Assembly (NCBI GenBank): GCA_965204885.1
Contig: OZ242019.1
Coordinates: forward strand, 1,514,053 to 1,578,052
Reading direction: 5' to 3'
DNA length: 64,000 bases
Source of the DNA: Dehalococcoidia bacterium
GTDB taxonomy: Bacteria > Chloroflexota > Dehalococcoidia > UBA6926
The notes under the pieces are model-generated. The model did no database searches. It was given only the letters and a program-made list of their open reading frames with translations, and had not been told where the DNA came from. Shown here piece after piece: positions 1-64,000 of the stretch. Made by a program: the position numbers and the translations under genes. Position 1 is the stretch's first letter. Each line of letters starts with the position of its first letter.

Positions 1-1
1 C

Positions 2-808
2 GGACGTCTCTTTGACGAATTCGGCGGCGCGGCGGCATTTGGTGTCGCCGCCGGCCTCTCAACCCTGTCTATCGTCTTCCTCCTGCCGGTCAACACTCGC
101 CAGGGCATTCGTGAGGGCACAAAGACCTTGATGACCGTCTTGACGGACACCGTTGAGGGCGCGGCCTTTGTCTGGCGCTACAAGGTCATCCTCGGCCTGA
201 TGACAATCGCCGGCGCATGCATCATCTTCGGTTCGCCGTATCAGACGCAGCTGGTCGTGTTCGCGCGTGATGTTCTGCATCAGGGCGCGACGGTTGCCGG
301 TGATCTTGGCGCGGCAGCGGGAGCCGGATCAATGACCGGGTCCATTGTCCTTGCAACGTTCAGCAGCCCCCGCGCAATCCGCAATCTCATTGTCATGGGC
401 GGGATCGGCTTCGCCCTCGCCCTCATTGCGTTCAGCTTTTCCGAGATTCTGACCCTGTCGTTGCTCTTCGCGTACTTCGCAGGTTTCGGATTCCAGGCGT
501 GCCTCGTGGCGACAACCGCGCGGGCGCAATTCCTCATCAGCGACTCCATGCGCGGGCGACTGTCCGCAATCCGCACAACGACATGGGGAGCCGCGCCCGT
601 TGGATTCACCATGATTGGTTGGCTGGCGGAACAATATGGTGCGCCGACGGCAACCGCAATCATGGGCGCGATTACTCTCAGTCTGGTAATGCTGAATCTG
701 CTGATATTCCGATCCTTGCGCAGCACGTCCGTCCCCGATCGACTTCTGGGTGACGAAGAAGAAGTGGGAGAAGAAGGTGTGGCTCCCTATTCCCGGAGCG
801 CCTCCTAA
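2..808 (+). CDS. MFS transporter, C-terminal portion; the frame is open from the window edge, so the 5' end is truncated
   Basis: Frame 2 has no stop from nt 2. The translation is hydrophobic and multi-TM, typical of the C-terminal half of MFS exporters. Stop at 806-808. Confidence 0.55.
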   Translation, partial: GRLFDEFGGAAAFGVAAGLSTLSIVFLLPVNTRQGIREGTKTLMTVLTDTVEGAAFVWRYKVILGLMTIAGACIIFGSPYQTQLVVFARDVLHQGATVAGDLGAAAGAGSMTGSIVLATFSSPRAIRNLIVMGGIGFALALIAFSFSEILTLSLLFAYFAGFGFQACLVATTARAQFLISDSMRGRLSAIRTTTWGAAPVGFTMIGWLAEQYGAPTATAIMGAITLSLVMLNLLIFRSLRSTSVPDRLLGDEEEVGEEGVAPYSRSAS

Positions 809-812
809 CCCG

Positions 813-1595
813 CTACGGCAAAATGTCCCGCCCCAGCACTCCCTGGATGGTTGCCGTCGTCGTTTCCGCAACCTCCTCAATCAGGACGCCCTTTAATTCC
901 GCCACCTTTGCCGCGACCATCGGCACGTCACGCGGTTCAGTCCAGTTGTTGCGATTCTTCTTGTACGGCTGCGGATACGAATCCGTTTCAAGAACGATGG
1001 ACTCCAGCGGCGCGTGATTGGCGATGATCTCTTGCAGCTCCGGCAGCCGTAGCAGCGGCTTGGCCAGCGAGAGATATATCCCCTGATTCATGCAGGCAAA
1101 CGCATAATCGAGCGGCCCCTGGAAATAGTGGGCGACGGTGGGCACTCTGGCGCCAACCTCCTCCCGGATGATTCTCAGCGGCTCCATACCCGCCTCGCGA
1201 TTGTGAAAAATCACGGGCAGATTCAACTCAACGGCCAACCGCAACTGTGCCCGAAAAGCCTGTTCCTGCGCCCCCCTGTCAGGCCGCCCCGGCTCCCAGT
1301 CGAGCCCGGTCTCGCTGATGCAGACCACCCGCTCATGTGAAGCCAATTCACGCAGTTGCCCGATTTCGCTATCTGAAAGTGGACCGGAGATATCCATCGG
1401 ATGGACGCCTACGCCCGCCCACACGGTTCCGGGGAATCGCTCCGCCAACTGCACACAGCGTTCTGATGATTCGACGGTTACGCCGGCCGCGATGATGCCC
1501 TCAACGCCCGCTTCCCGCGCACGCGCCACGATGTCCGGCCACTCATCGGCGTCATGCTGATCAATGTGCGTGTGTGAGTCAATATATGTCGCCAT
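813..1595 (-). CDS. tatD: TatD-family metal-dependent hydrolase (DNase)
   Basis: N-terminal 'YIDSHTHID' histidine motif; length 260 aa; ATG start at 1593-1595. Confidence 0.85.
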   Translation of the reverse strand: MATYIDSHTHIDQHDADEWPDIVARAREAGVEGIIAAGVTVESSERCVQLAERFPGTVWAGVGVHPMDISGPLSDSEIGQLRELASHERVVCISETGLDWEPGRPDRGAQEQAFRAQLRLAVELNLPVIFHNREAGMEPLRIIREEVGARVPTVAHYFQGPLDYAFACMNQGIYLSLAKPLLRLPELQEIIANHAPLESIVLETDSYPQPYKKNRNNWTEPRDVPMVAAKVAELKGVLIEEVAETTTATIQGVLGRDILP

Positions 1596-1650
1596 TCGGT
1601 CTCCTCAGCTGACCCCATCACCGGCGTAAACAAGTATAATTCGCTGAATT

Positions 1651-4600
1651 GTGCGATTCGAGGGGAGGGTTTGGCGCGTGTCGCCATGGCGGCTGGCGTG
1701 GAGACAAACTAGGGGTAAGAGAGCGCTGGCGCTCGTGGCTTCCCTTGGAATCCTGCTGACGATTACGCTCTCCGTTCTCGGCCCTCTTTATCTCAACACC
1801 GTCGAGCGCCTTGCGTTCCAGGACTACCTCGAACGCAACTCCTTCAACCTGGATGCCACCATCGCAACGAACTTCTCAACGTTCGAACCGGAGCAATACA
1901 ACGGCACGCGCAACGTCATTCTCAGCGCCGCACAGGACACGCTCGGCGATGCGCTGGATCGCCACGGCGTCTACTCAACTGCCTTTTCCATGCGCACCTC
2001 TCTCACCGGCACGGACGAGCAGAACGTCGTCTCGACATTGACTTCTCGAACCGGTTTTGACGACAAGGTCAGCGTCGTTGAAGGCCGCCGCGCGCAGTTT
2101 GTCGCCAGCGGACCGATCGAAGTGATGCTCGGCAGGCAGGCGGCAGAGAAAACGGGGCTGCAGGTTGGCCAACAATTCCGTCTCAACTCCCGGCTCCCAC
2201 CGCCCGCAATGCCCTATGACGCCGTCCTCGTGGGCATTGTGGAAGCGATAGATCCGGAGGAACGCTACTGGGTTCATGCCGGAGGCACCTTCTACGAGCG
2301 AATGGATGCCGAACGCAATAATGCCGGTCTATGGGCAATAAGCCTGATTCTGCCTCAACAAACCCTTGTTGACCGCATCGGCGCGGAGACACCCTCACTT
2401 CTCGGCACCGTCACGGACACCCTGTACATCAACCCGGACCACCTGCTCGAGATGGGACTTGCCAACACCGACGCGGCTGTGGCGGATCTGCAAGGCCGAC
2501 TCACCGCGGATGCGTCCCGCAGCATCTTCATATCCCTGCTCGCGAACCGCCTGCCCGATTTCCGTGATGAAGTCGCTCGCAACCAGATGCCTCTAGTCAT
2601 CGTGCTCGTCATCGTCGGCGCAATACTTCTCTACGCCCTGACGATGATCGCGTTCACCGTCGGTCGAACGACGGAGGGAGTTGTCGGCCTCCTGCGGAGC
2701 AGGGGAGCGGGGGCTCCCCGCACGGTCACACTCATACTTGCCTGGGCGCTTGGCGCGACAGCCCTTTCTGCAATCCTTGCTCCCCTCATCGCTTACGGAG
2801 CAATTCGCGGGCTGGGCGAGCTTGGCGCGTGGAAAGTTGCACTCGACGGCGCGACTCTGATACCGTCTCCGATTGCTCCCGTCCTGCCGTGGCTCGCCGC
2901 CGGCGTCGCCGTCACTATCATCATCATGGCTGTGCCGATCATCGGGGTGTCGCGTGTTCCGGTCTCCACTCTCCAGAGCGAGAGGTCCCGCCCGACAAAT
3001 CTCCCGTGGTTCCGCCGCCTGCATCTGGATATCGTTCTCCTTGTGATCGCCGCGGCCATACTGTGGCAGGTGGAGATACCGGGCGTTGAGGAGGGTGTCG
3101 CCGTCGCGCAAACGGATGGGACGTCACAACTGGACAGGACGGTGCTCATCGTTCCGATTGCGATGACGCTCGCCGCCCTGCTCCTCCTCTACCGCCTCTT
3201 GCCCTTCGGCATACGGCTTGCCGCCGCCATTGCTCGCGCCATTGGGCGGCTGCCGATAGACATGGCGCTGGAACGCATTAATCGCGCTTCCACACCCGCC
3301 GCCGCCCTCGCCGGCCTGCTCCTGCTGTTTGGCGTACTCGGCGTTTTCGTCGCCACTTTTGGCGGGACGCTGGACAAAGCGGCGGCAGACCAGGCGATCT
3401 TTCAGGCAGGTGTAGATGTTCGACTTGATCGCTCTCAATCCTTCGACGAGAAGTCATTCGCTGAGGTGACGGATGACTTCCGGGCTATGGAAGGGGTGCA
3501 GGACGCGTCTGCCGCCTATTCAAGCCAGGCCGGTCTGGGCTCAAACCAGGTGGGAACCCTCGTACCGATTATCGGCATCGATCCGTCCACCATCGCCGGC
3601 TTGCTGGAGTTCCGTGAAGACTTTGCCGAAGTCCCCATGGAGCAGCTTCTCATCGATCTTGCCCTCACGGATGAATCGCCGGCGCCCCCACGCGCCATTC
3701 CGGATGGAACGCAGCGCGTGGGCGTGTGGGTCAATCCGGAACTCCCACAGGCCAATCGATTCCTCTGGCTTCAGATCATCGATGGCCTTGGGAGACCGGA
3801 CACATACAGCCTTGGAGGGCTGGACTTTTCAGGCTGGCGATTCCTCGAAACGAGACTCGCGCGCGGCAATCAGCCTCCGCCCCCCGGCCCCTACACACTC
3901 AACAGCATCATGATTTATGAACCTGTCGAGGGCGCGAGCGGAACGCCCGGGTCTTTTGAGCTTGACGACTTTGTCGCGATTGATGCCTCGGGAACGCAAA
4001 CTGTTATTGAAGACTTTGACCGGGCCACCGGTTGGCTGCCCATCCTCCTGACCGGGGACCGGCGTGACGTCATTGAGACCGGCGCATCTTCTGGCGAACG
4101 CCGGGACACGTTGAGATTCGTCTGGGGACGTGATACGCGTGACGGCGTGCGCGGCATCTACATCTCACCGGGCGCGTCCTCCATACCCATGCTTGCCTCC
4201 GCCGACCTGCTACTGAATCGCGGCTGGCAGGTGGGCAGTTTGGCGGCGGTGCATGTGGCGGACCGACTCGTCCCTATCCGAATCGTTGGTTCCCTCACCA
4301 GTTTTCCGACAATTGAGCCCGGATCGGCCGGATTCCTGGTTGCCAACGGTCAATCGCTCATTGACCACGTTAACGCCGTCAGCGTCACCAACAAGCTCTG
4401 GCCGAATCGGGTCTTTCTCTCGCTGCCTGACGTGCCTGAGCAGAGGGCGGCTATCGTGGACACAATCGTGAACGACGAACGATATTCAGGCCGGGTGGTG
4501 GACCGCATCACAATACAGGAAGAGACGCAGCAAAGCCCGCTCGCGTCCGCCGGATGGCGCGGCATGACGCTCATCGCCTTGGTTGCGGGTATTGGATCTC

Positions 4601-4974
4601 TGCTCATTGGTGTTGCAGCGCACGCCGCCGGCGCAGCGTCGGATCGAGCGCGTGACAATGCCGTGCTGCGCGCGTTGGGCGTTCCGCGATTCACGGCGCT
4701 GTTCTCCTTTGCCGTGGAATACGTATCGATCGTCCTCCCGGCCGGGGCAGGCGCAATAGCCGTCGGGGTGTACCTGAGCTGGATTCTCGTGCCGCGATTC
4801 CAGGGCCTTGCCGGAACAGAACCTGTGCCCAGCCTGATCCTGTCTCCAGACTGGCAGGTGGCCGGGCTGGTCATCGGTTTGATATGCGCCGCAGGCCTTG
4901 GCTTGGCGGCGGCCTTGTGGCGCGCATACGTGTCGCAGCCCGTCGCATGGGTCCTGCGCGGGGCGGAGGCGTAG
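1651..4974 (+). CDS. Large ABC-transporter permease with two FtsX-type 4-TM modules separated by large extracytoplasmic domains (MacB/YbbP-like)
   Basis: 1107 aa. TM clusters fall near residues 25-50, 330-450, 480-560 and 990-1090. GTG start at 1651 (alternative GTG at 1678). It is followed 2 nt later by a paralogue. Confidence 0.7.
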   Translation: MRFEGRVWRVSPWRLAWRQTRGKRALALVASLGILLTITLSVLGPLYLNTVERLAFQDYLERNSFNLDATIATNFSTFEPEQYNGTRNVILSAAQDTLGDALDRHGVYSTAFSMRTSLTGTDEQNVVSTLTSRTGFDDKVSVVEGRRAQFVASGPIEVMLGRQAAEKTGLQVGQQFRLNSRLPPPAMPYDAVLVGIVEAIDPEERYWVHAGGTFYERMDAERNNAGLWAISLILPQQTLVDRIGAETPSLLGTVTDTLYINPDHLLEMGLANTDAAVADLQGRLTADASRSIFISLLANRLPDFRDEVARNQMPLVIVLVIVGAILLYALTMIAFTVGRTTEGVVGLLRSRGAGAPRTVTLILAWALGATALSAILAPLIAYGAIRGLGELGAWKVALDGATLIPSPIAPVLPWLAAGVAVTIIIMAVPIIGVSRVPVSTLQSERSRPTNLPWFRRLHLDIVLLVIAAAILWQVEIPGVEEGVAVAQTDGTSQLDRTVLIVPIAMTLAALLLLYRLLPFGIRLAAAIARAIGRLPIDMALERINRASTPAAALAGLLLLFGVLGVFVATFGGTLDKAAADQAIFQAGVDVRLDRSQSFDEKSFAEVTDDFRAMEGVQDASAAYSSQAGLGSNQVGTLVPIIGIDPSTIAGLLEFREDFAEVPMEQLLIDLALTDESPAPPRAIPDGTQRVGVWVNPELPQANRFLWLQIIDGLGRPDTYSLGGLDFSGWRFLETRLARGNQPPPPGPYTLNSIMIYEPVEGASGTPGSFELDDFVAIDASGTQTVIEDFDRATGWLPILLTGDRRDVIETGASSGERRDTLRFVWGRDTRDGVRGIYISPGASSIPMLASADLLLNRGWQVGSLAAVHVADRLVPIRIVGSLTSFPTIEPGSAGFLVANGQSLIDHVNAVSVTNKLWPNRVFLSLPDVPEQRAAIVDTIVNDERYSGRVVDRITIQEETQQSPLASAGWRGMTLIALVAGIGSLLIGVAAHAAGAASDRARDNAVLRALGVPRFTALFSFAVEYVSIVLPAGAGAIAVGVYLSWILVPRFQGLAGTEPVPSLILSPDWQVAGLVIGLICAAGLGLAAALWRAYVSQPVAWVLRGAEA

Positions 4975-4975
4975 C

Positions 4976-7900
4976 GTGGGCCTGAGACTCCTCCCACTCG
5001 TGTTTCGGCGACTGCGTACGTACGCGCCCCTGTTGCTGCCCGTTCTCCTCGGCGCCACTGTTGCCGCCGCCACCATGGCCAGCATCGTCATCTACACACA
5101 GGCCCTCCGCGATTTGGGACTGAGCCACGCCATCAATAACGCCGATGAGAGATCGCTCGATCTTGAGGTTCATTTCCAGACTTCCGGTGTTGATCGCGAG
5201 GTCTATGACCGTGCAACGGGCCGCGTTCATTCGAGCGTGTCGAATGCATTTGAAGGCCTGGCCGAACGGGAAATCTTCAGTGTGCGCTCTTCAACATTCC
5301 TCGTCCCCACTGACGGTTCTGACGGAATCGACCTCGAAGTAACCCCGCGCGCAACCTTCCACGTCCTCGAATCGAATCAGAAACTCCTCGCCCTGGAGGG
5401 CCGGATGCCGGAACCGGGTGTCGTTGAGATGAATGACGGCATCGCCACCGTTGAGGCCGTGGCAATGCGGCAGGGCGCGGAGTACCTCAACCTCTCCATC
5501 GGCGATACCGTTCCCTTTATCCCGTTCTGGGAGGATAGGACGAGCAAGATAAACGTCCGCCTAACCGGCGTCGCCTCCCCCGTCGATCCTGAAGCCCATT
5601 ATTGGGACACCCCGGCATTACAAAGGATGGTGCGCGAGCCGACGCTTCTGAGCACACTTCCTGTCATCGTTCCTGAATCCACCGTCGTGGACATCGTCGG
5701 AGCGATGTTCGTCAAGGCGGACGGCTCATATTACTCACGGTATTTGACGAACCCCACCGAGATTCGCGCAGCGGATTCTGAACGTTTCGCGAGGGCGATT
5801 GCTGTCCTAAACGGTTCACTCGGCGGCTCAGTGGACGGCTACAGGCAGAACACGGAACTCGATGACGTGCTGAATACGTATGACACGCGCATCCGGTTCA
5901 TAGAAGCGCCCATCGCCATCATGCTTTTCCTCGTGACCGCGATGGTTCTGTATGCCATCGTTTTCCTCGCCGGCCTTGTCACGGACAGGCAGAGGGCGGA
6001 CGCCGCGCTTCTCCGCAGCCGCGGCGCACGCACTCCGCAAGTGCTCCAGATTTATGCCGTCCAGGGCCTCCTTGTGACCGCTGCCGCCTCCGCTGCCGCT
6101 CCATTCATCGCCGCCGGTCTCATCGCAAGCATCGGCTACTTGCCCGTCTTTGCATCACTGGGTGACGGTGGCCCCTTGCGTGTTTCCGTTTCGCCGCTGG
6201 CCTTTGGCCTGGCAGCCATTGGAGGCCTGCTTGCATTCGCCGTCCTTCTCGTTCCCACCCTCCGCCTTGCCCGCCGCAACCTCTTGGAGGAACGTCGCCT
6301 CATCGTCCGTCCCAACCAGGTCGGATTCGTCCAGCGCTATTACCTGGATGTTGGATTGGCCGCAGCTGGGCTCATTTTCCTGTGGCAGTTAGGTCAGCAG
6401 GGATCGTTGGTCGCGGATGCCCTTTCCGGCCAGCAGGGCGCGGATCTCTTCTTGCTGCTCATTCCGACACTGTTCCTGCTTTCCGCCGGTCTGCTCTTGT
6501 TGCGTGTTCTCCCGATTATTGGCGGCCTCGTCGCCCGTATCGCCGCGCCTGCGTCGCCAACTTGGCTCGCGCTTGGTCTCTGGCAGGTCGGACGGAACCC
6601 GCTATCCGTCACGCGATTGGTGCTTCTTCTCGTGCTTGCAGCCGGACTCGGCGCGTTCGCCGCGAGCTTCGGCGGCACACTTGACCGCAGCTACGAGGAA
6701 CGGGCTCGATACGAGGCTGGCGCGGATGTGCGCATTACGACCGCCGCCATCGCGCGCAACGATGGACCAACCCAGGACATGCAGGCTCTCGTAGAGGCGC
6801 CCGACGGCGTGGCCGCCGCGGCGCGCGTTTTTCGGTCTGAAGGCGGTTTCGCGGCAGGTTCATCTACAGATCGTTTCCAGGTGCTGGCCGTTGACGCCCC
6901 CACACTCAAGAACGTGACATGGTGGCGCGACGACTTCGCGTCCAACTCCCTGGACGAAACGCTTAACGCTGTTGATGCTCACGCGATCGAAAACTGGGGC
7001 ATCAGGCTGCCGAACGACGCCCGCTATCTGGGCCTTTGGGTTCGCAGCGCCGAGCAGCCGGACCCCCGCTCCAATCTGGCCGCAATCGTCGAAGACGGCA
7101 ACGGCCGTTACTTCACCATGTTCATGGGCAACCTTGAAAGCACGGAATGGACGTATAGAGAAGCCCCACTCGAGCCTATTCGCCGTTTCTCATTCCGCCG
7201 CGCCGTCCCCACAATCCAACCTACCGGGCCCTTCACCCTCGTCTCCCTTCAGATCGTGCAGCGCTCCCGCTCTGAAGGCATGTCTGCCGGAGCCTTCTAC
7301 GTCGACGAAATCATGACTCGAACTGCCGCAGAGGGTTCTGAGCCGGTTTCCGTCCGCCGATTCACAAGCAAGAATGACTTGGCCGTCATAAGCATCGGCC
7401 CCCTTACGCGCACGGATTCCCTGCAACTTCTCGGCGGCGCAGGACGCGACGGCGGCTCGTCACTCCTCTTCAGTTGGGGCGCGACGACAGCATTTGTCCA
7501 GCGTGGCTTCTACGCCGGCCCGCAGACCTATGAACTGCCGATGCTCGCCAGCCCCGGCATCCTGCGCGCCTCTGGCCTCCGCGTCGGCGACACCCTCGAT
7601 ATCGGCGTCGGTACTGCCCGCGTCCCCGGCACAATCGTCGGCGTCGTCGACTTCTTCCCCACCATGAATCCAACCGAGGGCGCGGGCTATGTCATAACGG
7701 AGATCCAGGGCCTTTTACGCCACCAGAATCTCGTCGGGCAGGGACAGGAAGTGCAGGCGAACGAAGTCTGGTATCGCCTCGATGAGGGCTTGGCAGGCGA
7801 GGAGCGATCTGAGGCCTTGCAAGGTATCATGCAGTCCGTCGGCGCAAACCAGATCATCGACCGCGAGGAATTGATCGCCACCTCGCAGGCAGACCCACTC

Positions 7901-8335
7901 GTGGCGGCAGGGTGGGGCGCTCTGCTATTGGTTGCCTATGGCGCAGTGCTCTTCCTGGGTGGGACGTGCTTTGTTGCCCACTCCATCCTGACAGTTGGTG
8001 AGCGGGGCAGACAATTCGCCCTGCTCCGCACCCTGGGCCTCAACGGCCCCCAGATTCGCGCCGTCGTCTGGTTTGAACACATGCTGGTTGTCGGCATAGG
8101 AATCGGGGCCGGATTCCTGCTCGGACAGAGGACGGGCGCGCTCCTGATGCCGTTCCTTGATCGTACGCAGGATGGCGTTGCTGTGCTGCCTCCGTACATC
8201 ATTGAAACGAGCGCCGTCTCCATCGGCATCGTCTACGCGCTCATGGCCGCCGTGTTCATCGCCGCCACGGCATTCGTCGTGCGCATGTACAATACGCTAG
8301 CCCTCGGCCAAACACTCCGCATTGGTGAGGACTGA
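4976..8335 (+). CDS. Second large FtsX-type ABC permease (paralogue of 1651-4974)
   Basis: An in-frame GTG at 4976 gives 'VGLRLLPLVFRRLRTYAPLLLPVLLG', a typical N-terminus. It sits 2 nt after the upstream stop; the ORF-track start at 4898 overlaps the upstream gene and is unlikely. Architecture matches the first permease. Confidence 0.7.
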   Translation: MGLRLLPLVFRRLRTYAPLLLPVLLGATVAAATMASIVIYTQALRDLGLSHAINNADERSLDLEVHFQTSGVDREVYDRATGRVHSSVSNAFEGLAEREIFSVRSSTFLVPTDGSDGIDLEVTPRATFHVLESNQKLLALEGRMPEPGVVEMNDGIATVEAVAMRQGAEYLNLSIGDTVPFIPFWEDRTSKINVRLTGVASPVDPEAHYWDTPALQRMVREPTLLSTLPVIVPESTVVDIVGAMFVKADGSYYSRYLTNPTEIRAADSERFARAIAVLNGSLGGSVDGYRQNTELDDVLNTYDTRIRFIEAPIAIMLFLVTAMVLYAIVFLAGLVTDRQRADAALLRSRGARTPQVLQIYAVQGLLVTAAASAAAPFIAAGLIASIGYLPVFASLGDGGPLRVSVSPLAFGLAAIGGLLAFAVLLVPTLRLARRNLLEERRLIVRPNQVGFVQRYYLDVGLAAAGLIFLWQLGQQGSLVADALSGQQGADLFLLLIPTLFLLSAGLLLLRVLPIIGGLVARIAAPASPTWLALGLWQVGRNPLSVTRLVLLLVLAAGLGAFAASFGGTLDRSYEERARYEAGADVRITTAAIARNDGPTQDMQALVEAPDGVAAAARVFRSEGGFAAGSSTDRFQVLAVDAPTLKNVTWWRDDFASNSLDETLNAVDAHAIENWGIRLPNDARYLGLWVRSAEQPDPRSNLAAIVEDGNGRYFTMFMGNLESTEWTYREAPLEPIRRFSFRRAVPTIQPTGPFTLVSLQIVQRSRSEGMSAGAFYVDEIMTRTAAEGSEPVSVRRFTSKNDLAVISIGPLTRTDSLQLLGGAGRDGGSSLLFSWGATTAFVQRGFYAGPQTYELPMLASPGILRASGLRVGDTLDIGVGTARVPGTIVGVVDFFPTMNPTEGAGYVITEIQGLLRHQNLVGQGQEVQANEVWYRLDEGLAGEERSEALQGIMQSVGANQIIDREELIATSQADPLVAAGWGALLLVAYGAVLFLGGTCFVAHSILTVGERGRQFALLRTLGLNGPQIRAVVWFEHMLVVGIGIGAGFLLGQRTGALLMPFLDRTQDGVAVLPPYIIETSAVSIGIVYALMAAVFIAATAFVVRMYNTLALGQTLRIGED

Positions 8336-8350
8336 GGAGCAGTCATACTG

Positions 8351-9259
8351 ATGACAATGACCAATCACAACCGTCCTCGCGATGTCCACATCGTTTGTAG
8401 AGACCTGTTCAAGATCTACAAGGCACAAGACCTTGAAGTTGTTGCCCTGCGCGGCCTTGATTTCCAGGCGGCGCGCGGCGAAATCGTCGCGATTGTCGGC
8501 GCAAGCGGAAGTGGCAAATCCACCCTCCTCAACATCCTTGCCGGCTATGACGCTCCCTCCGCCGGGGATATTCGGGTCGGTGACCGTGATTTGCTCGTCA
8601 TGCGCGGGCGGGCTGTAGAATCCTATCGCCTCCGTGAAGTCGGGTTCGTCTGGCAGCAGACGGGGCGCAATCTCGTTCCCTATCTCACTGCGCGTGAAAA
8701 CGTGGAACTCCCCATGTTGCTGGCAGGTGTCGGCGGCTCGCAGCGCCGTGCCAGGGCAGAGGAACTATTGGACGCCGTTGGTCTCGCCGAAAGAGAAACG
8801 CACCGCGCCAATGAATTGTCCGGTGGTGAGCAGCAGCGCGTGGCCATCGCCATTGCGCTGGCAAATCAGCCTGACCTGCTCTTGGCAGACGAGCCAACAG
8901 GCGAGCTCGATACGGAAACCGCGAGAACAATCTTGAACCTCTTCCAGTCCCTGAGAGACCGCTACGGCACAACGATCGTCATCGTGAGTCACGATCCGGA
9001 GATTTCCAATTTCGTCGATAGAGTCATCATCATCCGGGACGGCCGCGCGAGCGCAGAGATAGTCTCACTGCATTCTTTCAGGCCGGCCGAGGATAACGGC
9101 GCTTCAGAACCTCCACGTGAATATATCCTCGTCGACAGCATGGGGCGACTACAGCTCCCGCGAGAACTGATGGATCGGGTACGCCTCCGTGAGAGGGCGG
9201 TCGTGACTGTTGACGGAGACCGCGTCGTTGTGACTCCGTCGGAGTCGGGAGAGTTGTAG
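8351..9259 (+). CDS. ABC transporter ATP-binding protein (MacB/LolD-like) with a ~70-aa C-terminal extension
   Basis: Walker A 'GASGSGKST', signature 'LSGGEQQRVAIA', Walker B 'LLLADEPTGELD', H-loop 'VIVSHD'. RBS GAGGAG at 8334-8339. Confidence 0.9.
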   Translation: MTMTNHNRPRDVHIVCRDLFKIYKAQDLEVVALRGLDFQAARGEIVAIVGASGSGKSTLLNILAGYDAPSAGDIRVGDRDLLVMRGRAVESYRLREVGFVWQQTGRNLVPYLTARENVELPMLLAGVGGSQRRARAEELLDAVGLAERETHRANELSGGEQQRVAIAIALANQPDLLLADEPTGELDTETARTILNLFQSLRDRYGTTIVIVSHDPEISNFVDRVIIIRDGRASAEIVSLHSFRPAEDNGASEPPREYILVDSMGRLQLPRELMDRVRLRERAVVTVDGDRVVVTPSESGEL

Positions 9260-9263
9260 ACCG

Positions 9264-10001
9264 ATGATGAACGAATCGCGAGACGGAGCAGGGCCGGCTG
9301 TTCTTGCCGAGGCGCGCGGCGTCGAGCGCATTTACACGTTGGGAGCGGAGCGCCTGCACGCTTTGCGCGGCGTTGATATGCAGGGCTCGGCAGGAGAATT
9401 CATCGCGCTCATTGGACGTTCCGGCTCCGGTAAGACCACCCTTCTGAACATCCTCGTTGGACTTGACCGGGCCACCACCGGCGAGGCGTTTCTCGCGGGA
9501 CAGCGGTTGAACGGCCTCTCTGAAGAAGGCCGCGCCGCGCTGCGGCGGCAGCATGTTGGCATCGTCTTCCAGTCATCGTCGCTCATGCCGTTGCTCACGG
9601 CTGCCGAGAATGTGGAGCTGCCGCTCCGCATCTCCGGCTGGTCGCGCAGAGACCGTGAAGAGCGCGCCCGCGAAGTGATGGATCGGGTGGGGCTGTTGCA
9701 CCGGATGCGCCACAGGCCTTATGAGCTCTCCGGTGGAGAGCAACAGCGTGTCGGCATCGCCCGCGCCATCGCGTCACGGCCCTCGGTCCTCATTGCCGAC
9801 GAGCCAACCGGAGAACTGGATTCCGTTTCGGCTCAGACTGTCTTTTCACTCTTCAGGAGCCTGGTGGAGGAAGAGAAAGTCCTCATTATCACCGCCACGC
9901 ATGACCGTGCAATCATGTCTGCCGCGGACCGTGTCCTCGAACTCAGGGACGGCCTCCTCACCCGGGAATCAACGCCCGAGCGAGAGCCTGTCTCTGAGTA
10001 A
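9264..10001 (+). CDS. ABC transporter ATP-binding protein (second NBD of the exporter)
   Basis: 'GRSGSGKTT', 'LSGGEQQRVGIARA', 'VLIADEPTGELD', 'ITATHD'. Confidence 0.9.
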   Translation: MMNESRDGAGPAVLAEARGVERIYTLGAERLHALRGVDMQGSAGEFIALIGRSGSGKTTLLNILVGLDRATTGEAFLAGQRLNGLSEEGRAALRRQHVGIVFQSSSLMPLLTAAENVELPLRISGWSRRDREERAREVMDRVGLLHRMRHRPYELSGGEQQRVGIARAIASRPSVLIADEPTGELDSVSAQTVFSLFRSLVEEEKVLIITATHDRAIMSAADRVLELRDGLLTRESTPEREPVSE

Positions 10002-10008
10002 CGTTCGT

Positions 10009-10887
10009 CTACCCCCGCGCCGCTGCCACCATCTCTGCGATTACGGGTAGGTCCTCCGCCCGCCGGTACGCAATCATCAACTCATCCACGCCGAACGACT
10101 CCATCCGCTGCAGGTGATCCCGCAGGCTTGCCGCGTCTGTGAAAACCAGCTCGGCTGCCAACTCCTCATAGCTCGCCGTGTTTGGTTCCCGTCCGCAGAG
10201 CTGCTGCAAGTTGAAGTTGCGGCCGAAATTCGTCACCCACCACTCGCGCACCTCTTCAGGCTCCACGTAGCCGAGCGTTGTCGTGACTTCAAAGTTGGGG
10301 GTTTTTGCCGCTTTTTTCGCCTCCTGCGCAGTGCCAAGCAGGGTCGGGTTGCTCGTGTAGAGATGAACGCCGTCCGCCGTATCGCGGGAAATATCGAGCC
10401 AATAGCGACTCATGGACGCGATGGCGATAGAAATGTGCTCTTGGACCGGCTGCACGCGCTGCGAGACCTCTCTGAACGTGAACGCCGTCCCCTCCATGCT
10501 GACCGTCTCGCCTGCAAGAAGGCCGTTAATGATCGTGATTGCCTCCGTTACGGCCTCGTCCGGTCGATCGGCGTCGATGCTCGCGATGTATGGCCGCGAA
10601 CCCCGGCCAATCGAGAGATCGACCCGTCCCCCGGAAAGCTGATCAAGCGTTGCAGCCCCGTGCGCGATGACGGCGGGATTCCGATGATACGGCGCCATGA
10701 CTCCGATGCCGATTCTGGGTGCGGTTGTATAGGCTGCCGCCAGCGCCGCCGTTGTCCAGACTTCCCACTGCGAAAATGCCGCGTCCGGAACCCATATCCG
10801 CTCAAAGCCATAGGAATCGTAGTCCTTGATGTAATTCACCAGGTCTGTGACGGGTGTTCGGACGGCAAGTTCAACACCGATGCGCAT
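10009..10887 (-). CDS. Luciferase-like monooxygenase (LLM) family flavin/F420-dependent oxidoreductase
   Basis: 'MRIGVELAV...' start and a TIM-barrel LLM-like sequence. The ATG at 10885-10887 is preceded by GAGG at 9-nt spacing. The ORF-track N-terminal extension to 11037 would overlap the divergent mscS. Confidence 0.65.
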   Translation of the reverse strand: MRIGVELAVRTPVTDLVNYIKDYDSYGFERIWVPDAAFSQWEVWTTAALAAAYTTAPRIGIGVMAPYHRNPAVIAHGAATLDQLSGGRVDLSIGRGSRPYIASIDADRPDEAVTEAITIINGLLAGETVSMEGTAFTFREVSQRVQPVQEHISIAIASMSRYWLDISRDTADGVHLYTSNPTLLGTAQEAKKAAKTPNFEVTTTLGYVEPEEVREWWVTNFGRNFNLQQLCGREPNTASYEELAAELVFTDAASLRDHLQRMESFGVDELMIAYRRAEDLPVIAEMVAAARG

Positions 10888-11007
10888 ATGCGTGAACCTC
10901 ATTTCTTGGAGATCTCTGATTAGCCTGTGCCCTGTACATTGGGGCGTCAAGCATAGGGCGTCTATGATTAAGGCGAGTAGTTTCGCGTAGCAGGAGGAAA
11001 TGCGCGG

Positions 11008-12252
11008 GTGATTGAGGATATTCTGTCCGACTTTCAAACGATCATAGAAGACCCCGGACCGTTCTTGCAGTTCATGATTGTGTGGGGCGGCGGGGCGCTG
11101 ACATTGATGCTAGCCGTTTGGTTGGTGTTGCCGCCGCTCATCCGCGGCTTCCTGCGGTCGTTGGATCGGGTCTTCCCGGGCGGGTTCGAGTGGTTGCAGG
11201 CAGACCTAAGTTCGATAGTGGTACGGATCGCATGGCTCCTCATCGTGATTGCCACAATCGAAATAGCCGCGTCGTTCGCACTCGGCTATTCGTCACTCGC
11301 AAGGGGATCGATGTCCGCGGCGGGGCAGTGGGTTCTGGAATCGGCCCTCGAAAATGCGCTTCCGGTCGTTCTCATCGTCATCGGCGGTGTCATTGCCATG
11401 CGCATCGTTACCTTCAGCGTTCCCCGCCTCGTTGAATCCAATATCCGTGCCCGTGCCAACGTCACCCTTGAAGAAGAAATCCAGAAGAATATTCACACCC
11501 TCTCGGACGTTGTCGTCGATACGTCCCGTGCGGTCATCGTGCTTTTGACCATCTTTCTTGCACTCAGCCAGATTGGCGTCGACCTCGCGCCGCTCCTTGT
11601 CGCCGCGGGCGCAATCGCCGTCGGTGTCGGCTTTGCCGTCCAGAACCTCATCCGGGATGTTCTCGGCGGCATCTTTATCACGCTTGAAAATCAATATCGC
11701 GTCGGTGATGTCGTCAGCATCGCCGGCATTGCCGGACTGGTTGAAGACATCAATCTCCGCCGTACACTCCTTCGCGACCTCGACTACCGGCAGCACACCA
11801 TCCCCAACGGGCAAATCACCACCACGACTAACTACACGAAGGACATGTCGCGTGTGAACATGAACATTGGCGTCGCCTACAAGACAGACATTGAGCATGC
11901 CTTTGCAGTGCTGAACCGGATAGGGCAGGAGATGGCCGACGAAGAGGAATGGGGGCCGATAATCCTTGACCCAATCAAGGCGCTGCGCGTCGATAACTTC
12001 GGTGACTCTGCCATCGAGATCAAGGTGCTCGGCGAGGTTCTCCCCATCCGCCAGTGGGATGTTTCCGGCGAATATCGCCTTCGGGTGAAAAAGGCCTTCG
12101 ATGAAGAGGGGATCGAGATACCCTTCCCACACCGCACGCTCTACATGGGCGATGCCTCCCCGGAAACCATCGGCCTGCAGGGCGCCATCATGGAGGCTCA
12201 GCAGGGTGCGACACGCGCGGCTCCTCCGGAGAGCAATGCCTCGGACTCGTAG
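11008..12252 (+). CDS. Mechanosensitive ion channel, MscS family
   Basis: N-terminal TM helices; conserved MscS core 'GGIFITLENQYRVGDVVSIAGIAGLVEDINLRRTLLRD...TIPNG'. GTG start with AGGAGG at 10993-10998. Confidence 0.85.
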   Translation: MIEDILSDFQTIIEDPGPFLQFMIVWGGGALTLMLAVWLVLPPLIRGFLRSLDRVFPGGFEWLQADLSSIVVRIAWLLIVIATIEIAASFALGYSSLARGSMSAAGQWVLESALENALPVVLIVIGGVIAMRIVTFSVPRLVESNIRARANVTLEEEIQKNIHTLSDVVVDTSRAVIVLLTIFLALSQIGVDLAPLLVAAGAIAVGVGFAVQNLIRDVLGGIFITLENQYRVGDVVSIAGIAGLVEDINLRRTLLRDLDYRQHTIPNGQITTTTNYTKDMSRVNMNIGVAYKTDIEHAFAVLNRIGQEMADEEEWGPIILDPIKALRVDNFGDSAIEIKVLGEVLPIRQWDVSGEYRLRVKKAFDEEGIEIPFPHRTLYMGDASPETIGLQGAIMEAQQGATRAAPPESNASDS

Positions 12253-12286
12253 TGCCTTCCAGAGGGACAGACACAGAATCAAGCGC

Positions 12287-13084
12287 ATGGCAGAACCCCT
12301 GTTTAATCACCGGTCGGACATAGAAGCCCGTATTCGGGCCGTCGACCACGTCTTGATTGCATGCGACTTTGACGGAACCCTGTCTCCCATCGTCCCCCGC
12401 CCAGAGGACGCATACATTCTTCCGGAATGCGCGGATGCCCTCCGGCAGCTGACCGAACAGCCCGGATATGTAGTTGCGATCGTGAGTGGGCGTGCGCTTG
12501 AGGATGTTCGAGAGCGTGCTGGTCTCCCAAATGCCATCTATTCCGGAAATCACGGCATCGAGATTGCCGCGCCCGGTCTGGCCTTTGAGGATGATGCCGC
12601 GGAAGCAGCCCGTCTTTTAATGACGGATCTGCGCCGAGCCCTCGAACCTGCCGTCAGCCAGATCAGCGGCGCTTTCGTCGAAGACAAGGGCGTGAGCCTC
12701 AGCGTCCATTCCCGTATGACTCCCGAAGAGTTGGAACCGCAAGTGCGGGAGATTGTCCATAACGCGACGGCGGACGCAGTCGCCGACGGTAAAATCGTCG
12801 TCGTGCAGGGCAAGAAAGTCCTGGATATCCGTCCCGCCGCCGCTCGTGACAAAGGCGCGGCGTTGCGATTCATCATGGACGCGCTCCTGCGAATGTCAGA
12901 AACTCAGATCTTTCCTATCTACATCGGAGATGACACAACGGACGAAGACGCTTTTCGGGAAGTCAATCTCTCGGGTGGACTCTCGATTCTTGTTGGCGAA
13001 CCTGACCGCGATACCGTTGCAGCGTACCGACTGGATTCTCCCGCCGACGTTGCCGGATTCCTGAACGGTTTGGTGGACACTTAA
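12287..13084 (+). CDS. otsB: Trehalose-6-phosphate phosphatase
   Basis: HAD motif I 'LIACDFDGTLSPIV'; C-terminal 'IYIGDDTTDEDAF'. The ATG at 12287 avoids overlap with mscS. Confidence 0.8.
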   Translation: MAEPLFNHRSDIEARIRAVDHVLIACDFDGTLSPIVPRPEDAYILPECADALRQLTEQPGYVVAIVSGRALEDVRERAGLPNAIYSGNHGIEIAAPGLAFEDDAAEAARLLMTDLRRALEPAVSQISGAFVEDKGVSLSVHSRMTPEELEPQVREIVHNATADAVADGKIVVVQGKKVLDIRPAAARDKGAALRFIMDALLRMSETQIFPIYIGDDTTDEDAFREVNLSGGLSILVGEPDRDTVAAYRLDSPADVAGFLNGLVDT

Positions 13085-13151
13085 ACGCGCGTCGCGTTCA
13101 GTGATTCGCTATGATGACTTTCATGGTGAGGGTAAGGGTCAGGATTGGGCT

Positions 13152-13607
13152 ATGAACGCATCAGAAATCATGTCAAGTCGTGTGTATACCATTCGGGCCG
13201 AGGCAACGGTAGTCGATGCCGCCAATGTCATGCTGGATCACAACATTAGCGCGCTGCCTGTGGTGAATGACCGCGATAACCTCGTTGGCATCATGAGCCA
13301 CTCAGACTTCTTCCTGACGCCTATCCGTGATCCCGGGATGCAGGGAACGGTTTTCGAGCTTTTTGGCCACGTTTTCGTCAATAAGGACAACATAGGCAAT
13401 CTGCATTCCGTCCTCTCCAGAACCCTCGTCTCGGATGTGATGTCCACGCCCGTCGTGACCGTCAAGGAAGATACGCCGGTCGAGGAGATCGTTCGCATCA
13501 TGCACCAACAGCGGCTCAAGCGGCTCCCGGTCGTCCGTGATAACAAACTCGTCGGCATCATTACGCGCCACGACTTTGTTCGCCTGGCTGCGACAATCGT
13601 GCCGTAG
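13152..13607 (+). CDS. CBS-domain pair protein
   Basis: Two CBS repeats ('...ISALPVVNDRDNLVGIMS...' and '...LKRLPVVRDNKLVGIIT...'). Alternative ATG starts at 13101 or 13110. Confidence 0.7.
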   Translation: MNASEIMSSRVYTIRAEATVVDAANVMLDHNISALPVVNDRDNLVGIMSHSDFFLTPIRDPGMQGTVFELFGHVFVNKDNIGNLHSVLSRTLVSDVMSTPVVTVKEDTPVEEIVRIMHQQRLKRLPVVRDNKLVGIITRHDFVRLAATIVP

Positions 13608-13709
13608 CTCTCAGTGAATGTCGCCTACCCCGTGCCTCGCGTTTAGGCGGGAACGAGTGCGCCGGGTTTTATGGCGATAACCTGAGCAGATCCAAACATA
13701 GGAGGAGAA

Positions 13710-15254
13710 ATGGCTACCACCATTACGCGCGGCAAGTACGTCCTCGTCCGAGCCGATCTGGCAGGTGATAGCGCAATCCTGGCTGATGGCGCCGTAGCCC
13801 AGAACGACGGTCAGATTGTCGCAGTCGGCACATATGACGACCTGCGCACGCAATTCCCGGACGCCGAAGTTGTTGGCAATGGCCGCCAATTCTTGATGCC
13901 CGGCATGGTCAATGCCCACCACCACGGCCGCGGCCTGTCCGGTCTCCTCCTCGGCCAACCGGACGGCGGACTGGAAACGTGGATCAACCACGCGTGGGGA
14001 CGCCGCGCTGTTGAGCCGTACAACATGATGTTGATTACGTTGTTGAACCTGATCAGGTCCGGCATCACCACGGTCATGTTCAACCAATCGGCCACAGCAC
14101 GCCGCATGGTCTGGGACGAGGCACAGGCCAACCTCCGCGCCTTTGATCAGGCCGGTGTCCGAACGGCCTTCTCACTCGCGTTCAAGAACCAGTGCTACCT
14201 CGTCTACGGCAACGATGACGATGTGCTGAATAAGATGCCGGATGACCTTGCAAGCGGCGTGCGCGGTGTAATCGAAGGCTCCATCGTCTCCAACGACGAC
14301 TATTTCGCTATGACGGCGGATCTGATCCGCGACTACCCTGTCGATTCAACCAACATGGTTCGCGTCCTCTACAGCCCGCAGAGCTATCACTGGGCGGACG
14401 AAGATACCTTGGCCCACATCGCGGAACTGGCCCACGCTGCGGATGTCGGCATCCACACCCATTGCGTTGAGAGCTACTACCAGCGGCTGTACGCCGAGCG
14501 CCTGCACGGACAGGGACAGACTCCAACACGCCGCCTCTATGAGCTCGGTTTTCTGGGCCCCAAGACCTCCTTCGCCCATGGCGTCTGGCTGACAGAGGAC
14601 GACATGGCCCTGATGGTTGAAACAGGCACCAGCGTCAGCCACAACCCAAGCTCCAATCTGCGTCTCCGCAGCGGCATCGCCCCCGTTCTTGAGATGCATA
14701 GGCAGGGCGTCCACGTCGCGCTCGGCACGGACAGCACATCCATCAACGATGATGACGACCATTTCCAGGAAATGGCGCTTGCAATGCGTCTGCACCGTCC
14801 GCCGGGTCTGGACGTTCCTCACCTCACATCCCACCAGGTTCTGCATATGGCCACGCTCGGCGGCGCATATGAGACCACGTTCGGCGAGGACATGATTGGC
14901 TCCCTTGAAGTCGGTAAACGTGCCGACATGGTCCTGCTGGACTGGGATCGCATCTCCACCCCGTACGTCGCCGAAAACCTTGATGTGTTGGACGTGCTTG
15001 TGTCACGCGCCCGCGCTGAGGACGTCGAAACCGTTATCGTCGAGGGCAAGACCATCTTCGAAGACAAGCAATTCAAGACCATCGACGCTGCTGCGGTTGT
15101 ACAGGCCGTCCGTGAAGAGTTGAGTACTCCCGAACCGGAGGACCTAACCCACCGCCGCGACCTCGCCGCCCGCCTCGAACCCTTCCTCCGCGACTACTAC
15201 GCAGGCTGGAACGTCCCAGAACAGCCCATGTACCACTACCAGAGCCTGGGGTGA
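13710..15254 (+). CDS. Amidohydrolase-superfamily protein (chlorohydrolase/deaminase-like)
   Basis: Metal-binding 'MPGMVNAHHHG' motif, later 'HTHCVES' and 'LGTDS' blocks. RBS AGGAGG before the ATG. Confidence 0.8.
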   Translation: MATTITRGKYVLVRADLAGDSAILADGAVAQNDGQIVAVGTYDDLRTQFPDAEVVGNGRQFLMPGMVNAHHHGRGLSGLLLGQPDGGLETWINHAWGRRAVEPYNMMLITLLNLIRSGITTVMFNQSATARRMVWDEAQANLRAFDQAGVRTAFSLAFKNQCYLVYGNDDDVLNKMPDDLASGVRGVIEGSIVSNDDYFAMTADLIRDYPVDSTNMVRVLYSPQSYHWADEDTLAHIAELAHAADVGIHTHCVESYYQRLYAERLHGQGQTPTRRLYELGFLGPKTSFAHGVWLTEDDMALMVETGTSVSHNPSSNLRLRSGIAPVLEMHRQGVHVALGTDSTSINDDDDHFQEMALAMRLHRPPGLDVPHLTSHQVLHMATLGGAYETTFGEDMIGSLEVGKRADMVLLDWDRISTPYVAENLDVLDVLVSRARAEDVETVIVEGKTIFEDKQFKTIDAAAVVQAVREELSTPEPEDLTHRRDLAARLEPFLRDYYAGWNVPEQPMYHYQSLG

Positions 15255-15337
15255 ATATCGACCAGGGCAGAGAAATCGGATAGACCCCGGAATCACCAAC
15301 TGCAATCATGTCCCTGTAGTCATCAGAGAGAGGCAGT

Positions 15338-16435
15338 ATGGGTAGGGACATGACAGCAACAGCCGAACGAAACACCCAATCGGACGCGCTCGCGGACGAA
15401 CGCTGGCAGGCCATTCAAAACCACGACCCTGCCTACGAAACCACGTTCACCTTTGGCGTCAAGACCACCGGAGTCTACTGCCGAACGACATGCCGTGGCG
15501 CGCCCGTCCTCCGCAAGAACATCGAGTTCTTTGATGCGATAGCCGATGCTCGCGCCGCCGGGTACCGCGCCTGTATGCGCTGCCGACCTGACGAGGGCGG
15601 GCCGTATACTCGCGCCGTCACTGTCGTTACTCAAGCCTGTGAACTAATCGATGCCAGCCCCGATGAATTGCTGACGGTCGCTGCTCTGGCGAGGCATGCC
15701 GGTGTCACGGATCACGCTCTCCGGCACTCCTTTGGAATGGTGCTCGGCATCACCCCACGCCAATACGCGGAGCAGCGCCGGATTGAACGATTCAAGGATG
15801 GCGTGCGCAACGGGCACGACGTCACATCGGCGCTCTACAACAGCGGATTCGGCTCGCCCAGCAGACTCTATGAATCCTCAGACGCGCATCTTGGCATGAC
15901 GCCCGGCCAGTACAGGCAAGGCGGCGTCGGTGCGCGGATCACCTACACGATTGCTGATAGCGCCTTAGGACGGCTGTTGGTCGCGGCGACTCAGAAAGGC
16001 GTCTGTCGTATATCTCTTGCAGACGACGATGAATCGCTGGAAGCTGCCCTCAGGAAAGAGTTTCCGCAGGCGGAGCAATCCAGAGACTTCGGCCCGCTGA
16101 GCGAGTGGGTGGAAATCGTAACCCGCATTGTGGATGGCGGGTCGCCGAACAGCGACGTCCAACTTCCGCTGGATGTGCGCGGCACTGCGTTCCAGCGTCG
16201 CGTTTGGGAGGCTCTTAGACAGATTCCCCGGGGCGAAACCCGCACATACTCAGAGGTCGCACAGGAAATCGGCCAACCGAGCGCAACACGCGCTGTCGCC
16301 AACGCCTGCGCCAAGAACCCGATGCCTATCGTCGTCCCTTGCCACCGCGTCGTGCGAACTGACGGCGGTCTCGGCGGCTACGCCCTCGGCGTCGAACGCA
16401 AAAGAAAGCTACTGAGGCAAGAAGCGGCGGAGTAG
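15338..16435 (+). CDS. ada: Bifunctional Ada-like regulator: Ada zinc-binding domain + AraC-type HTH + O6-methylguanine-DNA methyltransferase
   Basis: N-terminal Cys cluster 'CRTTCRGAP...CMRCRPD'; C-terminal MGMT active site 'PCHRVV' preceded by the 'IPRGETRTYSEVA' helix. Confidence 0.85.
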   Translation: MGRDMTATAERNTQSDALADERWQAIQNHDPAYETTFTFGVKTTGVYCRTTCRGAPVLRKNIEFFDAIADARAAGYRACMRCRPDEGGPYTRAVTVVTQACELIDASPDELLTVAALARHAGVTDHALRHSFGMVLGITPRQYAEQRRIERFKDGVRNGHDVTSALYNSGFGSPSRLYESSDAHLGMTPGQYRQGGVGARITYTIADSALGRLLVAATQKGVCRISLADDDESLEAALRKEFPQAEQSRDFGPLSEWVEIVTRIVDGGSPNSDVQLPLDVRGTAFQRRVWEALRQIPRGETRTYSEVAQEIGQPSATRAVANACAKNPMPIVVPCHRVVRTDGGLGGYALGVERKRKLLRQEAAE

Positions 16436-16443
16436 GGGGTAGC

Positions 16444-16986
16444 CTAGTTGCGCCTGATGACCCCGCACGCTACCCGGTCGCCGGCCCCGGGATCCGCTCC
16501 GTACGAGTCGGGCCTTTCGTGGACGATGATGGCCGAGCCGTCGTCATCAAAGAGCGAGGTATCCGTCCCCTCCGCCAATGTGATAGCCGTGTGAAAATAA
16601 TCGGCCCGCGCTGTGCCGTCCGCCCCTGCGTAGATGTTGGGCATGTCACCGGCATGCTGCCCCTCGGCGTGCATAAACCCGTGTCCGATGTCCTCGGGAT
16701 TGAAATGACCGCTCGCAGCTGTAAAGTCTGGTTGGCATGCGCCGACTGCGTGGATGTGGAATCCATGAAAGCCTGGAGTCAGGCCGCGTACGTCCGCAGA
16801 TACCAGAACTCCGTTTGGCCCTTGGGTAAAGCTGACGGTCCCCATATCCGCGCCGTCCGGCCCTGCCAATTTAGCGCTGGCTGTTGAGCCTATTCCTTCA
16901 GGCTCATCCTGTTGGCAGCCGGCAAGAGCCACGAGGAACAGGGCCAGCACGATCAGGGCTGCAATGAACCTTGGCATCGAATGCAA
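16444..16986 (-). CDS. sodC: Cu/Zn superoxide dismutase, lipoprotein
   Basis: Signal peptide with lipobox 'LAGC'; 'GFHGFHIHAVGAC'; Cu/Zn His ligands; 'GADPGAGDRVACGVI'. Confidence 0.85.
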   Translation of the reverse strand: MHSMPRFIAALIVLALFLVALAGCQQDEPEGIGSTASAKLAGPDGADMGTVSFTQGPNGVLVSADVRGLTPGFHGFHIHAVGACQPDFTAASGHFNPEDIGHGFMHAEGQHAGDMPNIYAGADGTARADYFHTAITLAEGTDTSLFDDDGSAIIVHERPDSYGADPGAGDRVACGVIRRN

Positions 16987-17031
16987 TCCTCCTGACGGAT
17001 ATGCTGGGCCGCTGGGCCTATGTCCTCTATC

Positions 17032-18294
17032 TTATCGCGGTTGTCCCCGCAGCTCTGGCAGCATAAGCCGCAGCGCCATCACCACCACGAACCCCGTGCC
17101 TGTCAACACCGCCAACGCCATCTGAGGCCCTAGGTTCTCCGGCTCCGCCATCCACCCCACCGTCAGCATCCCCAGCGGACTTGCGCCGATACCCAGGGCG
17201 ATGGCGCCCATCGCGCGTCCCCGCATCTCTGGGCTCACCGCCCGCAACGCAATCGTCGGCTGCATCGTGGCAAAGCCGGCCATGCCCAGACCCGCCACCA
17301 TCAGCAGAGCAAGTGAAACCGTGTACCACTCTGAAAGAGCGAAGAGCACCATGATCCCCAACATGAATGCCGAGCCCAGTGAATACACCTGCCCATGGTT
17401 GCGTATCTGCCGCGATGCGATGATGATCGCCCCCGTCAACGATCCCACGCCGGCTGCGCCTGCCAATATCCCGTACAGAAAGGCGTTTGCGCCCAGCACA
17501 TCCCGCCCGATTACGGGCACCATCGTCAAGAAGGGAAACCCAAAGAAGTTGAGGCTCACCGTGATCGTTAGGGCGGCCACAAGAGCCCTGTTGGTGACCA
17601 GCACTGTCACCGACTCCTTCAACTGGCGCAGCACGGGCGTCTTTTCCTCGCCCATCGACTCGGTCTTTGGAATCGTGAACAACACCCAACCCGCTGCCAG
17701 GTATAGTCCAAACATCAGCCCATACGAGCCTGAGAAGTCGACCAGTTCGATGATCGTTCCTGCAAATAAAGGCCCGACGATGCTGCTTCCCGTGAGGGCA
17801 ACGACATCCAGTGAAATGGCATTGGTCAGCGCGTCCCCACGAAAGATCTCCGCGAAATAGGCGCGCCGTGCTGAAAAATCCACTGCCCACGCCGAGCCGG
17901 TGAGAAACGTCGCGAGATATGCATGCCACGGCTCCACGTCCCCGCGAACCAGCACCGCTAGCATCCCGCCAACCACGACCACATTGACGATCTGCGTTGA
18001 GATCATCACGTACTTGCGCGGAAAGCGGTCCGACACACTGCCCGCCACAAGACCGAGCAGAAACATCGGGGCCATACGGAAAACGCCGACGAGCGCCACC
18101 TGTGACGGCGAGTCTGTCAATTCGAGCACAAGCCAGGACAGGACCGCCATCTCCATCATGCGGTTCACATACCACACCCACCCCGCCATCCAAAGGCGGC
18201 GGAAGACAGGGTTGCGGAGCGATCGGAACGTGCGGAAACGCGTAGTTACTTCGGTCTCGTCCTCAGCTATCGAGTATGGCGGGGTGCTGCTCAA
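17032..18294 (-). CDS. MFS transporter
   Basis: 420 aa, about 12 predicted TM segments, MFS-like loop 'GSVSDRFPRK'. Confidence 0.8.
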   Translation of the reverse strand: MSSTPPYSIAEDETEVTTRFRTFRSLRNPVFRRLWMAGWVWYVNRMMEMAVLSWLVLELTDSPSQVALVGVFRMAPMFLLGLVAGSVSDRFPRKYVMISTQIVNVVVVGGMLAVLVRGDVEPWHAYLATFLTGSAWAVDFSARRAYFAEIFRGDALTNAISLDVVALTGSSIVGPLFAGTIIELVDFSGSYGLMFGLYLAAGWVLFTIPKTESMGEEKTPVLRQLKESVTVLVTNRALVAALTITVSLNFFGFPFLTMVPVIGRDVLGANAFLYGILAGAAGVGSLTGAIIIASRQIRNHGQVYSLGSAFMLGIMVLFALSEWYTVSLALLMVAGLGMAGFATMQPTIALRAVSPEMRGRAMGAIALGIGASPLGMLTVGWMAEPENLGPQMALAVLTGTGFVVVMALRLMLPELRGQPR

Positions 18295-19091
18295 GCGCTG
18301 CAGCTCTTGAGGAACTCGTCAAGCTCTTGGTTGTACTGCTCAGGGCGCGCTGCGCGCATGCCGTGTCCCACGTCCGGCCACAGGCGGAAGTCCAGGTCAG
18401 GCGTGGCGATGCTGCGGTAGTACTCAAGCTCCTCCGGCATCATGTAACCTCCCGCAGCGATGTCCGCGACCAGCACGAGTGTCGGGACTGAGATGCGCCG
18501 CATGTGGTCCTCGCAGCGGAACGCCCACTGCCGGTTGTCCGTCAGCAGCCGTGTAACGGCGTGCGGGGAAAAGTGGTGGTGTCGATAGACCAGCTCATCT
18601 GCTTCCTGCTCGGACATACCCTGCTCTTTTGCCTCAGCCCGAATCTCGGCTTCCGGCCTGTTGTGGCGGGCAAGCGCCTGCTGAAGGCTTGTCACGTGCA
18701 CGTTCACCATCTTCCAGTAAACAGGGTCCTCGAGGAACGCGCAGCAGATCTTATCCGCGAAGTCGGACGCCATGATGGTGCCAATGTTGCCGCCCCACGA
18801 GTGCCCTACATATGCGGGCTTTTCAAGGCCGAGCGTGTCGATCAGTTCAGCGATGTCCGTCGCGAAATCGCGCAGCATGTAGCCCGTCACGGGCTTGTCC
18901 GTCTGCCCGTGGCCGCGGTTGTCTGGAGCGATGATGTGATACCTGTCCTCGAACGCCTCGGCCACCGCTTGCCAGGACGACGCCAACCCCGTCCATCCGT
19001 GCACAAGGAGCAGGTCGGGATTCGAGGGGTCGCCCCATTCGAGATAGTGCATATTGAGGCCCTGGATATCGACGAACTTGCTCTCCGGCAT
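18291..19091 (-). CDS. Alpha/beta-fold hydrolase
   Basis: 'LLLVHGW' oxyanion region and nucleophile elbow 'GHSWGG'. Its stop overlaps the upstream MFS start by 4 nt. Confidence 0.8.
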   Translation of the reverse strand: MPESKFVDIQGLNMHYLEWGDPSNPDLLLVHGWTGLASSWQAVAEAFEDRYHIIAPDNRGHGQTDKPVTGYMLRDFATDIAELIDTLGLEKPAYVGHSWGGNIGTIMASDFADKICCAFLEDPVYWKMVNVHVTSLQQALARHNRPEAEIRAEAKEQGMSEQEADELVYRHHHFSPHAVTRLLTDNRQWAFRCEDHMRRISVPTLVLVADIAAGGYMMPEELEYYRSIATPDLDFRLWPDVGHGMRAARPEQYNQELDEFLKSCSA

Positions 19092-19214
19092 GGTGTTTCC
19101 CCCGTCACGCGCGGCGTCGTCGCCGCGTCTGCGTCCTGTTCAGAGCAAAAGTGTAGCACGCCATTCCTCCACAACCGTCCATCCTGAGCTTGTCGAAGAA
19201 CTCCGCCTCCGTAT

Positions 19215-19243
19215 TTGACCAGTTACAGGCTGACGGCTAGGGT
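19215..19243 (+). promoter_or_regulatory. Candidate sigma70-type promoter for otsA (TTGACC-17 nt-TAGGGT)
   Basis: Hexamer spacing read directly from the sequence. The -10 element is weak. Located about 80 nt upstream of the otsA ATG. Confidence 0.25.
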
Positions 19244-19320
19244 TAACGCACGTCGCGAGACTCTTTTTATACCGTGCAGCCGTTAGTTGAGATTGCCGGG
19301 TGGGGCTAGGGGGCAAGGCG

Positions 19321-20763
19321 ATGCAGCAGATACAGCGTCTTGTCGTCGTGTCGAACCGATTGCCGGCATCGACACTTCCCGACGCGTCGCAAGACCAGAG
19401 AAATCAACCTGTGGGCGGTCTTGTGTCTGCCGTGCAGTCAGCCCTTGAACAATACGGTGGCCTGTGGTTCGGGTGGAGCGGCACCACAACAGAGCGCCGC
19501 CTTGCTGTGGAACCGTCCGTCGCGCGCAGCGGCAGCATTGACGTTGGCGCGATGAACCTTACTGCCGATGAGGTCAATCTCTTTTACTCCGTCTTCGCCA
19601 ACCGCACTCTCTGGCCGCTTCTGCACGCCTTCCCCAATTTCGTTCACCTTCGCCATGACGCGTATCGAGGGTATCGACGCGTCAATCGTAGATTTGCTCA
19701 AGGCCTCTACCCCCTCCTTCGAACCGGCGACGCCGTTTGGGTGCAGGACTATCATCTGATCCCACTGGGTTCGGAACTGCGTCGGATGGGATGGCAAGGC
19801 AAGATCGGCTTTTTCCTGCATACGCCGTTCCCCGCCGCAGAGGTCTTCTCGATCCTTCCGTGGGCGAGGCAGCTCCTTGAAGAGTTTGTCAACTATGACC
19901 TGGTGGGATTCCACACGAATCGGTACGCCCACAACTTCCTTGACACCCTGCAAGCGGAGATCGGAGGCGCCATTGACGCGGGCGTGTTTGATGGCCGATC
20001 GGGGACAGTTGGAGCGGGTGTTTATCCCATCGGAACCGACCCGGATCAATTCCAGAAATGGACGCGTGAATCAGGTGAAACGGAGACGACGGGCCTGCTG
20101 CAGCGACTCCTGCCGCGCCGCCCGGTTGAACGCAAGAAAGTCGTGCTCGGCGTCGACCGGCTTGATTACTCAAAGGGAATCCCTCAGAGACTCAGAGCGT
20201 TTGAGGCGATGCTTGATCGGTACCCGGCCGTCCGGGGCAAGGTCACCATGATTCAAATTTCCGCGCCCTCGCGCAGCCGCGTGCCGGAATATGTCCAGGA
20301 ACGCGAACGGGTGGACGGACTGGTCGGGCGCATCAACGGACGATTTGCTGAGGCGGACTGGGTGCCTGTTCACTATCTCTACCGCTCCTACAACCAGGAG
20401 GAATTGGCCGGCTTCTTCCGCGAGGCGGACGTCTGCCTCGTGACCCCGCTCCGGGACGGTATGAACCTTATCGCCAAAGAATTCGTTGCATCCCAGGGCG
20501 CTGATCCCGGCGTTCTGGTGTTATCCCGTTTCTGCGGCGCCGCCGAGACGATGCGGGAAGCGTTGATCGTCAACCCCTACGACCTTGAGGGCACCGCGGA
20601 GGCCATGCATAGCGCCCTGTCCATGACGCATCGTGAACGACGCCGTCGGTGGATGGCCCTGAATGAGGACGTACAGTTAAACACCGCCAAGGCTTGGGCC
20701 GACAACTTCCTTGCGGACCTTACTGCAGGCCGCAATACGTACGTCCCTCAATCCGCAATATAA
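19321..20763 (+). CDS. otsA: Alpha,alpha-trehalose-phosphate synthase (GT20)
   Basis: 'RLVVVSNRLP', 'LWPLLH', 'GFFLHTPFP', C-terminal 'PLRDGMNLIAKEF'. ATG at 19321 with AGGGGG 8 nt upstream. Confidence 0.9.
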   Translation: MQQIQRLVVVSNRLPASTLPDASQDQRNQPVGGLVSAVQSALEQYGGLWFGWSGTTTERRLAVEPSVARSGSIDVGAMNLTADEVNLFYSVFANRTLWPLLHAFPNFVHLRHDAYRGYRRVNRRFAQGLYPLLRTGDAVWVQDYHLIPLGSELRRMGWQGKIGFFLHTPFPAAEVFSILPWARQLLEEFVNYDLVGFHTNRYAHNFLDTLQAEIGGAIDAGVFDGRSGTVGAGVYPIGTDPDQFQKWTRESGETETTGLLQRLLPRRPVERKKVVLGVDRLDYSKGIPQRLRAFEAMLDRYPAVRGKVTMIQISAPSRSRVPEYVQERERVDGLVGRINGRFAEADWVPVHYLYRSYNQEELAGFFREADVCLVTPLRDGMNLIAKEFVASQGADPGVLVLSRFCGAAETMREALIVNPYDLEGTAEAMHSALSMTHRERRRRWMALNEDVQLNTAKAWADNFLADLTAGRNTYVPQSAI

Positions 20764-20790
20764 TGTCGGACACAGTTGGGATAATTTGCG

Positions 20791-21546
20791 ATGCGAACCC
20801 TTATTGTTTCGGACATTCACTCGAACATCGTCGCGCTTGACGCGGTCCTGCGCGATGCGAACGCGCGCGGCCCCGTCGACAACATCTGGTCGCTGGGGGA
20901 TATGGTCGGATACGGGCCGCATCCCAACGAGTGTCTCGACACCCTGCGCGGCTTTGACCACATAAGTGTTGCCGGCAACCACGACCTTGGGGCTATCGGC
21001 GCTATCTACTTGGGCACATTCAATGAAGAGGCAGCCATTGCCTGCGAATGGAACGGCAAACAACTTACACCGGAGAATCGCGCCTATCTTGAGGACTTGC
21101 CGAGAGTCGTGAAGCAGGGTGAATTCACTCTGGCCCACGGCTCCCTCCGCGACCCTGTCTGGGAATACCTCATACATGAGGAAGCGGCGCGCGCGTCCTT
21201 TGATCTGCTGGAGACGCCATTCCTGCTGGTGGGGCATTCCCATCTGCCCCTGATTTTTGAAGAGATCTTCGCCGGGCCGAACTCCCCGCAGCGCGTTCAT
21301 GCCATGGGCCGTCTCAACCATGGTTCCCTCATCCACCTGCCCAATGATGTTCGCCTCATTATCAACCCCGGCAGCGTGGGGCAGCCCCGTGACAGAGATC
21401 CTCGCGCTGCCTACGTCATGCTTGATTCAGACGCACGAACGCTCACACAGTTCCGCGTCGAATACGATACGGAATCCGCGCAGAAACATTTCACAGACGC
21501 CGGTCTGCCTGCCAGCCTGGCCGAACGTCTTGCATACGGTCTCTAG
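20791..21546 (+). CDS. Calcineurin-like metallophosphoesterase
   Basis: 'VSDIHSN', 'SLGDMVGYGP', 'GNHD', 'GHSH' metal-binding blocks. Confidence 0.8.
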   Translation: MRTLIVSDIHSNIVALDAVLRDANARGPVDNIWSLGDMVGYGPHPNECLDTLRGFDHISVAGNHDLGAIGAIYLGTFNEEAAIACEWNGKQLTPENRAYLEDLPRVVKQGEFTLAHGSLRDPVWEYLIHEEAARASFDLLETPFLLVGHSHLPLIFEEIFAGPNSPQRVHAMGRLNHGSLIHLPNDVRLIINPGSVGQPRDRDPRAAYVMLDSDARTLTQFRVEYDTESAQKHFTDAGLPASLAERLAYGL

Positions 21547-21557
21547 GGCGCGACGGC

Positions 21558-22244
21558 GTGAGGCAGACGGCGGTCAATTTCTTCTCGACCGATGATTTAA
21601 CGCTTGAAGGCATCATCGCAGAGCCGTCCGGGGAGGAGATTCCGGAGGGCGGTGGTGATCTCCCCGGTGTCGTCTTCTGTTCCCCTGAACCGCATCTGGG
21701 CGGCACAATGCTCAGTCCCGTCATCGAGGCGCTGACACGGGAAGTCACTCCCCGCGGGTTTGTCTCGTTTCGATTCAACTATCGCGGTGTTGGCGAATCC
21801 CGGGGCGAGAACGCCTTGGGGGAGGGACAGGTGTCAGATGCCCTCGCTGCAATAGACATGCTGCGGGAATGGCCGGGCGTCGATGGGCAGCGGCTTGGCA
21901 TCGTCGGCTATTCGTTTGGCGCAAGCATCGCCCTGCGCGTCGCTGCCCGACGACCGGAAGGCGTGCGGGCAGTCGTCGCGGTGTCACCGATACTGGATAT
22001 TCCCTTGATCGGCATTCCCACGGAGAGCGGACTATCAAGCGTAAACGTGCCCGTGAGGTTCCTGATAGGGGGCGACGACGGGCTTACAACACCGGAAAAA
22101 TTGGGCGCGTGGGTTGACGGCATTGGGCGTGATGATGTGACCGCGATGGCGCTCGAGGGCGCAGACCGCGCTTGGCAGACCAGCCGCCCCGCGCTTGCTG
22201 CTGCAACGGCCGGTTTCCTGGATCAGATGATGGCTCTCCGTTGA
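21558..22244 (+). CDS. Alpha/beta hydrolase (dienelactone-hydrolase-like)
   Basis: Nucleophile elbow 'GYSFGA'; about 228 aa. Confidence 0.7.
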   Translation: MRQTAVNFFSTDDLTLEGIIAEPSGEEIPEGGGDLPGVVFCSPEPHLGGTMLSPVIEALTREVTPRGFVSFRFNYRGVGESRGENALGEGQVSDALAAIDMLREWPGVDGQRLGIVGYSFGASIALRVAARRPEGVRAVVAVSPILDIPLIGIPTESGLSSVNVPVRFLIGGDDGLTTPEKLGAWVDGIGRDDVTAMALEGADRAWQTSRPALAAATAGFLDQMMALR

Positions 22245-22329
22245 CACGGAACGCGCCCGTACCTACGATTCTGACTTGAGACGTTCACGACAAGAGAGCC
22301 GGACAAGTACAAGCAGGGAGGCAAACTAG

Positions 22330-22629
22330 ATGGCGACGTACGTGTTGCTTAGCACGCTAACGGATGAGGGGCGCAAGACCGTAAAGCATCGGCCTGAGCG
22401 GATCCAGGAAGTGAATCGTGAGATTGAGGCGTGGGGCGCAAAGGTTATGGCCCAGTACGCCGTGCTCGGCAACTATGACTTCGTCAACATCGTTGAGGCT
22501 CCCGACAATGAGACGATCGCGAGAGTCTCCCTGGAACTGGGGGCGCGCGGCACTATCCAGATAGTCTCGCTGCCCGCATTCCCCATCGAGCAATTCATCG
22601 CCCAACTCGCCAAAACCCGCGACAACTAG
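22330..22629 (+). CDS. GYD-domain protein
   Basis: 99 aa; 'GNYDFV' motif and overall GYD-family pattern. Confidence 0.7.
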   Translation: MATYVLLSTLTDEGRKTVKHRPERIQEVNREIEAWGAKVMAQYAVLGNYDFVNIVEAPDNETIARVSLELGARGTIQIVSLPAFPIEQFIAQLAKTRDN

Positions 22630-23651
22630 GCCAAAACGTCCCTGATGTAGGACACGTAGTCCGAAAAACGGCGCGGCGCAAAACCGAACGCCTGCTCAAC
22701 CGAATCGAGCGCCGTCACGTTGTCCACCCGCAGCTGGCTTAGCTCCGCTGTGGTTATCGGCGGATCCTTCAGCACACGCCCCATAACCGCCGCCCCAAGC
22801 TGGATGGCGAATCGCGGCATGGGCAGGCTGTAGACGCGCCTGATTCCCAATTCACTGGCGAAGGCCCGCGCAATGTCCGCGAGCGCGATCTGCTCCGGCC
22901 CGCCGATTTCATAGGTCTGTCCCGCCCGCTCCGGTTCTGTCACGCACAACGTCAGTGCCGTGGCAAGATCGCTCACGTACATCGGCTGCAGCAAGGTGCG
23001 CCCTCCGTTCGGGAACGGCAGCAACGCCACCGGACCTGTCCGCAGCAGCTTGACCGTTCGCCGTGAAACCGCGTCGGACACGCCAAGCACCAGCGATGGC
23101 TTGACCACCGTCCACTCCAGCCCGCTGTTCGTCACGGTTTCCTCCGCCTGCCAGCGCGACCGCCCGTACGGCATCTCCGGATCATCGGACGCTCCAAGAA
23201 TCCCCATATAGACCAGGCGGTTTGTTCCCACGTCTTTCATGGCGTCGATGAGCGACTGTGTCGTGCCCACGTTGGTATCGCCAAATGAACGTCCCTCCGT
23301 TTCGCGGATGATGCCGACCGCGTGGACGACGGTGTCCGCGCCGGAAACGGCGTCACGCACCGCGTTCCAATCGCGGGCGTCCCCCTCAATGACTTCAACC
23401 GCCTCACGCAGGACGGCCTCGCCCCGATCGGCGCGGTCGCGCGCGGCGACAACGTCATCACGCGTTAGCTTGCCTATGCTGGCCAGTGTCTCCACCGCCT
23501 CGAAAGCGACGCCAAGTGAACGCCGCGCATCGCTGAATACCCTCTCCGGCGAGCGGGAGAGGACGCGTATCGGGCCGTGACCCGCAGCCACCAGTGTTGC
23601 CACAAGGTGCCGCCCCACGAACCCTGAGCCGCCCAGCACCGTAACCTTCAA
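22626..23651 (-). CDS. NAD(P)-binding Rossmann-fold protein (NmrA / complex-I NDUFA9-like epimerase family)
   Basis: N-terminal 'MKVTVLGGSGFVGRHL'. Convergent with the GYD gene, with a 4-nt stop overlap. Confidence 0.7.
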   Translation of the reverse strand: MKVTVLGGSGFVGRHLVATLVAAGHGPIRVLSRSPERVFSDARRSLGVAFEAVETLASIGKLTRDDVVAARDRADRGEAVLREAVEVIEGDARDWNAVRDAVSGADTVVHAVGIIRETEGRSFGDTNVGTTQSLIDAMKDVGTNRLVYMGILGASDDPEMPYGRSRWQAEETVTNSGLEWTVVKPSLVLGVSDAVSRRTVKLLRTGPVALLPFPNGGRTLLQPMYVSDLATALTLCVTEPERAGQTYEIGGPEQIALADIARAFASELGIRRVYSLPMPRFAIQLGAAVMGRVLKDPPITTAELSQLRVDNVTALDSVEQAFGFAPRRFSDYVSYIRDVLA

Positions 23652-23713
23652 CTACAACCTCTCCTGCTTGTTCTGCATCACTCCATCATTGCCAGTCTAC
23701 CTGCGCCCCCACC

Positions 23714-23785
23714 GTCATTCCCGCCCCCTTCGTCATTCCCGCGAAAGCGGGAATCCAGAATACCCTCCCCCTTGCTGGGGGAGGG
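23714..23785. repeat. REP-like hairpin repeat cluster, locus 1: truncated copy 'GTCATTCCCGC', full copy 'GTCATTCCCGCGAAAGCGGGAATCCAG', plus an 8-bp hairpin 'CCCTCCCC-CTTGCT-GGGGAGGG'
   Basis: Perfect 8-bp stem 'ATTCCCGC/GCGGGAAT' closed by a GAAA tetraloop. The same unit recurs at 25717, 27427 and 30501-30670. Confidence 0.8.
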
Positions 23786-23903
23786 TTAGGGTGGGGGTGA
23801 ACCCCCGCAACTACCTTGCCCCTCCTAATCACCCAATGCTATTCTCGCGGCGTGCGTGGGGTAGCCCGCGCGCCAATGGGGATAAACGGGGGAGGGCTGA
23901 TTC

Positions 23904-24782
23904 ATGGCCAACTACGAAAACGTCCTGTATGAAAAGCAGCGCAAGGGTGTCCTGATAACCCTCAACAGGCCGGAGCGGCTTAATGCCATCAGCCCCGACC
24001 TTGAGCGGGAACTCCATGAGGCGCTCGACGAGGCGGAGGCTGATCCTGAGGTTCGCGCCATCGTCCTCACCGGAGCGGGCAGGGCATTCTCATCCGGGTA
24101 TGACATCTCCGGCGAGGCCGAGTTCGAGTGGCCCTACGCGCTGCCCAAGAACACAAGCGTCGCCGCGCACCTTGACCACTGGCGCACGTCGGACCGCAGG
24201 AACATGCGCTATTTCCTGCACCTGTGGGAACTCACCAAGCCCGTCATTGCCGCGGTGAACGGGTGGTGCATGGGCGGCGGCTCCTGGTACGCCAACGCGG
24301 CCCACATGACCCTTGCCGCGGATAACGCCGTCTTCGCCCAGCCGGAAGTCCGCCACATGGACAACACCAGCTTCTTCTGGGTGCTCAACGCGGGCTACAA
24401 GCACGCCCTCCGCTACGCGCTGACGGGCGACCACATTGACGCCGAGGAGGCCCTCCGCATCGGCATCGTCAACACGATCGTCCCCGCCGATGACCTGCTC
24501 GACGAAGCATTCAAGATTGTCGAGCGCATTGCCCTTGTCTCGCCCGAGACGGTCAAGATCAACCTCTATGTCGCGACGATGGGTCTCGAGATGATGGGAC
24601 TCCACAACGCCCTGAATCTCAACGCCGAACTATCCGCGCTCGCCCACACGTCCGTGAGCGAGGAGGGTCGCCGTTCGTTCGTGGAGGCGCAGGAAAAGGG
24701 CGGCTTGCGCGGCTACCTTGAAGCCCGCGACGGCCCCTTCCAGCCGGAGCCCTTCGGCCCCCGCTCCCGCCCACGAGAGTAA
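23904..24782 (+). CDS. Enoyl-CoA hydratase/isomerase (crotonase) family protein, paralogue 1
   Basis: 'LITLNRPERLNAIS', 'VLTGAGRAFSSGYD', 'AAVNGWCMGGG'. Conserved C-terminal tail 'RDGPFQPEPFGPRS'. Confidence 0.85.
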   Translation: MANYENVLYEKQRKGVLITLNRPERLNAISPDLERELHEALDEAEADPEVRAIVLTGAGRAFSSGYDISGEAEFEWPYALPKNTSVAAHLDHWRTSDRRNMRYFLHLWELTKPVIAAVNGWCMGGGSWYANAAHMTLAADNAVFAQPEVRHMDNTSFFWVLNAGYKHALRYALTGDHIDAEEALRIGIVNTIVPADDLLDEAFKIVERIALVSPETVKINLYVATMGLEMMGLHNALNLNAELSALAHTSVSEEGRRSFVEAQEKGGLRGYLEARDGPFQPEPFGPRSRPRE

Positions 24783-24817
24783 CCCCATAACCAACGCAGA
24801 AAGGAGCAACCAGAACG

Positions 24818-25708
24818 GTGCCCAATTACGAATACGTCCTATACGAGAAGCAGCGCAAGGGCGCTCTCATCACTTTGAACCGCCCGGAGGCGCTCAACGC
24901 AATTAGCCCGCAGATGGAGGATGAACTCCACCTGGCGCTCGACGAAGCGGAGGCTGACCCCGAGGTTCGCGCCGTCGTCCTAACGGGAGCGGGCAGGGCA
25001 TTCTCCGCCGGATACGACCTCGGCGCACCGGACGCCCCAATGCGCGAGTTCGTCTGGCCGTACGGCGTCGCACCCGGCCAGAACGTCGCGGAACTGCTGG
25101 ATTCATGGCGCACGAATGACAATGGCGGAGTCCGCAAGCTCCTCCACATGTGGGAGCTAACCAAGCCCGTTATCGGCGCTATCAACGGCTGGTGCATGGG
25201 CGGCGCGTCTTGGTACGCCACCGCAACCCACATGACGCTCGCCTCGGATCAGGCAGTCTTCGGCCAGCCTGAGGTACGCCACATCTCCAATACCAGCTTC
25301 TTCTGGGTGCTGTCCGCCGGCTATAAGAACGCGCTGCGCTATTCGCTGACCGGCGACCACATCGACGCTGAAGAAGCCCTGCGCATCGGCATCGTCAACA
25401 AGATTGTCCCGCACGAGGACTTGCTCGATGAGGCATTCCAGCTTGTGGAGCGTATCGCGCTGGTGTCGCCGGAGACGGTCAAGATCAACTTGTACGTCGC
25501 GACAATGGGCCTTGAGATGATGGGTCTCGCCAACGCCCTCAAGCTGAACGGTGAATTGTCCGCTCTCGCCCACTCGTCGAGTCGTGAGGATTACCGCAAG
25601 GAGATGTTCGATGGCCTCGAACAGGGCGGCCTGCGATCGTTCCTCACCGTGAGGGACGGCCCATTCCAGCCGGAGCCCTTCGGCCCCCGCTCAAAGGTCA
25701 GAGACTAA
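24818..25708 (+). CDS. Enoyl-CoA hydratase/isomerase family protein, paralogue 2
   Basis: 'MPNYEYVLYEKQRKG...' and the same blocks as paralogue 1. Confidence 0.85.
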   Translation: MPNYEYVLYEKQRKGALITLNRPEALNAISPQMEDELHLALDEAEADPEVRAVVLTGAGRAFSAGYDLGAPDAPMREFVWPYGVAPGQNVAELLDSWRTNDNGGVRKLLHMWELTKPVIGAINGWCMGGASWYATATHMTLASDQAVFGQPEVRHISNTSFFWVLSAGYKNALRYSLTGDHIDAEEALRIGIVNKIVPHEDLLDEAFQLVERIALVSPETVKINLYVATMGLEMMGLANALKLNGELSALAHSSSREDYRKEMFDGLEQGGLRSFLTVRDGPFQPEPFGPRSKVRD

Positions 25709-25716
25709 TCCCGCCC

Positions 25717-25743
25717 GTCATTCCCGCGAAAGCGGGAATCCAG
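25717..25743. repeat. REP-like hairpin repeat, locus 2 (single full copy 'GTCATTCCCGCGAAAGCGGGAATCCAG')
   Basis: Exact copy of the locus-1 unit, 9 nt after the paralogue-2 stop. Confidence 0.8.
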
Positions 25744-25801
25744 AACGCCAAAACAAACCAACCAGAACAAGACAGAGCAGAAGAAAAGAAAGGAAAAGAA
25801 A

Positions 25802-26683
25802 GTGGGCAGCTACGAAAACATCCTGTATGACAAGCAGCGTAAGGGCGTCCTCATCACCCTCAACCGCCCTGAGGCGCTGAACGCCCTCAGCCGCGACCTT
25901 GAGGACGAACTGCACGTCGCGCTGGATGAGGCAGAGGCGGATCCTGAGGTTCGCTACATCATTCTGACCGGCGCCGGGCGCGCATTCTCCGCGGGTTACG
26001 ATATCGCCGGTGGCCGCGCCCCGACAGTCTGGCCGTATGGCCTGCCGGAGGGCTCCAACATCGCCCAGATGCTGGATGACTGGCGCACGCGCGACAAGCC
26101 GGATCGCTTCATGCACCTGTGGGAGCTCACCAAGCCCGTCATCGCCGCCGTCAACGGCTGGTGCATGGGCGGAGGCTCCTGGTACGCGCTGTTCTCACAC
26201 ATGACCTACGCGTCCGAGACCGCCGTATTCTCGCAGCCTGAGGTCCGCATGATCTCCAACACGAGCTTCATCTGGACCCTCAACGCGGGCTACAAGCACG
26301 CCCTGCGCTACAGCCTCACTGGCGACCACATCGACGCCGAAGAGGCCCTCCGCATCGGCATCATCAACCAGATCATCCCGCAGGACGACCTGATTGAAGA
26401 GTGCTTCAAGATCGGTGAGCGCATCGCGCTGGTGTCGCCGGAGACGGTCAAGATCAACCTCTACGTTGCGACCATGGGCCTTGAGATGATGGGTCTGCGG
26501 AATGCCCTCATCCTCAACGGCGAGCTTTCCGCTTTCGCCCACGCCTCCAAGCGTGAGGACGTCATGCGCCCGCTGGAGCAGGCACGCGAAGAGGGTGGCA
26601 TGCGCGGCTTCCTCCAGCAGCGCGACGGCCCCTTCCAGCCGGAACCCTTTGGCCCTCGCTCAGCCGCCGCACGCGGCAACTAA
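25802..26683 (+). CDS. Enoyl-CoA hydratase/isomerase family protein, paralogue 3
   Basis: GTG start; 'MGSYENILYDKQRKG...'; same conserved blocks and C-terminal tail. Confidence 0.85.
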   Translation: MGSYENILYDKQRKGVLITLNRPEALNALSRDLEDELHVALDEAEADPEVRYIILTGAGRAFSAGYDIAGGRAPTVWPYGLPEGSNIAQMLDDWRTRDKPDRFMHLWELTKPVIAAVNGWCMGGGSWYALFSHMTYASETAVFSQPEVRMISNTSFIWTLNAGYKHALRYSLTGDHIDAEEALRIGIINQIIPQDDLIEECFKIGERIALVSPETVKINLYVATMGLEMMGLRNALILNGELSAFAHASKREDVMRPLEQAREEGGMRGFLQQRDGPFQPEPFGPRSAAARGN

Positions 26684-26710
26684 CGCCGAAGCGTCAATAC
26701 GGTGAACAGG

Positions 26711-26738
26711 GTAGGGGCGGCCAACCGGCCGCCCCTAC
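26711..26738 (+). terminator. Strong G/C hairpin (12-bp stem, 4-nt loop) after crotonase paralogue 3; no U-tract
   Basis: 'GTAGGGGCGGCC-AACC-GGCCGCCCCTAC' is perfectly complementary. It is followed by an AT-rich 'CTATATAAAATG' leading into the next start. Confidence 0.45.
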
Positions 26739-26753
26739 ATCTACCTATATAAA

Positions 26754-27419
26754 ATGAACCTTTCCATTGACCCCCAAGCCACCGCGCTCGTGATGATTGA
26801 TATGCAGAACGACTTCTGCCACGCGGACGGTTTCTATGCCAAGGCGGCGGAACGCATTGAACCGCTCGGCCTCGATCCCCAGCTTGTGATTGACGGCATT
26901 CCGCCCATGCAATCGCTCCTTGAGGCGGGGCGTGAGGCCGGCCTCTTCATCGTCCACACCCGAATTGAGCGCGACGATTCACCAGACGCCGTCCATCTCA
27001 TCCACAGCGTCGTTGCGCAGACCTTTGGGGCAGTGGCGGACACTCCCGGCGGCCCCGCCCTCATGCCCGGCACATGGGGCGCGGACATTCACGATGCCCT
27101 TGCGCCGCAGAATGGTGAGTATGTCGTCACCAAGCGCAGCTTTTCAGCGTTCTTTGGCACCGATCTAGAGACCGCCCTGCGACGCCGCGGCATCCGCACT
27201 GTCATCCTCGCAGGCACAATCACCTACGCCTGCGTTCTCCACACCGCCTTCGATGCCAACGTGCGCGATCTCGACGTCATCGTGGCTTCAGACGGTACTG
27301 CCTCATGGGCCCCAGACCTGCAACAACCCACACTCCGCATCGTCGATCTCATTCTCGGCGGCACCGCAGCCACCGGCGAAATCATCGAAGCCCTCGCCCT
27401 CGCCACCCACAAGCGATAA
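26754..27419 (+). CDS. Isochorismatase-family (cysteine) hydrolase
   Basis: 'LVMIDMQNDF', 'TVILAGTITYACVLHTAFDA' (the Cys should be catalytic). Confidence 0.8.
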   Translation: MNLSIDPQATALVMIDMQNDFCHADGFYAKAAERIEPLGLDPQLVIDGIPPMQSLLEAGREAGLFIVHTRIERDDSPDAVHLIHSVVAQTFGAVADTPGGPALMPGTWGADIHDALAPQNGEYVVTKRSFSAFFGTDLETALRRRGIRTVILAGTITYACVLHTAFDANVRDLDVIVASDGTASWAPDLQQPTLRIVDLILGGTAATGEIIEALALATHKR

Positions 27420-27426
27420 CCTCATC

Positions 27427-27474
27427 GTCATTCCCGCCGCCTCTGTCATTCTGAGCGCAGCGAAGAATCTAAAA
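27427..27474. repeat. REP-like repeat, locus 3: 'GTCATTCCCGCC' plus variant unit 'GTCATTCTGAGCGCAGCGAAGAATCTAAAA'
   Basis: Shares the GTCATTC...GAATC frame with loci 1, 2 and 4. The variant unit matches locus-4 'GTCATTCCGAGCGCAGCCGAGGAATCTAAAG'. Confidence 0.75.
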
Positions 27475-27547
27475 CCTCCATTGCGCCCCGCCCCGTCCCC
27501 TTTGCTACCATGTGGGAAACAACCCCGCAACAGAAAGCGAGCAAACA

Positions 27548-28429
27548 ATGCCTAACTACGAAACCGTCCTCTATGAGAAACAGCGCAACGGTGTCCTGAT
27601 CACCCTGAACCGACCCGAAACACTCAATGCCATTAGCCGCCAATTGGAACACGATGTCTCCGAGGCGCTAACCGAGGCGGAGAACGATCCCGAAGTCCGC
27701 GCCATCGTCCTGACCGGCGCAGGCCGCGCCTTCTCCTCCGGCTATGACATCGGTGCAGGCCGCGGCGCCACGGTATGGCCGTACGGACTACCTGAAGGCA
27801 CGAGCGTCGCTGCCATCCTCGATGACTGGCGCGACCGATCCCGCGACGAGACCGCCAAGCTGCTCCAGATCTGGGAACTCACCAAGCCCGTCATCGCCGC
27901 CGTCAACGGCTGGTGCATGGGCGGCGGCTCATGGTACGCCCTCGCCTCTCACATGACCTACGCGGCGGAGGAGGCCGTCTTCGCCCAGCCGGAAATCCGC
28001 ATGATCTCCAACACCAACTTCTTCTGGACGCTCAACGCCGGCTACAAGCACGCCCTCCGCTACGGCCTCACAGGCGACCACATTGATGCCCAGGAGGCGC
28101 TGCGAATCGGCCTCGTGAACGATGTTGTTCCCGGTGACGACCTGCTCGAGCATTGCTTCCGCGTTGTTGAGCGCATCGCGTTGGTCTCGCCGGAAACGGT
28201 CAAGATAAACCTCTACGTCGCGACGATGGGCCTTGAGATGATGGGGCTCCGCAACGCGCTCATCCTGAACGACGAGCTTTCCGCCCATGTCCAGAGCTCC
28301 CAGCGCGAGGACTTCAAACGCGAGATGATGGACGCCCAGAAGGAGGGCGGCCTCCGCGCCTTCCTGCAGGTTCGCGACGGCCCCTTCCAGCCCGAACCCT
28401 TCGGGCCCCGCTCACGGGTAAGAGAGTAA
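27548..28429 (+). CDS. Enoyl-CoA hydratase/isomerase family protein, paralogue 4
   Basis: Start set at 'MPNYETVLYEKQRNG' by homology to the other three (the ORF-track start at 27512 adds 12 aa). Same blocks and C-terminal tail 'RDGPFQPEPFGPRS'. Confidence 0.85.
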   Translation: MPNYETVLYEKQRNGVLITLNRPETLNAISRQLEHDVSEALTEAENDPEVRAIVLTGAGRAFSSGYDIGAGRGATVWPYGLPEGTSVAAILDDWRDRSRDETAKLLQIWELTKPVIAAVNGWCMGGGSWYALASHMTYAAEEAVFAQPEIRMISNTNFFWTLNAGYKHALRYGLTGDHIDAQEALRIGLVNDVVPGDDLLEHCFRVVERIALVSPETVKINLYVATMGLEMMGLRNALILNDELSAHVQSSQREDFKREMMDAQKEGGLRAFLQVRDGPFQPEPFGPRSRVRE

Positions 28430-28457
28430 TTCTCTGCACGTACAATTGAATAAGCGG

Positions 28458-28532
28458 GCGGGGGTAGCTCAGTGGTAGAGCTCCTGCCTTCCAAGCAGGT
28501 TGTCGCGGGTTCAATTCCCGTCCCCCGCTCCA
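28458..28532 (+). tRNA. tRNA-Gly (anticodon TCC), CCA encoded
   Basis: Folded by hand: acceptor GCGGGGG/CCCCCGC, D arm GCTC-AGTGGTA-GAGC, anticodon stem CCTGC/GCAGG with loop CTTCCAA, T arm GCGGG-TTCAATT-CCCGT. 75 nt. Confidence 0.85.
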
Positions 28533-28618
28533 CTAACTCCCGTAGATCTCTGGCCGCCAAAGCCGGAACGCGGAATGCCTACGCTTTTACCATTCCAGCG
28601 TGATCGCGAACTTGAAAA

Positions 28619-30463
28619 TCACTCAACAGTCACCGACTTTGCCAGATTCCGCGGCTGGTCGATGTCCGCCCCCCGCAGCAGCCCAATCTCGTACGCCAGC
28701 ATCTGCAGCGGTACCGTCGCCGCAATCGGAACCAGGTGAGCGGGCGTCTCCGGCATGAAGATCGCCTCGTCCGCCTGCCCGCCAAGCTCATCATCCCCGT
28801 CCGTCAGCACGCCCACCACGTGCCCCGCCCGTGCCCGTATCTCAGAGATATTGATCGCCATCCGATCCCGCAAGCCGCCCTCCGGGGCAAGCGCAATAGT
28901 CGGCATCGACTGATCGATCAGCGCGATGGGTCCGTGCTTCATCTCGCCCCCCGCGCTGCCCTCTGCGTGGATATAAGTGATCTCCTTGAGCTTCAGCGCA
29001 CCCTCCAGCGCGATGGGGTAGAGCGGCCCGCGGGCCAGCAGCAGGCAATTCTCATTGGCAGTCAGGCGCTCCGCCGCCGTTCGAATCACATCCCCTCGTT
29101 CCAGCATCTCGCTCACGATGCCCGGCAACCGCTCCAAGTCCAACAGATGACGGCTAACCTCATCCTCATCCATCACCCCGCGACCCGCTGCCGCGTCGAT
29201 CGCCAGCAGATACAGGCAAATGATCGCCGACGTAAAGCTCTTTGTCGCCGCGACCCCCACCTCGAGCCCGGACCGCATATCCATCGTTTCGCATGCGATG
29301 CGTGCCGCCTCGCTGTCCAGCGCATTCGTCACCGCCACGCAGTCTGCGCCGAGGCCCGATGCGTGTTCCAGCGCCGCGAGCGTATCAAGCGTCTCTCCGG
29401 ACTGCGTGATCGCGATGAGAAGATCGCCCTCCCCCATCCGCGCATTCCGGTGGCGCAGCTCGGACGCCACCTCCGCCTCAACCGGTACGTCTGCCAACGT
29501 CTCGAAATAGTGCCGCCCTACAAGCGCCGCGTGATAGCTTGATCCGCACCCCGTTAGGATGATTCGCTTAGCCGCCGCCAGCCGCTCGGACAGCCCGGAC
29601 CCGTAATCAGGCTCCAGCCGTCCCGACTCCAAATCAACCCGCCCGCGCAGCGCATCCGTCAGCGCCTGCGGCTGCTCCATGATCTCCTTGAGCATGAAGT
29701 GCTTGTACATGCCCTTCGCCGCCCGCAGGGGGTCGCGCGTGACCTCCGTGAATTCCCGCGTCACCGGCTCCCCGTCCAGCATTGAGACCTCTACGCCGTC
29801 GGGCCTCAGCACGGCGATCTCCCCGTTGTTCAGCGGCATTGCCCGACGTGTGAACGGCACAAGGGCAGGGAGGTCGCTCGCGGCGTACGTCTCGCCGTCG
29901 CCCATGCCGACCACAAGCCCGCCCGCGTTGCCAGCCCGAACCGCGATCAGCGTGTCCGGCTCCTGCGCGCACGCCACCAGGAACACCAGCGCCCCGTGCA
30001 TGTCCGGCATGATCGACTTCACCGCCTCGACAGGATCTAGACCGCGATCGAGCGCCTCTTCGATGAGGTGCGGCAGCACCTCCGTGTCCGTCTGCGACAT
30101 GAAGTGATGCCCGCGCGAAACGAGCAGCGCGGCGAGTGTACTGTAATTCTCGACGATGCCGTTCTGCACGACACTCACACGCCCCGTGCAGTCCATGTGC
30201 GGATGCGCGTTGGCCAAAGAGGGCGCGCCGTGCGTTGCCCATCGCGTATGTCCCAGTCCAAGCGATCCCGAGACGAACGACCCCTCGAGATCGGCGCGCA
30301 GGGCATCCAGCTTACCGACGGCCTTATTCGTCCCGAACACGCCGGACGGGCCGAGTATCGCGATGCCCGCGCTGTCATACCCCCGGTACTCGATGCGTGA
30401 CAGCCCATCAAGCACAATCGGCATCGCCTGCCGATGCCCCGTATACCCCATAATCCCGCACAT
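28619..30463 (-). CDS. glmS: Glutamine--fructose-6-phosphate aminotransferase
   Basis: 'MCGIMGY' N-terminal nucleophile Cys; two SIS domains; C-terminal '...LAKSVTVE'. Confidence 0.95.
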   Translation of the reverse strand: MCGIMGYTGHRQAMPIVLDGLSRIEYRGYDSAGIAILGPSGVFGTNKAVGKLDALRADLEGSFVSGSLGLGHTRWATHGAPSLANAHPHMDCTGRVSVVQNGIVENYSTLAALLVSRGHHFMSQTDTEVLPHLIEEALDRGLDPVEAVKSIMPDMHGALVFLVACAQEPDTLIAVRAGNAGGLVVGMGDGETYAASDLPALVPFTRRAMPLNNGEIAVLRPDGVEVSMLDGEPVTREFTEVTRDPLRAAKGMYKHFMLKEIMEQPQALTDALRGRVDLESGRLEPDYGSGLSERLAAAKRIILTGCGSSYHAALVGRHYFETLADVPVEAEVASELRHRNARMGEGDLLIAITQSGETLDTLAALEHASGLGADCVAVTNALDSEAARIACETMDMRSGLEVGVAATKSFTSAIICLYLLAIDAAAGRGVMDEDEVSRHLLDLERLPGIVSEMLERGDVIRTAAERLTANENCLLLARGPLYPIALEGALKLKEITYIHAEGSAGGEMKHGPIALIDQSMPTIALAPEGGLRDRMAINISEIRARAGHVVGVLTDGDDELGGQADEAIFMPETPAHLVPIAATVPLQMLAYEIGLLRGADIDQPRNLAKSVTVE

Positions 30464-30500
30464 CTCTCAGTCCCCCTCACCCAATCATACCCTCCCCATC

Positions 30501-30670
30501 CGTCATTCCCGTGCTTGACACGGGAACCCAGTGCGGCGCGCAGCGCCGCCCCATGTCATTCCGAGCGCAGCCGAGGAATCTAAAGTCGCAATTGGCCACC
30601 CAGACGCCCTAACGCACCCCACCGCCATCTAGCCTTCACCCATCATTCCCGCGAAAGCGGGAATCTTGAC
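30501..30670. repeat. REP-like hairpin cluster, locus 4 (four stem-loops in 170 nt)
   Basis: 'GTCATTCCCGTG-CTTGA-CACGGGAAC' (8-bp stem); 'GCGGCG-CGCAG-CGCCGC'; 'GTCATTCCGAGCGCAGCCGAGGAATCTAAAG'; 'CATCATTCCCGCGAAAGCGGGAATCTTGAC'. Preceded by 'ATACCCTCCCC', as at locus 1. Confidence 0.8.
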
Positions 30671-30690
30671 TTCGATTGCCCCAAGAACGA

Positions 30691-31419
30691 ATGTACGCTA
30701 ACCTTGCTATAGGTGAACAGTATTATCTCTGGAATCGGAGCCGAATCCCTATGGGCGAAACTCATAACCTTATGGAGCAAGTTGATAGCCTTATCGAAAA
30801 AGGCTATAAGGCGCTGGATCCTGCCAACATAACGGGCAGCGGTAATCGGCAGTTCCTGGATCCGCGAATCGTGGTGGGTTGGCGAAGCCAGTCACTCACT
30901 TTGCTTCGGAGGCTGTTTGGAGGAACCAGCGATTACTTCAGCGAGTTCCAGAACACAACACAACGAGCTCACATACAAGCCGACATGGGCCCCAGCCTGG
31001 GAGCAGGCTTGGGTATTCTGCAATCGGTAAAGGAAGATATCCAGAACGGCCACCTACAGTCGTACCGCCAGCTCGTAGAAGCTGACCTAATTGGTGGTCT
31101 AATGGGTCAGGCCGAGTATCTATTGGAAAAGGGCTATCTTGTAGCTGCGGCAGCTGTGGCGGGTGCGGCTCTGCAGCAGGAACTCGAAGAAATAGCTAAG
31201 CGTCATGATCTAAAGTTGAAGAATCGAGAAGACCTCAACTCTTTGAGCGATAAGCTGTTTCAGGCGGAGATTCTGGATGGCATTGAGCGCAGGCAATTGA
31301 GCCTAATGGCCGGAGTGAGAAACTCGGCCGATCATGGGAAGGCGGAGGAACTCACAAAAGACAACGTGAGTGGCTTAGTTAGAGATGCTGTCAACTTCCT
31401 CAACAAGCACGCTACCTAA
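30691..31419 (+). CDS. HEPN-like domain protein (putative RNase toxin / Abi component); low-GC islet gene 1
   Basis: C-terminal 'GVRNSADHG' matches the HEPN Rx4-6H catalytic motif (nt 31318-31335) within a helical region. The ORF is open from a TTG at 30676; first ATG at 30691; an alternative ATG at 30751 has GGAG at -13. GC is visibly lower than the surroundings. Confidence 0.55.
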   Translation: MYANLAIGEQYYLWNRSRIPMGETHNLMEQVDSLIEKGYKALDPANITGSGNRQFLDPRIVVGWRSQSLTLLRRLFGGTSDYFSEFQNTTQRAHIQADMGPSLGAGLGILQSVKEDIQNGHLQSYRQLVEADLIGGLMGQAEYLLEKGYLVAAAAVAGAALQQELEEIAKRHDLKLKNREDLNSLSDKLFQAEILDGIERRQLSLMAGVRNSADHGKAEELTKDNVSGLVRDAVNFLNKHAT

Positions 31420-31517
31420 CCAATGCTGATTTCTTGCACCATGACCATCATCACTTGGCATAGCAAGCCTTACTTCGGAGACAACTTTTTCGTGATGCGG
31501 AAGCACAGTCCTGCTAT

Positions 31518-32366
31518 GTGCGGAATCAACTTGCCGCGAACGTTGCAGCACTAAACCTCTTGGCACTGCCGAAAAGCGTAGAAACTACGAAGATGTGTGC
31601 AAACAAGACTACGGATGTCGCGTTTCTTTATCTGGACGAAATTTACATGGATGCAGAACTCCCACCAGAACTACAATCCACGTCGTTGACCGGACTATTG
31701 GTGACTGCGTCGACATATCCTCTGTTTCGGGAACGGTTCTTCCGCCTGTTACCCGGGTTTCCTAAAGGTGCCAAAAGGCTGAACATTGATGTGCATGCAA
31801 GTGATTTCTTCCGTGACCGACCGGACAGCGAGCACTTCGCCTTCTATCGTGGCCTCGTTTCTCTAATCAACGAACTGTCCTGCAAGGTCTATAGGAGAGC
31901 CTTCGGTATTGATTCTCCGCCCCCGATACTTCGTAAGCAGCAGAGTACCTATTTGAAGTTCTGCTTTAGGTCGATTCTGATAGCCGCCGCTAAATCTACA
32001 GACGGCACGCAAATATGGCCAGTCATGGAAACCGATCATTCGAAAGCTCAAGACCAGAATTTTGCGGGCTACATCAGATGGATGGATCATGCCACTACCC
32101 ATCTCGAGATGACTGGGGATGGTGTGAAAGAACTGATTGACGAGAATCTAATGGTCGACAACGCCAACTTTGGAGAGCTTCATTACGTTACAAAGAAATC
32201 GATCATCGGGTCTGCTGTTGACTGCCTCGCATATTTGCTTCACTGTCGTTGGCTTGCTGAGCGAGACTACGGATTGACGCCTTACAAGAAGAAACTCGCG
32301 GTTATCGCATCCTACTTGGACGAATCGTTGATTGATGATGATGTTGTTACCTATGTGAGCGTTTAG
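31518..32366 (+). CDS. Hypothetical protein, no recognisable catalytic motif; low-GC islet gene 2
   Basis: 282-aa ORF in a low-GC context, codirectional with and 98 nt downstream of the HEPN-like gene. No Walker, MNT or HTH motif seen. 'AFLYLDEIYMD' is faintly reminiscent of the 'yiDESG' N-terminal block of DUF3800-type proteins, but this is unconfirmed. Confidence 0.45.
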   Translation: MRNQLAANVAALNLLALPKSVETTKMCANKTTDVAFLYLDEIYMDAELPPELQSTSLTGLLVTASTYPLFRERFFRLLPGFPKGAKRLNIDVHASDFFRDRPDSEHFAFYRGLVSLINELSCKVYRRAFGIDSPPPILRKQQSTYLKFCFRSILIAAAKSTDGTQIWPVMETDHSKAQDQNFAGYIRWMDHATTHLEMTGDGVKELIDENLMVDNANFGELHYVTKKSIIGSAVDCLAYLLHCRWLAERDYGLTPYKKKLAVIASYLDESLIDDDVVTYVSV

Positions 32367-32373
32367 ACTTCCA

Positions 32374-32399
32374 CCCCCTACAATCAACACACTAGGGGG
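32374..32399 (+). terminator. G/C hairpin 'CCCCCTA-(12 nt)-TAGGGGG' between the islet and uppP
   Basis: 7-bp perfect stem, 8 nt after the gene-2 stop and 5 nt before the uppP GTG. No U-tract. Confidence 0.35.
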
Positions 32400-32403
32400 T
32401 CAC

Positions 32404-33210
32404 GTGTCCGAATCGTCCGCCTTGCTGCTTGGCATCATCCAGGGAATCACCGAGTGGATTCCTGTCAGCTCGCAGGGCGTTGTTGCCCTCGTTTCCACGT
32501 GGATTGACGACGCCGGGCCTTCGGATGCCATCGCCATCGCGCTGTGGCTGCACGCCGGAACGGCCCTGTCCGCAGCCATAGCCATGAGAGGCGAAATCAC
32601 GTCGATGATTCGCGATTCAATCGCCCCCCCCGGTCACCCTGAGCGCAGTCGAAGGGTCGCTCCCGTCAAATTCCTCGGTCTCAGCACCCTCGTCACCGCG
32701 ATAATCGGCGTGCCGCTCTTCTTGGTTCTGGGCGAGATTGCGGATTTGTTGGGCAGCGCCGCGATGCTGCTCATCGGCCTCGCCATGATCGCTACCGCAT
32801 TCACCATCCGCTGCGGACTATGGCAGGGCGAGCGGGGCAGGGACGATGTCACACCCAGGGATGCAATCATCGCCGGTATCGCGCAGGCACTGGCCGTCAT
32901 TCCCGGCCTCAGCCGAACCGGGTTGACCGTCGCCGTCCTGCTCGCACGGGATTGCAGTCACCGCGAAGCTGTTGTGCTGAGTGTTCTCATGGGTATCCCG
33001 GCGAGTCTTGGAGCGGGTCTGCTTGCTGTCAGTACATCCGACACTATCGGCGGTTGGCCTGCCGTCTTGGCTCTGGTAACCGCGGCAATCGTTGGAACCG
33101 TCGCCATCCGAGCCATCCTCGCATGGGCAAGCCGCGTCAGCCTCAGCCGATTCATCGCTGCAGCCGGAATCGTCGTGGCCCTCGGCGCCCTGATTGGCCT
33201 CCTCGCCTGA
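32404..33210 (+). CDS. uppP: Undecaprenyl-diphosphate phosphatase
   Basis: 'GIIQGITEWIPVSSQG' (BacA signature), multi-TM, 268 aa, GTG start. Confidence 0.85.
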   Translation: MSESSALLLGIIQGITEWIPVSSQGVVALVSTWIDDAGPSDAIAIALWLHAGTALSAAIAMRGEITSMIRDSIAPPGHPERSRRVAPVKFLGLSTLVTAIIGVPLFLVLGEIADLLGSAAMLLIGLAMIATAFTIRCGLWQGERGRDDVTPRDAIIAGIAQALAVIPGLSRTGLTVAVLLARDCSHREAVVLSVLMGIPASLGAGLLAVSTSDTIGGWPAVLALVTAAIVGTVAIRAILAWASRVSLSRFIAAAGIVVALGALIGLLA

Positions 33211-33252
33211 TCCGTTCGCCCTGAGCCTGTCGAAGGGTCATTGCCCCTCGCC

Positions 33253-34614
33253 TCACCGCCTGATCTCCTCCGCCGGAACGCCCGCAACCGTCGTGCCCGC
33301 CGCCACGTTCCGCGTCACCACGGAGCCCGCTGCTGTGTACGCTTTATTCCCAATATCCACGGGCGCGACCAGCATGGAGCCGCTCCCGATGAACGCGCCA
33401 TCGCCGACGACTGTTCGATGCTTGTCCTGACCGTCGAAATTGCAAGTTACCGCGCCCGCGCCGATGTTGACGTCGTCCCCGATTTCGGCGTCGCCTACGT
33501 ACCCGAAATGACCCATCGCTGTCCGGCTCCCGATTCGGCTCGCCTTGATCTCGCCGAAGCTCCCGATGTGAGTCTCACTGCCGATATGCGTCCCGGGCCG
33601 GAGCCGGGCGAATGGGCCCACCGAAACGCTGTCCTCAAGCGTGGCCTCATCCAGCCACGACCCTCGCACGACGCACCGGTCGCCAATCACCGAATCGACG
33701 ATGTGCGTATCCGGTCCTATCTCGCACTCCGCGCCAATGACAGACGTGCCCGTGATATGTGTATTGGGCCGAACGACCGTGTCCGCCGCAATCGTTACCG
33801 TCGCATCGATGTACGTCGAGGAAGGATCAATAATCGTGACGCCGGACAACATCAGCGACTCCAGTGTCCGCCGCCGAGCCACCTGCTCAGCCTTCGCCAG
33901 GTCAACCAGCGAGTTCACCCCGATCGCCTCCTCGGGGTCAATTTCCAGCGTCTCAACACCGCGCCCATCGCTTACTGCGAGGGCTACCAGGTCCGTGATG
34001 TAGTACTCGCCGTTGTCGTGCCGTGGCAGACGGTCCATCACCGTCCGTGCCCAAACAAGGTCGAGGGCATAGACCCCTGCGTTCCCCTCCGGCGGCACGT
34101 CCTCATATCGCGGGTCCCCGGCCTCCACGATTTCCGCCGCCTCTCCGTCCGAATTACGCAGAATCCGCCCGTAATCCACGTTATTTGGCGTCTGGATTGT
34201 GAAAAAAGTAACAGCAGCCCCATCACTCGATTCATGAGCTTTCTGGAGAATCATCAAGGATTCAGCAGTAACCAGCGGCAAATCACCATTAACAATAAGC
34301 AGAGCCCTTGAATCAAGATTGGCGTCAGTTAGTGCCCTTTTCAACGCGCCTCCGGTGCCGTCCGGCTGGGACTGTACAACGAATCGATGAGTGATTCCCA
34401 TGGCCTCTAGCAGGGCGGGCGACGAGTCCCGCATGATGACAGGCTGTGGAAAACCCGCCGCGGCGAGCGTATCCAGGATTCGCTGAATCATCGACACTCC
34501 GCCTACCCGGTGTAGAACCTTCGGAAATGAGGTTCGCATCCGCGATCCCTTGCCTGCTGCGAGAACGACACATTCCCACGCCTCAACTGCGGCGCTAGCT
34601 TGTGAATTCGTCAT
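33253..34614 (-). CDS. glmU: Bifunctional UDP-GlcNAc pyrophosphorylase / GlcN-1-P acetyltransferase
   Basis: N-terminal 'VVLAAGKGSRMRTSFPKVLH'; C-terminal left-handed beta-helix hexapeptide repeats. ATG at 34612-34614 chosen over the 11-aa longer ORF-track start. Confidence 0.9.
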   Translation of the reverse strand: MTNSQASAAVEAWECVVLAAGKGSRMRTSFPKVLHRVGGVSMIQRILDTLAAAGFPQPVIMRDSSPALLEAMGITHRFVVQSQPDGTGGALKRALTDANLDSRALLIVNGDLPLVTAESLMILQKAHESSDGAAVTFFTIQTPNNVDYGRILRNSDGEAAEIVEAGDPRYEDVPPEGNAGVYALDLVWARTVMDRLPRHDNGEYYITDLVALAVSDGRGVETLEIDPEEAIGVNSLVDLAKAEQVARRRTLESLMLSGVTIIDPSSTYIDATVTIAADTVVRPNTHITGTSVIGAECEIGPDTHIVDSVIGDRCVVRGSWLDEATLEDSVSVGPFARLRPGTHIGSETHIGSFGEIKASRIGSRTAMGHFGYVGDAEIGDDVNIGAGAVTCNFDGQDKHRTVVGDGAFIGSGSMLVAPVDIGNKAYTAAGSVVTRNVAAGTTVAGVPAEEIRR

Positions 34615-34697
34615 CAGTCCCCCGACACGTCTTGTGTCAAATATCATCTACGTGACAGGATGGATGATACACACGGGGAGCGTCAGGGGGCGGCAGA

Positions 34698-35231
34698 ATG
34701 TCGAGCGCGGGGAGTGTAACGAGCTACGAACACCTCATTCGGGAGATTCCTGACTTTCCCGAAGAGGGAATCCTGTTTCGCGACATCACGCCGCTCCTGC
34801 TTGATCCTGAGGCGTTCGCGTGGGCCATCGACAGGATGACGCAGGCTGCCGGAACCATGCCGCTTGACGTCATCGTCGCCGTGGAGGCGCGTGGGTACCT
34901 ATTCGGCGCGCCGATGGCGCGAGCTCTGGATGTCCCCCTCATCCCTGTTCGTAAAGTGGGCAAACTTCCCTATAAGACGGTCAGCATCGAATATGCGCTG
35001 GAATATGGATCAGCCACGGTTGAGATGCATGAGGACGGCATTCATCCGGGACAGCGCGCTGTGCTGGTGGATGATCTGCTCGCAACGGGCGGGACGTTGA
35101 AGGCGGCGGAAGATCTCGTCCACAAGGCGGGCGGGGTAACGGTCGGAGCCACGGTTCTGATTGAACTGGCCGAGCTATCGGGGCGTGGGCTTCTGGGAGA
35201 CTATCCCGTCCACACGCTCATGCACCTGTGA
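34698..35231 (+). CDS. apt: Adenine phosphoribosyltransferase
   Basis: 'IPDFPEEGILFRDITPLL', PRPP-binding 'VLVDDLLATGGT'. Confidence 0.85.
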   Translation: MSSAGSVTSYEHLIREIPDFPEEGILFRDITPLLLDPEAFAWAIDRMTQAAGTMPLDVIVAVEARGYLFGAPMARALDVPLIPVRKVGKLPYKTVSIEYALEYGSATVEMHEDGIHPGQRAVLVDDLLATGGTLKAAEDLVHKAGGVTVGATVLIELAELSGRGLLGDYPVHTLMHL

Positions 35232-35235
35232 CCGG

Positions 35236-36162
35236 CTAATCGTCCGTCAATACGTCCGCTACAACGTCATATCGTCCGAATGACGGGATCATGTAGACGC
35301 CGGCAATCATTCCGCGCGTTTCCTCAATAAGTTCACGGGCGATAGCCGCCCCCTCCGCTCGGCCGTTGTCACCCGCCGAGCGCAGCCGCCGCCGTATCGA
35401 TTCGGGAATCACCATTCCCGGGACGTTGTTATGGAGAAACTCCGCGTGGCGCGCACTCTGCAGCGGCAGCACGCCGAGCACCACCGGGAGCGGAAATCCG
35501 CCAAGCAGGTCGTGTAAGCGGCGCACTGGCGCAGGATCAAAGACTGTTTGCGTCATGATGTAGTGCGCTCCTGCCTCAACCTTGCGCTGCAAGCTCGCAA
35601 TCTCTTCGTCAATATGCGGCGCGTTGGGGCTAACGGCGCAGCCGATTGCGAACGACGTTGGCTCCGGCAGGGTGTGTCCCGCAACTTCCTCGCCCGCGTT
35701 CAGGCGGCTGAGAGCGCTGATCAACTGGGAGGATGTCACGTCGGAGAGGCTGCTCGCCTGTGGGTAATCGCCAATGGTTGGATTGTCTCCCCAAAAGATG
35801 AATGCATTGCGTACGTTCAGCGCATGCGCGCCGATGAGGTCGGCGTGGATTGCCAACACATTGCGATTCCTTGTGGCAGTGTGCAGGATTGCCTCCACTC
35901 CCGTGTGCCGCTGCAAGAGGACACTCAACGCGACTGCGCTCATACGGGCTTGCGCCAACGGCACATCAGTGGCGTTGAACGCATCGATGCGGACCTTTTC
36001 CATGAGCGCCTTGAGACTGGCCAGTGTTCGATCGAGCGAGAATCCGCGCGGCGGATGAACCTCCACCGTCGTCACGAACTCGCCATCATTCAGCTTCTGT
36101 AAGAGGGCAGTGGGCTGCCCGGCTGGCGGGATAGATGAAGACATGTCAGTTGAAGTACTCAA
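35236..36162 (-). CDS. metF: 5,10-methylenetetrahydrofolate reductase
   Basis: 'TVEVHPPRG' start of the barrel, 'FWGDNP'; 308 aa. Confidence 0.75.
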   Translation of the reverse strand: MSTSTDMSSSIPPAGQPTALLQKLNDGEFVTTVEVHPPRGFSLDRTLASLKALMEKVRIDAFNATDVPLAQARMSAVALSVLLQRHTGVEAILHTATRNRNVLAIHADLIGAHALNVRNAFIFWGDNPTIGDYPQASSLSDVTSSQLISALSRLNAGEEVAGHTLPEPTSFAIGCAVSPNAPHIDEEIASLQRKVEAGAHYIMTQTVFDPAPVRRLHDLLGGFPLPVVLGVLPLQSARHAEFLHNNVPGMVIPESIRRRLRSAGDNGRAEGAAIARELIEETRGMIAGVYMIPSFGRYDVVADVLTDD

Positions 36163-36262
36163 ATCTCAAATAGGCGGACGCGAAAGCTGTTGTGTTTGAT
36201 TCACGATATAGGTTATCGATTGCGTGGGAAAGATGTGTGAGCGTATGACTCTTCGACTATGC

Positions 36263-37252
36263 TCAGGGTGAACTGGGGTTGTGACGGAGGGCGGCGACGG
36301 TTCGAGTGATCCCCTCACGCAGGTCGATCTCCGGGGCCCAGCCGAGCTCACGGCGCGCCTTGGAAACATCCAGGTAGATCCGACTTACATCGCCCGGCCG
36401 TTCTGGCGCGTAAGTAGGCGCTTGGCTATACGCGGTCTCCTCTGCAAGCAGAGAAAAAATATCGTTGACAGACGTTGGCGCGCCGCCTCCGATGTTGTAG
36501 ATGCCTGCCGCGGGGGCATCAGGTTGGATGGCGGCAAGGGCTGCCGCTACGACATCATCAACATACACGTAATCGCGCTCTTGAGCACCGTCGCCGTAAA
36601 TGGTGACCTCCTCATCGGCGAGCATCCTCAGGCCAAAGATCGCAACGACGCCGGCTTCACCGTGCGGGTCCTGGCCGGGGCCGTACACGTTGCCGGGGCG
36701 CAGAATCGTGTACTCAAGACCGTTATTCTCTGCGATGACGCGCGTGTACTGCTCCAGCGCCTGCTTGCTCGCTCCATAGACGGAGAGCGGTTTTATGGGG
36801 TGCGATTCATCGCAGGGCAGGTATTCAGGCTCGCCATAAAGTGCTCCTCCCGTCGAGAACAACACGACGCGCTTAACGCCGGATTTGACGCACTGCCGGA
36901 GAAGGTTAATGCCGCCAACGATGTTGGTGTGAACGTCCAACTCCGGTTCGCGCATGGAGCGCGCAACTGAAATCTGCGCGGCGAGATGGAAGACAATCTC
37001 GGGTTGTTCTTGCGTGAAAACGTCTGAGAGGGCAGGATCGGCGATATCCAGTTTGTGCAGGGAGACGGTAGGCGCTTCCTGGTCATTCATCCGCGAAGAT
37101 GAGAGATCATCAACGACGGTCACGTACCAGCCGTCACTGAGAAGGCGCTTGACTAAATGTGAGCCGATGAATCCGGCTCCGCCCGTCACCAGTGCCCGTG
37201 GCTGACCGGGATCGTGCCCTGACGTAATGCTGAACCTCCCGTGCTCCGGCAA
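36263..37252 (-). CDS. NAD-dependent epimerase/dehydratase (UDP-sugar 4-epimerase-like SDR)
   Basis: 'ALVTGGAGFIGSHLVKRLL', catalytic 'YGASK'. The only in-frame start near the N-terminus is the TTG at 37252, which lies 6 nt below the tRNA-Gln 3' end. Confidence 0.75.
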   Translation of the reverse strand: MPEHGRFSITSGHDPGQPRALVTGGAGFIGSHLVKRLLSDGWYVTVVDDLSSSRMNDQEAPTVSLHKLDIADPALSDVFTQEQPEIVFHLAAQISVARSMREPELDVHTNIVGGINLLRQCVKSGVKRVVLFSTGGALYGEPEYLPCDESHPIKPLSVYGASKQALEQYTRVIAENNGLEYTILRPGNVYGPGQDPHGEAGVVAIFGLRMLADEEVTIYGDGAQERDYVYVDDVVAAALAAIQPDAPAAGIYNIGGGAPTSVNDIFSLLAEETAYSQAPTYAPERPGDVSRIYLDVSKARRELGWAPEIDLREGITRTVAALRHNPSSP

Positions 37253-37258
37253 TCTCTA

Positions 37259-37332
37259 TGGCTGCCCGGCCAGGATTCGAACCTGGGTCAGAGGATCCAA
37301 AGTCCCCTGTGCTACCACTGCACCACCGGGCA
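37259..37332 (-). tRNA. tRNA-Gln (anticodon TTG), CCA encoded
   Basis: The reverse complement folds as TGCCCGG-TG-GTGC-AGTGGTA-GCAC-A-GGGGA-CTTTGGA-TCCTC-TGAC-CCAGG-TTCGAAT-CCTGG-CCGGGCA-G-CCA (74 nt). Confidence 0.8.
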
Positions 37333-37395
37333 AAGCCGATGTGCCAGCCCATTAACTCTGAGAGTAGACAAGTGGCACGCTCAGACCATCTCACT

Positions 37396-37481
37396 TGGTG
37401 CCGAAGGTCGGAGTCGAACCGACACGGGGTTGCCCCCAACGGTGTTTGAGACCGTCGCGTCTGCCATTCCGCCACTTCGGC
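37396..37481 (-). tRNA. tRNA-Leu (anticodon CAA), type II with long variable arm, CCA encoded
   Basis: The reverse complement begins 'GCCGAAGTGGCGGAATGGCAGACGC', has anticodon stem-loop ACGGT-CTCAAAC-ACCGT and T arm GTCGG-TTCGACT-CCGAC, and ends CTTCGGC-A-CCA (86 nt). Confidence 0.8.
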
Positions 37482-37678
37482 ATGAAACCGGTTAGTTCAT
37501 TATGCGACAGTTTGAACCTGTCGGGCGAATCTGAAGCAACTCGATTTGCAGCAAGCGTCAACTAGCGGCATCATTAGGTTTCAGTGATAGGGAGGACGTG
37601 GATGGCAGCATTGCTAGTCGAGTAGTCTGCGGTATGGCATACTACCGATAATCCATATGGGTACCGTGGGAGGTTACC

Positions 37679-38020
37679 GTGCTGAAAGTCGATGCTGAAA
37701 GAGATCAGGTAACCGTCGTCGCCAAGACGGAGGGTAGGATAGACAGTGGAAGCGCGCAGGAATTCCAGGCCGCGCTGGAGAACGTAATTCAGCCCGAGGA
37801 TAAGGCTCTGATTATCGACTTCGAGAATGTGTCGTATATCAGCAGCGCCGGGATGCGAGTGATCTTGCTAACTGCCAAGACTCTTCAGCGTCAGGGAGGG
37901 CAATTGGCTTTGTGCTCACTCACAGAGCCTATTCGCGAAGTCTTCAAGATCAGTGGGTTCGACAACATCATCGCGATCCACGAGACACGAGCCGAGGCAG
38001 CAGCAGCCATCTCGAAGTGA
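37679..38020 (+). CDS. STAS-domain anti-sigma-factor antagonist (SpoIIAA/RsbV-like)
   Basis: 113 aa; 'ISSAGMRVIL' region carrying the phosphorylatable Ser; GTG start with GGGAGG RBS. Confidence 0.8.
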   Translation: MLKVDAERDQVTVVAKTEGRIDSGSAQEFQAALENVIQPEDKALIIDFENVSYISSAGMRVILLTAKTLQRQGGQLALCSLTEPIREVFKISGFDNIIAIHETRAEAAAAISK

Positions 38021-38096
38021 ATCGGAGGGGCCACGGGCCCGTTCCGTGATGGTCCGGCCTGCTCTCATTTCACTGCGAGCTCCTTGAGGGAGACTC

Positions 38097-39308
38097 ATGA
38101 CTACTGACGTTTCCAGCGAAAACACCGAGCAGACGGAAGAGCTGCAGGAAGATCAGCAAGGTTACAAAATTCTCGTCGTTGATGACGAGCCTGACCTTGA
38201 GCCCCTTGTCCGACAGCGCATGCGTCGGGAGATTCGATCCGGTCGATATAGCTTCGTATTCGCTCACAACGGCGTTGAAGCCCTGAAGGAATTGGACGAC
38301 GACGACGACATTGATATGGTGTTGTCCGACATCAACATGCCTCAGATGGACGGGCTTACCCTGCTACAGGAAATTCCGAAAGCAAAGCCCAATGTCCGCT
38401 CCGTCATCATCTCCGCCTACGGAGACATGCAGAATATCCGCACCGCGATGAATCGTGGCGCGTTCGACTTCATTACCAAGCCGGTGGACTTCGACGATCT
38501 ACGGGTCACCATTGATCGAACCCTGCGGCATATCCAGGAATTGCGAGATGCCCTTAGTGTTCGGGATCGCCTGGTTGCCATCCAAAATGAGTTGGATGTC
38601 GCAAAGAATATGCAGCAGTCCATCCTGCCAACCGTTTTCCCGACCGGCGCCGGATATTCGGTCTATGGAACCATGCGGCCCGCGAGGAATATTGGAGGTG
38701 ATTTCTTCGACTTGATACGCCTCCAGTTCGACCGCATCGGACTGGTGGTTGCGGATGTGTCTGATAAAGGAGTTGCCGCGGGACTCTTCATGATGTCCTC
38801 GCGCACCTTGCTCAAGGGTGCCGCCGTGGGCAAAGGGCATCCCGGTGAAGTCCTGACCGAGGTCAACAGTCTTCTGGTCGAAGACAATGAAACGGGCATG
38901 TTTGTTACGGTTCTCTACTCCGTTTTCGATCCCCGATCCGGCCGATTGACCTATGCCAGCGGCGGGGAGAATCCACCTGTGGTCATCCATGCGGACGGCT
39001 CATCGGAAGAGCTTCCCCTTACCCAGGGGATCGTTCTGGGTGTTGCGCCGGAATATGAATACATGGAAAACAGTGTGGATCTTGCGCCTGGTGACAGCGT
39101 TATTTTCGTGACAGACGGCGTCACCGAGGCTATGAATGAAGCTCAGGAACCGATGGGCATACAGAGGGTCCGCGATCACTTTGCACAATCGCCGCCCAAA
39201 GACCCGGAAAGCACGGCTCTTGCTGTCATTGATGTGATCAAGGAGTTTGCGGGCACCGCGGCGCAGCATGATGACATCACCTGTCTCGTCTTGCGCAGGG
39301 ACGACTAG
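38097..39308 (+). CDS. Response regulator (REC) fused to a PP2C/SpoIIE-type serine phosphatase (RsbU-like)
   Basis: REC 'KILVVDDEPD...VLSDINMPQMDGL'; PP2C blocks 'GGDFFD', 'VVADVSDKGVAAG', 'FVTDGVTEA'. Confidence 0.85.
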   Translation: MTTDVSSENTEQTEELQEDQQGYKILVVDDEPDLEPLVRQRMRREIRSGRYSFVFAHNGVEALKELDDDDDIDMVLSDINMPQMDGLTLLQEIPKAKPNVRSVIISAYGDMQNIRTAMNRGAFDFITKPVDFDDLRVTIDRTLRHIQELRDALSVRDRLVAIQNELDVAKNMQQSILPTVFPTGAGYSVYGTMRPARNIGGDFFDLIRLQFDRIGLVVADVSDKGVAAGLFMMSSRTLLKGAAVGKGHPGEVLTEVNSLLVEDNETGMFVTVLYSVFDPRSGRLTYASGGENPPVVIHADGSSEELPLTQGIVLGVAPEYEYMENSVDLAPGDSVIFVTDGVTEAMNEAQEPMGIQRVRDHFAQSPPKDPESTALAVIDVIKEFAGTAAQHDDITCLVLRRDD

Positions 39309-39317
39309 GACGCCACT

Positions 39318-39728
39318 GTGGACATCTCTATGACCATTGAGTCCAAGCACGATGAGTTGGACCGGATTACTGCCGCCATAGAAGAACTCGGCGAAGAGAG
39401 CGGATGGCCGCTTGATTTGACCTACAAGATTAACCTTGTTCTTGAAGAGCTAACCCTCAATATCATGAACTATGGCTACACTGATGAAGAAACACACTAT
39501 ATCGATTTGTCCGTGAAGACAGAGGACGCCAAGGTTACGATAGAGATTGTCGATGATGGGCGGCCTTTCAACCCAATCAATGACGCCCCTCACCCCGACC
39601 TCGAGGGTCCAATGATGGATCGTCGAATCGGAGGATGGGGTATCCACATCGTTCGAACAATCATGGATGATGTTTCCTACGTGCGGGCAGACAACAAGAA
39701 CAGGATGAAGTTGGTCGCCAAACTTTAG
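39318..39728 (+). CDS. Anti-sigma regulatory factor / serine protein kinase (RsbW/SpoIIAB-like, HATPase_c)
   Basis: 'LVLEELTLNIMNYGY', 'IEIVDDGRPFNP', 'GGWGIHIV'. GTG start at 39318 or ATG at 39330. Confidence 0.8.
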   Translation: MDISMTIESKHDELDRITAAIEELGEESGWPLDLTYKINLVLEELTLNIMNYGYTDEETHYIDLSVKTEDAKVTIEIVDDGRPFNPINDAPHPDLEGPMMDRRIGGWGIHIVRTIMDDVSYVRADNKNRMKLVAKL

Positions 39729-39741
39729 CGGCGAGGCTGGA

Positions 39742-40980
39742 ATGGTGAAGCCCAAGCTGGCCCGGATTATGGTTGCCGTAGTTATCGGAGCCATGACGCT
39801 GCTGATCGGCTGTCTGCCGGAAATCAGTTTACCCGGAGAGGATGAGGTTCTGACTCCGGAGCCCGATACAACACAGGGTCAAGATGTGGTAACGCCGGGC
39901 GTCACACAGGATCAGGTTCTGTTCGGGCAATCTGTCGATTTCGGCGAGATTGGTACAAGTCTCCAGATAGGGATTGAGGCGGCATTCAACGAGATCAATT
40001 CTCGAGGTGGAGTGAACGGACGCAAACTTAGCCTCATCACGCTGGACGACGACTACGATCCGGCCAAAGCGCTCAGGAATGTAGATCGTTTCATCGAAGA
40101 AGACCAGGTCTTTGCGATTCTTGGCTCAGCCGGCACTCCAACAGTCCGCGCCGTTTTACCGATAGCGGCAGAGCAGGGAATCCCGGTTATCGCCGCATAC
40201 ACGGGCGCGGAATTCCTAAGGGATGGCGCGCCCGACAACGTGGTAAACCTTCGTGCCTCCTATAAACAGGAGACGCAGGCGGTCATCGACTATCTCATTG
40301 GCAGACGCGGAGTAACACGCATTGGCTTGCTTTACCAGGACGATGCCTTTGGACGGAGTGGTTACGCGGGAGCGCTCCAGGCCCTGCGAACACACGATAT
40401 GGAACCCGTTGCTGTGGGGCTCTATACCCCGAATACGAATGCGATTAAGTCGGCCTTGCTGGACATTGTGCCGGCCCACCCGGAAGCGGTACTGCTGATT
40501 GGTACGTTCGAGCCTGCCGTGACCATGATCAAGTGGGCCAACCGAACCGGTATGCATACACAGTTCTACACGGTTTCCGTGGCGGGTAACAGACGTCTAT
40601 TGGAACAGTTGGGGAACGCTGGCGCAGGAGTGTATGCAACACAGGTCATGCCCCTGATAACCGAGCAAACTGAACAGATTGTGGTGACTTTTGAGAACGC
40701 ACTTCGGGCCTACGACGAGAACGCGGAAGCAAATGTCTATTCGCTTGAAGGGTATATTGCAGGCAGGCTTGCTGCCGTGGGCATTGCCGCCTGCCGCCTG
40801 GAGTTGAACCGGGAATGCTTCCTGCGGTCATTACAGGATGCCCATTTACTCAGTATCGATGGGTTCAGGCTGCAGTTCGGGGAGAATGACAACCAGGGCT
40901 CGGACGCCGTCTATCTCACTGTGATCGGCGCTGATGGCGCTTATCACCCCGTTGAAACGCTAGTGGAGTCAGCATCATGA
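39742..40980 (+). CDS. Periplasmic substrate-binding lipoprotein, type-1 PBP (branched-chain amino-acid binding, LivK-like) fold
   Basis: Lipobox 'LIGCLP'; 'AILGSAGTPT', 'IPVIAAYTGA'. Its stop overlaps the start of the downstream histidine kinase (ATGA). Confidence 0.75.
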   Translation: MVKPKLARIMVAVVIGAMTLLIGCLPEISLPGEDEVLTPEPDTTQGQDVVTPGVTQDQVLFGQSVDFGEIGTSLQIGIEAAFNEINSRGGVNGRKLSLITLDDDYDPAKALRNVDRFIEEDQVFAILGSAGTPTVRAVLPIAAEQGIPVIAAYTGAEFLRDGAPDNVVNLRASYKQETQAVIDYLIGRRGVTRIGLLYQDDAFGRSGYAGALQALRTHDMEPVAVGLYTPNTNAIKSALLDIVPAHPEAVLLIGTFEPAVTMIKWANRTGMHTQFYTVSVAGNRRLLEQLGNAGAGVYATQVMPLITEQTEQIVVTFENALRAYDENAEANVYSLEGYIAGRLAAVGIAACRLELNRECFLRSLQDAHLLSIDGFRLQFGENDNQGSDAVYLTVIGADGAYHPVETLVESAS

Positions 40981-43313
40981 AGATTCCGTTGGTCGGAGCA
41001 ATTCGCGGAGTGTTGCCAGGGGGTCGAGGACGGTCAGCCCCGGGTGACGCTGGCGGACAGGACACTGAGTCAGACGAATGGCATGCCCCGCCCGTAAGCG
41101 GGATTTGGGGAAGGGTCCTGGGGCGTATTCGCATTGCGACACAGCTGTATCTCAGTATCGGCGGCGCAGTTATGCTCACCTTGTTGGCCAGCTTGGTGGC
41201 GTGGTTCTCGTTCAACAGCATTAACGATGCACAGGATCAGGTAAATGAGGGCAGCGTGCCGGAACTGGCGTCCGCATTCGGTATCGCCCAGTACGGACAG
41301 ACTCTCGTCGCCGCCGCGCCAAGCCTGACGGCGGCGGACAACAGGCAGGAATTTCTGCGGGTCGTTGGGGAAATCGACTCTGCATATGACGAGTTTGAGA
41401 GCCAGATGGCGGCGCTGGAGGCCCAGCCCGGTGTTGACCCTGAACGCATCCGCGTCATCAGGGATTACGCAAACACCCTTCTCTCAAACATCGACTCCAT
41501 TGCTGCACAGACAGACGGCACCTTTGAATTAATTGATCTGCGCAGCACTCACCAAATTAAACTCACCAATCTTGGGACCGAGCTCAATGGCGTCCTCGTC
41601 CCGGCCATAGATGACCAGTTTTTCTTCATCATGACGGGCTTCCCCAGCATCGATCAGAACCAAGCCCAAAGGCTCGAACATTTCTCGGAAGAGCAGGTCG
41701 AGAGGTATCGACGCCTTGTTGAGATCCAGTCGGAAGTCAAGATTGGCGGCGAACAATTAGCTAGCGCATTCACTGCAACAGACCCCAGGCTCGTGGATTC
41801 CTTGAGAGCCGAGTTTGCGGCGGCGACGAGCAGGATCGACCGCAATATGGACTTTCTCCTGGGTACAGAGATCCATGAACAGGCCCAACCTATCCTGAGC
41901 GAGTTTTTCGCCTTGGGCCTAAGCGAGAACGGAATCTATGATGTCGTCCTGCAATCACTCCAGATCGCAGGTGCTCAGCGACAGCTTCTTGAAAGCAACC
42001 GTGCCCTTTCGATTGAGTTGTTGGCTGAAGTGGACGGCCTTGTCATAGCGTCACAGGAAGGAACCGTAACCGCTACGGCGGCCTCCGCCGAGGCAATACG
42101 CACCGGGCGGATCCTTTTGGTTGTGATTACGGCGCTGAGCGTGATTGGGGCGCTGCTGGTGATCTGGCTATTCATCGGTCGCATTTTGCTCCGCCGCTTG
42201 AATACTCTTTCCAACCGCATGCAGAGCATGGCTGAGGGTGATCTGGAATCATCTGTCGATATTGGCGGCCAGGACGAAGTCGCCGTTATGGCGTCCGCGC
42301 TTGAGGTTTTTCGGAGGCACGCGTTGGAAGTTCAACGCCTGAATCTCGTGGAGCAGCTCGCCAATGAAGTGCAGGACAAGAATGAGGAACTTGAGGGAGT
42401 CCTGGGTGAGCTGCGACAGGCGCAGGGGCAGATCGTCCTTAGAGAGAAACTGGCCGCGCTGGGTGAGTTGACGGCCGGCGTCGCCCACGAAATCCGCAAT
42501 CCCCTCAACTTTATGAACAACTTCTCAGAAGCGTCACAGGAACTTGTCGATGAACTCAAGGAAATCCTTGATGATCCGAAGTTCGAGTTGTCAGACGATC
42601 AGCGATCCTATGTCGACGAAGTTGTCGGTGACCTCCACGACAACCTCGGCCGAATTAAATCCCACGGTGACAGGGCCAATCGCATCGTCCATGACATGCT
42701 CCAGATTGGCCGCGATACCGGTGAATGGGAACAGGTCGATATGAATATCCTTGTCGACCAACAGTACCGCCTCGCCTATCACAGCCAACGCGCGACCGAC
42801 GCCGACTTCAACCTGACCACAGAAGAGGACTACGATCCAGACATCGGGACGGTGGAGGTGATTCCGCAGGAGTTGGGCCGCGTATTCCTCAATATGGTGG
42901 CGAACGCGTGCTATGCCACGGATCTTCGTCGCAAGAATTTGGCTGCCGAAGGCAGCACCGGCGATTATACTCCGATGCTATGGCTAAAGACGCGCCGTGA
43001 AGAGGACAAGATACGCGTCACGATTCGTGACAACGGGGTTGGAATGCCGGATGACGTGAAGGAGAAGATCTTCAACCCATTCTTCACCACCAAGCCGCCG
43101 GAAAAGGGGACGGGCCTAGGCCTTGCAATATCCAATGACATCGTTCGACGGCATGGTGGATCAATCTCGGTGGAATCGTCACCAAATGAGTTTACAGAGA
43201 TGCACATTGATATCCCGTTGCAATCAGGGAAGGACCTCATGGCGGAAGAAGCGGCTGAGACGCAGGGAGATGATCCCCAACAGGCAGAGACCGCGGTTGC
43301 CGCGGAGGACTAG
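40977..43313 (+). CDS. Sensor histidine kinase: two TM helices flanking a ~330-aa extracytoplasmic domain, HAMP, HisKA, HATPase_c
   Basis: TM1 '[23 protein letters not shown]'; TM2 '[23 protein letters not shown]'; HAMP '[18 protein letters not shown]'; H-box '[16 protein letters not shown]'; G-boxes 'DNGVGMP', 'GTGLGLAIS'. Confidence 0.85.
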
Positions 43314-43403
43314 ACCTGTAGCCTTCTCAATGAAGCACTGTGAGTAAATCAAGGCGAGGACAGCACCCAACGCCACCCCATACACGTTGCTTGCGCTCTG
43401 TTG

Positions 43404-44261
43404 CTAGGACTTGGGGTCGGCGCTGTTCTGGGAAACCGCGGGCATAGCTGAGTCATCACCCGCGGCCGGCACGGACATTGTCTTGAATGTGCCCACAAGT
43501 TCCGAGACTCGATGTTCCTCCAGGTCGGCGGAAAGACGAGCAAGATTCACAGTATCCGGGAGTACGATTCCGCCTGAGAAGACAAGCCTCATAGCATCGT
43601 CGGGATTGAGGTTCGTCTCAATGACATCATCCTCGAACACGAAGGCCATGTTGCCGGAGGTAGGGTTGGGAATCGTTGGGATATAGACGCTCACCATGGT
43701 CGCATTTGTCTCTGGCGAATAGATGCGCCCGGTAACAAAACCGAGTGCCATCATTCCTTCCCGTGGCCACTCAACAAAGACAACACGACTGAAATTCGTT
43801 TGGGTGCCCCTGAGTGAGGTCATTGCCTTCTTCATCATCCCAAAGATCAGCTTCACAATAGGCAGCGCGGACAGAAAGCCACTGAAGCCGTTCATGATCT
43901 TGCGGCCAACGGCGAATGAAAGGAGAATGCCGACCAAATAGAAAATAATCAGAAGAATGATCGCGCCAACTCCCCAGAAATCAGCACCCAAACTGAAGGA
44001 CATTCCCCCGATTGTGAAATCAAGCGTCGGTAGCTCCAGCAGTCGAATAACGGGTCGAATCAGGGCGTCCGCGTAGCTGACCAGGAATGCGATGGCGCCG
44101 ATCGTAACAAGCAAGGGAACGAGCTCAAAGAACCCGTCCATGATGTGTTTCCGAATGTGATCCTCCACATACGAAACTCTATGTTTCGTATTGGATTGCC
44201 TCTCTGCTATTGCCGCTGTTCTGTCGGTGGCTTCTTCCACACCACCGTTATCGGTACTCAA
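43404..44261 (-). CDS. DUF502-family membrane protein
   Basis: Two TM helices and a conserved DUF502-like core ('...LVPLLVTIGAIAFLVSYADALIRPV...'). Confidence 0.65.
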   Translation of the reverse strand: MSTDNGGVEEATDRTAAIAERQSNTKHRVSYVEDHIRKHIMDGFFELVPLLVTIGAIAFLVSYADALIRPVIRLLELPTLDFTIGGMSFSLGADFWGVGAIILLIIFYLVGILLSFAVGRKIMNGFSGFLSALPIVKLIFGMMKKAMTSLRGTQTNFSRVVFVEWPREGMMALGFVTGRIYSPETNATMVSVYIPTIPNPTSGNMAFVFEDDVIETNLNPDDAMRLVFSGGIVLPDTVNLARLSADLEEHRVSELVGTFKTMSVPAAGDDSAMPAVSQNSADPKS

Positions 44262-44486
44262 CGGCCCACCCCCTTGTGTTCAAATGTGAACGAGTCCCGT
44301 CAACCACGCTGATGCGAGCGGGAAGCACAGTCACTGGTTGCGAACGTACTCTAGCACATGCCCTGTCTGACTGGGATGGTTGTAACGGGGCTTGAGGCAT
44401 GGCACTTGCCTCATGGTTATTGACGGGATTAGAAGAGAGAGACCAAGACGGCCGCACGCTCAGCGCGGCTCGTTCTCTTTGTCGTG

Positions 44487-44561
44487 TGGAGCCAGCGATC
44501 GGATTTGAACCGATGGCCTGCGGTTTACGAAACCGCTGCTCTACCCCTGAGCTACGCTGGC
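44487..44561 (-). tRNA. tRNA-Thr (anticodon CGT), CCA encoded
   Basis: The reverse complement folds as GCCAGCG-TA-GCTC-AGGGGTA-GAGC-A-GCGGT-TTCGTAA-ACCGC-AGGCC-ATCGG-TTCAAAT-CCGAT-CGCTGGC-T-CCA. A G/C hairpin sits downstream (44440-44480). Confidence 0.8.
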
Positions 44562-44642
44562 CTGAAACATATCCACAACCGGGGAATGCGGTGGGCGAGC
44601 CCCGATTCAATTCTACCAAATGAGGGCTGTATCCTTGACTGA

Positions 44643-45257
44643 ATGGGTACTCGCTCAATCGCCGTTCTTGGCGTCACTGCGGCCTTCGTTGTATTCACTC
44701 TTGGCGCGTGCAGTTCCTTTGGCCCTTCAACACCTGTGCCATCCCCCGATTCCACGCGTCCGGAAATTCGTGTTCTCCCACCAACTCTCACTGCGGTACC
44801 CTCTGCAACTCCCACGCGCACCACAACTCCCACACCGTCACCGCTTGAGGAGGGATTCCTGCTCATTGAGGATGTGGAGGACCCGGCAGCCATCCACGAG
44901 GTAACCCTCAAAGGTCACGTCTTTGTACTGGAAATCGCGGACACGCCGGCTGAGCGGGCGCTCGGCCTGATGCATCGTGATAGCCTCGCCGACAACGTGG
45001 GAATGCTGTTCGTTTTCTCCGCAGAGCGAACGCTGAACTTCTGGATGAAAAACACCCTGATTCCGCTGGACATCCTCTATATGGACTCCGCCGGGATAGT
45101 CGTGGATATCCGGACGATGCACCCCCAGCCGGGCGTGCCGGATGCTGAACTCAAGCATTATCCGAGCGCCGCGCCGGCGCAGTATGCCCTGGAGATCAAC
45201 GCCGGCCTTGCGGAGTCACTTGGGTTCGCGGTTGGGGATCAAGCCTACTTCCGCTGA
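44643..45257 (+). CDS. DUF192-domain lipoprotein
   Basis: Lipobox 'LGACSS'; Pro/Thr-rich linker; C-terminal DUF192-like core '...LGLMHRDSLADNVGMLFVF...LIPLDILYMDSAGIVVDI'. Confidence 0.65.
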   Translation: MGTRSIAVLGVTAAFVVFTLGACSSFGPSTPVPSPDSTRPEIRVLPPTLTAVPSATPTRTTTPTPSPLEEGFLLIEDVEDPAAIHEVTLKGHVFVLEIADTPAERALGLMHRDSLADNVGMLFVFSAERTLNFWMKNTLIPLDILYMDSAGIVVDIRTMHPQPGVPDAELKHYPSAAPAQYALEINAGLAESLGFAVGDQAYFR

Positions 45258-45277
45258 CTGATTACGAGTGTGAGGGC

Positions 45278-45931
45278 TCAACCGGCAGCGTTGCCGCTCC
45301 GCCCGCCCCGGCCTTGCGCGAACTTGGCGGCCTCCCGCGCCAGGGCGGCGATCCCTGTTGTCGGCACCGTGATTGTGCGTGGTCCCGCATAGAGATTCGT
45401 CACGCGGTGCTGCGCCGGAGTCCCCGCCCAGATAAGGATGACGTCGCCCCATCGCAGGTCGCTTGCGGCATCCCGCTGATTGGCGTTTCCAAGCCCGTTG
45501 ACGAAGCGCCACTCGACTGATCGAGGCGCAATCTGGCGTATTCGCGCCCACTTTGGATTGGTGCCGCCGACAACAACTGCGCGCGAGAGTCCGGCGCCGC
45601 TCATCGCCGTGGCCATCTCATTCAAAGCGCGTCGGTCGGCGGAGCCGCCGCACACCTCGCAAGCGTCCCGTTCCACCAGGATCAGCGCGCGGGGCTCAGG
45701 GATTTGGCGCTCCTGCTCATCCAGCGACTCCCGACACATAGCGTTAGAGCAGTGCAGCGCCAGCCGCGCCTCAAGCGCTTGCTCAGCGTCCGGCTCCTTG
45801 TGGACGGCCATGTTGGTCCTTCCGGCGCGCGTGAACCCGGCATCCTCAAGGACGGCGCGCGCAACGGCTTGCTGCTCCGCGCCGGAGATGCCGAGGGAAT
45901 TCAGAAAGACCGTTATGGGTCGATTCTTCAT
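45278..45931 (-). CDS. Hypothetical protein (ORFan, Cys-containing 'HCSNAMC...CEVCGG')
   Basis: 217-aa ORF with normal GC, lying between tRNA-Thr and tRNA-Glu. No recognisable domain. Confidence 0.4.
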   Translation of the reverse strand: MKNRPITVFLNSLGISGAEQQAVARAVLEDAGFTRAGRTNMAVHKEPDAEQALEARLALHCSNAMCRESLDEQERQIPEPRALILVERDACEVCGGSADRRALNEMATAMSGAGLSRAVVVGGTNPKWARIRQIAPRSVEWRFVNGLGNANQRDAASDLRWGDVILIWAGTPAQHRVTNLYAGPRTITVPTTGIAALAREAAKFAQGRGGRSGNAAG

Positions 45932-46026
45932 GCATCCATTATCGGGGATGTCGCAAGGATGTCAGGAGCCGCGGATGGCGCAGGGAGAGTGCGTTACGGC
46001 TATAGTGGAAGAGACGAAGGTGTCAC

Positions 46027-46102
46027 GCCCCCATCGTCTAGTGGCCTAGGACTGCGGCCCTTCAAGCCGCCGACAGGGGTTCGAGTCCCCTTGGGGGCAC
46101 CA
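46027..46102 (+). tRNA. tRNA-Glu (anticodon TTC), CCA encoded
   Basis: GCCCCCA-TC-GTCT-AGTGGCCTA-GGAC-T-GCGGC-CCTTCAA-GCCGC-CGAC-AGGGG-TTCGAGT-CCCCT-TGGGGGC-A-CCA (76 nt). Confidence 0.85.
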
Positions 46103-46116
46103 ATCCATACAGTGCG

Positions 46117-46443
46117 CTAGTTCGGATAGTCGGCCAGGCCGGGGCCCTCTTCCATGTCTGCGACCATGTCCGCCGTCGTCACGGCCTTTGCCCATTCAAG
46201 TAGCCCAATCTGTTCATAGCCGTTGATGCCGCGGGATTCCATGCTCATCACCGGCTCATGCGTGGGGTCCTCGTGTTCGCACAGCATCTTTCGTATCAGC
46301 ACGAAGCCTATGAGGTCTTGGTCAAGGATCGTTCCGTGTTCTTTTGTCGAAATCGTAATGCGATACATCCGAGCCTCCCGCGAGAGCTTCTCTATCACGT
46401 ACAGACTACCTGATTCGGCCGTGTTGCGCCCCGCCGCCGCCAT
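46117..46443 (-). CDS. Hypothetical small protein
   Basis: 108-aa ORF with an alternative start at 'MYRITIS' (46368). No motif recognised. Confidence 0.35.
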   Translation of the reverse strand: MAAAGRNTAESGSLYVIEKLSREARMYRITISTKEHGTILDQDLIGFVLIRKMLCEHEDPTHEPVMSMESRGINGYEQIGLLEWAKAVTTADMVADMEEGPGLADYPN

Positions 46444-46559
46444 GCTCCCCGGAAGATCGAATCCCGCCCCGAGTCAGGGGATTGCCCACCTTAAATAAGA
46501 CTGTCCTGTTCGCCGACAGTCGCCGCGTTCCTGTAGAATGCAAGTACGCTTAGGTTGTT

Positions 46560-47261
46560 ATGAAACTGGACCTTCACCTTCACACAAATGTCGGCTCGTC
46601 CGATAGCGGCCTCTCGCCACAGGATCTTGTGACGGTTGCCAAGTCCGTCGGATTGGACGGTGTGTGCGTTACCGAACACGGCACCGTCTGGGATAGTTAT
46701 CAGATGGAAAGGTTCTCTGCGGAACATGACTTCCTGGTTATCCCCGGCATGGAAGTGTCCACCGATCTTGGGCACATCACCTGTTTCGGCCTGACGGGCT
46801 ATTCCTCCGGGATTCACCGGGCCGAGATTCTCCGGCGAGTCGTCCAGGCGTCGGACGGCATCATGATCGCCGCGCACCCCTTTCGCCGTATGTTTGATGA
46901 TTTGCGCATCAACGGTTGGCGAAAGTTGTACAGCTTGGAGGAGGCCGCGGACCTCCCCATCTTCAAACTGACGGACGAACTGGAAGTCGTGAACGGGGCG
47001 AATAACGCGCAGGAGAACCTCTTTGCCCTGGAGGTCGCGCGCGTTCTCGGACGCATCGGCATCGGCGGCAGTGACGCCCATTCCACGTCCGGCATCGGCT
47101 CCGGGGCAATCGTGACGGAACGGCGCGTCTCCAACGTGGAAGAATTGATTGAGGAAATCCGTGAGGGCCGCTATTACCCTACCGGCTCACTGCTCAAGGG
47201 CAGCGATATTTCCTACTGGGATGAGCGTGCCGCCGATCTTTCCGCAGTAGGCGTGGGATGA
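46560..47261 (+). CDS. PHP-domain metal-dependent phosphoesterase
   Basis: 'MKLDLHLHTNVGSSD', 'CVTEHG', 'IAAHPFR', 'GGSDAHS' His/Asp clusters. Confidence 0.8.
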   Translation: MKLDLHLHTNVGSSDSGLSPQDLVTVAKSVGLDGVCVTEHGTVWDSYQMERFSAEHDFLVIPGMEVSTDLGHITCFGLTGYSSGIHRAEILRRVVQASDGIMIAAHPFRRMFDDLRINGWRKLYSLEEAADLPIFKLTDELEVVNGANNAQENLFALEVARVLGRIGIGGSDAHSTSGIGSGAIVTERRVSNVEELIEEIREGRYYPTGSLLKGSDISYWDERAADLSAVGVG

Positions 47262-50098
47262 CTGCCGCAAGCGCGTCGGGCACCACGCCGTTTCCGCTGG
47301 CGTTCGTCTCGCTTGACCTGGAAACCACGGGGCTGAACGCAGAGAGCGATCGCGTTATTGAGGTCGGCGCAGTCAAGCTCGAACAGGGCCGTATCGTCGG
47401 CACCTTCCAACGGCTCGTCAATCCGGGTCATGCGCTCCCTGATTTCGTCGCTGTGCTGACGGGCATCACGGACGCTGATCTTGTCGGCGCGCCTGCATTC
47501 AACGAGATAGCGGACGAGCTTGCCGCTTTCATCGGCGACCTGCCAATGGTGGGACAGAACTATCAATTCGACCTTGGATTCCTGAACGCGAACGGCGTGA
47601 TGCCGAGCGGTCCCGTGTTCGATACCTTGGACCTCTCACGAATCCTGAGGCCGTCAGCGACCAGCCACTCGCTCGGGTGGGTAAGCGAAGAGATGGGAAT
47701 AGTCAACGACAGCCCCCACAGGGCGCTGGCAGACGCGGAGACGACTGCGCGGGTCTTTCTCACGTTCTGGGACATGATTCTTGCCCTCGACCCGGCCACG
47801 TTGGCGATGATTCGCTCACTCTCCGACCGCGCGCCGCGTGACTGGAGAGCGGGCCCGGTTTTTGATTTGGCCGCCCGGCAGCAAGAAATTGCCGCCGATG
47901 GGCCTGAGCGGGTTATCCGACGGTTGACCGAAAGACTTGGCAAACCGGGCATCGAGTCCGAGGCGCGCCAGCGGAAACTGCCTACAACGCAGGACGGGGC
48001 GGCGGCCATTGGGGCGGTGTTTGAATCCAATGGCAGGCTCGCCCGGGCGCTTGGAGACGCATATGAGCCGCGCGCGCAGCAGCTGGAGATGGCGCAGGCG
48101 GTGGCGCAAGCCCAGGAGGCAGATCAAACACTGCTTCTGGAAGCCCCGCCCGGCACCGGCAAATCGCTCGGCTATCTGATACCCGCCATCTGGCGAGCGG
48201 AGGCTGCTGAAGAACAGGTCGTCGTCGCCACGTCTACGCGCGGCTTGCAGGAACAGCTCGCCGCCAAGGACGTCCCCATCGCCCTGCAAGCGCTCGGCCT
48301 GACACCGGACGAGGTGCGAGTGGCCGTGCTCAAGGGCAGGGGAAACTATCTGTGCATATCGCGGCTGCTCTCACGGCTCGGCAGCCTTGAGATCACGCCC
48401 GGCGAGGCCGCGTTCTTTGCCCGGCTGATGGTCTGGCTTGAATCAACCGAAAGTGGTGACCTGGGCGAGCTGCCGATGGGTGAGCAGGAGGCGGCGCGTT
48501 GGTCAACCCTGTCCGCAGGCTCGGAAGAGGGGCACGGCAACTGCGCCTATGAGCGTGAGGGGTTGTGTTTCATCGGCCGGGCGCGGAGGGCTGCTCAGGC
48601 CGCCCACCTCGTCATCACGAATCATGCGCTTCTCATGGCCGATTCCTCCTCCGGTGGCAACGTCCTGGGTGAAATCCCTCACATAATCCTCGATGAGGCG
48701 CACAACCTTGAACGTGAGGCCACCGACCACTACGGGCGCAGCTTCTCTCACAACGAAATTAATGAGTTGCTCAACTCGCTTGGCGCAGATTCGGAAGACG
48801 GCCGGTCACGGATCGTGACGGCGGCGATGGGCTCAACGAATTCATCCGCCGGAGCAACGGCTCAGACAATGGAGGCCGCGGGCACTGAGGTTGCCGCAGC
48901 AGCTCGCAGCGCGGCTGCCCGGGCGGGTCAGTTCTTCAGCGCCATTGGCGTCATCGCCGCCGGGTCACGCTCGGATCGGGGCGGCGATTCCCAGATACGT
49001 CTGGTTCAGCGCGTCCGGGAAACGGATGAATGGCGTGAGGCCGCGAAGGCATGGGAAGACCTGGACGCAACGCTTGCCGGAGTCGCCGATCTGGTTGATT
49101 CGCGGCTGAGGTCGGCGCTGCAAACACAGCAGGGGCGGCAAGGCCCGTCCACGGACGTTGACGACATTGTGAGGCGTATCTCTGACCTTCGAGCACGTTT
49201 GATGAACGTGATGAGGGATGTGAATCCTGATGACGACATAACGTGGCTTGAAACGCCGCGTGAGCAACGTGGAAGTATCTCATTGCACTGGGCGCCGATG
49301 TCCGTTGCGCCGCATCTCGCAAGCGGTCCTTTCGCTGAGCGCAAGTCGATTGTCCTCTCCAGCGCGACGCTGACGACGGACGATTCCTTTGGATTCATCA
49401 CTGACCGATTGGGACTTGAGGAACCGGAAACGCTGCAGGTGAGACTCACGCTGGGGCCGGAGGATGCAGCGGCGGCAATGGTTCCTGCGGACGTGCCGGA
49501 CCCGAACAATAACGCCTACGGAAAGGCCGTTCAGCAGGCCATCACTGATGTGGCAACGGCTACCGGCGGCGGTGTGTTGGTATTGTTCACCTCGCACGCC
49601 TCGTTGCGCCAGGCGTACACCAAAGTGAGTTCCGATTTGCGGAAGCACGATATCAACGTGCTCGGGCAGGGGATTGATGGCGCGCCGGACCGGCTGGCGG
49701 AAATCGCTCGACTCCGCAAGGGCGTCGTCATCCTCGGCGCGGCGGCGTTCTGGGAAGGCGTCGATTTGCCGGGCGACGCGCTGAAAGCGCTCATCGTCAC
49801 ACGCCTCCCGTTTGACGTGCCGTCCGACCCGATAATCGCGGCGCGCGGCGAGACGTATGAGAACTCCTTCAACGAGTTCCAGATTCCGCGGTCGCTCCTG
49901 CGTTTCAAGCAGGGCGTGGGGCGGTTGCTTCGGAGTACGAAAGACCAGGGTGTGATCATCATCTTGGATTCACGAGTATTGAATCGCGCATATGGGGCGG
50001 CGTTTATCGATGCGCTCCCCACATCCACTGTGCAGACGCCGACGCTAGATCGACTGGGCGATGAGGTACAGGACTGGTTCGGTGGCGATGACGAGTGA
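47258..50098 (+). CDS. dinG: DnaQ-like 3'-5' exonuclease fused to a DinG/Rad3-family ATP-dependent DNA helicase
   Basis: Exo I 'FVSLDLETTGL', Exo III 'HRALADAETTA'. Helicase motif I 'EAPPGTGKSLGYLIPA', DEAH-type 'ILDEAHNLE', C-terminal 'LDSR' motif VI. Its ATGA start overlaps the PHP stop. Confidence 0.85.
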   Translation: MTAASASGTTPFPLAFVSLDLETTGLNAESDRVIEVGAVKLEQGRIVGTFQRLVNPGHALPDFVAVLTGITDADLVGAPAFNEIADELAAFIGDLPMVGQNYQFDLGFLNANGVMPSGPVFDTLDLSRILRPSATSHSLGWVSEEMGIVNDSPHRALADAETTARVFLTFWDMILALDPATLAMIRSLSDRAPRDWRAGPVFDLAARQQEIAADGPERVIRRLTERLGKPGIESEARQRKLPTTQDGAAAIGAVFESNGRLARALGDAYEPRAQQLEMAQAVAQAQEADQTLLLEAPPGTGKSLGYLIPAIWRAEAAEEQVVVATSTRGLQEQLAAKDVPIALQALGLTPDEVRVAVLKGRGNYLCISRLLSRLGSLEITPGEAAFFARLMVWLESTESGDLGELPMGEQEAARWSTLSAGSEEGHGNCAYEREGLCFIGRARRAAQAAHLVITNHALLMADSSSGGNVLGEIPHIILDEAHNLEREATDHYGRSFSHNEINELLNSLGADSEDGRSRIVTAAMGSTNSSAGATAQTMEAAGTEVAAAARSAAARAGQFFSAIGVIAAGSRSDRGGDSQIRLVQRVRETDEWREAAKAWEDLDATLAGVADLVDSRLRSALQTQQGRQGPSTDVDDIVRRISDLRARLMNVMRDVNPDDDITWLETPREQRGSISLHWAPMSVAPHLASGPFAERKSIVLSSATLTTDDSFGFITDRLGLEEPETLQVRLTLGPEDAAAAMVPADVPDPNNNAYGKAVQQAITDVATATGGGVLVLFTSHASLRQAYTKVSSDLRKHDINVLGQGIDGAPDRLAEIARLRKGVVILGAAAFWEGVDLPGDALKALIVTRLPFDVPSDPIIAARGETYENSFNEFQIPRSLLRFKQGVGRLLRSTKDQGVIIILDSRVLNRAYGAAFIDALPTSTVQTPTLDRLGDEVQDWFGGDDE

Positions 50099-51065
50099 TA
50101 CGGTACGGGCTGAAACGGCCCGTATCGAATTGACATCTCCCCTTGACCTGCCGACGTCGTTGGATGAGGGGCAGGCGTTTGGCTGGACGGCGCCCGATGG
50201 CGAGGCTGACGGCTGGTGGATCGGAACCGTCTATGGCCACGCAGTGCGTATTCGGCACCTGGATGCAAAGGCCGACAGCCTCGGTGTCCTGGAAGTTTCT
50301 GCGCACGACGCGGATGTGCCAAATGACGCTGCCGCGGAAATGGTAACTCGCTACCTGCGCCTTGATGACGACCATTCACGAATCAGGAATGCGCTGTCCG
50401 AAGATTCTGTGCTCACGGAAATAATTGGTCGCTGGCCCGGCCTCACGCTATTGCGTCAGGAGCCATGGGAGTGCCTGGCGAGTTTCATCATCAGCGCGCA
50501 ATGCCACCTGCCACGCATTAAAAGGAATATGCAGAACTTGGCTGAGGCGTGCGAGGCCAGCGGTAAGGCGTGGGGCCAGACGGTATATCACGTTCCTGAA
50601 CCGGCGGCGGTGGCGCGCTTGGGAGAGACTCGACTCCGTCGCATTGGACTGGGGTTTCGTGCGCCGTTTCTCGATTCTGCCGCCATCCGTATTGCGGAGG
50701 GCGACGTTGAACTCGACGAATTACCGACACTGCCGTATGAAGACGCCAAAAACGTGTTGCTGACTTTAAAGGGCATTGGGCCGAAAATCGCCGACTGTAT
50801 CCTCGCGTTTTCGCTGGATCACACCGAGGCGTTCGCCGTGGATCGATGGGTGAGCCGAGCCGTGACGCGCCTGTACCTGCGTGGGGAAAAGACTCCGGAG
50901 GACAAGATTGCTGCGTGGGGGCGGGAGCGTTTTGGCAGTTACGCCGCCTATGCGCAACAGCTCCTCTTTCAAGAGGAGCGCGAGGTGGCCATGCGGGAAC
51001 GCGCTCTGCCGGGGAGCGTCATGATCCGTCAGAGGCGGCAGAATCGCGCCCCATCCATTGCCTGA
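50088..51065 (+). CDS. ogg: 8-oxoguanine DNA glycosylase / AP lyase (OGG, HhH-GPD)
   Basis: 'LKGIGPKIADCILAFSLDHTEAFAVDRWVSR', which carries the catalytic Lys and Asp of OGG-type enzymes. The ATG at 50088 overlaps the dinG stop by 11 nt. Confidence 0.75.
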   Translation: MTSDTVRAETARIELTSPLDLPTSLDEGQAFGWTAPDGEADGWWIGTVYGHAVRIRHLDAKADSLGVLEVSAHDADVPNDAAAEMVTRYLRLDDDHSRIRNALSEDSVLTEIIGRWPGLTLLRQEPWECLASFIISAQCHLPRIKRNMQNLAEACEASGKAWGQTVYHVPEPAAVARLGETRLRRIGLGFRAPFLDSAAIRIAEGDVELDELPTLPYEDAKNVLLTLKGIGPKIADCILAFSLDHTEAFAVDRWVSRAVTRLYLRGEKTPEDKIAAWGRERFGSYAAYAQQLLFQEEREVAMRERALPGSVMIRQRRQNRAPSIA

Positions 51066-52296
51066 CCATCTGCGCCTCGCCATCCCTGTTCAAGACCAGG
51101 TTGTCGAGCCGGGCCTTCCGTAGCTGGTCAAGGAACTTTCCCACGAGGGGCCCTTGGCGCACGCCCATCTCAAGCAGGTCGTTCCCGTTCAATTCCGCTT
51201 CCACGTGCCTCCATGTGCCCAGGTATGAGGCGATTGCTCGAGCCTCGGGGGCGTCTCCGGTGAGGTAAAGGGCCTCAAGAGCCGCTGGCTCAAACAGGGA
51301 GAGGACTTCCGTAAAGTGGCTTGGGCGGCCTATTTCTGAGGCCTCACGAAATGCCGCCGATCCGCTCTCCTTCCACAGGCGGATGTCATCGACTGCCCGA
51401 CGAGATCTGCCTGCGAGATTGAAAGTGTCAATGAGTGTCTCGAACTCCGTGCCCACTGTCGTTGCGATGAGAGCCCAATACACGTCGGCGTCGTCGGCAT
51501 CATCAGGCCTCGCGGCCGCCTCCCGATCAGACATCGAGAAACTGTATAGCGCATTCACCCAATCGGATGCCGTGGGCAGGTGATCCAAAACCCCCCAGGA
51601 CTGCAGCATATAGAGTCCTTCCATGGGCTTCTTTTCTCGCCAGAGTCGGTTGAATTCGTTGCGCAGGCGGTCCGGGCCTACGGTGCCGATATGGGAGGCA
51701 TCGCTCCTTATCCACGTCTCTGTTTCCGCGTGCATTTTGAACTGGAGCCGGGAGGCGTAGCGCGCCGCGCGAATCATTCTCGTGGCGTCGTCACGGAACG
51801 ATCGGGCATGCAGCGCGCGAAGTACTCCTGCCTGTACATCGTTGACTCCACGGTGAGGATCGACGACACGCCCGAAATCCATCGAACCAATGGAGACGGC
51901 GATAGCGTTTGCTGCAAAGTCACGGCGCCCCAGGTCGGTCTCGATATCTGATGGTGCAACATCGGGCAGGGCGCCCGGTGACGCGTATGTTTCGCTGCGG
52001 GCTGTCGCGATATCCATCTCGCGTGTGCCAACAGTCAGCTTGACTGTCATGAATTGTGAGGCGGTGGTTCTCAGGGCTAGCCGAAACTGAACGGCTCTCT
52101 GCGCCAGTTCATCAGCGCTGCCCTGGACAACAAGGTCAACTTCAATGGGATCCTGCCCCAGCAGAATGTCCCGCACCGCTCCCCCGACGATGAAGAGCGT
52201 GCCCTGTTCCGCAATGTCGCCGAGCCTTCGGCACGTTTCCAGTAGATCGGGTTCCAGCCGCTGCCCCAATTCAAGCGCAATGCTATTGGACATCAT
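51019..52296 (-). CDS. cca: CCA-adding tRNA nucleotidyltransferase / poly(A) polymerase-family protein
   Basis: N-terminal 'LFIVGGAVRDILLG...DLVV' pol-beta nucleotidyltransferase head; 425 aa. Its 3' end overlaps ogg convergently by 47 nt. Confidence 0.8.
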   Translation of the reverse strand: MMSNSIALELGQRLEPDLLETCRRLGDIAEQGTLFIVGGAVRDILLGQDPIEVDLVVQGSADELAQRAVQFRLALRTTASQFMTVKLTVGTREMDIATARSETYASPGALPDVAPSDIETDLGRRDFAANAIAVSIGSMDFGRVVDPHRGVNDVQAGVLRALHARSFRDDATRMIRAARYASRLQFKMHAETETWIRSDASHIGTVGPDRLRNEFNRLWREKKPMEGLYMLQSWGVLDHLPTASDWVNALYSFSMSDREAAARPDDADDADVYWALIATTVGTEFETLIDTFNLAGRSRRAVDDIRLWKESGSAAFREASEIGRPSHFTEVLSLFEPAALEALYLTGDAPEARAIASYLGTWRHVEAELNGNDLLEMGVRQGPLVGKFLDQLRKARLDNLVLNRDGEAQMVRQWMGRDSAASDGS

Positions 52297-52409
52297 GGTG
52301 CCTCTATCATCGCATGACTAGGAATGGAGCGCTTTGACTCATCGGGGCACGACTGTAGAATCATAAAGAGAGTCAATGCTCGTGATTCTGCGAGGTTGAA
52401 TGGAGGTTT

Positions 52410-52652
52410 TTGGTGGCAACACAAGTAGGAACGAAGCCAATTGTCTACACCCTGACGACATGCCCTGCGTGCGTCGTGATGAAAGAGGATTGGACGAAAC
52501 AAGGTATCGAGTTTGAAGAGCGTCAGGTCGATGAGAACCAGGCATGGCTCGACGAGGCGCGAATCTATGGCGATGTCGTCCCCATCGTCGTTTACCCGGA
52601 CGGAAAAGTCACCATGGGTTACAAGGACATGATCAGTTGTAACATAGGCTAG
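52410..52652 (+). CDS. Glutaredoxin-like small redoxin
   Basis: 80 aa; 'TCPACV' CxxC active site in a thioredoxin-fold context. Confidence 0.7.
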   Translation: MVATQVGTKPIVYTLTTCPACVVMKEDWTKQGIEFEERQVDENQAWLDEARIYGDVVPIVVYPDGKVTMGYKDMISCNIG

Positions 52653-52705
52653 CTGGGCCAAAAGGATTCAAAAGATCCCATATATGGGGTGGCGGAGGAA
52701 ACACG

Positions 52706-53287
52706 ATGGCTGAGAAGACGACTGTTGTCACACCCGAGCGATTTGGCGCGGGATTCACGTATGACGACTACATCGAGCAGATCAAGGTCAACAAGGACAG
52801 GTTTGAGCAGTACTACAACAGCGCCCAACTCTCGGATGATGACGTGGCATTTTTCCGCCGGGCGAAGGATGCCGGCGCGACCAAGATGCTGATCCTCGGA
52901 GAAGATTGGTGCCCTGACGTCTTCCGCGGAATGCCGGTACTCGCAAAGATCGCTGAAGCGGCGGGCATGGACGTCAGCGTGTTCCCGCGAGATGAGAACC
53001 TCGACATCATGAATGAGTTCCTCAAGAACGGTGAGTTCATGTCCATCCCCGTGCCAGTGTTCTATACGGACGATCTCGAAGAGATTGCTCATTGGCACGA
53101 GAGGCCCGAATCTGCCAATGAAGAAATGCCGAAGATCACTGAAGATGTGAAGGCTGAGATTGGGGATGAAGACGAGCAGGAGTTCCGCCGCACAGTGCGT
53201 GAGCGGATGCAGGCTCGCTACCCCGCTTGGCAGGTGGAGACTGTCAGAGAGCTGCGAGAGTTGCTCGCGGAGAAGCTCTCCCTCTGA
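52706..53287 (+). CDS. Thioredoxin-fold family protein (WCPDC-type)
   Basis: 'EDWCPDV' single-Cys/CxxC-like motif; 193 aa; acidic C-terminus. Confidence 0.6.
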   Translation: MAEKTTVVTPERFGAGFTYDDYIEQIKVNKDRFEQYYNSAQLSDDDVAFFRRAKDAGATKMLILGEDWCPDVFRGMPVLAKIAEAAGMDVSVFPRDENLDIMNEFLKNGEFMSIPVPVFYTDDLEEIAHWHERPESANEEMPKITEDVKAEIGDEDEQEFRRTVRERMQARYPAWQVETVRELRELLAEKLSL

Positions 53288-53311
53288 TTCACTTGGATCT
53301 TGATAGTGAAG

Positions 53312-53346
53312 AGGACGGGGCTTGTGCCCCGTCCTTTCTTTTGGTT
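53312..53346 (+). terminator. Rho-independent terminator
   Basis: 10-bp G/C stem 'AGGACGGGGC-TTGT-GCCCCGTCCT' followed by 'TTCTTTTGGTTT'. Confidence 0.75.
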
Positions 53347-53473
53347 TCGCTGCTAACGTTCGCGGGCGCGATGGCGTTCGAATATACAGTGTGTTGAAAC
53401 GGCGCGGCGGCGGTCCATGATTGGTAACACCCGCCCGGCGGCGATTCAAAATGCCCCCAAGGGCAATTGAGGT

Positions 53474-55177
53474 GTGTGGCGGATGGCGACGATCAAGCGT
53501 CTGCGGCTGTGGCAAATCATTGTAATCCTCGGCGTATTGATCGTTGGTTTCGGCGGCGGCGCATATGTCATCAATGCGCAGTTGTCGGGCGATCAAGCTA
53601 CTGGGGGCCTCACTGAGAATGAGCAGCTTGTGGCGGTGGCGCGCGGTGATCTGATCAACCAGGTGCAGACGGGCGGCACGCTAACTCTGCCCCATCGGGA
53701 ATCCATACGCTTGGGCGTTGGCTCCATCGTCAAGGATGTGCTGGTTGAAGAGGGGCAAGCCGTTATCGAGGGCCAGGCCCTCTTCACGTTAGATGACGCA
53801 ACCGTCGCACGTCATGACATGGAAATCGCGAAGGCGCGAATTGCGCTGCGCGACGCGCAGGATGCCCTTGCAAATCTACTCTCGGACGCGCAAGCGGATT
53901 TGGCTGCTGCAGAGGATGACGTCGCGGACGCGGAGCGGGTTCTTGGTGACCTCGATAAGGAACACCGGGAGAAAATCGAGACCGCGCAGGACGACGTTGA
54001 TGAACGGGAAGAAGAGTACGGGGACATCTTCGCGGCGTGGCTGGGGGTCACCCTTGAAGAGCATGAATTAGCGATGCCTCCAAACGACTTGCTGGCAAGA
54101 TGGGGAGTCAACTTGGAGGAACTGCTCATCGAGGCTGTTGGCGCAGACAGCGTGAGGGGTATCTATTCCCGCGGCGCGCCGGCAGATGATCCGGCCACCA
54201 GGTGGTCTGAAACCATAGTCTACGCCATCGTCAATTTCTACCCGGGCGTGATTGTCTCCACGTGTGAAAGCACTGACGCTCATCCACTCAACGGGCACTG
54301 CCTTCAAAAGGGATTTGATGACGTCTGGGACGCGCTGACGACGGCCCGTGACGCGCTGGGTGACGCGATTACGGCAAGGGATACCGCGATAAGGGAAGCG
54401 CAGACCAAGCTGGATGAGGCGCGAGAGAAGCGTGACCAGGCCCGACTCGCCGTGCGTGATGCGAGCGAAGGAGGCGAGGGATATGCTCGCCAACTCAAAG
54501 AGGCTGAGCTTGTAACGGCGCAGGTTGCACTGCAGGACGCGCTGCTGCAGCGCGAGGAAGCGACCGTCCGCGCGCCGATTGACGGCATTGTCGCCGTCCT
54601 CAATGCGGTTCCGGGCGAAGAACTTGATGTGGAATCGCGTATTGCGGTTGAGATCATTGACACGTCCATCGTGGAGCTTTCAGGGCAGGTGGATGAGACC
54701 GACGTGCTGCGGATCAGCTACGGGGACCCGGCTGAGATCACCCTGGACGCGATGCCCGGGCAGGTATTCACCGGCTCAATATCGTCGATTTCGTCTGCGG
54801 CTCAACTTCAACAGGGCATCGCGGTCTTCACGGTGTTGGTACGCATTGACGTTCCGCCGGACGTTGACCTGCGGGAGGGTATGAACGCGAACGCCCGCAT
54901 GGCTGTGGAGGAGGAGTTCAACGTCTTGCTGGTTCCGGTGCAATCGATCTACGGCACGTTCCAGACGCCAATCCTCCGTGTCATGTCGGACGACGAGATA
55001 ACATCGCGTCCGGTGACGCTGGGGGACAACGACGGCTTCTGGGTTGTTGTCGAGAGCGGCGTGAGTGAGGGCGAAGAGGTCATCATGCACGTGTCCGAGG
55101 CGGATGAATTCGGTGTGTTCGGCGGCGGCCCGGGATTCCAGCGCCAGACAACCCGAACCGTCCGGGTGGCCAACTAA
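53474..55177 (+). CDS. HlyD-family periplasmic adaptor (membrane fusion protein) with long coiled coil
   Basis: N-terminal TM anchor, extended A/E/D-rich coiled-coil region, C-terminal beta-barrel/lipoyl-like segments. Confidence 0.75.
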   Translation: MWRMATIKRLRLWQIIVILGVLIVGFGGGAYVINAQLSGDQATGGLTENEQLVAVARGDLINQVQTGGTLTLPHRESIRLGVGSIVKDVLVEEGQAVIEGQALFTLDDATVARHDMEIAKARIALRDAQDALANLLSDAQADLAAAEDDVADAERVLGDLDKEHREKIETAQDDVDEREEEYGDIFAAWLGVTLEEHELAMPPNDLLARWGVNLEELLIEAVGADSVRGIYSRGAPADDPATRWSETIVYAIVNFYPGVIVSTCESTDAHPLNGHCLQKGFDDVWDALTTARDALGDAITARDTAIREAQTKLDEAREKRDQARLAVRDASEGGEGYARQLKEAELVTAQVALQDALLQREEATVRAPIDGIVAVLNAVPGEELDVESRIAVEIIDTSIVELSGQVDETDVLRISYGDPAEITLDAMPGQVFTGSISSISSAAQLQQGIAVFTVLVRIDVPPDVDLREGMNANARMAVEEEFNVLLVPVQSIYGTFQTPILRVMSDDEITSRPVTLGDNDGFWVVVESGVSEGEEVIMHVSEADEFGVFGGGPGFQRQTTRTVRVAN

Positions 55178-55212
55178 CGGCATTCGAACGGCAGGCAGCC
55201 CGGAGCGGCGAT

Positions 55213-55893
55213 GTGATTGAACTGGTCAACGTCACCAAGACCTATCGGATGGGTGAGGTTGAGATTGGCGCCCTGCGTGGTGTCAATCTGACTGTCAATG
55301 ATGGCGAGATGGTCGCCGTCATGGGAGCCTCGGGCTCCGGCAAATCGACCTTGATGAATATCCTTGGCTGCCTTGACGTTCCCACGTCCGGCCAGTATTC
55401 GCTTGACGGCGTCAGTGTTGGACGGCTGTCCGATTCACGGCTGGCGGCGATTCGGAACCGCAAGATCGGATTCGTGTTTCAGAGCTATAACCTGTTGCCG
55501 CGCCTCTCGGCGGAATCGAATGTCGAACTGCCGCTGTTGTATGCGCGAAAGAGCGACAGCGCGCGTTTGGCGCGGGAAGCGCTGGGTCGCGTTGGACTTT
55601 CGGACAGGACAGCGCATCGTCCGACGGAGATGTCCGGGGGGCAACAGCAGAGGGTTGCCATTGCGCGAGCGCTGGTCAATGAGCCGTCCATCCTGCTTGC
55701 CGACGAGCCAACGGGCAACCTGGATTCCCACTCCAGCTTGGAGATCATCGAACTTCTTAAGGAGCTCAATCGGACATCCGGGATTACGGTCATCATCGTT
55801 ACGCATGAGGAGGAAATCGCGCGTTTCGCTGAGCGAAGAATCCTGATGAGAGATGGCGAAGTGGTCAGTGATGAGAAGGCAGGGGCGGAGTGA
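55213..55893 (+). CDS. ABC transporter ATP-binding protein, MacB/FtsE-like
   Basis: 'GASGSGKST', 'MSGGQQQRVAIARA', 'ILLADEPTGNLD', 'IIVTHE'. Confidence 0.9.
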   Translation: MIELVNVTKTYRMGEVEIGALRGVNLTVNDGEMVAVMGASGSGKSTLMNILGCLDVPTSGQYSLDGVSVGRLSDSRLAAIRNRKIGFVFQSYNLLPRLSAESNVELPLLYARKSDSARLAREALGRVGLSDRTAHRPTEMSGGQQQRVAIARALVNEPSILLADEPTGNLDSHSSLEIIELLKELNRTSGITVIIVTHEEEIARFAERRILMRDGEVVSDEKAGAE

Positions 55894-57107
55894 GCCCGCA
55901 GCGCACGCTCTTATCCGCCTTGCAGTCGGTCGGGAGCAACAAGCTCCGCAGCCTGCTCACCCTGCTCGGCATCGTGATCGGCGTGGCGGCCGTCATCTCG
56001 CTCATGTCTATCGGGCGCGGCGTGCAGGAGTCTGTGACCTCGTTTATCCAGGAGTTGGGCACCAACATCCTCTTCGTCAGTCCGTCAGGGGGATCGCTGA
56101 CGCTGGATGACGCGTACGCGCTGGTGGATCCGCTGCTTGCCCCATCGGTTGATCAGGTTGCGCCGGAGATCAACTCATTTGGCGATGTGACCACGATCGA
56201 TGACTTTGGCGCGCGCAGCATTTCCGGCGAGATTACTGGCGTGACGCCGGAGTACCAGGACGTGCGAGATTTCAAGGTTGCTGCCGGAAGCTTCATCAGC
56301 ATTCCTCATGTTTCCGCCGCGTCCGACGTGGCAGTCCTCGGCTCACAGGCTGCGGTGGACCTCTTCCTGGGGCGTAATCCGATTGGGCAGAACATCACCA
56401 TCAATGGTCGCCAGATGACTGTTATCGGCGTGCTGGAGAGCAGGGGAGGAGGAGCGTTTGGTTTTGAAGACAACCGTGTTCTCATTCCCATCACAACTGC
56501 CTATCGCCGCATCAGCGCGGATCGGACCGTCGAGGGCGCTGTCGGCGTCGATACGATTAGCGTGCTGGTCGGCGACGCCGACAACATGGAACGGGCTGAG
56601 GGCGAAGTTAGCCGGGTTTTACGTTTGCGCCATAGAGTGACGGAGGAAGACGACTTCGAAATCAGGAATCAGCAACAGGCGCTGGAAGCATTCCAGGAGA
56701 CCACGCAGGCGTTTGTGCTCTTCCTGGGTTCGATTGCGGGCATCTCCCTCATTGTTGGCGGGATCGGCATCATGAACATCATGCTGGTCTCCGTCACGGA
56801 GCGGACCAGGGAAATCGGCATTCGCAAGGCAGTGGGGGCCCGGCGCTGGGATATCCTTTCGCAGTTCGTCCTGGAGGCCGTGCTGCTGAGCCTGGGCGGC
56901 GGTATCATCGGTGTGCTTTTGGGAATGCTCGTCGCGCAAGGAATGAATGTCACGCTGCTGGCCGAAGAAGATATCCGCACGGTTGTCAGCACCGATATCA
57001 CCGTCCTGGCCCTGGCCGTTTCAATGCTTATAGGCCTGGTTTTCGGCATCTATCCAGCGATGCGTGCTGCGGCCCTGCATCCGATTGATGCTCTGCGATA
57101 TGAATAG
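55890..57107 (+). CDS. ABC transporter permease, FtsX/MacB family (periplasmic core domain + 4 TM)
   Basis: N-terminal TM, ~220-aa periplasmic domain, C-terminal FtsX block 'GGIGIMNIMLVSVTERTREIGIRKAVGA'. ATGA overlap with the ATPase gene. Confidence 0.85.
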   Translation: MSPQRTLLSALQSVGSNKLRSLLTLLGIVIGVAAVISLMSIGRGVQESVTSFIQELGTNILFVSPSGGSLTLDDAYALVDPLLAPSVDQVAPEINSFGDVTTIDDFGARSISGEITGVTPEYQDVRDFKVAAGSFISIPHVSAASDVAVLGSQAAVDLFLGRNPIGQNITINGRQMTVIGVLESRGGGAFGFEDNRVLIPITTAYRRISADRTVEGAVGVDTISVLVGDADNMERAEGEVSRVLRLRHRVTEEDDFEIRNQQQALEAFQETTQAFVLFLGSIAGISLIVGGIGIMNIMLVSVTERTREIGIRKAVGARRWDILSQFVLEAVLLSLGGGIIGVLLGMLVAQGMNVTLLAEEDIRTVVSTDITVLALAVSMLIGLVFGIYPAMRAAALHPIDALRYE

Positions 57108-57115
57108 GGGACAAT

Positions 57116-57778
57116 ATGGCGATTAACAATCAACCAGTCGAATCGACCGAAGCGGAACGCTCCGGCCGGTCAGGCGGGCGCGTGTTCATTGGAATCGCCG
57201 CGATCGTGTTGGTCGTCGGACTGAGCATCGGCGGAGCGTTTGGAGTTGGCATGCAGATCGGGCGTGGACAAGTGGAAACAGAAGAAGAGATTCCGCAATT
57301 GGCCATCACGGCGGAGGAGCCTGCCACGCAAGAAACCTCGCCCGGCCAGTTCGTCACAACCGGCCCGGGCGGCGATATTCCCCCTGCCGCCATTGAGCGA
57401 ATGCGGGCTGAAGGCGCGTCGGAAGAAGATATTGCCGCTATCCGTGCCCAATTTGCACAGTTCCAGGGCGCCGCTCAGCAGGGTTTCCGGCAGAATCGCG
57501 CTGGTTTTGCGGTTGGAACTGGCGATGCGGATAGCGGGGAAATCGGGACGCGCATGAACGGAACCATTGAGTCCATAGACAGGAACACTATTACGGTGAT
57601 GACACCAACGGGATTGCAGCGCATATCGACGATTGCCGGAACGCGAATCACCGTCACCCAGCCGGGTGAGATTGATGATCTGGGTATTGGTGACCGGGTC
57701 ACGGTCGCCGTTGTCCCCGGCCCCGAGCAAGACGTGTTGGAGGCTGCGAGCATCACCGCTGTTTCCATCGAAGAATAG
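57116..57778 (+). CDS. Hypothetical membrane-anchored secreted protein, co-oriented with the efflux genes
   Basis: N-terminal TM 'VFIGIAAIVLVVGLSIGGAF'; low-complexity region followed by a beta-rich C-terminus. No motif recognised. Confidence 0.5.
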   Translation: MAINNQPVESTEAERSGRSGGRVFIGIAAIVLVVGLSIGGAFGVGMQIGRGQVETEEEIPQLAITAEEPATQETSPGQFVTTGPGGDIPPAAIERMRAEGASEEDIAAIRAQFAQFQGAAQQGFRQNRAGFAVGTGDADSGEIGTRMNGTIESIDRNTITVMTPTGLQRISTIAGTRITVTQPGEIDDLGIGDRVTVAVVPGPEQDVLEAASITAVSIEE

Positions 57779-57802
57779 GCGACATGCAATAATAGAGACG
57801 CT

Positions 57803-58924
57803 ATGACAGCACAGCGCACGCGCCTTTCTGTTCCACTTCTTGACCGACTCGTGCCTCGCTACCGGGACATGAAACCGTATGAGCCTGTCGCGCCGCCTGA
57901 GCGTCTGCAAGCGGAGAGCGACGCAGGTGAAGAGGGAATCGTCCGGCTGAACGCAAATGAGAATCCCTATGGCCCGCCCCCCCGCGTCCGGGCACTCATC
58001 GAATCTTTCGACGCCGCCAACATCTACCCGGATCCGGACCATGCTGCGCTGCGAGCCTGCCTTGCGGAATACACGGGTTTTGATGCTGAGCGCATCGTCG
58101 CGGGGTCGGGCAGCGACGAGCTGATTGCTCTGTTGGCGCGGCTATTCGTGGGACCGGATGACACTATCGTCGCTGCAACGCCGACCTTTGGCATGTACGC
58201 GGTCGAGACCGACCTTGCCGGCGCTCGCTTTGTTGGTGTGCCGCGCAGTCAGGGTGATTTCTCCATTGATCTGCCCAGTCTTGTGGACGCGGCGCGTGAG
58301 GCGGCGATCGTGTTTTTCTCGACGCCGAACAACCCGACCGGCAATAGTGTCTCCGAGAAAGAGATTCGCGCCGTCGCCGAGACTGAGGTCCTCACGATTG
58401 TTGATGAGGCCTATGCCGAGTTCTCCGGAAAGTCACTCATGCACTTGGTGGATGAGTATCCCAACGTCATCTTCCTGCGAACATTCAGCAAGTGGGCCGG
58501 GCTCGCGGGATTGCGCGTCGGCTATGGCATCTTCCCCGCCGATCTCGCCGGAATCCTCATGACGGTCAAGCCGCCATACAACGTCAATACGTTGGCGCAG
58601 GCGGCGGCCATCGCTGCTATCGAAGACCTGGATAACGCATTGGCAACGGTGAACCTCATCGTGAAAGAGCGCGCCGTCTTGGAAGAGGGCCTCCGATCAC
58701 TGCCTGCCGTGCGCGTATTTCCCTCAGACGCCAATTTCATGCTTGTACGCTTCCTCGAGCACAACGCAAGAGAGTTGCACGCCTCATTGCTGAAACGTGG
58801 CATCGCCCTCCGGCATTTCAACACGCCTGAACTGCGCGATTGTATCCGCATATCTGTCGGCCGACCGCGTGACCATGAGCGTTTGCTTGAAGCCATGCGC
58901 GAGGAAATGGAGGCTCAGAAGTGA
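57803..58924 (+). CDS. hisC: Histidinol-phosphate aminotransferase
   Basis: 'YPDP', 'NPNNPTGN', PLP-Lys region 'RTFSKWAGLAGLRVGY'. Confidence 0.85.
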   Translation: MTAQRTRLSVPLLDRLVPRYRDMKPYEPVAPPERLQAESDAGEEGIVRLNANENPYGPPPRVRALIESFDAANIYPDPDHAALRACLAEYTGFDAERIVAGSGSDELIALLARLFVGPDDTIVAATPTFGMYAVETDLAGARFVGVPRSQGDFSIDLPSLVDAAREAAIVFFSTPNNPTGNSVSEKEIRAVAETEVLTIVDEAYAEFSGKSLMHLVDEYPNVIFLRTFSKWAGLAGLRVGYGIFPADLAGILMTVKPPYNVNTLAQAAAIAAIEDLDNALATVNLIVKERAVLEEGLRSLPAVRVFPSDANFMLVRFLEHNARELHASLLKRGIALRHFNTPELRDCIRISVGRPRDHERLLEAMREEMEAQK

Positions 58925-59538
58925 CAGGGGAGGGAGCGGCTGCGCCCCGCCAGGCCACCGTCCGGCGTGAGACGCGGGAGACTATTGTCGAAGTATCGAT
59001 CAACCTTGATGGACGCGCGCAGCACGATGTGAGCACCGGCTCACTGATGCTCAACCACCTGATAGATCAACTTGGTCGACACAGCGGCTTCGATCTCACG
59101 GTGCGCGCCGAGGGATTGAACGACCCCGACGGCCATCACACGGCGGAAGACACGGGCATCGTGATTGGGCGCGCGCTTGGCGAAGCCCTGGGAGACCGCA
59201 CCGGCATTCGCCGCATGGCGCATGAAACTGTCCCGCTGGATGACGCGTTGATGACATCAGTGGTGGACCTGGGCGGGCGCGGTTACGCGGCCATCGGCCT
59301 GCAGTTCAGCACGGGGATGATCGGCGATCTGCGATCCGAGTTGGTCGGCCACGTATTGGAGTCCATCGCGCGGGAGGGGCGAATAAATCTGCATGTTGTC
59401 CAGCATGCGGGGGTCAATGACCACCACATCGCTGAAGCGACGTTCAAGGCGCTGGCCAAGGCTCTGGATACGGCCACACGGCGCGATGAGCGGTTTACGG
59501 GTATCGCGCCGTCCACCAAGGGCACACTGACAGGTTAG
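58921..59538 (+). CDS. hisB: Imidazoleglycerol-phosphate dehydratase
   Basis: 'RETRETIVEVSINLDG', 'HHTAEDTGI', 'NLHV..GVNDHHIAEA' Mn-binding His motifs. ATGA overlap with hisC. Confidence 0.9.
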   Translation: MTGEGAAAPRQATVRRETRETIVEVSINLDGRAQHDVSTGSLMLNHLIDQLGRHSGFDLTVRAEGLNDPDGHHTAEDTGIVIGRALGEALGDRTGIRRMAHETVPLDDALMTSVVDLGGRGYAAIGLQFSTGMIGDLRSELVGHVLESIAREGRINLHVVQHAGVNDHHIAEATFKALAKALDTATRRDERFTGIAPSTKGTLTG

Positions 59539-59542
59539 AGCT

Positions 59543-59803
59543 TTAGGCGCTCTGCACTACCTCGAACCGGTAGTCCTCAATAACGGGGTTCGCGAGTAGT
59601 TGGCGGCACATCTCCGTCGTCCGGGACTCGGCCTCCTCAAGTGACGGGGCCTCCCCAAGCTGTACCTCAAGGTAACGCCCCGCCCGCACGGCTGAGACGG
59701 AATCGTAACCCAGGTTCCTCAGTCCGCCCAGGATGGACAATCCCTGTGGGTCGACAACACCCGGCTTGGGCGTGACGTAGATGCGAGCCAGATAGTTCGG
59801 CAT
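59543..59803 (-). CDS. purS: Phosphoribosylformylglycinamidine synthase subunit PurS
   Basis: 86 aa: 'MPNYLARIYVTPKPGVVDPQG...MCRQLLANPVIEDYRFEV' matches the PurS pattern. The ORF-track N-terminal extension is rejected. Confidence 0.8.
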   Translation of the reverse strand: MPNYLARIYVTPKPGVVDPQGLSILGGLRNLGYDSVSAVRAGRYLEVQLGEAPSLEEAESRTTEMCRQLLANPVIEDYRFEVVQSA

Positions 59804-60050
59804 TCCGCTCAGTTCTGCGCAGAACCGTCTGCAGTGTTTGAATGCCTGCGGCTGCGCACGCGCTGAACGGCCATGACGCCAAGCGTTCCGGCAAGCGTGC
59901 CAAATATCACCGGCAGGAAGAGCTTGACCGTGATCGGCATCTCGCTGAACTGGGAAACGCCCCACACAGTGTTGACCGCCCCGACGATGGTGTAGAGCAT
60001 GATCGCCGCCGCGCACCCGATAAGAGCGCTCCCCACTACGCGACCTAAGC

Positions 60051-60953
60051 TCACAGCGTGAGTTCCTTTTGAGTCAGCCGTTGGTAAACATCGCGATACT
60101 TGTCGATTGTCTGCTGGACGATCTCGTCCGGCAGCTCCGGCGCGGGCGGCTCGCGATCCCAACCCGATCCCGTCAGCCAATCGCGGATAATCTGCTTGTC
60201 AAAGCTCGGCTGTGACTTGCCGGGCTCATAGATGTTTGCGTCCCAATAGCGGGACGAGTCCGGCGTCAGCAACTCATCGATCACCGAGATTTTGCCGTCG
60301 ATGATGCCGAATTCAAACTTGGTGTCCGCCAGGATCACGCCCATTGCCCTGGCATAGTCGGATGCCATCCGGTACAGCGCGAGGCTGTGCTCCTCAAGCG
60401 GCCATGCGATGTTGCCGCCCACCTGCTTCCACAGCTCGTCGACCGTCAAAGGAAGATCGTGCCCCGTTTCCTCCTTGGTGGTGGGCGTGAAGAGAGGCTC
60501 CTCAAACGCTTGGGAATCAACCATATCTGCAGGCAGCTCATAGCCCTGGACCGTGCCGGACTTCCGGTATTCCACCAACGCGGACCCGGTGATGTACCCG
60601 CGGACGACACATTCGATGTCGATGCGCTCGGCTTTCTTGACAACCATCCCGCGGCGGGCCACGGCCTCATCGAGGTCGCCGAGCTTGTAATGATTGGCCA
60701 CCTCCGGCTCGTACGCCATGCCGATGAAGTGGTTGGGGAACTCATAGCCGGAACGACGGAACCAGAACGCGGAAATCTCGGAGAGAACGATGCCGCGCCC
60801 GGGGACACCCGTCGGCAGTACCACGTCAAAGGCGGAGACCCGATCCGTGGCGACCAGAAGCAGCGTTTCGTCGCCCAGGTCATACGTATCGCGGACCTTG
60901 CCGCGATGGATCATGGGGAAGTTGAGTTGGGTTTCAGTCAGGGCGTCCGTCAT
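60051..60953 (-). CDS. purC: SAICAR synthetase (long actinobacterial-type PurC)
   Basis: 'IHRGKVRDTYDLGDETLLLVATDRVSAFDVVLP'. ATG at 60953 chosen; the 57-aa ORF-track extension has no support. Confidence 0.85.
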   Translation of the reverse strand: MTDALTETQLNFPMIHRGKVRDTYDLGDETLLLVATDRVSAFDVVLPTGVPGRGIVLSEISAFWFRRSGYEFPNHFIGMAYEPEVANHYKLGDLDEAVARRGMVVKKAERIDIECVVRGYITGSALVEYRKSGTVQGYELPADMVDSQAFEEPLFTPTTKEETGHDLPLTVDELWKQVGGNIAWPLEEHSLALYRMASDYARAMGVILADTKFEFGIIDGKISVIDELLTPDSSRYWDANIYEPGKSQPSFDKQIIRDWLTGSGWDREPPAPELPDEIVQQTIDKYRDVYQRLTQKELTL

Positions 60954-61104
60954 GGTCTCATTGTAGCGCACGGGATGGGGTTGGCGGGCGATGTTATGTT
61001 GCGTTGTGGCGTAGAATTTAACGAGTGGCAGTGATGGCCGTCGGCCCAGGCCACAGACAGTGATGTAGCGGGGAGAGTTGCCCGGACGGGCAGGAGGCGG
61101 AGAG

Positions 61105-61758
61105 ATGCTATTGACCACATACATCGGGTTGATTGTGAGGCCCGTTCACACACTCCAGCAGATTGTTGCTGACCGGCCGGTAGGGCTGGGCCTGCTGACG
61201 CTGCTGATTGTGGCGATCCTAAACGGAATCGTCTCATTCGGCTTAGGGCTGGACACTGAGCTATTTGAACCATTTAGCGACGAGGAAATCAACATTGGGC
61301 TCGGGTTTATCGTCATTGGAACCCTGTTGTTCGTCGCTTTCGTCGCAGTTGAGCGGGGCTTCTTCTCCCTGATCGTGCATCTCATCTCGAAACTGTTTGG
61401 CGGCGACGGGGCGTACACCGGAATGTTGGCAGGCTTGATGATGCTCTCTATCCTGAGCCTGATTCCGCTTGTGCCGTCACTGCTTGATGTGTTGGTCACC
61501 GGAATCGGCGAGGCGGCGGAAGGAGAATCGTCGCCGTTCGAGGCGATCGCCGCGGTGGTCAGCCTTGTGGTGTTCGTCTGGACAATCGTGCTGGCTATTC
61601 TCCTCATCCGCGAGAACTATCGACTGAGCACAGGGATGGCCGTTTTGAGCGGCATCGCATCTTTCTTCGCCGCAATTGTCGTCGGCGTCATCCTGTTCAT
61701 CCTGCTGCTCATCGTTCTCGTTGCCATCATCGTGGGGCTTGGGCTCGCCACGGGTTAG
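61105..61758 (+). CDS. Yip1-domain membrane protein, paralogue A
   Basis: 5-TM Yip1-like topology, 'LLIRENYRLSTG' block. ATG with AGGAGG 7 nt upstream (the ORF-track TTG at 61078 is unlikely). Confidence 0.65.
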   Translation: MLLTTYIGLIVRPVHTLQQIVADRPVGLGLLTLLIVAILNGIVSFGLGLDTELFEPFSDEEINIGLGFIVIGTLLFVAFVAVERGFFSLIVHLISKLFGGDGAYTGMLAGLMMLSILSLIPLVPSLLDVLVTGIGEAAEGESSPFEAIAAVVSLVVFVWTIVLAILLIRENYRLSTGMAVLSGIASFFAAIVVGVILFILLLIVLVAIIVGLGLATG

Positions 61759-61863
61759 CAGGCCTAACAAGATTCGTGACATTGATTCGGGCGTTCACCG
61801 GCTAGCCGGTGAACGCCCTTCTCTTTCCTAAGGAGTAAACTACTCCACTAAGGGATCGATGCT

Positions 61864-62629
61864 ATGAACCAGCCTGATACCGCGCCCCCGAGCGGCCCCC
61901 CCGCCTATCCGTCAGAGTTATTTCTCAAGACGCTCCTACGCTGGTACATCCGCTGGTACATCGGGCTCATCATCCGCCCCTCGCCGACAATCCGGGAGAT
62001 TGTGGAGCGGCGGCCACCTCTCTGGTTTGGGCTGGGGTCTTTGTACTTGGGCATCTTTGTCTCCTTTGTTTGCTTTCTATCGGGCATCACCCTTGCTGAC
62101 GGCGGCATTGACAGCACCGGCTTGGAGGTGGATGTAGCGACGGCAATAATACTAGGGCCGTCAGCGATAATCGGTTACTGTGCTGCTGCCCCGATTCTAC
62201 TAGCTCTTTGGGTACTTGTGATGCACTTGATTGGACGTAGGCTGGAGAGGGCGGGCAGTTACTCGACGTCGTTAGTCACTATGTCCTTGGCCTCAACGGT
62301 CGCGTTCTGCGCCTTCGGTCTGGTAATCATTGGTTTTGGACTTTTCTACTTCAACAGGGGGGGGCTTTGGAGCGATTAATGTGATGATTGTGGCGGCTCT
62401 TTTGAGTGTCCTTGGCGGCCTTATCTGGAGCCACATAGTTGCATTTGTCCTGTTGCGAGAAAACTATGACCTTGGCACAGATGGAGCGACAATTACTGTT
62501 GTTGTCTGCATCATACCTACTCTCGTTCTTGGCCTAATAGCCTTTGTAGGGTGGTTCTGGACATTAGTTGCCGTTGTGCAGATGGTCGTCGCATTGGTAA
62601 ATTCCCCTCTGGAACTCTTTAGGACGTAG
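61864..62629 (+). pseudogene. Yip1-domain paralogue B, interrupted by a +1 frameshift in a G8 homopolymer (62357-62364)
   Basis: Frame-1 ORF 61864-62379 and frame-2 ORF 62330-62629 join into one Yip1-like protein ('...LFYFNRGGFGAINVMIVAALL...LLRENYDLG') if the run is G7. The segment is visibly lower in GC. Confidence 0.55.
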
Positions 62630-62663
62630 GTCTCCCGCTTGTTTGTAGCCGTAGTATGGATTG

Positions 62664-63305
62664 ATGTTTATTGATCCGTCGGCGGAGGGAGATGCCCAAA
62701 GCGTGGGCGTGCCGGGGCCGCAGAAGCGCAAACGGCCCGTGTCGTTCTATCTGCGCGGCATCGTGCGGACGCCGACGTACTCATTTAGTGATATCGCCAT
62801 CGACCAGCCGATACTGCGAGGCACGGCCCTATTGCTTGCCGGCCTGCTTGTGGCGGGCGCGTTGTTCGGCCTCGGCGGTCTGATTGCGGACTACGAGGGC
62901 GTAACGGGAGCGGCCATTGGAGCAGTGGGGTTCGTCCTAAGCGGGTACACCGGATTCCTGTTCTTCATGGCGTTGTTGCACGTCATTGGCAAGGCGTTCG
63001 AGGGCGAGGCGAGCATCGCGGAAGAGCTTGCGGCGATGACATACGCCGCCCTGTCTCTGTGGCTGCTCGTCCCGACCGCGCTGCTGTGGCTGGTTGTAGG
63101 CGACGCGCAGCCGTGGGTGATGACCTTGGGCATCATCCTGACCTCATTGGCCGCTATCCGCCTTACCTACATCGCCATCCGTGAGGCAAATCGATTCGTA
63201 GGCACGCAGGCGATCCTCACGATGTTGATGGTGCCGCTCGGCGCGGGCCTGATAGCCATCGCCACATTCTTCATATTCGCGTTCGGCACGCTGATTCTTG
63301 AGTAG
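62664..63305 (+). CDS. Yip1-domain membrane protein, paralogue C
   Basis: Same topology; 'IREANRFVGTQA' block aligned with the 'RENY' blocks of A and B. Confidence 0.6.
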   Translation: MFIDPSAEGDAQSVGVPGPQKRKRPVSFYLRGIVRTPTYSFSDIAIDQPILRGTALLLAGLLVAGALFGLGGLIADYEGVTGAAIGAVGFVLSGYTGFLFFMALLHVIGKAFEGEASIAEELAAMTYAALSLWLLVPTALLWLVVGDAQPWVMTLGIILTSLAAIRLTYIAIREANRFVGTQAILTMLMVPLGAGLIAIATFFIFAFGTLILE

Positions 63306-63358
63306 TGCGGCAAGAGTAGACCCATCGCGTATACTGTGGGCAGAGGCAGGGAGGCAGC

Positions 63359-63562
63359 ATGACGATACCAAGTGGACTCGAATTGATCTTGATTCTGGCG
63401 ATCATCCTGTTGATATTTGGAGGCGCCAAGCTCCCCGGTCTTGCCCGCTCGATGGGAAGCTCGATTCGGGAATTCCGCAAGGGAGCCGAACTGGAAGAGA
63501 GCAAGCCGTCCGAGGACGCCAAGGAAAGTTCAGAATCGGATTCAACAACCGCGAAGACGTAG
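63359..63562 (+). CDS. tatA: Twin-arginine translocase subunit TatA/E
   Basis: 'LILILAIILLIFGGAKLPGLARSMGSSIREFRKG'; GGGAGG RBS; TATACT -10-like hexamer at 63331-63336. Confidence 0.9.
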   Translation: MTIPSGLELILILAIILLIFGGAKLPGLARSMGSSIREFRKGAELEESKPSEDAKESSESDSTTAKT

Positions 63563-63593
63563 CTTCTCGAGCCACGGTTCAACGCAATTGGAG

Positions 63594-63629
63594 GCGCCGC
63601 CCATCGGGCGGCGTTCTTGTTTTTGTTTG
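63594..63629 (+). terminator. Rho-independent terminator after tatA
   Basis: Stem 'GCGCCGCCC-ATC-GGGCGGCGT' followed by 'TCTTGTTTTTGTTTG'. Confidence 0.75.
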
Positions 63630-63661
63630 CTCCACGGTGTCCTGGCACTAAGGGCGGTAGG

Positions 63662-64000
63662 CTAACCGGACTCTGACCTTCTCCGCTGCCAGGCGGCAAA
63701 TCGGGCCATGAGCAGGCCTATTTCATAGAGCACCCATATCGGGATGCCCCAGATGACCATGTTGATGGGGTCGCCTGTCGGCGTGATGATTGCGGCGGCA
63801 ACGAATGACAGCAGGATTGCCCCCTTGCGCTTTGTCCGCAGGCTCGCCGGGTCGATGATGTCGATGCGGGCGAGCAGGTACATAATCACGGGCAGCTCAA
63901 AGAGCAACCCCATAGCAAAGATGAGCCAGACCGTCGTGCCGACGATGCTGTCAATGCGTATCTGCGGCTCAATATCCTCTCCAAGGAATTGAGGGAGGAT
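63662..64000 (-). CDS. tatC: Twin-arginine translocase subunit TatC, C-terminal part (5' end beyond the window)
   Basis: '...ILLSFVAAAIITPTGDPINM...YEIGLLMARF' is the TatC C-terminal consensus. Convergent with tatA. Confidence 0.7.
   Translation of the reverse strand: MLPQFLGEDIEPQIRIDSIVGTTVWLIFAMGLLFELPVIMYLLARIDIIDPASLRTKRKGAILLSFVAAAIITPTGDPINMVIWGIPIWVLYEIGLLMARFAAWQRRRSESG

Follow-up and report, generated by a model that had tools for sequence, protein, structure and literature searches.

HEPN genes of the DUF4145 type have been described "in operon with R-M" (Anantharaman et al. 2013, PMC3710099), and RAZR (PD-T7-4), which joins a zinc finger to a DUF4145 HEPN RNase, mediates abortive infection as a single protein and is thereby a tested precedent for single-gene HEPN defence without an antitoxin (PMC13017515). 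DUF3800 proteins (PF12686) serve as effectors of type VII retrons (PMC7736814), and a TPR-DUF3800 protein occurs in Cas12a2-linked systems (PMC10910872).

The window analysed here, meaning the whole stretch of 64,000 nucleotides from a Dehalococcoidia contig, carries two intact plus-strand genes (gene 1 and gene 2) between glmS and uppP, as an earlier note on this DNA had stated. The host lineage is uncultured, and we know of no phage that infects it. In our analysis, the locus does not represent a new two-gene toxin system; it is a fairly ordinary defence-type islet whose genes are new members of superfamilies already known. Its features are listed below by position in the window.

28619-30463, minus strand: glmS, the left core flank (Pfam SIS 6.6e-51, GATase_6/7), with 92-96% amino acid identity in six relatives
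30464-30671, no strand: intergenic scaffold with REP-like hairpins, part of the hotspot and not of the cargo
30672-30750, plus strand: conserved gene-1 leader (GAACGnATGTACGsTAnCCTT ... GGAG ... ATG), aligning upstream of the homologues in loci L088, L089 and L091
30751-31419, plus strand: gene 1, 222 aa from ATG 30751, with an N-terminal helical domain (~1-125) and a predicted C-terminal HEPN domain (~126-222)
31318-31335, plus strand: Rx4H motif of gene 1, R190-N-S-A-D-H195, from an alignment of 13 homologues
31441-31554, plus strand: 5' remnant of an N6/N4 DNA methyltransferase (MTase)-Mrr gene, 37 codons plus stop, with homology recognisable to ~31512
31593-32366, plus strand: gene 2, 257 aa from ATG 31593, a divergent DUF3800 protein with a predicted RNase H2-like fold
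31635-31640, plus strand: D15-E16 "DE" motif of gene 2 at the end of strand beta1, FLYLDE aligning to FLFMDES of canonical DUF3800
32028-32036, plus strand: E146-T-D148 of gene 2 (WPVMExD), the second acidic cluster, where strand beta4 ends; no variation among close family members
32220-32243, plus strand: D210 ... H217 of gene 2 (SAVDCLAYLLH), the QxxD equivalent, aligned to IQLAD of canonical members
32373-32400, plus strand: uppP leader hairpin, 8 bp (ACCCCCTA/TAGGGGGT), dG -14.6 kcal/mol, z -2.0
32404-33210, plus strand: uppP/BacA, the right core flank (Pfam BacA 4.4e-43), with a GTG start at 32404 and 70-88% identity in relatives

The islet and the glmS-uppP junction

The islet (~30676-32372) has a GC fraction of 0.496, the lowest value when the 64 kb are scanned in windows of 1.7 kb (mean 0.596, sd 0.027, z -3.7). 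In 300-nt windows, the fraction is 0.47-0.55 from 30650 to 32450 and 0.62-0.68 on either flank. Gene 1 and gene 2 have GC fractions of 0.517 and 0.481 (glmS, 0.650), and their GC3 values are 0.561 and 0.539, with 0.68-0.80 in glmS (0.798), uppP, glmU, apt and ECH. The sliding-window calculation thus agrees with the low-GC islet that the earlier note had described. Pfam likewise returned the flanking genes that it had named: glmS (SIS + GATase), uppP (BacA) and glmU (NTP_transferase + Hexapep).

The junction was compared across six relatives (L008, L009, L010, L011, L012 and L030), as the note had proposed. One junction, that of L012, is empty, with 114 nt between glmS and uppP; the other five hold 1.6-2.7 kb of different low-GC cargo, on the plus strand throughout. 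These cargos are a KAP NTPase/PDC-S20, a NucC-like nuclease, Cas4-like/DUF2779, LRR proteins and one unknown, and three of the five match defence-type families (the PDC-S20 KAP NTPase at 1.3e-89, the NucC-like PD-DExK nuclease and Cas4-like/DUF2779). Since the relatives carry differing cargo or none, the junction is a hotspot for variable cargo, and low GC and GC3 together with this presence and absence indicate horizontal acquisition of the islet, which the note had proposed from composition. Cargo may be exchanged here by recombination through the conserved flanks.

The locus resembles defence islets at core-gene hotspots in that close relatives carry different, mostly defence-type low-GC cargo, one of them being empty, and in that no mobility gene lies inside; the islet itself is without an integrase, transposase or attC site. 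It differs in its very small size (1-2 genes), its occurrence in a Dehalococcoidia clade and its flanking REP-like hairpins. By analogy with the three defence-type cargos, a role of the islet in defence is plausible; this part of the note's proposal stands, and the two-gene form that it gave to an abortive-infection module does not. A search of IMG/VR found no relative of the gene 2 clade and, for gene 1, only two distant relatives (27-30%) on viral contigs, and a phage origin was rejected on these grounds.

The hairpins that the note had reported are present: the left cluster has three perfect 7-8-bp stem-loops (30506-30526, 30533-30549 and 30645-30664, by inverted-repeat search) and one imperfect hairpin at ~30557-30580, and a single 8-bp hairpin precedes the uppP GTG on the right. 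Contrary to the note's suggestion, they do not bound a cassette. Left hairpin elements also occur at the glmS-uppP junctions of L011, L008 and L009 despite their other cargo; the 20-mer ATTCCCGCGAAAGCGGGAAT has identical copies at 23735 and 25720, which marks a dispersed repeat family, and the REP-like family also lies upstream of gene-1 homologues at other loci. The right hairpin is kept in each of the six relatives, even at the empty site of L012, and, judged from this conservation, is the uppP leader and part of the core genome rather than a cassette edge; its 3' arm, AGGGGG, overlaps the likely ribosome-binding site. An integron cassette was rejected because gene 1 is followed by the MTase remnant and the 37 nt after gene 2 hold only the uppP leader hairpin, and an attC reading of the hairpins because they are 20-24-nt REP-like elements that are the same whatever the cargo. 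A glmS ribozyme in the hairpin region upstream of glmS was also rejected, with no Rfam RF00234 match at E<=1 across 27000-35500.

Gene 1 and its methyltransferase neighbourhood

Gene 1 is, by its predicted structure, a HEPN-fold protein with an intact Rx4H motif. The model is an all-alpha up-down HEPN bundle (Pfam clan CL0291), HEPN-clan Pfam matches occur across the family, and R190, N191, A193, H195 and G196 are invariant in 13 of 13 homologues (RNxAxHG). The note's HEPN call was therefore sound, and the codons of its R-N-S-A-D-H motif lie exactly where it had placed them (R190-H195). Against Pfam DUF4145 (PF13643), gene 1 scores 15.5 bits (E 0.018-0.019), below the gathering threshold of 23.1 bits; six of the 13 family members match DUF4145 at E<=0.1, the best at 0.003. 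Because gene 1 is sub-threshold and gene 2 lacks a Pfam match, both family assignments were made by structure prediction and transitive profile links. PADLOC (E<=1), NCBIfam and PHROGs returned nothing meaningful for either protein, and PDB sequence searches with the two family profiles returned nothing.

Like the R-M-linked DUF4145 HEPN proteins (PMC3710099), gene 1 combines the HEPN fold and Rx4H with DUF4145 as its best Pfam family, and its ancestral neighbour is an N6/N4 MTase fused to an Mrr nuclease domain. It differs from them in falling below the Pfam gathering score, in an N-terminal domain without a Pfam match and in an R-M partner reduced to a stub. With RAZR it shares its small size, a two-domain layout, a C-terminal divergent DUF4145-type HEPN domain and the conserved R and H. 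In contrast to RAZR, it has no N-terminal Cys4 zinc-ribbon, its N-terminal domain being all-helical, without Cys motifs and without a Pfam match to described N-terminal domains; it has no PADLOC match at E<=1, and it carries Rx4H where RAZR has R146...H154.

The leader upstream of gene 1 (30672-30747) matches L089 at 4923-4997 by blastn (E 1.8e-5) and is probably the promoter or 5'UTR of the gene-1 block, as judged from its conservation. A promoter and terminator scan of the islet recognised none and was uninformative.

Downstream, the MTase remnant begins 21 nt past the gene-1 stop, in the register of the partner-gene start in L001 and L002. When an HMM of the MTase N-terminus was searched against every segment of a six-frame translation of the window, its single match fell at the remnant (E 1.6e-4; next 1.7). 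The 14-mer ACTTCGGAGACAAC (31472-31485) is identical in five loci, and blastn homology of the window to the gene-1 loci L090 and L091 stops at 31485. The gene-1 sample comprised eight loci: the window and L001, L002, L003, L088, L089, L090 and L091. An MTase gene, intact or decayed, lies directly 3' of gene 1 in all seven others. It is intact in L001 (N6_N4_Mtase 2.3e-41 + Mrr_cat + NA-iREase1); L002, L003, L088, L089 and L090 have MTase fragments and a protein with two transmembrane segments (2-TM), and in L091 the MTase 5' end follows gene 1 before the contig ends. Gene 1 and the MTase segment are 21-22 nt apart where the start codon survives, and in L088 and L089 the segment overlaps the gene-1 stop. 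L090 and L091 have MTase 5' fragments on the upstream side of gene 1 as well, and in L089 a C-terminal MTase fragment persists after the 2-TM gene. The recurrent 2-TM partner has no Pfam or PADLOC family.

Gene 2 as a divergent DUF3800 protein

The open reading frame that the note had extended to 282 aa is intact on the plus strand, but ATG 31593 (257 aa) is preferable to GTG 31518 because the database call has 257 aa, homologues start there, and the GTG would make gene 2 overlap the MTase remnant ORF. The note had found no assignable motif. Gene 2 is instead, by structure prediction and profile links, a divergent DUF3800 protein with a DE motif and an RNase H2-like fold, its top template (3puf_A) being the same as for DUF3800. 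Gene 2 and its close relatives give no match to the Pfam DUF3800 model (PF12686; gathering score 21 bits). Distant members of its HMMER family (P0103, P0113, P0124 and P0139) score 23.7-31.3 bits against PF12686 and are joined to the gene 2 clade by hhalign (E 1.1e-39). D15 and D210 are invariant in 82 divergent members, E146 aligns with the D of PVMD in canonical DUF3800, the Q of QxxD is S207 in the gene 2 clade, and H68 and H217 are additional conserved residues. A clade-specific insertion at residues ~157-182 is modelled with low pLDDT.

To our knowledge, no function of DUF3800 has been established experimentally. Eleven orphan structured RNA motifs, DUF3800-I to -XI, reportedly described by Weinberg in 2017, are said to adjoin DUF3800 genes. 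Such an RNA was rejected here since Rfam gave no match at E<=10 around gene 2; the 173-nt spacer between the two genes has no excess folding energy on either strand (z 0.6 and 0.08), and comparison of the DNA upstream of gene-2 homologues revealed nothing conserved.

The N-terminal DE motif of gene 2 is one described for DUF3800 (PMC7736814), and the C-terminal ...D motif is likewise shared. As in retron VII DUF3800 proteins, Glu stands for the second Asp (DEED) and the Q of QxxD is missing, a loss also reported for retron VII-A2 (PMC7736814). Unlike DUF3800 at large, gene 2 and its close clade have no Pfam model match and carry the insertion; unlike the retron VII and Cas12a2-linked systems, no RT, Cas gene, TPR domain or recognisable ncRNA lies near gene 2. 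A type VII retron was rejected because the islet has no RT-sized ORF and no PADLOC or Rfam match. From type 2 RNase H (RNase HII/HIII/H2A) gene 2 differs by its 5-13% identity, the lack of an RNase_HII Pfam match, a D-E/E/D rather than DEDD site and the two extra histidines. The note's view that this is not a textbook HEPN-MNT pair was correct, as no nucleotidyltransferase match was found in Pfam or NCBIfam; the only neighbour of gene 1 being the RNase H-like DUF3800 protein, a HEPN-MNT type II toxin-antitoxin system was ruled out.

Homologues of gene 2 are solitary or, in long forms, fused to an unassigned N-terminal domain of ~185 aa without a Pfam match. A homologue search with this domain gave four short proteins, and the one examined turned out to be a long form that an IS element had cut short; no natural split partner thus came to light.

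One module or two

The islet is probably a mosaic at a glmS-uppP recombination hotspot, with two independent single-gene modules and not one two-gene system. No DUF3800 gene lies downstream of gene 1 in any of the seven other gene-1 loci, and gene 1 is absent beside gene-2 homologues in the four gene-called loci (L004-L007) of the five in the gene-2 sample, L087 being represented by an ORF list with no gene-1 search; a context sample this small (8 gene-1 and 5 gene-2 loci) could overlook a genuine pairing that is rare. Because the spacer carries the remnant of gene 1's ancestral MTase-Mrr neighbour, the juxtaposition of the two genes appears secondary. Co-transfer of both as one piece is possible, since they share a strand and a similarly low GC. 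That gene 1 and gene 2 instead form one toxin-antitoxin or abortive-infection module, with gene 2 neutralising or regulating the HEPN toxin or acting together with it, is quite improbable. Such a module would fit their adjacency, their common strand and composition, the nuclease-type folds of both and the accessory place of DUF3800 in multi-gene defence systems (retron type VII, Cas12a2-linked); HEPN toxins, moreover, usually need a neutralising partner, and no other candidate is present. Against it stand the missing pair, the decayed MTase 5' end, which implies that gene 2 replaced an earlier neighbour, the solitary or differently fused relatives of gene 2, and the lack of nucleotidyltransferase or antitoxin-like features in gene 2.

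The recurrence of gene 1 with an MTase 5' segment directly after it in 8 of 8 loci, whatever comes beyond, could also mean that gene 1 is the constant part of a modular system whose downstream effector (MTase-Mrr, 2-TM or DUF3800) is exchanged at that segment. The genes that alternate downstream are of kinds typical of defence effectors, and the shared 14-mer and the MTase 5' fragments that precede gene 1 in L090 and L091 would agree with an exchange point. This reading is nevertheless very unlikely: the fragments are of unequal length (aa 1-112, 1-48, 12-40 and the degenerate 37-codon stub) and look like independent decay, the C-terminal fragment past the 2-TM gene in L089 implies insertion rather than a clean swap, no recombinase is associated, and a HEPN protein is normally the effector itself. 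It is also unlikely that both genes are inert, hitch-hiking or decaying leftovers of mobile DNA, with gene 1 left as the orphan when an R-M-linked cassette degraded. In the window, the ancestral partner of gene 1 has indeed already decayed, the exact proteins are found on one contig only, and no promoter-like site was seen in the uninformative scan, yet neither ORF is shortened relative to its homologues or broken by frameshifts or stops, all conserved catalytic residues are kept, and family members of 50-65% identity with the same motifs point to purifying selection.

Under the mosaic reading, gene 1 would have arrived in a block of leader, HEPN gene, ~21-22-nt spacer and MTase-Mrr gene, the last then being deleted to a 37-codon stub in this genome, and gene 2, a free-standing DUF3800 protein with a putative D-E / E / D acidic site, would now occupy the place of the lost MTase. 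Gene 1 may be a dimeric, metal-independent HEPN RNase that its N-terminal domain keeps inactive until an infection cue; once activated, it would cleave cellular or phage RNA, the abortive-infection logic of RAZR. Independently of gene 1, gene 2 may act as a metal-dependent RNase H-like nuclease with RNA/DNA hybrids or structured nucleic acid as its substrate.

These results do not overturn current understanding; in place of a "new two-gene toxin system" they put two genes of known superfamilies, combined in a mosaic. With six different cargos and one site left empty, the glmS-uppP junction offers a clean natural example of a defence hotspot in miniature, and the repeated MTase 5' stubs beside the HEPN gene are a record of cassette remodelling. 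As a small, free-standing DUF3800 protein whose catalytic residues appear intact, gene 2 would be a convenient test object. Were the swappable-effector reading true, a HEPN protein and a DUF3800 protein would be seen combined for the first time in this window, and the DUF3800 clade would acquire a defined role in defence. If the roles proposed here are true, two uncharacterised nuclease families, a HEPN protein with a new N-terminal domain and a DUF3800 clade missed by the Pfam model, would join the candidate defence genes of an uncultured clade of Dehalococcoidia.

Composition and cargo of the glmS-uppP junction

The ~1.7-kb low-GC islet (~30676-32372) and its flanks contained the following features:

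28619-30463, minus strand, glmS
30506-30526, 30533-30549 and 30645-30664, perfect hairpins
~30557-30580, imperfect hairpin
30751-31419, plus strand, gene 1 (222 aa)
31593-32366, plus strand, gene 2 (257 aa)
32373-32400, uppP-adjacent hairpin (dG -14.6 kcal/mol, z -2.0)
32404-33210, plus strand, uppP/BacA
33253-34647, minus strand, glmU

The glmS, uppP and glmU neighbourhood proposed in the earlier note was supported by Pfam for all three genes, and the GC dip was present in 300-nt, 1-kb and 1.7-kb scans. GC content was 0.47-0.55 across 30650-32450 versus 0.62-0.68 on both sides (300-nt windows), 31-32 kb was the lowest of the window's 64 one-kb bins (0.498), and the islet, at 0.496, was the window-wide minimum among 1.7-kb blocks (mean 0.596, SD 0.027, z -3.7). 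GC3 was 0.561 for gene 1 and 0.539 for gene 2; glmS, uppP, glmU, apt and an enoyl-CoA hydratase gene ranged from 0.68 to 0.80. Cumulative GC skew bottomed out at ~34000-36000: immediately to the right of the islet, the skew passes from negative to positive values, and a replication origin or terminus may lie here.

Related genomes, fetched via uppP, were all Dehalococcoidia/Chloroflexota MAGs, onto which five genes were mapped.

Table. The glmS-uppP gap in relatives (locus, length, content).
L012, 114 nt, empty site
L008, 2738 nt, two LRR proteins
L009, 1602 nt, unknown protein, 379 aa
L010, 2159 nt, KAP-family NTPase (PADLOC PDC-S20, 1.3e-89)
L011, 1952 nt, DUF6602/NucC-like PD-DExK nuclease
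L030, 1654 nt, Cas4-like/DUF2779 protein

Every relative's cargo was of low GC (0.53-0.59 vs 0.65) and on the same strand as uppP. The 379-aa protein (L009, 6752-7891) had no Pfam family and weakly matched PADLOC PD-T7-1 (E 0.0018); it is another candidate defence gene. In L008-L012, three to four tandem enoyl-CoA hydratase paralogues lie upstream of glmS (e.g., L009 1-4247), with 68-94% identity to the single copy examined in the window (27512-28429).

The islet had been called foreign, and composition together with presence/absence polymorphism among relatives bears this out; with its defence-type alternative cargo, it is a typical example of a small defence hotspot. Flanking the cargo there was neither an integrase nor a transposase, nor any attC-like site, tRNA target or direct repeat, and the nearest tRNA (tRNA-Gly, 28458-28532) is on the far side of glmS. 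Exchange of cargo via the conserved flanks would be the simplest explanation.

The hairpins described earlier exist but are not cassette borders. The elements of the left cluster had aligning counterparts in L011, L008 and L009, where the cargo differs, and the right hairpin (CCCCCTACAATCA…TAGGGGG) was kept in 6/6 relatives, including the empty site, and therefore belongs to the uppP leader. The 3' arm of this hairpin (AGGGGG) and the likely Shine-Dalgarno, 4-5 nt before the uppP GTG, overlap, suggesting that the element controls uppP translation. The 20-mer ATTCCCGCGAAAGCGGGAAT (30645-30664) has identical copies at 23735-23754 and 25720-25739, and its repeat family also precedes gene-1 homologues in other genomes. 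Short REP-like palindromes are dispersed in the window (ATTCCCGCGAAAGCGGGAAT, three times identical; CATTCCGAGCGCAGCCGAGGAATC; CTGAGCCTGTCGAAGG), with further sites at 30506-30526, ~30557-30580 and 33221-33236; in the gene-1 homologue locus L002, copies stand ~170-190 nt apart (5208, 5377, 5570, 5762).

Gene 1 and gene 2 as members of known superfamilies

Both genes have intact reading frames, predicted folds and conserved catalytic residues. Gene 1 had been assigned to HEPN on its RNSADH motif, placed exactly at 31318-31335. Alone, it matched DUF4145 below threshold (15.5 bits vs the 23.1 Pfam cut-off) and so falls outside that family on score. Its 13 homologues among 5.8 billion clusters, scanned singly, matched DUF4145 in six cases, as well as HEPN PF05168 (3.3e-6), RiboL-PSP-HEPN and Swt1-HEPN, and R190, N191, A193, H195 and G196 were invariant in their alignment; the assignment is therefore correct. 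Gene 1 has the defining features of the HEPN superfamily and is a new member of it. A distinct helical domain occupies the first ~125 residues and matched no family. Unlike RAZR, gene 1 lacks a zinc finger and did not match the RAZR model; unlike HEPN-MNT systems, no MNT is present.

Gene 2, previously read as 282 aa from GTG 31518, was corrected to ATG 31593 because the database gene call and homologue N-termini agree. Close homologues numbered 49, and a profile search returned only 221 clusters in 1.84 billion representatives. The protein itself had zero matches in Pfam, NCBIfam, PADLOC and PHROGs, yet it is not motif-less: D15-E16, H68, R101, WPVME146xD148, Q153-D154 and D210...H217 are conserved in the family. 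Pfam DUF3800 was matched at E<=0.1 by 55 of 82 divergent family members, and 4 of 10 tested singly passed the gathering score with full-length coverage. Though gene 2 does not reach the DUF3800 threshold, its clade is firmly linked to the passing members (hhalign probability 100%, E 1.1e-39), and its best viral-model match by structural comparison was annotated DUF3800 (E 1.1e-8). It agrees with the published DE motif, QxxD motif and RNase H2 similarity, including the same template, 3puf_A (PMC7736814; PMC10910872). Gene 2 has the fold, the DE motif and only half of QxxD. Compared with canonical DUF3800, the second Asp is Glu and the Q of QxxD is Ser in this clade, two deviations already reported for the DUF3800 proteins of type VII retrons. 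Gene 2 itself had neither an RT nor a Cas gene or ncRNA beside it. Gene 2 is thus a divergent DUF3800 overlooked by the Pfam model, a new member of a known superfamily.

The majority of the close homologues reach ~440 aa and carry an extra Cys-rich N-domain that is not gene 1. This domain (residues ~1-185; P0005, P0007, P0010, P0020 and P0037) had no Pfam match and carries CxxC...CxxC and PRGFP(D/N)LAL, the latter resembling a nuclease motif. In L094, the free-standing copy that we examined proved to be a long form truncated by an IS element.

A secondary juxtaposition and predicted roles

The earlier note proposed a new two-gene toxin module, which our comparisons did not support: the pair was found in no other locus examined. 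Gene-2 homologues were solitary, without a HEPN neighbour, in L004-L007, on which this comparison rests (a fifth locus, L087, was available as an ORF list only); they were surrounded by transposases, a ParE/HTH pair, HNH, DUF4365, methylase/UvrD-PDDEXK or metabolic genes.

Table. Genes downstream of gene-1 homologues.
L001, after 21 nt, intact 585-aa N6/N4 methyltransferase (MTase) fused to an Mrr-type nuclease domain
L089, MTase-Mrr gene split (aa 1-112 + 490-576) around an inserted 226-aa two-TM protein gene
L002/L003, first 48 MTase codons only, then a homologous 217-aa two-TM gene
L088 and L090, shorter MTase remnants, then the two-TM gene
L091, MTase 5' end, then end of contig

In the window, an ATG 21 nt past the gene-1 stop opens a 37-codon ORF (31441-31554), whose product (…W-H-S-K-P-Y-F-G-D-N-F-F-V-M-R-K-H-S-P…) aligns with the MTase N-terminus (…W-Q-N-K-L-H-F-G-D-N-L-P-I-M-R-E-H-I-P…). 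A 50-position HMM of that N-terminus, searched unfiltered against all six-frame segments of the 64-kb window, matched only this ORF (E 1.6e-4; next best 1.7). Nucleotide homology to the gene-1 loci spans ~31001-31485 and stops there. The MTase stub between the genes and this end of homology indicate that gene 2 now occupies the position of gene 1's former neighbour, the juxtaposition being secondary.

The locus is least ordinary in how regularly gene 1 comes with MTase 5' stubs and alternative downstream genes. Modular effector exchange behind gene 1 might be read from this, but the stubs look more like repeated decay, and we consider such exchange improbable. The commonest downstream gene encodes the two-TM protein (217-226 aa, 46-76% identical; L002 6864-7517, L088 5781-6434, L089 6026-6706, L090 5729-6385), with hydrophobic N-terminal segments, apparently membrane-spanning as judged by eye, and no Pfam/PADLOC family; it is possibly a membrane effector and partner of the HEPN protein. 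MTase 5'-end fragments also lie upstream of gene-1 homologues (L090 3701-3802; L091 4645-4899, starting 4 nt before the annotated end of a DUF1828/DUF1829 gene), so that gene-1 cassettes appear to have repeated MTase 5' ends at both sides.

Taken together, the identities, history and putative defence roles form a picture that we hold to be somewhat better than evenly supported, with identity and history on far firmer ground than the defence role. Following the precedent of RAZR, a DUF4145-type HEPN RNase switched on by assembly on phage proteins (PMC13017515), gene 1 would be an abortive-infection HEPN RNase with no antitoxin, which also fits the known link between DUF4145 HEPN genes and R-M operons (PMC3710099). 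Gene 2 would work independently, as a metal-dependent RNase H-like nuclease.
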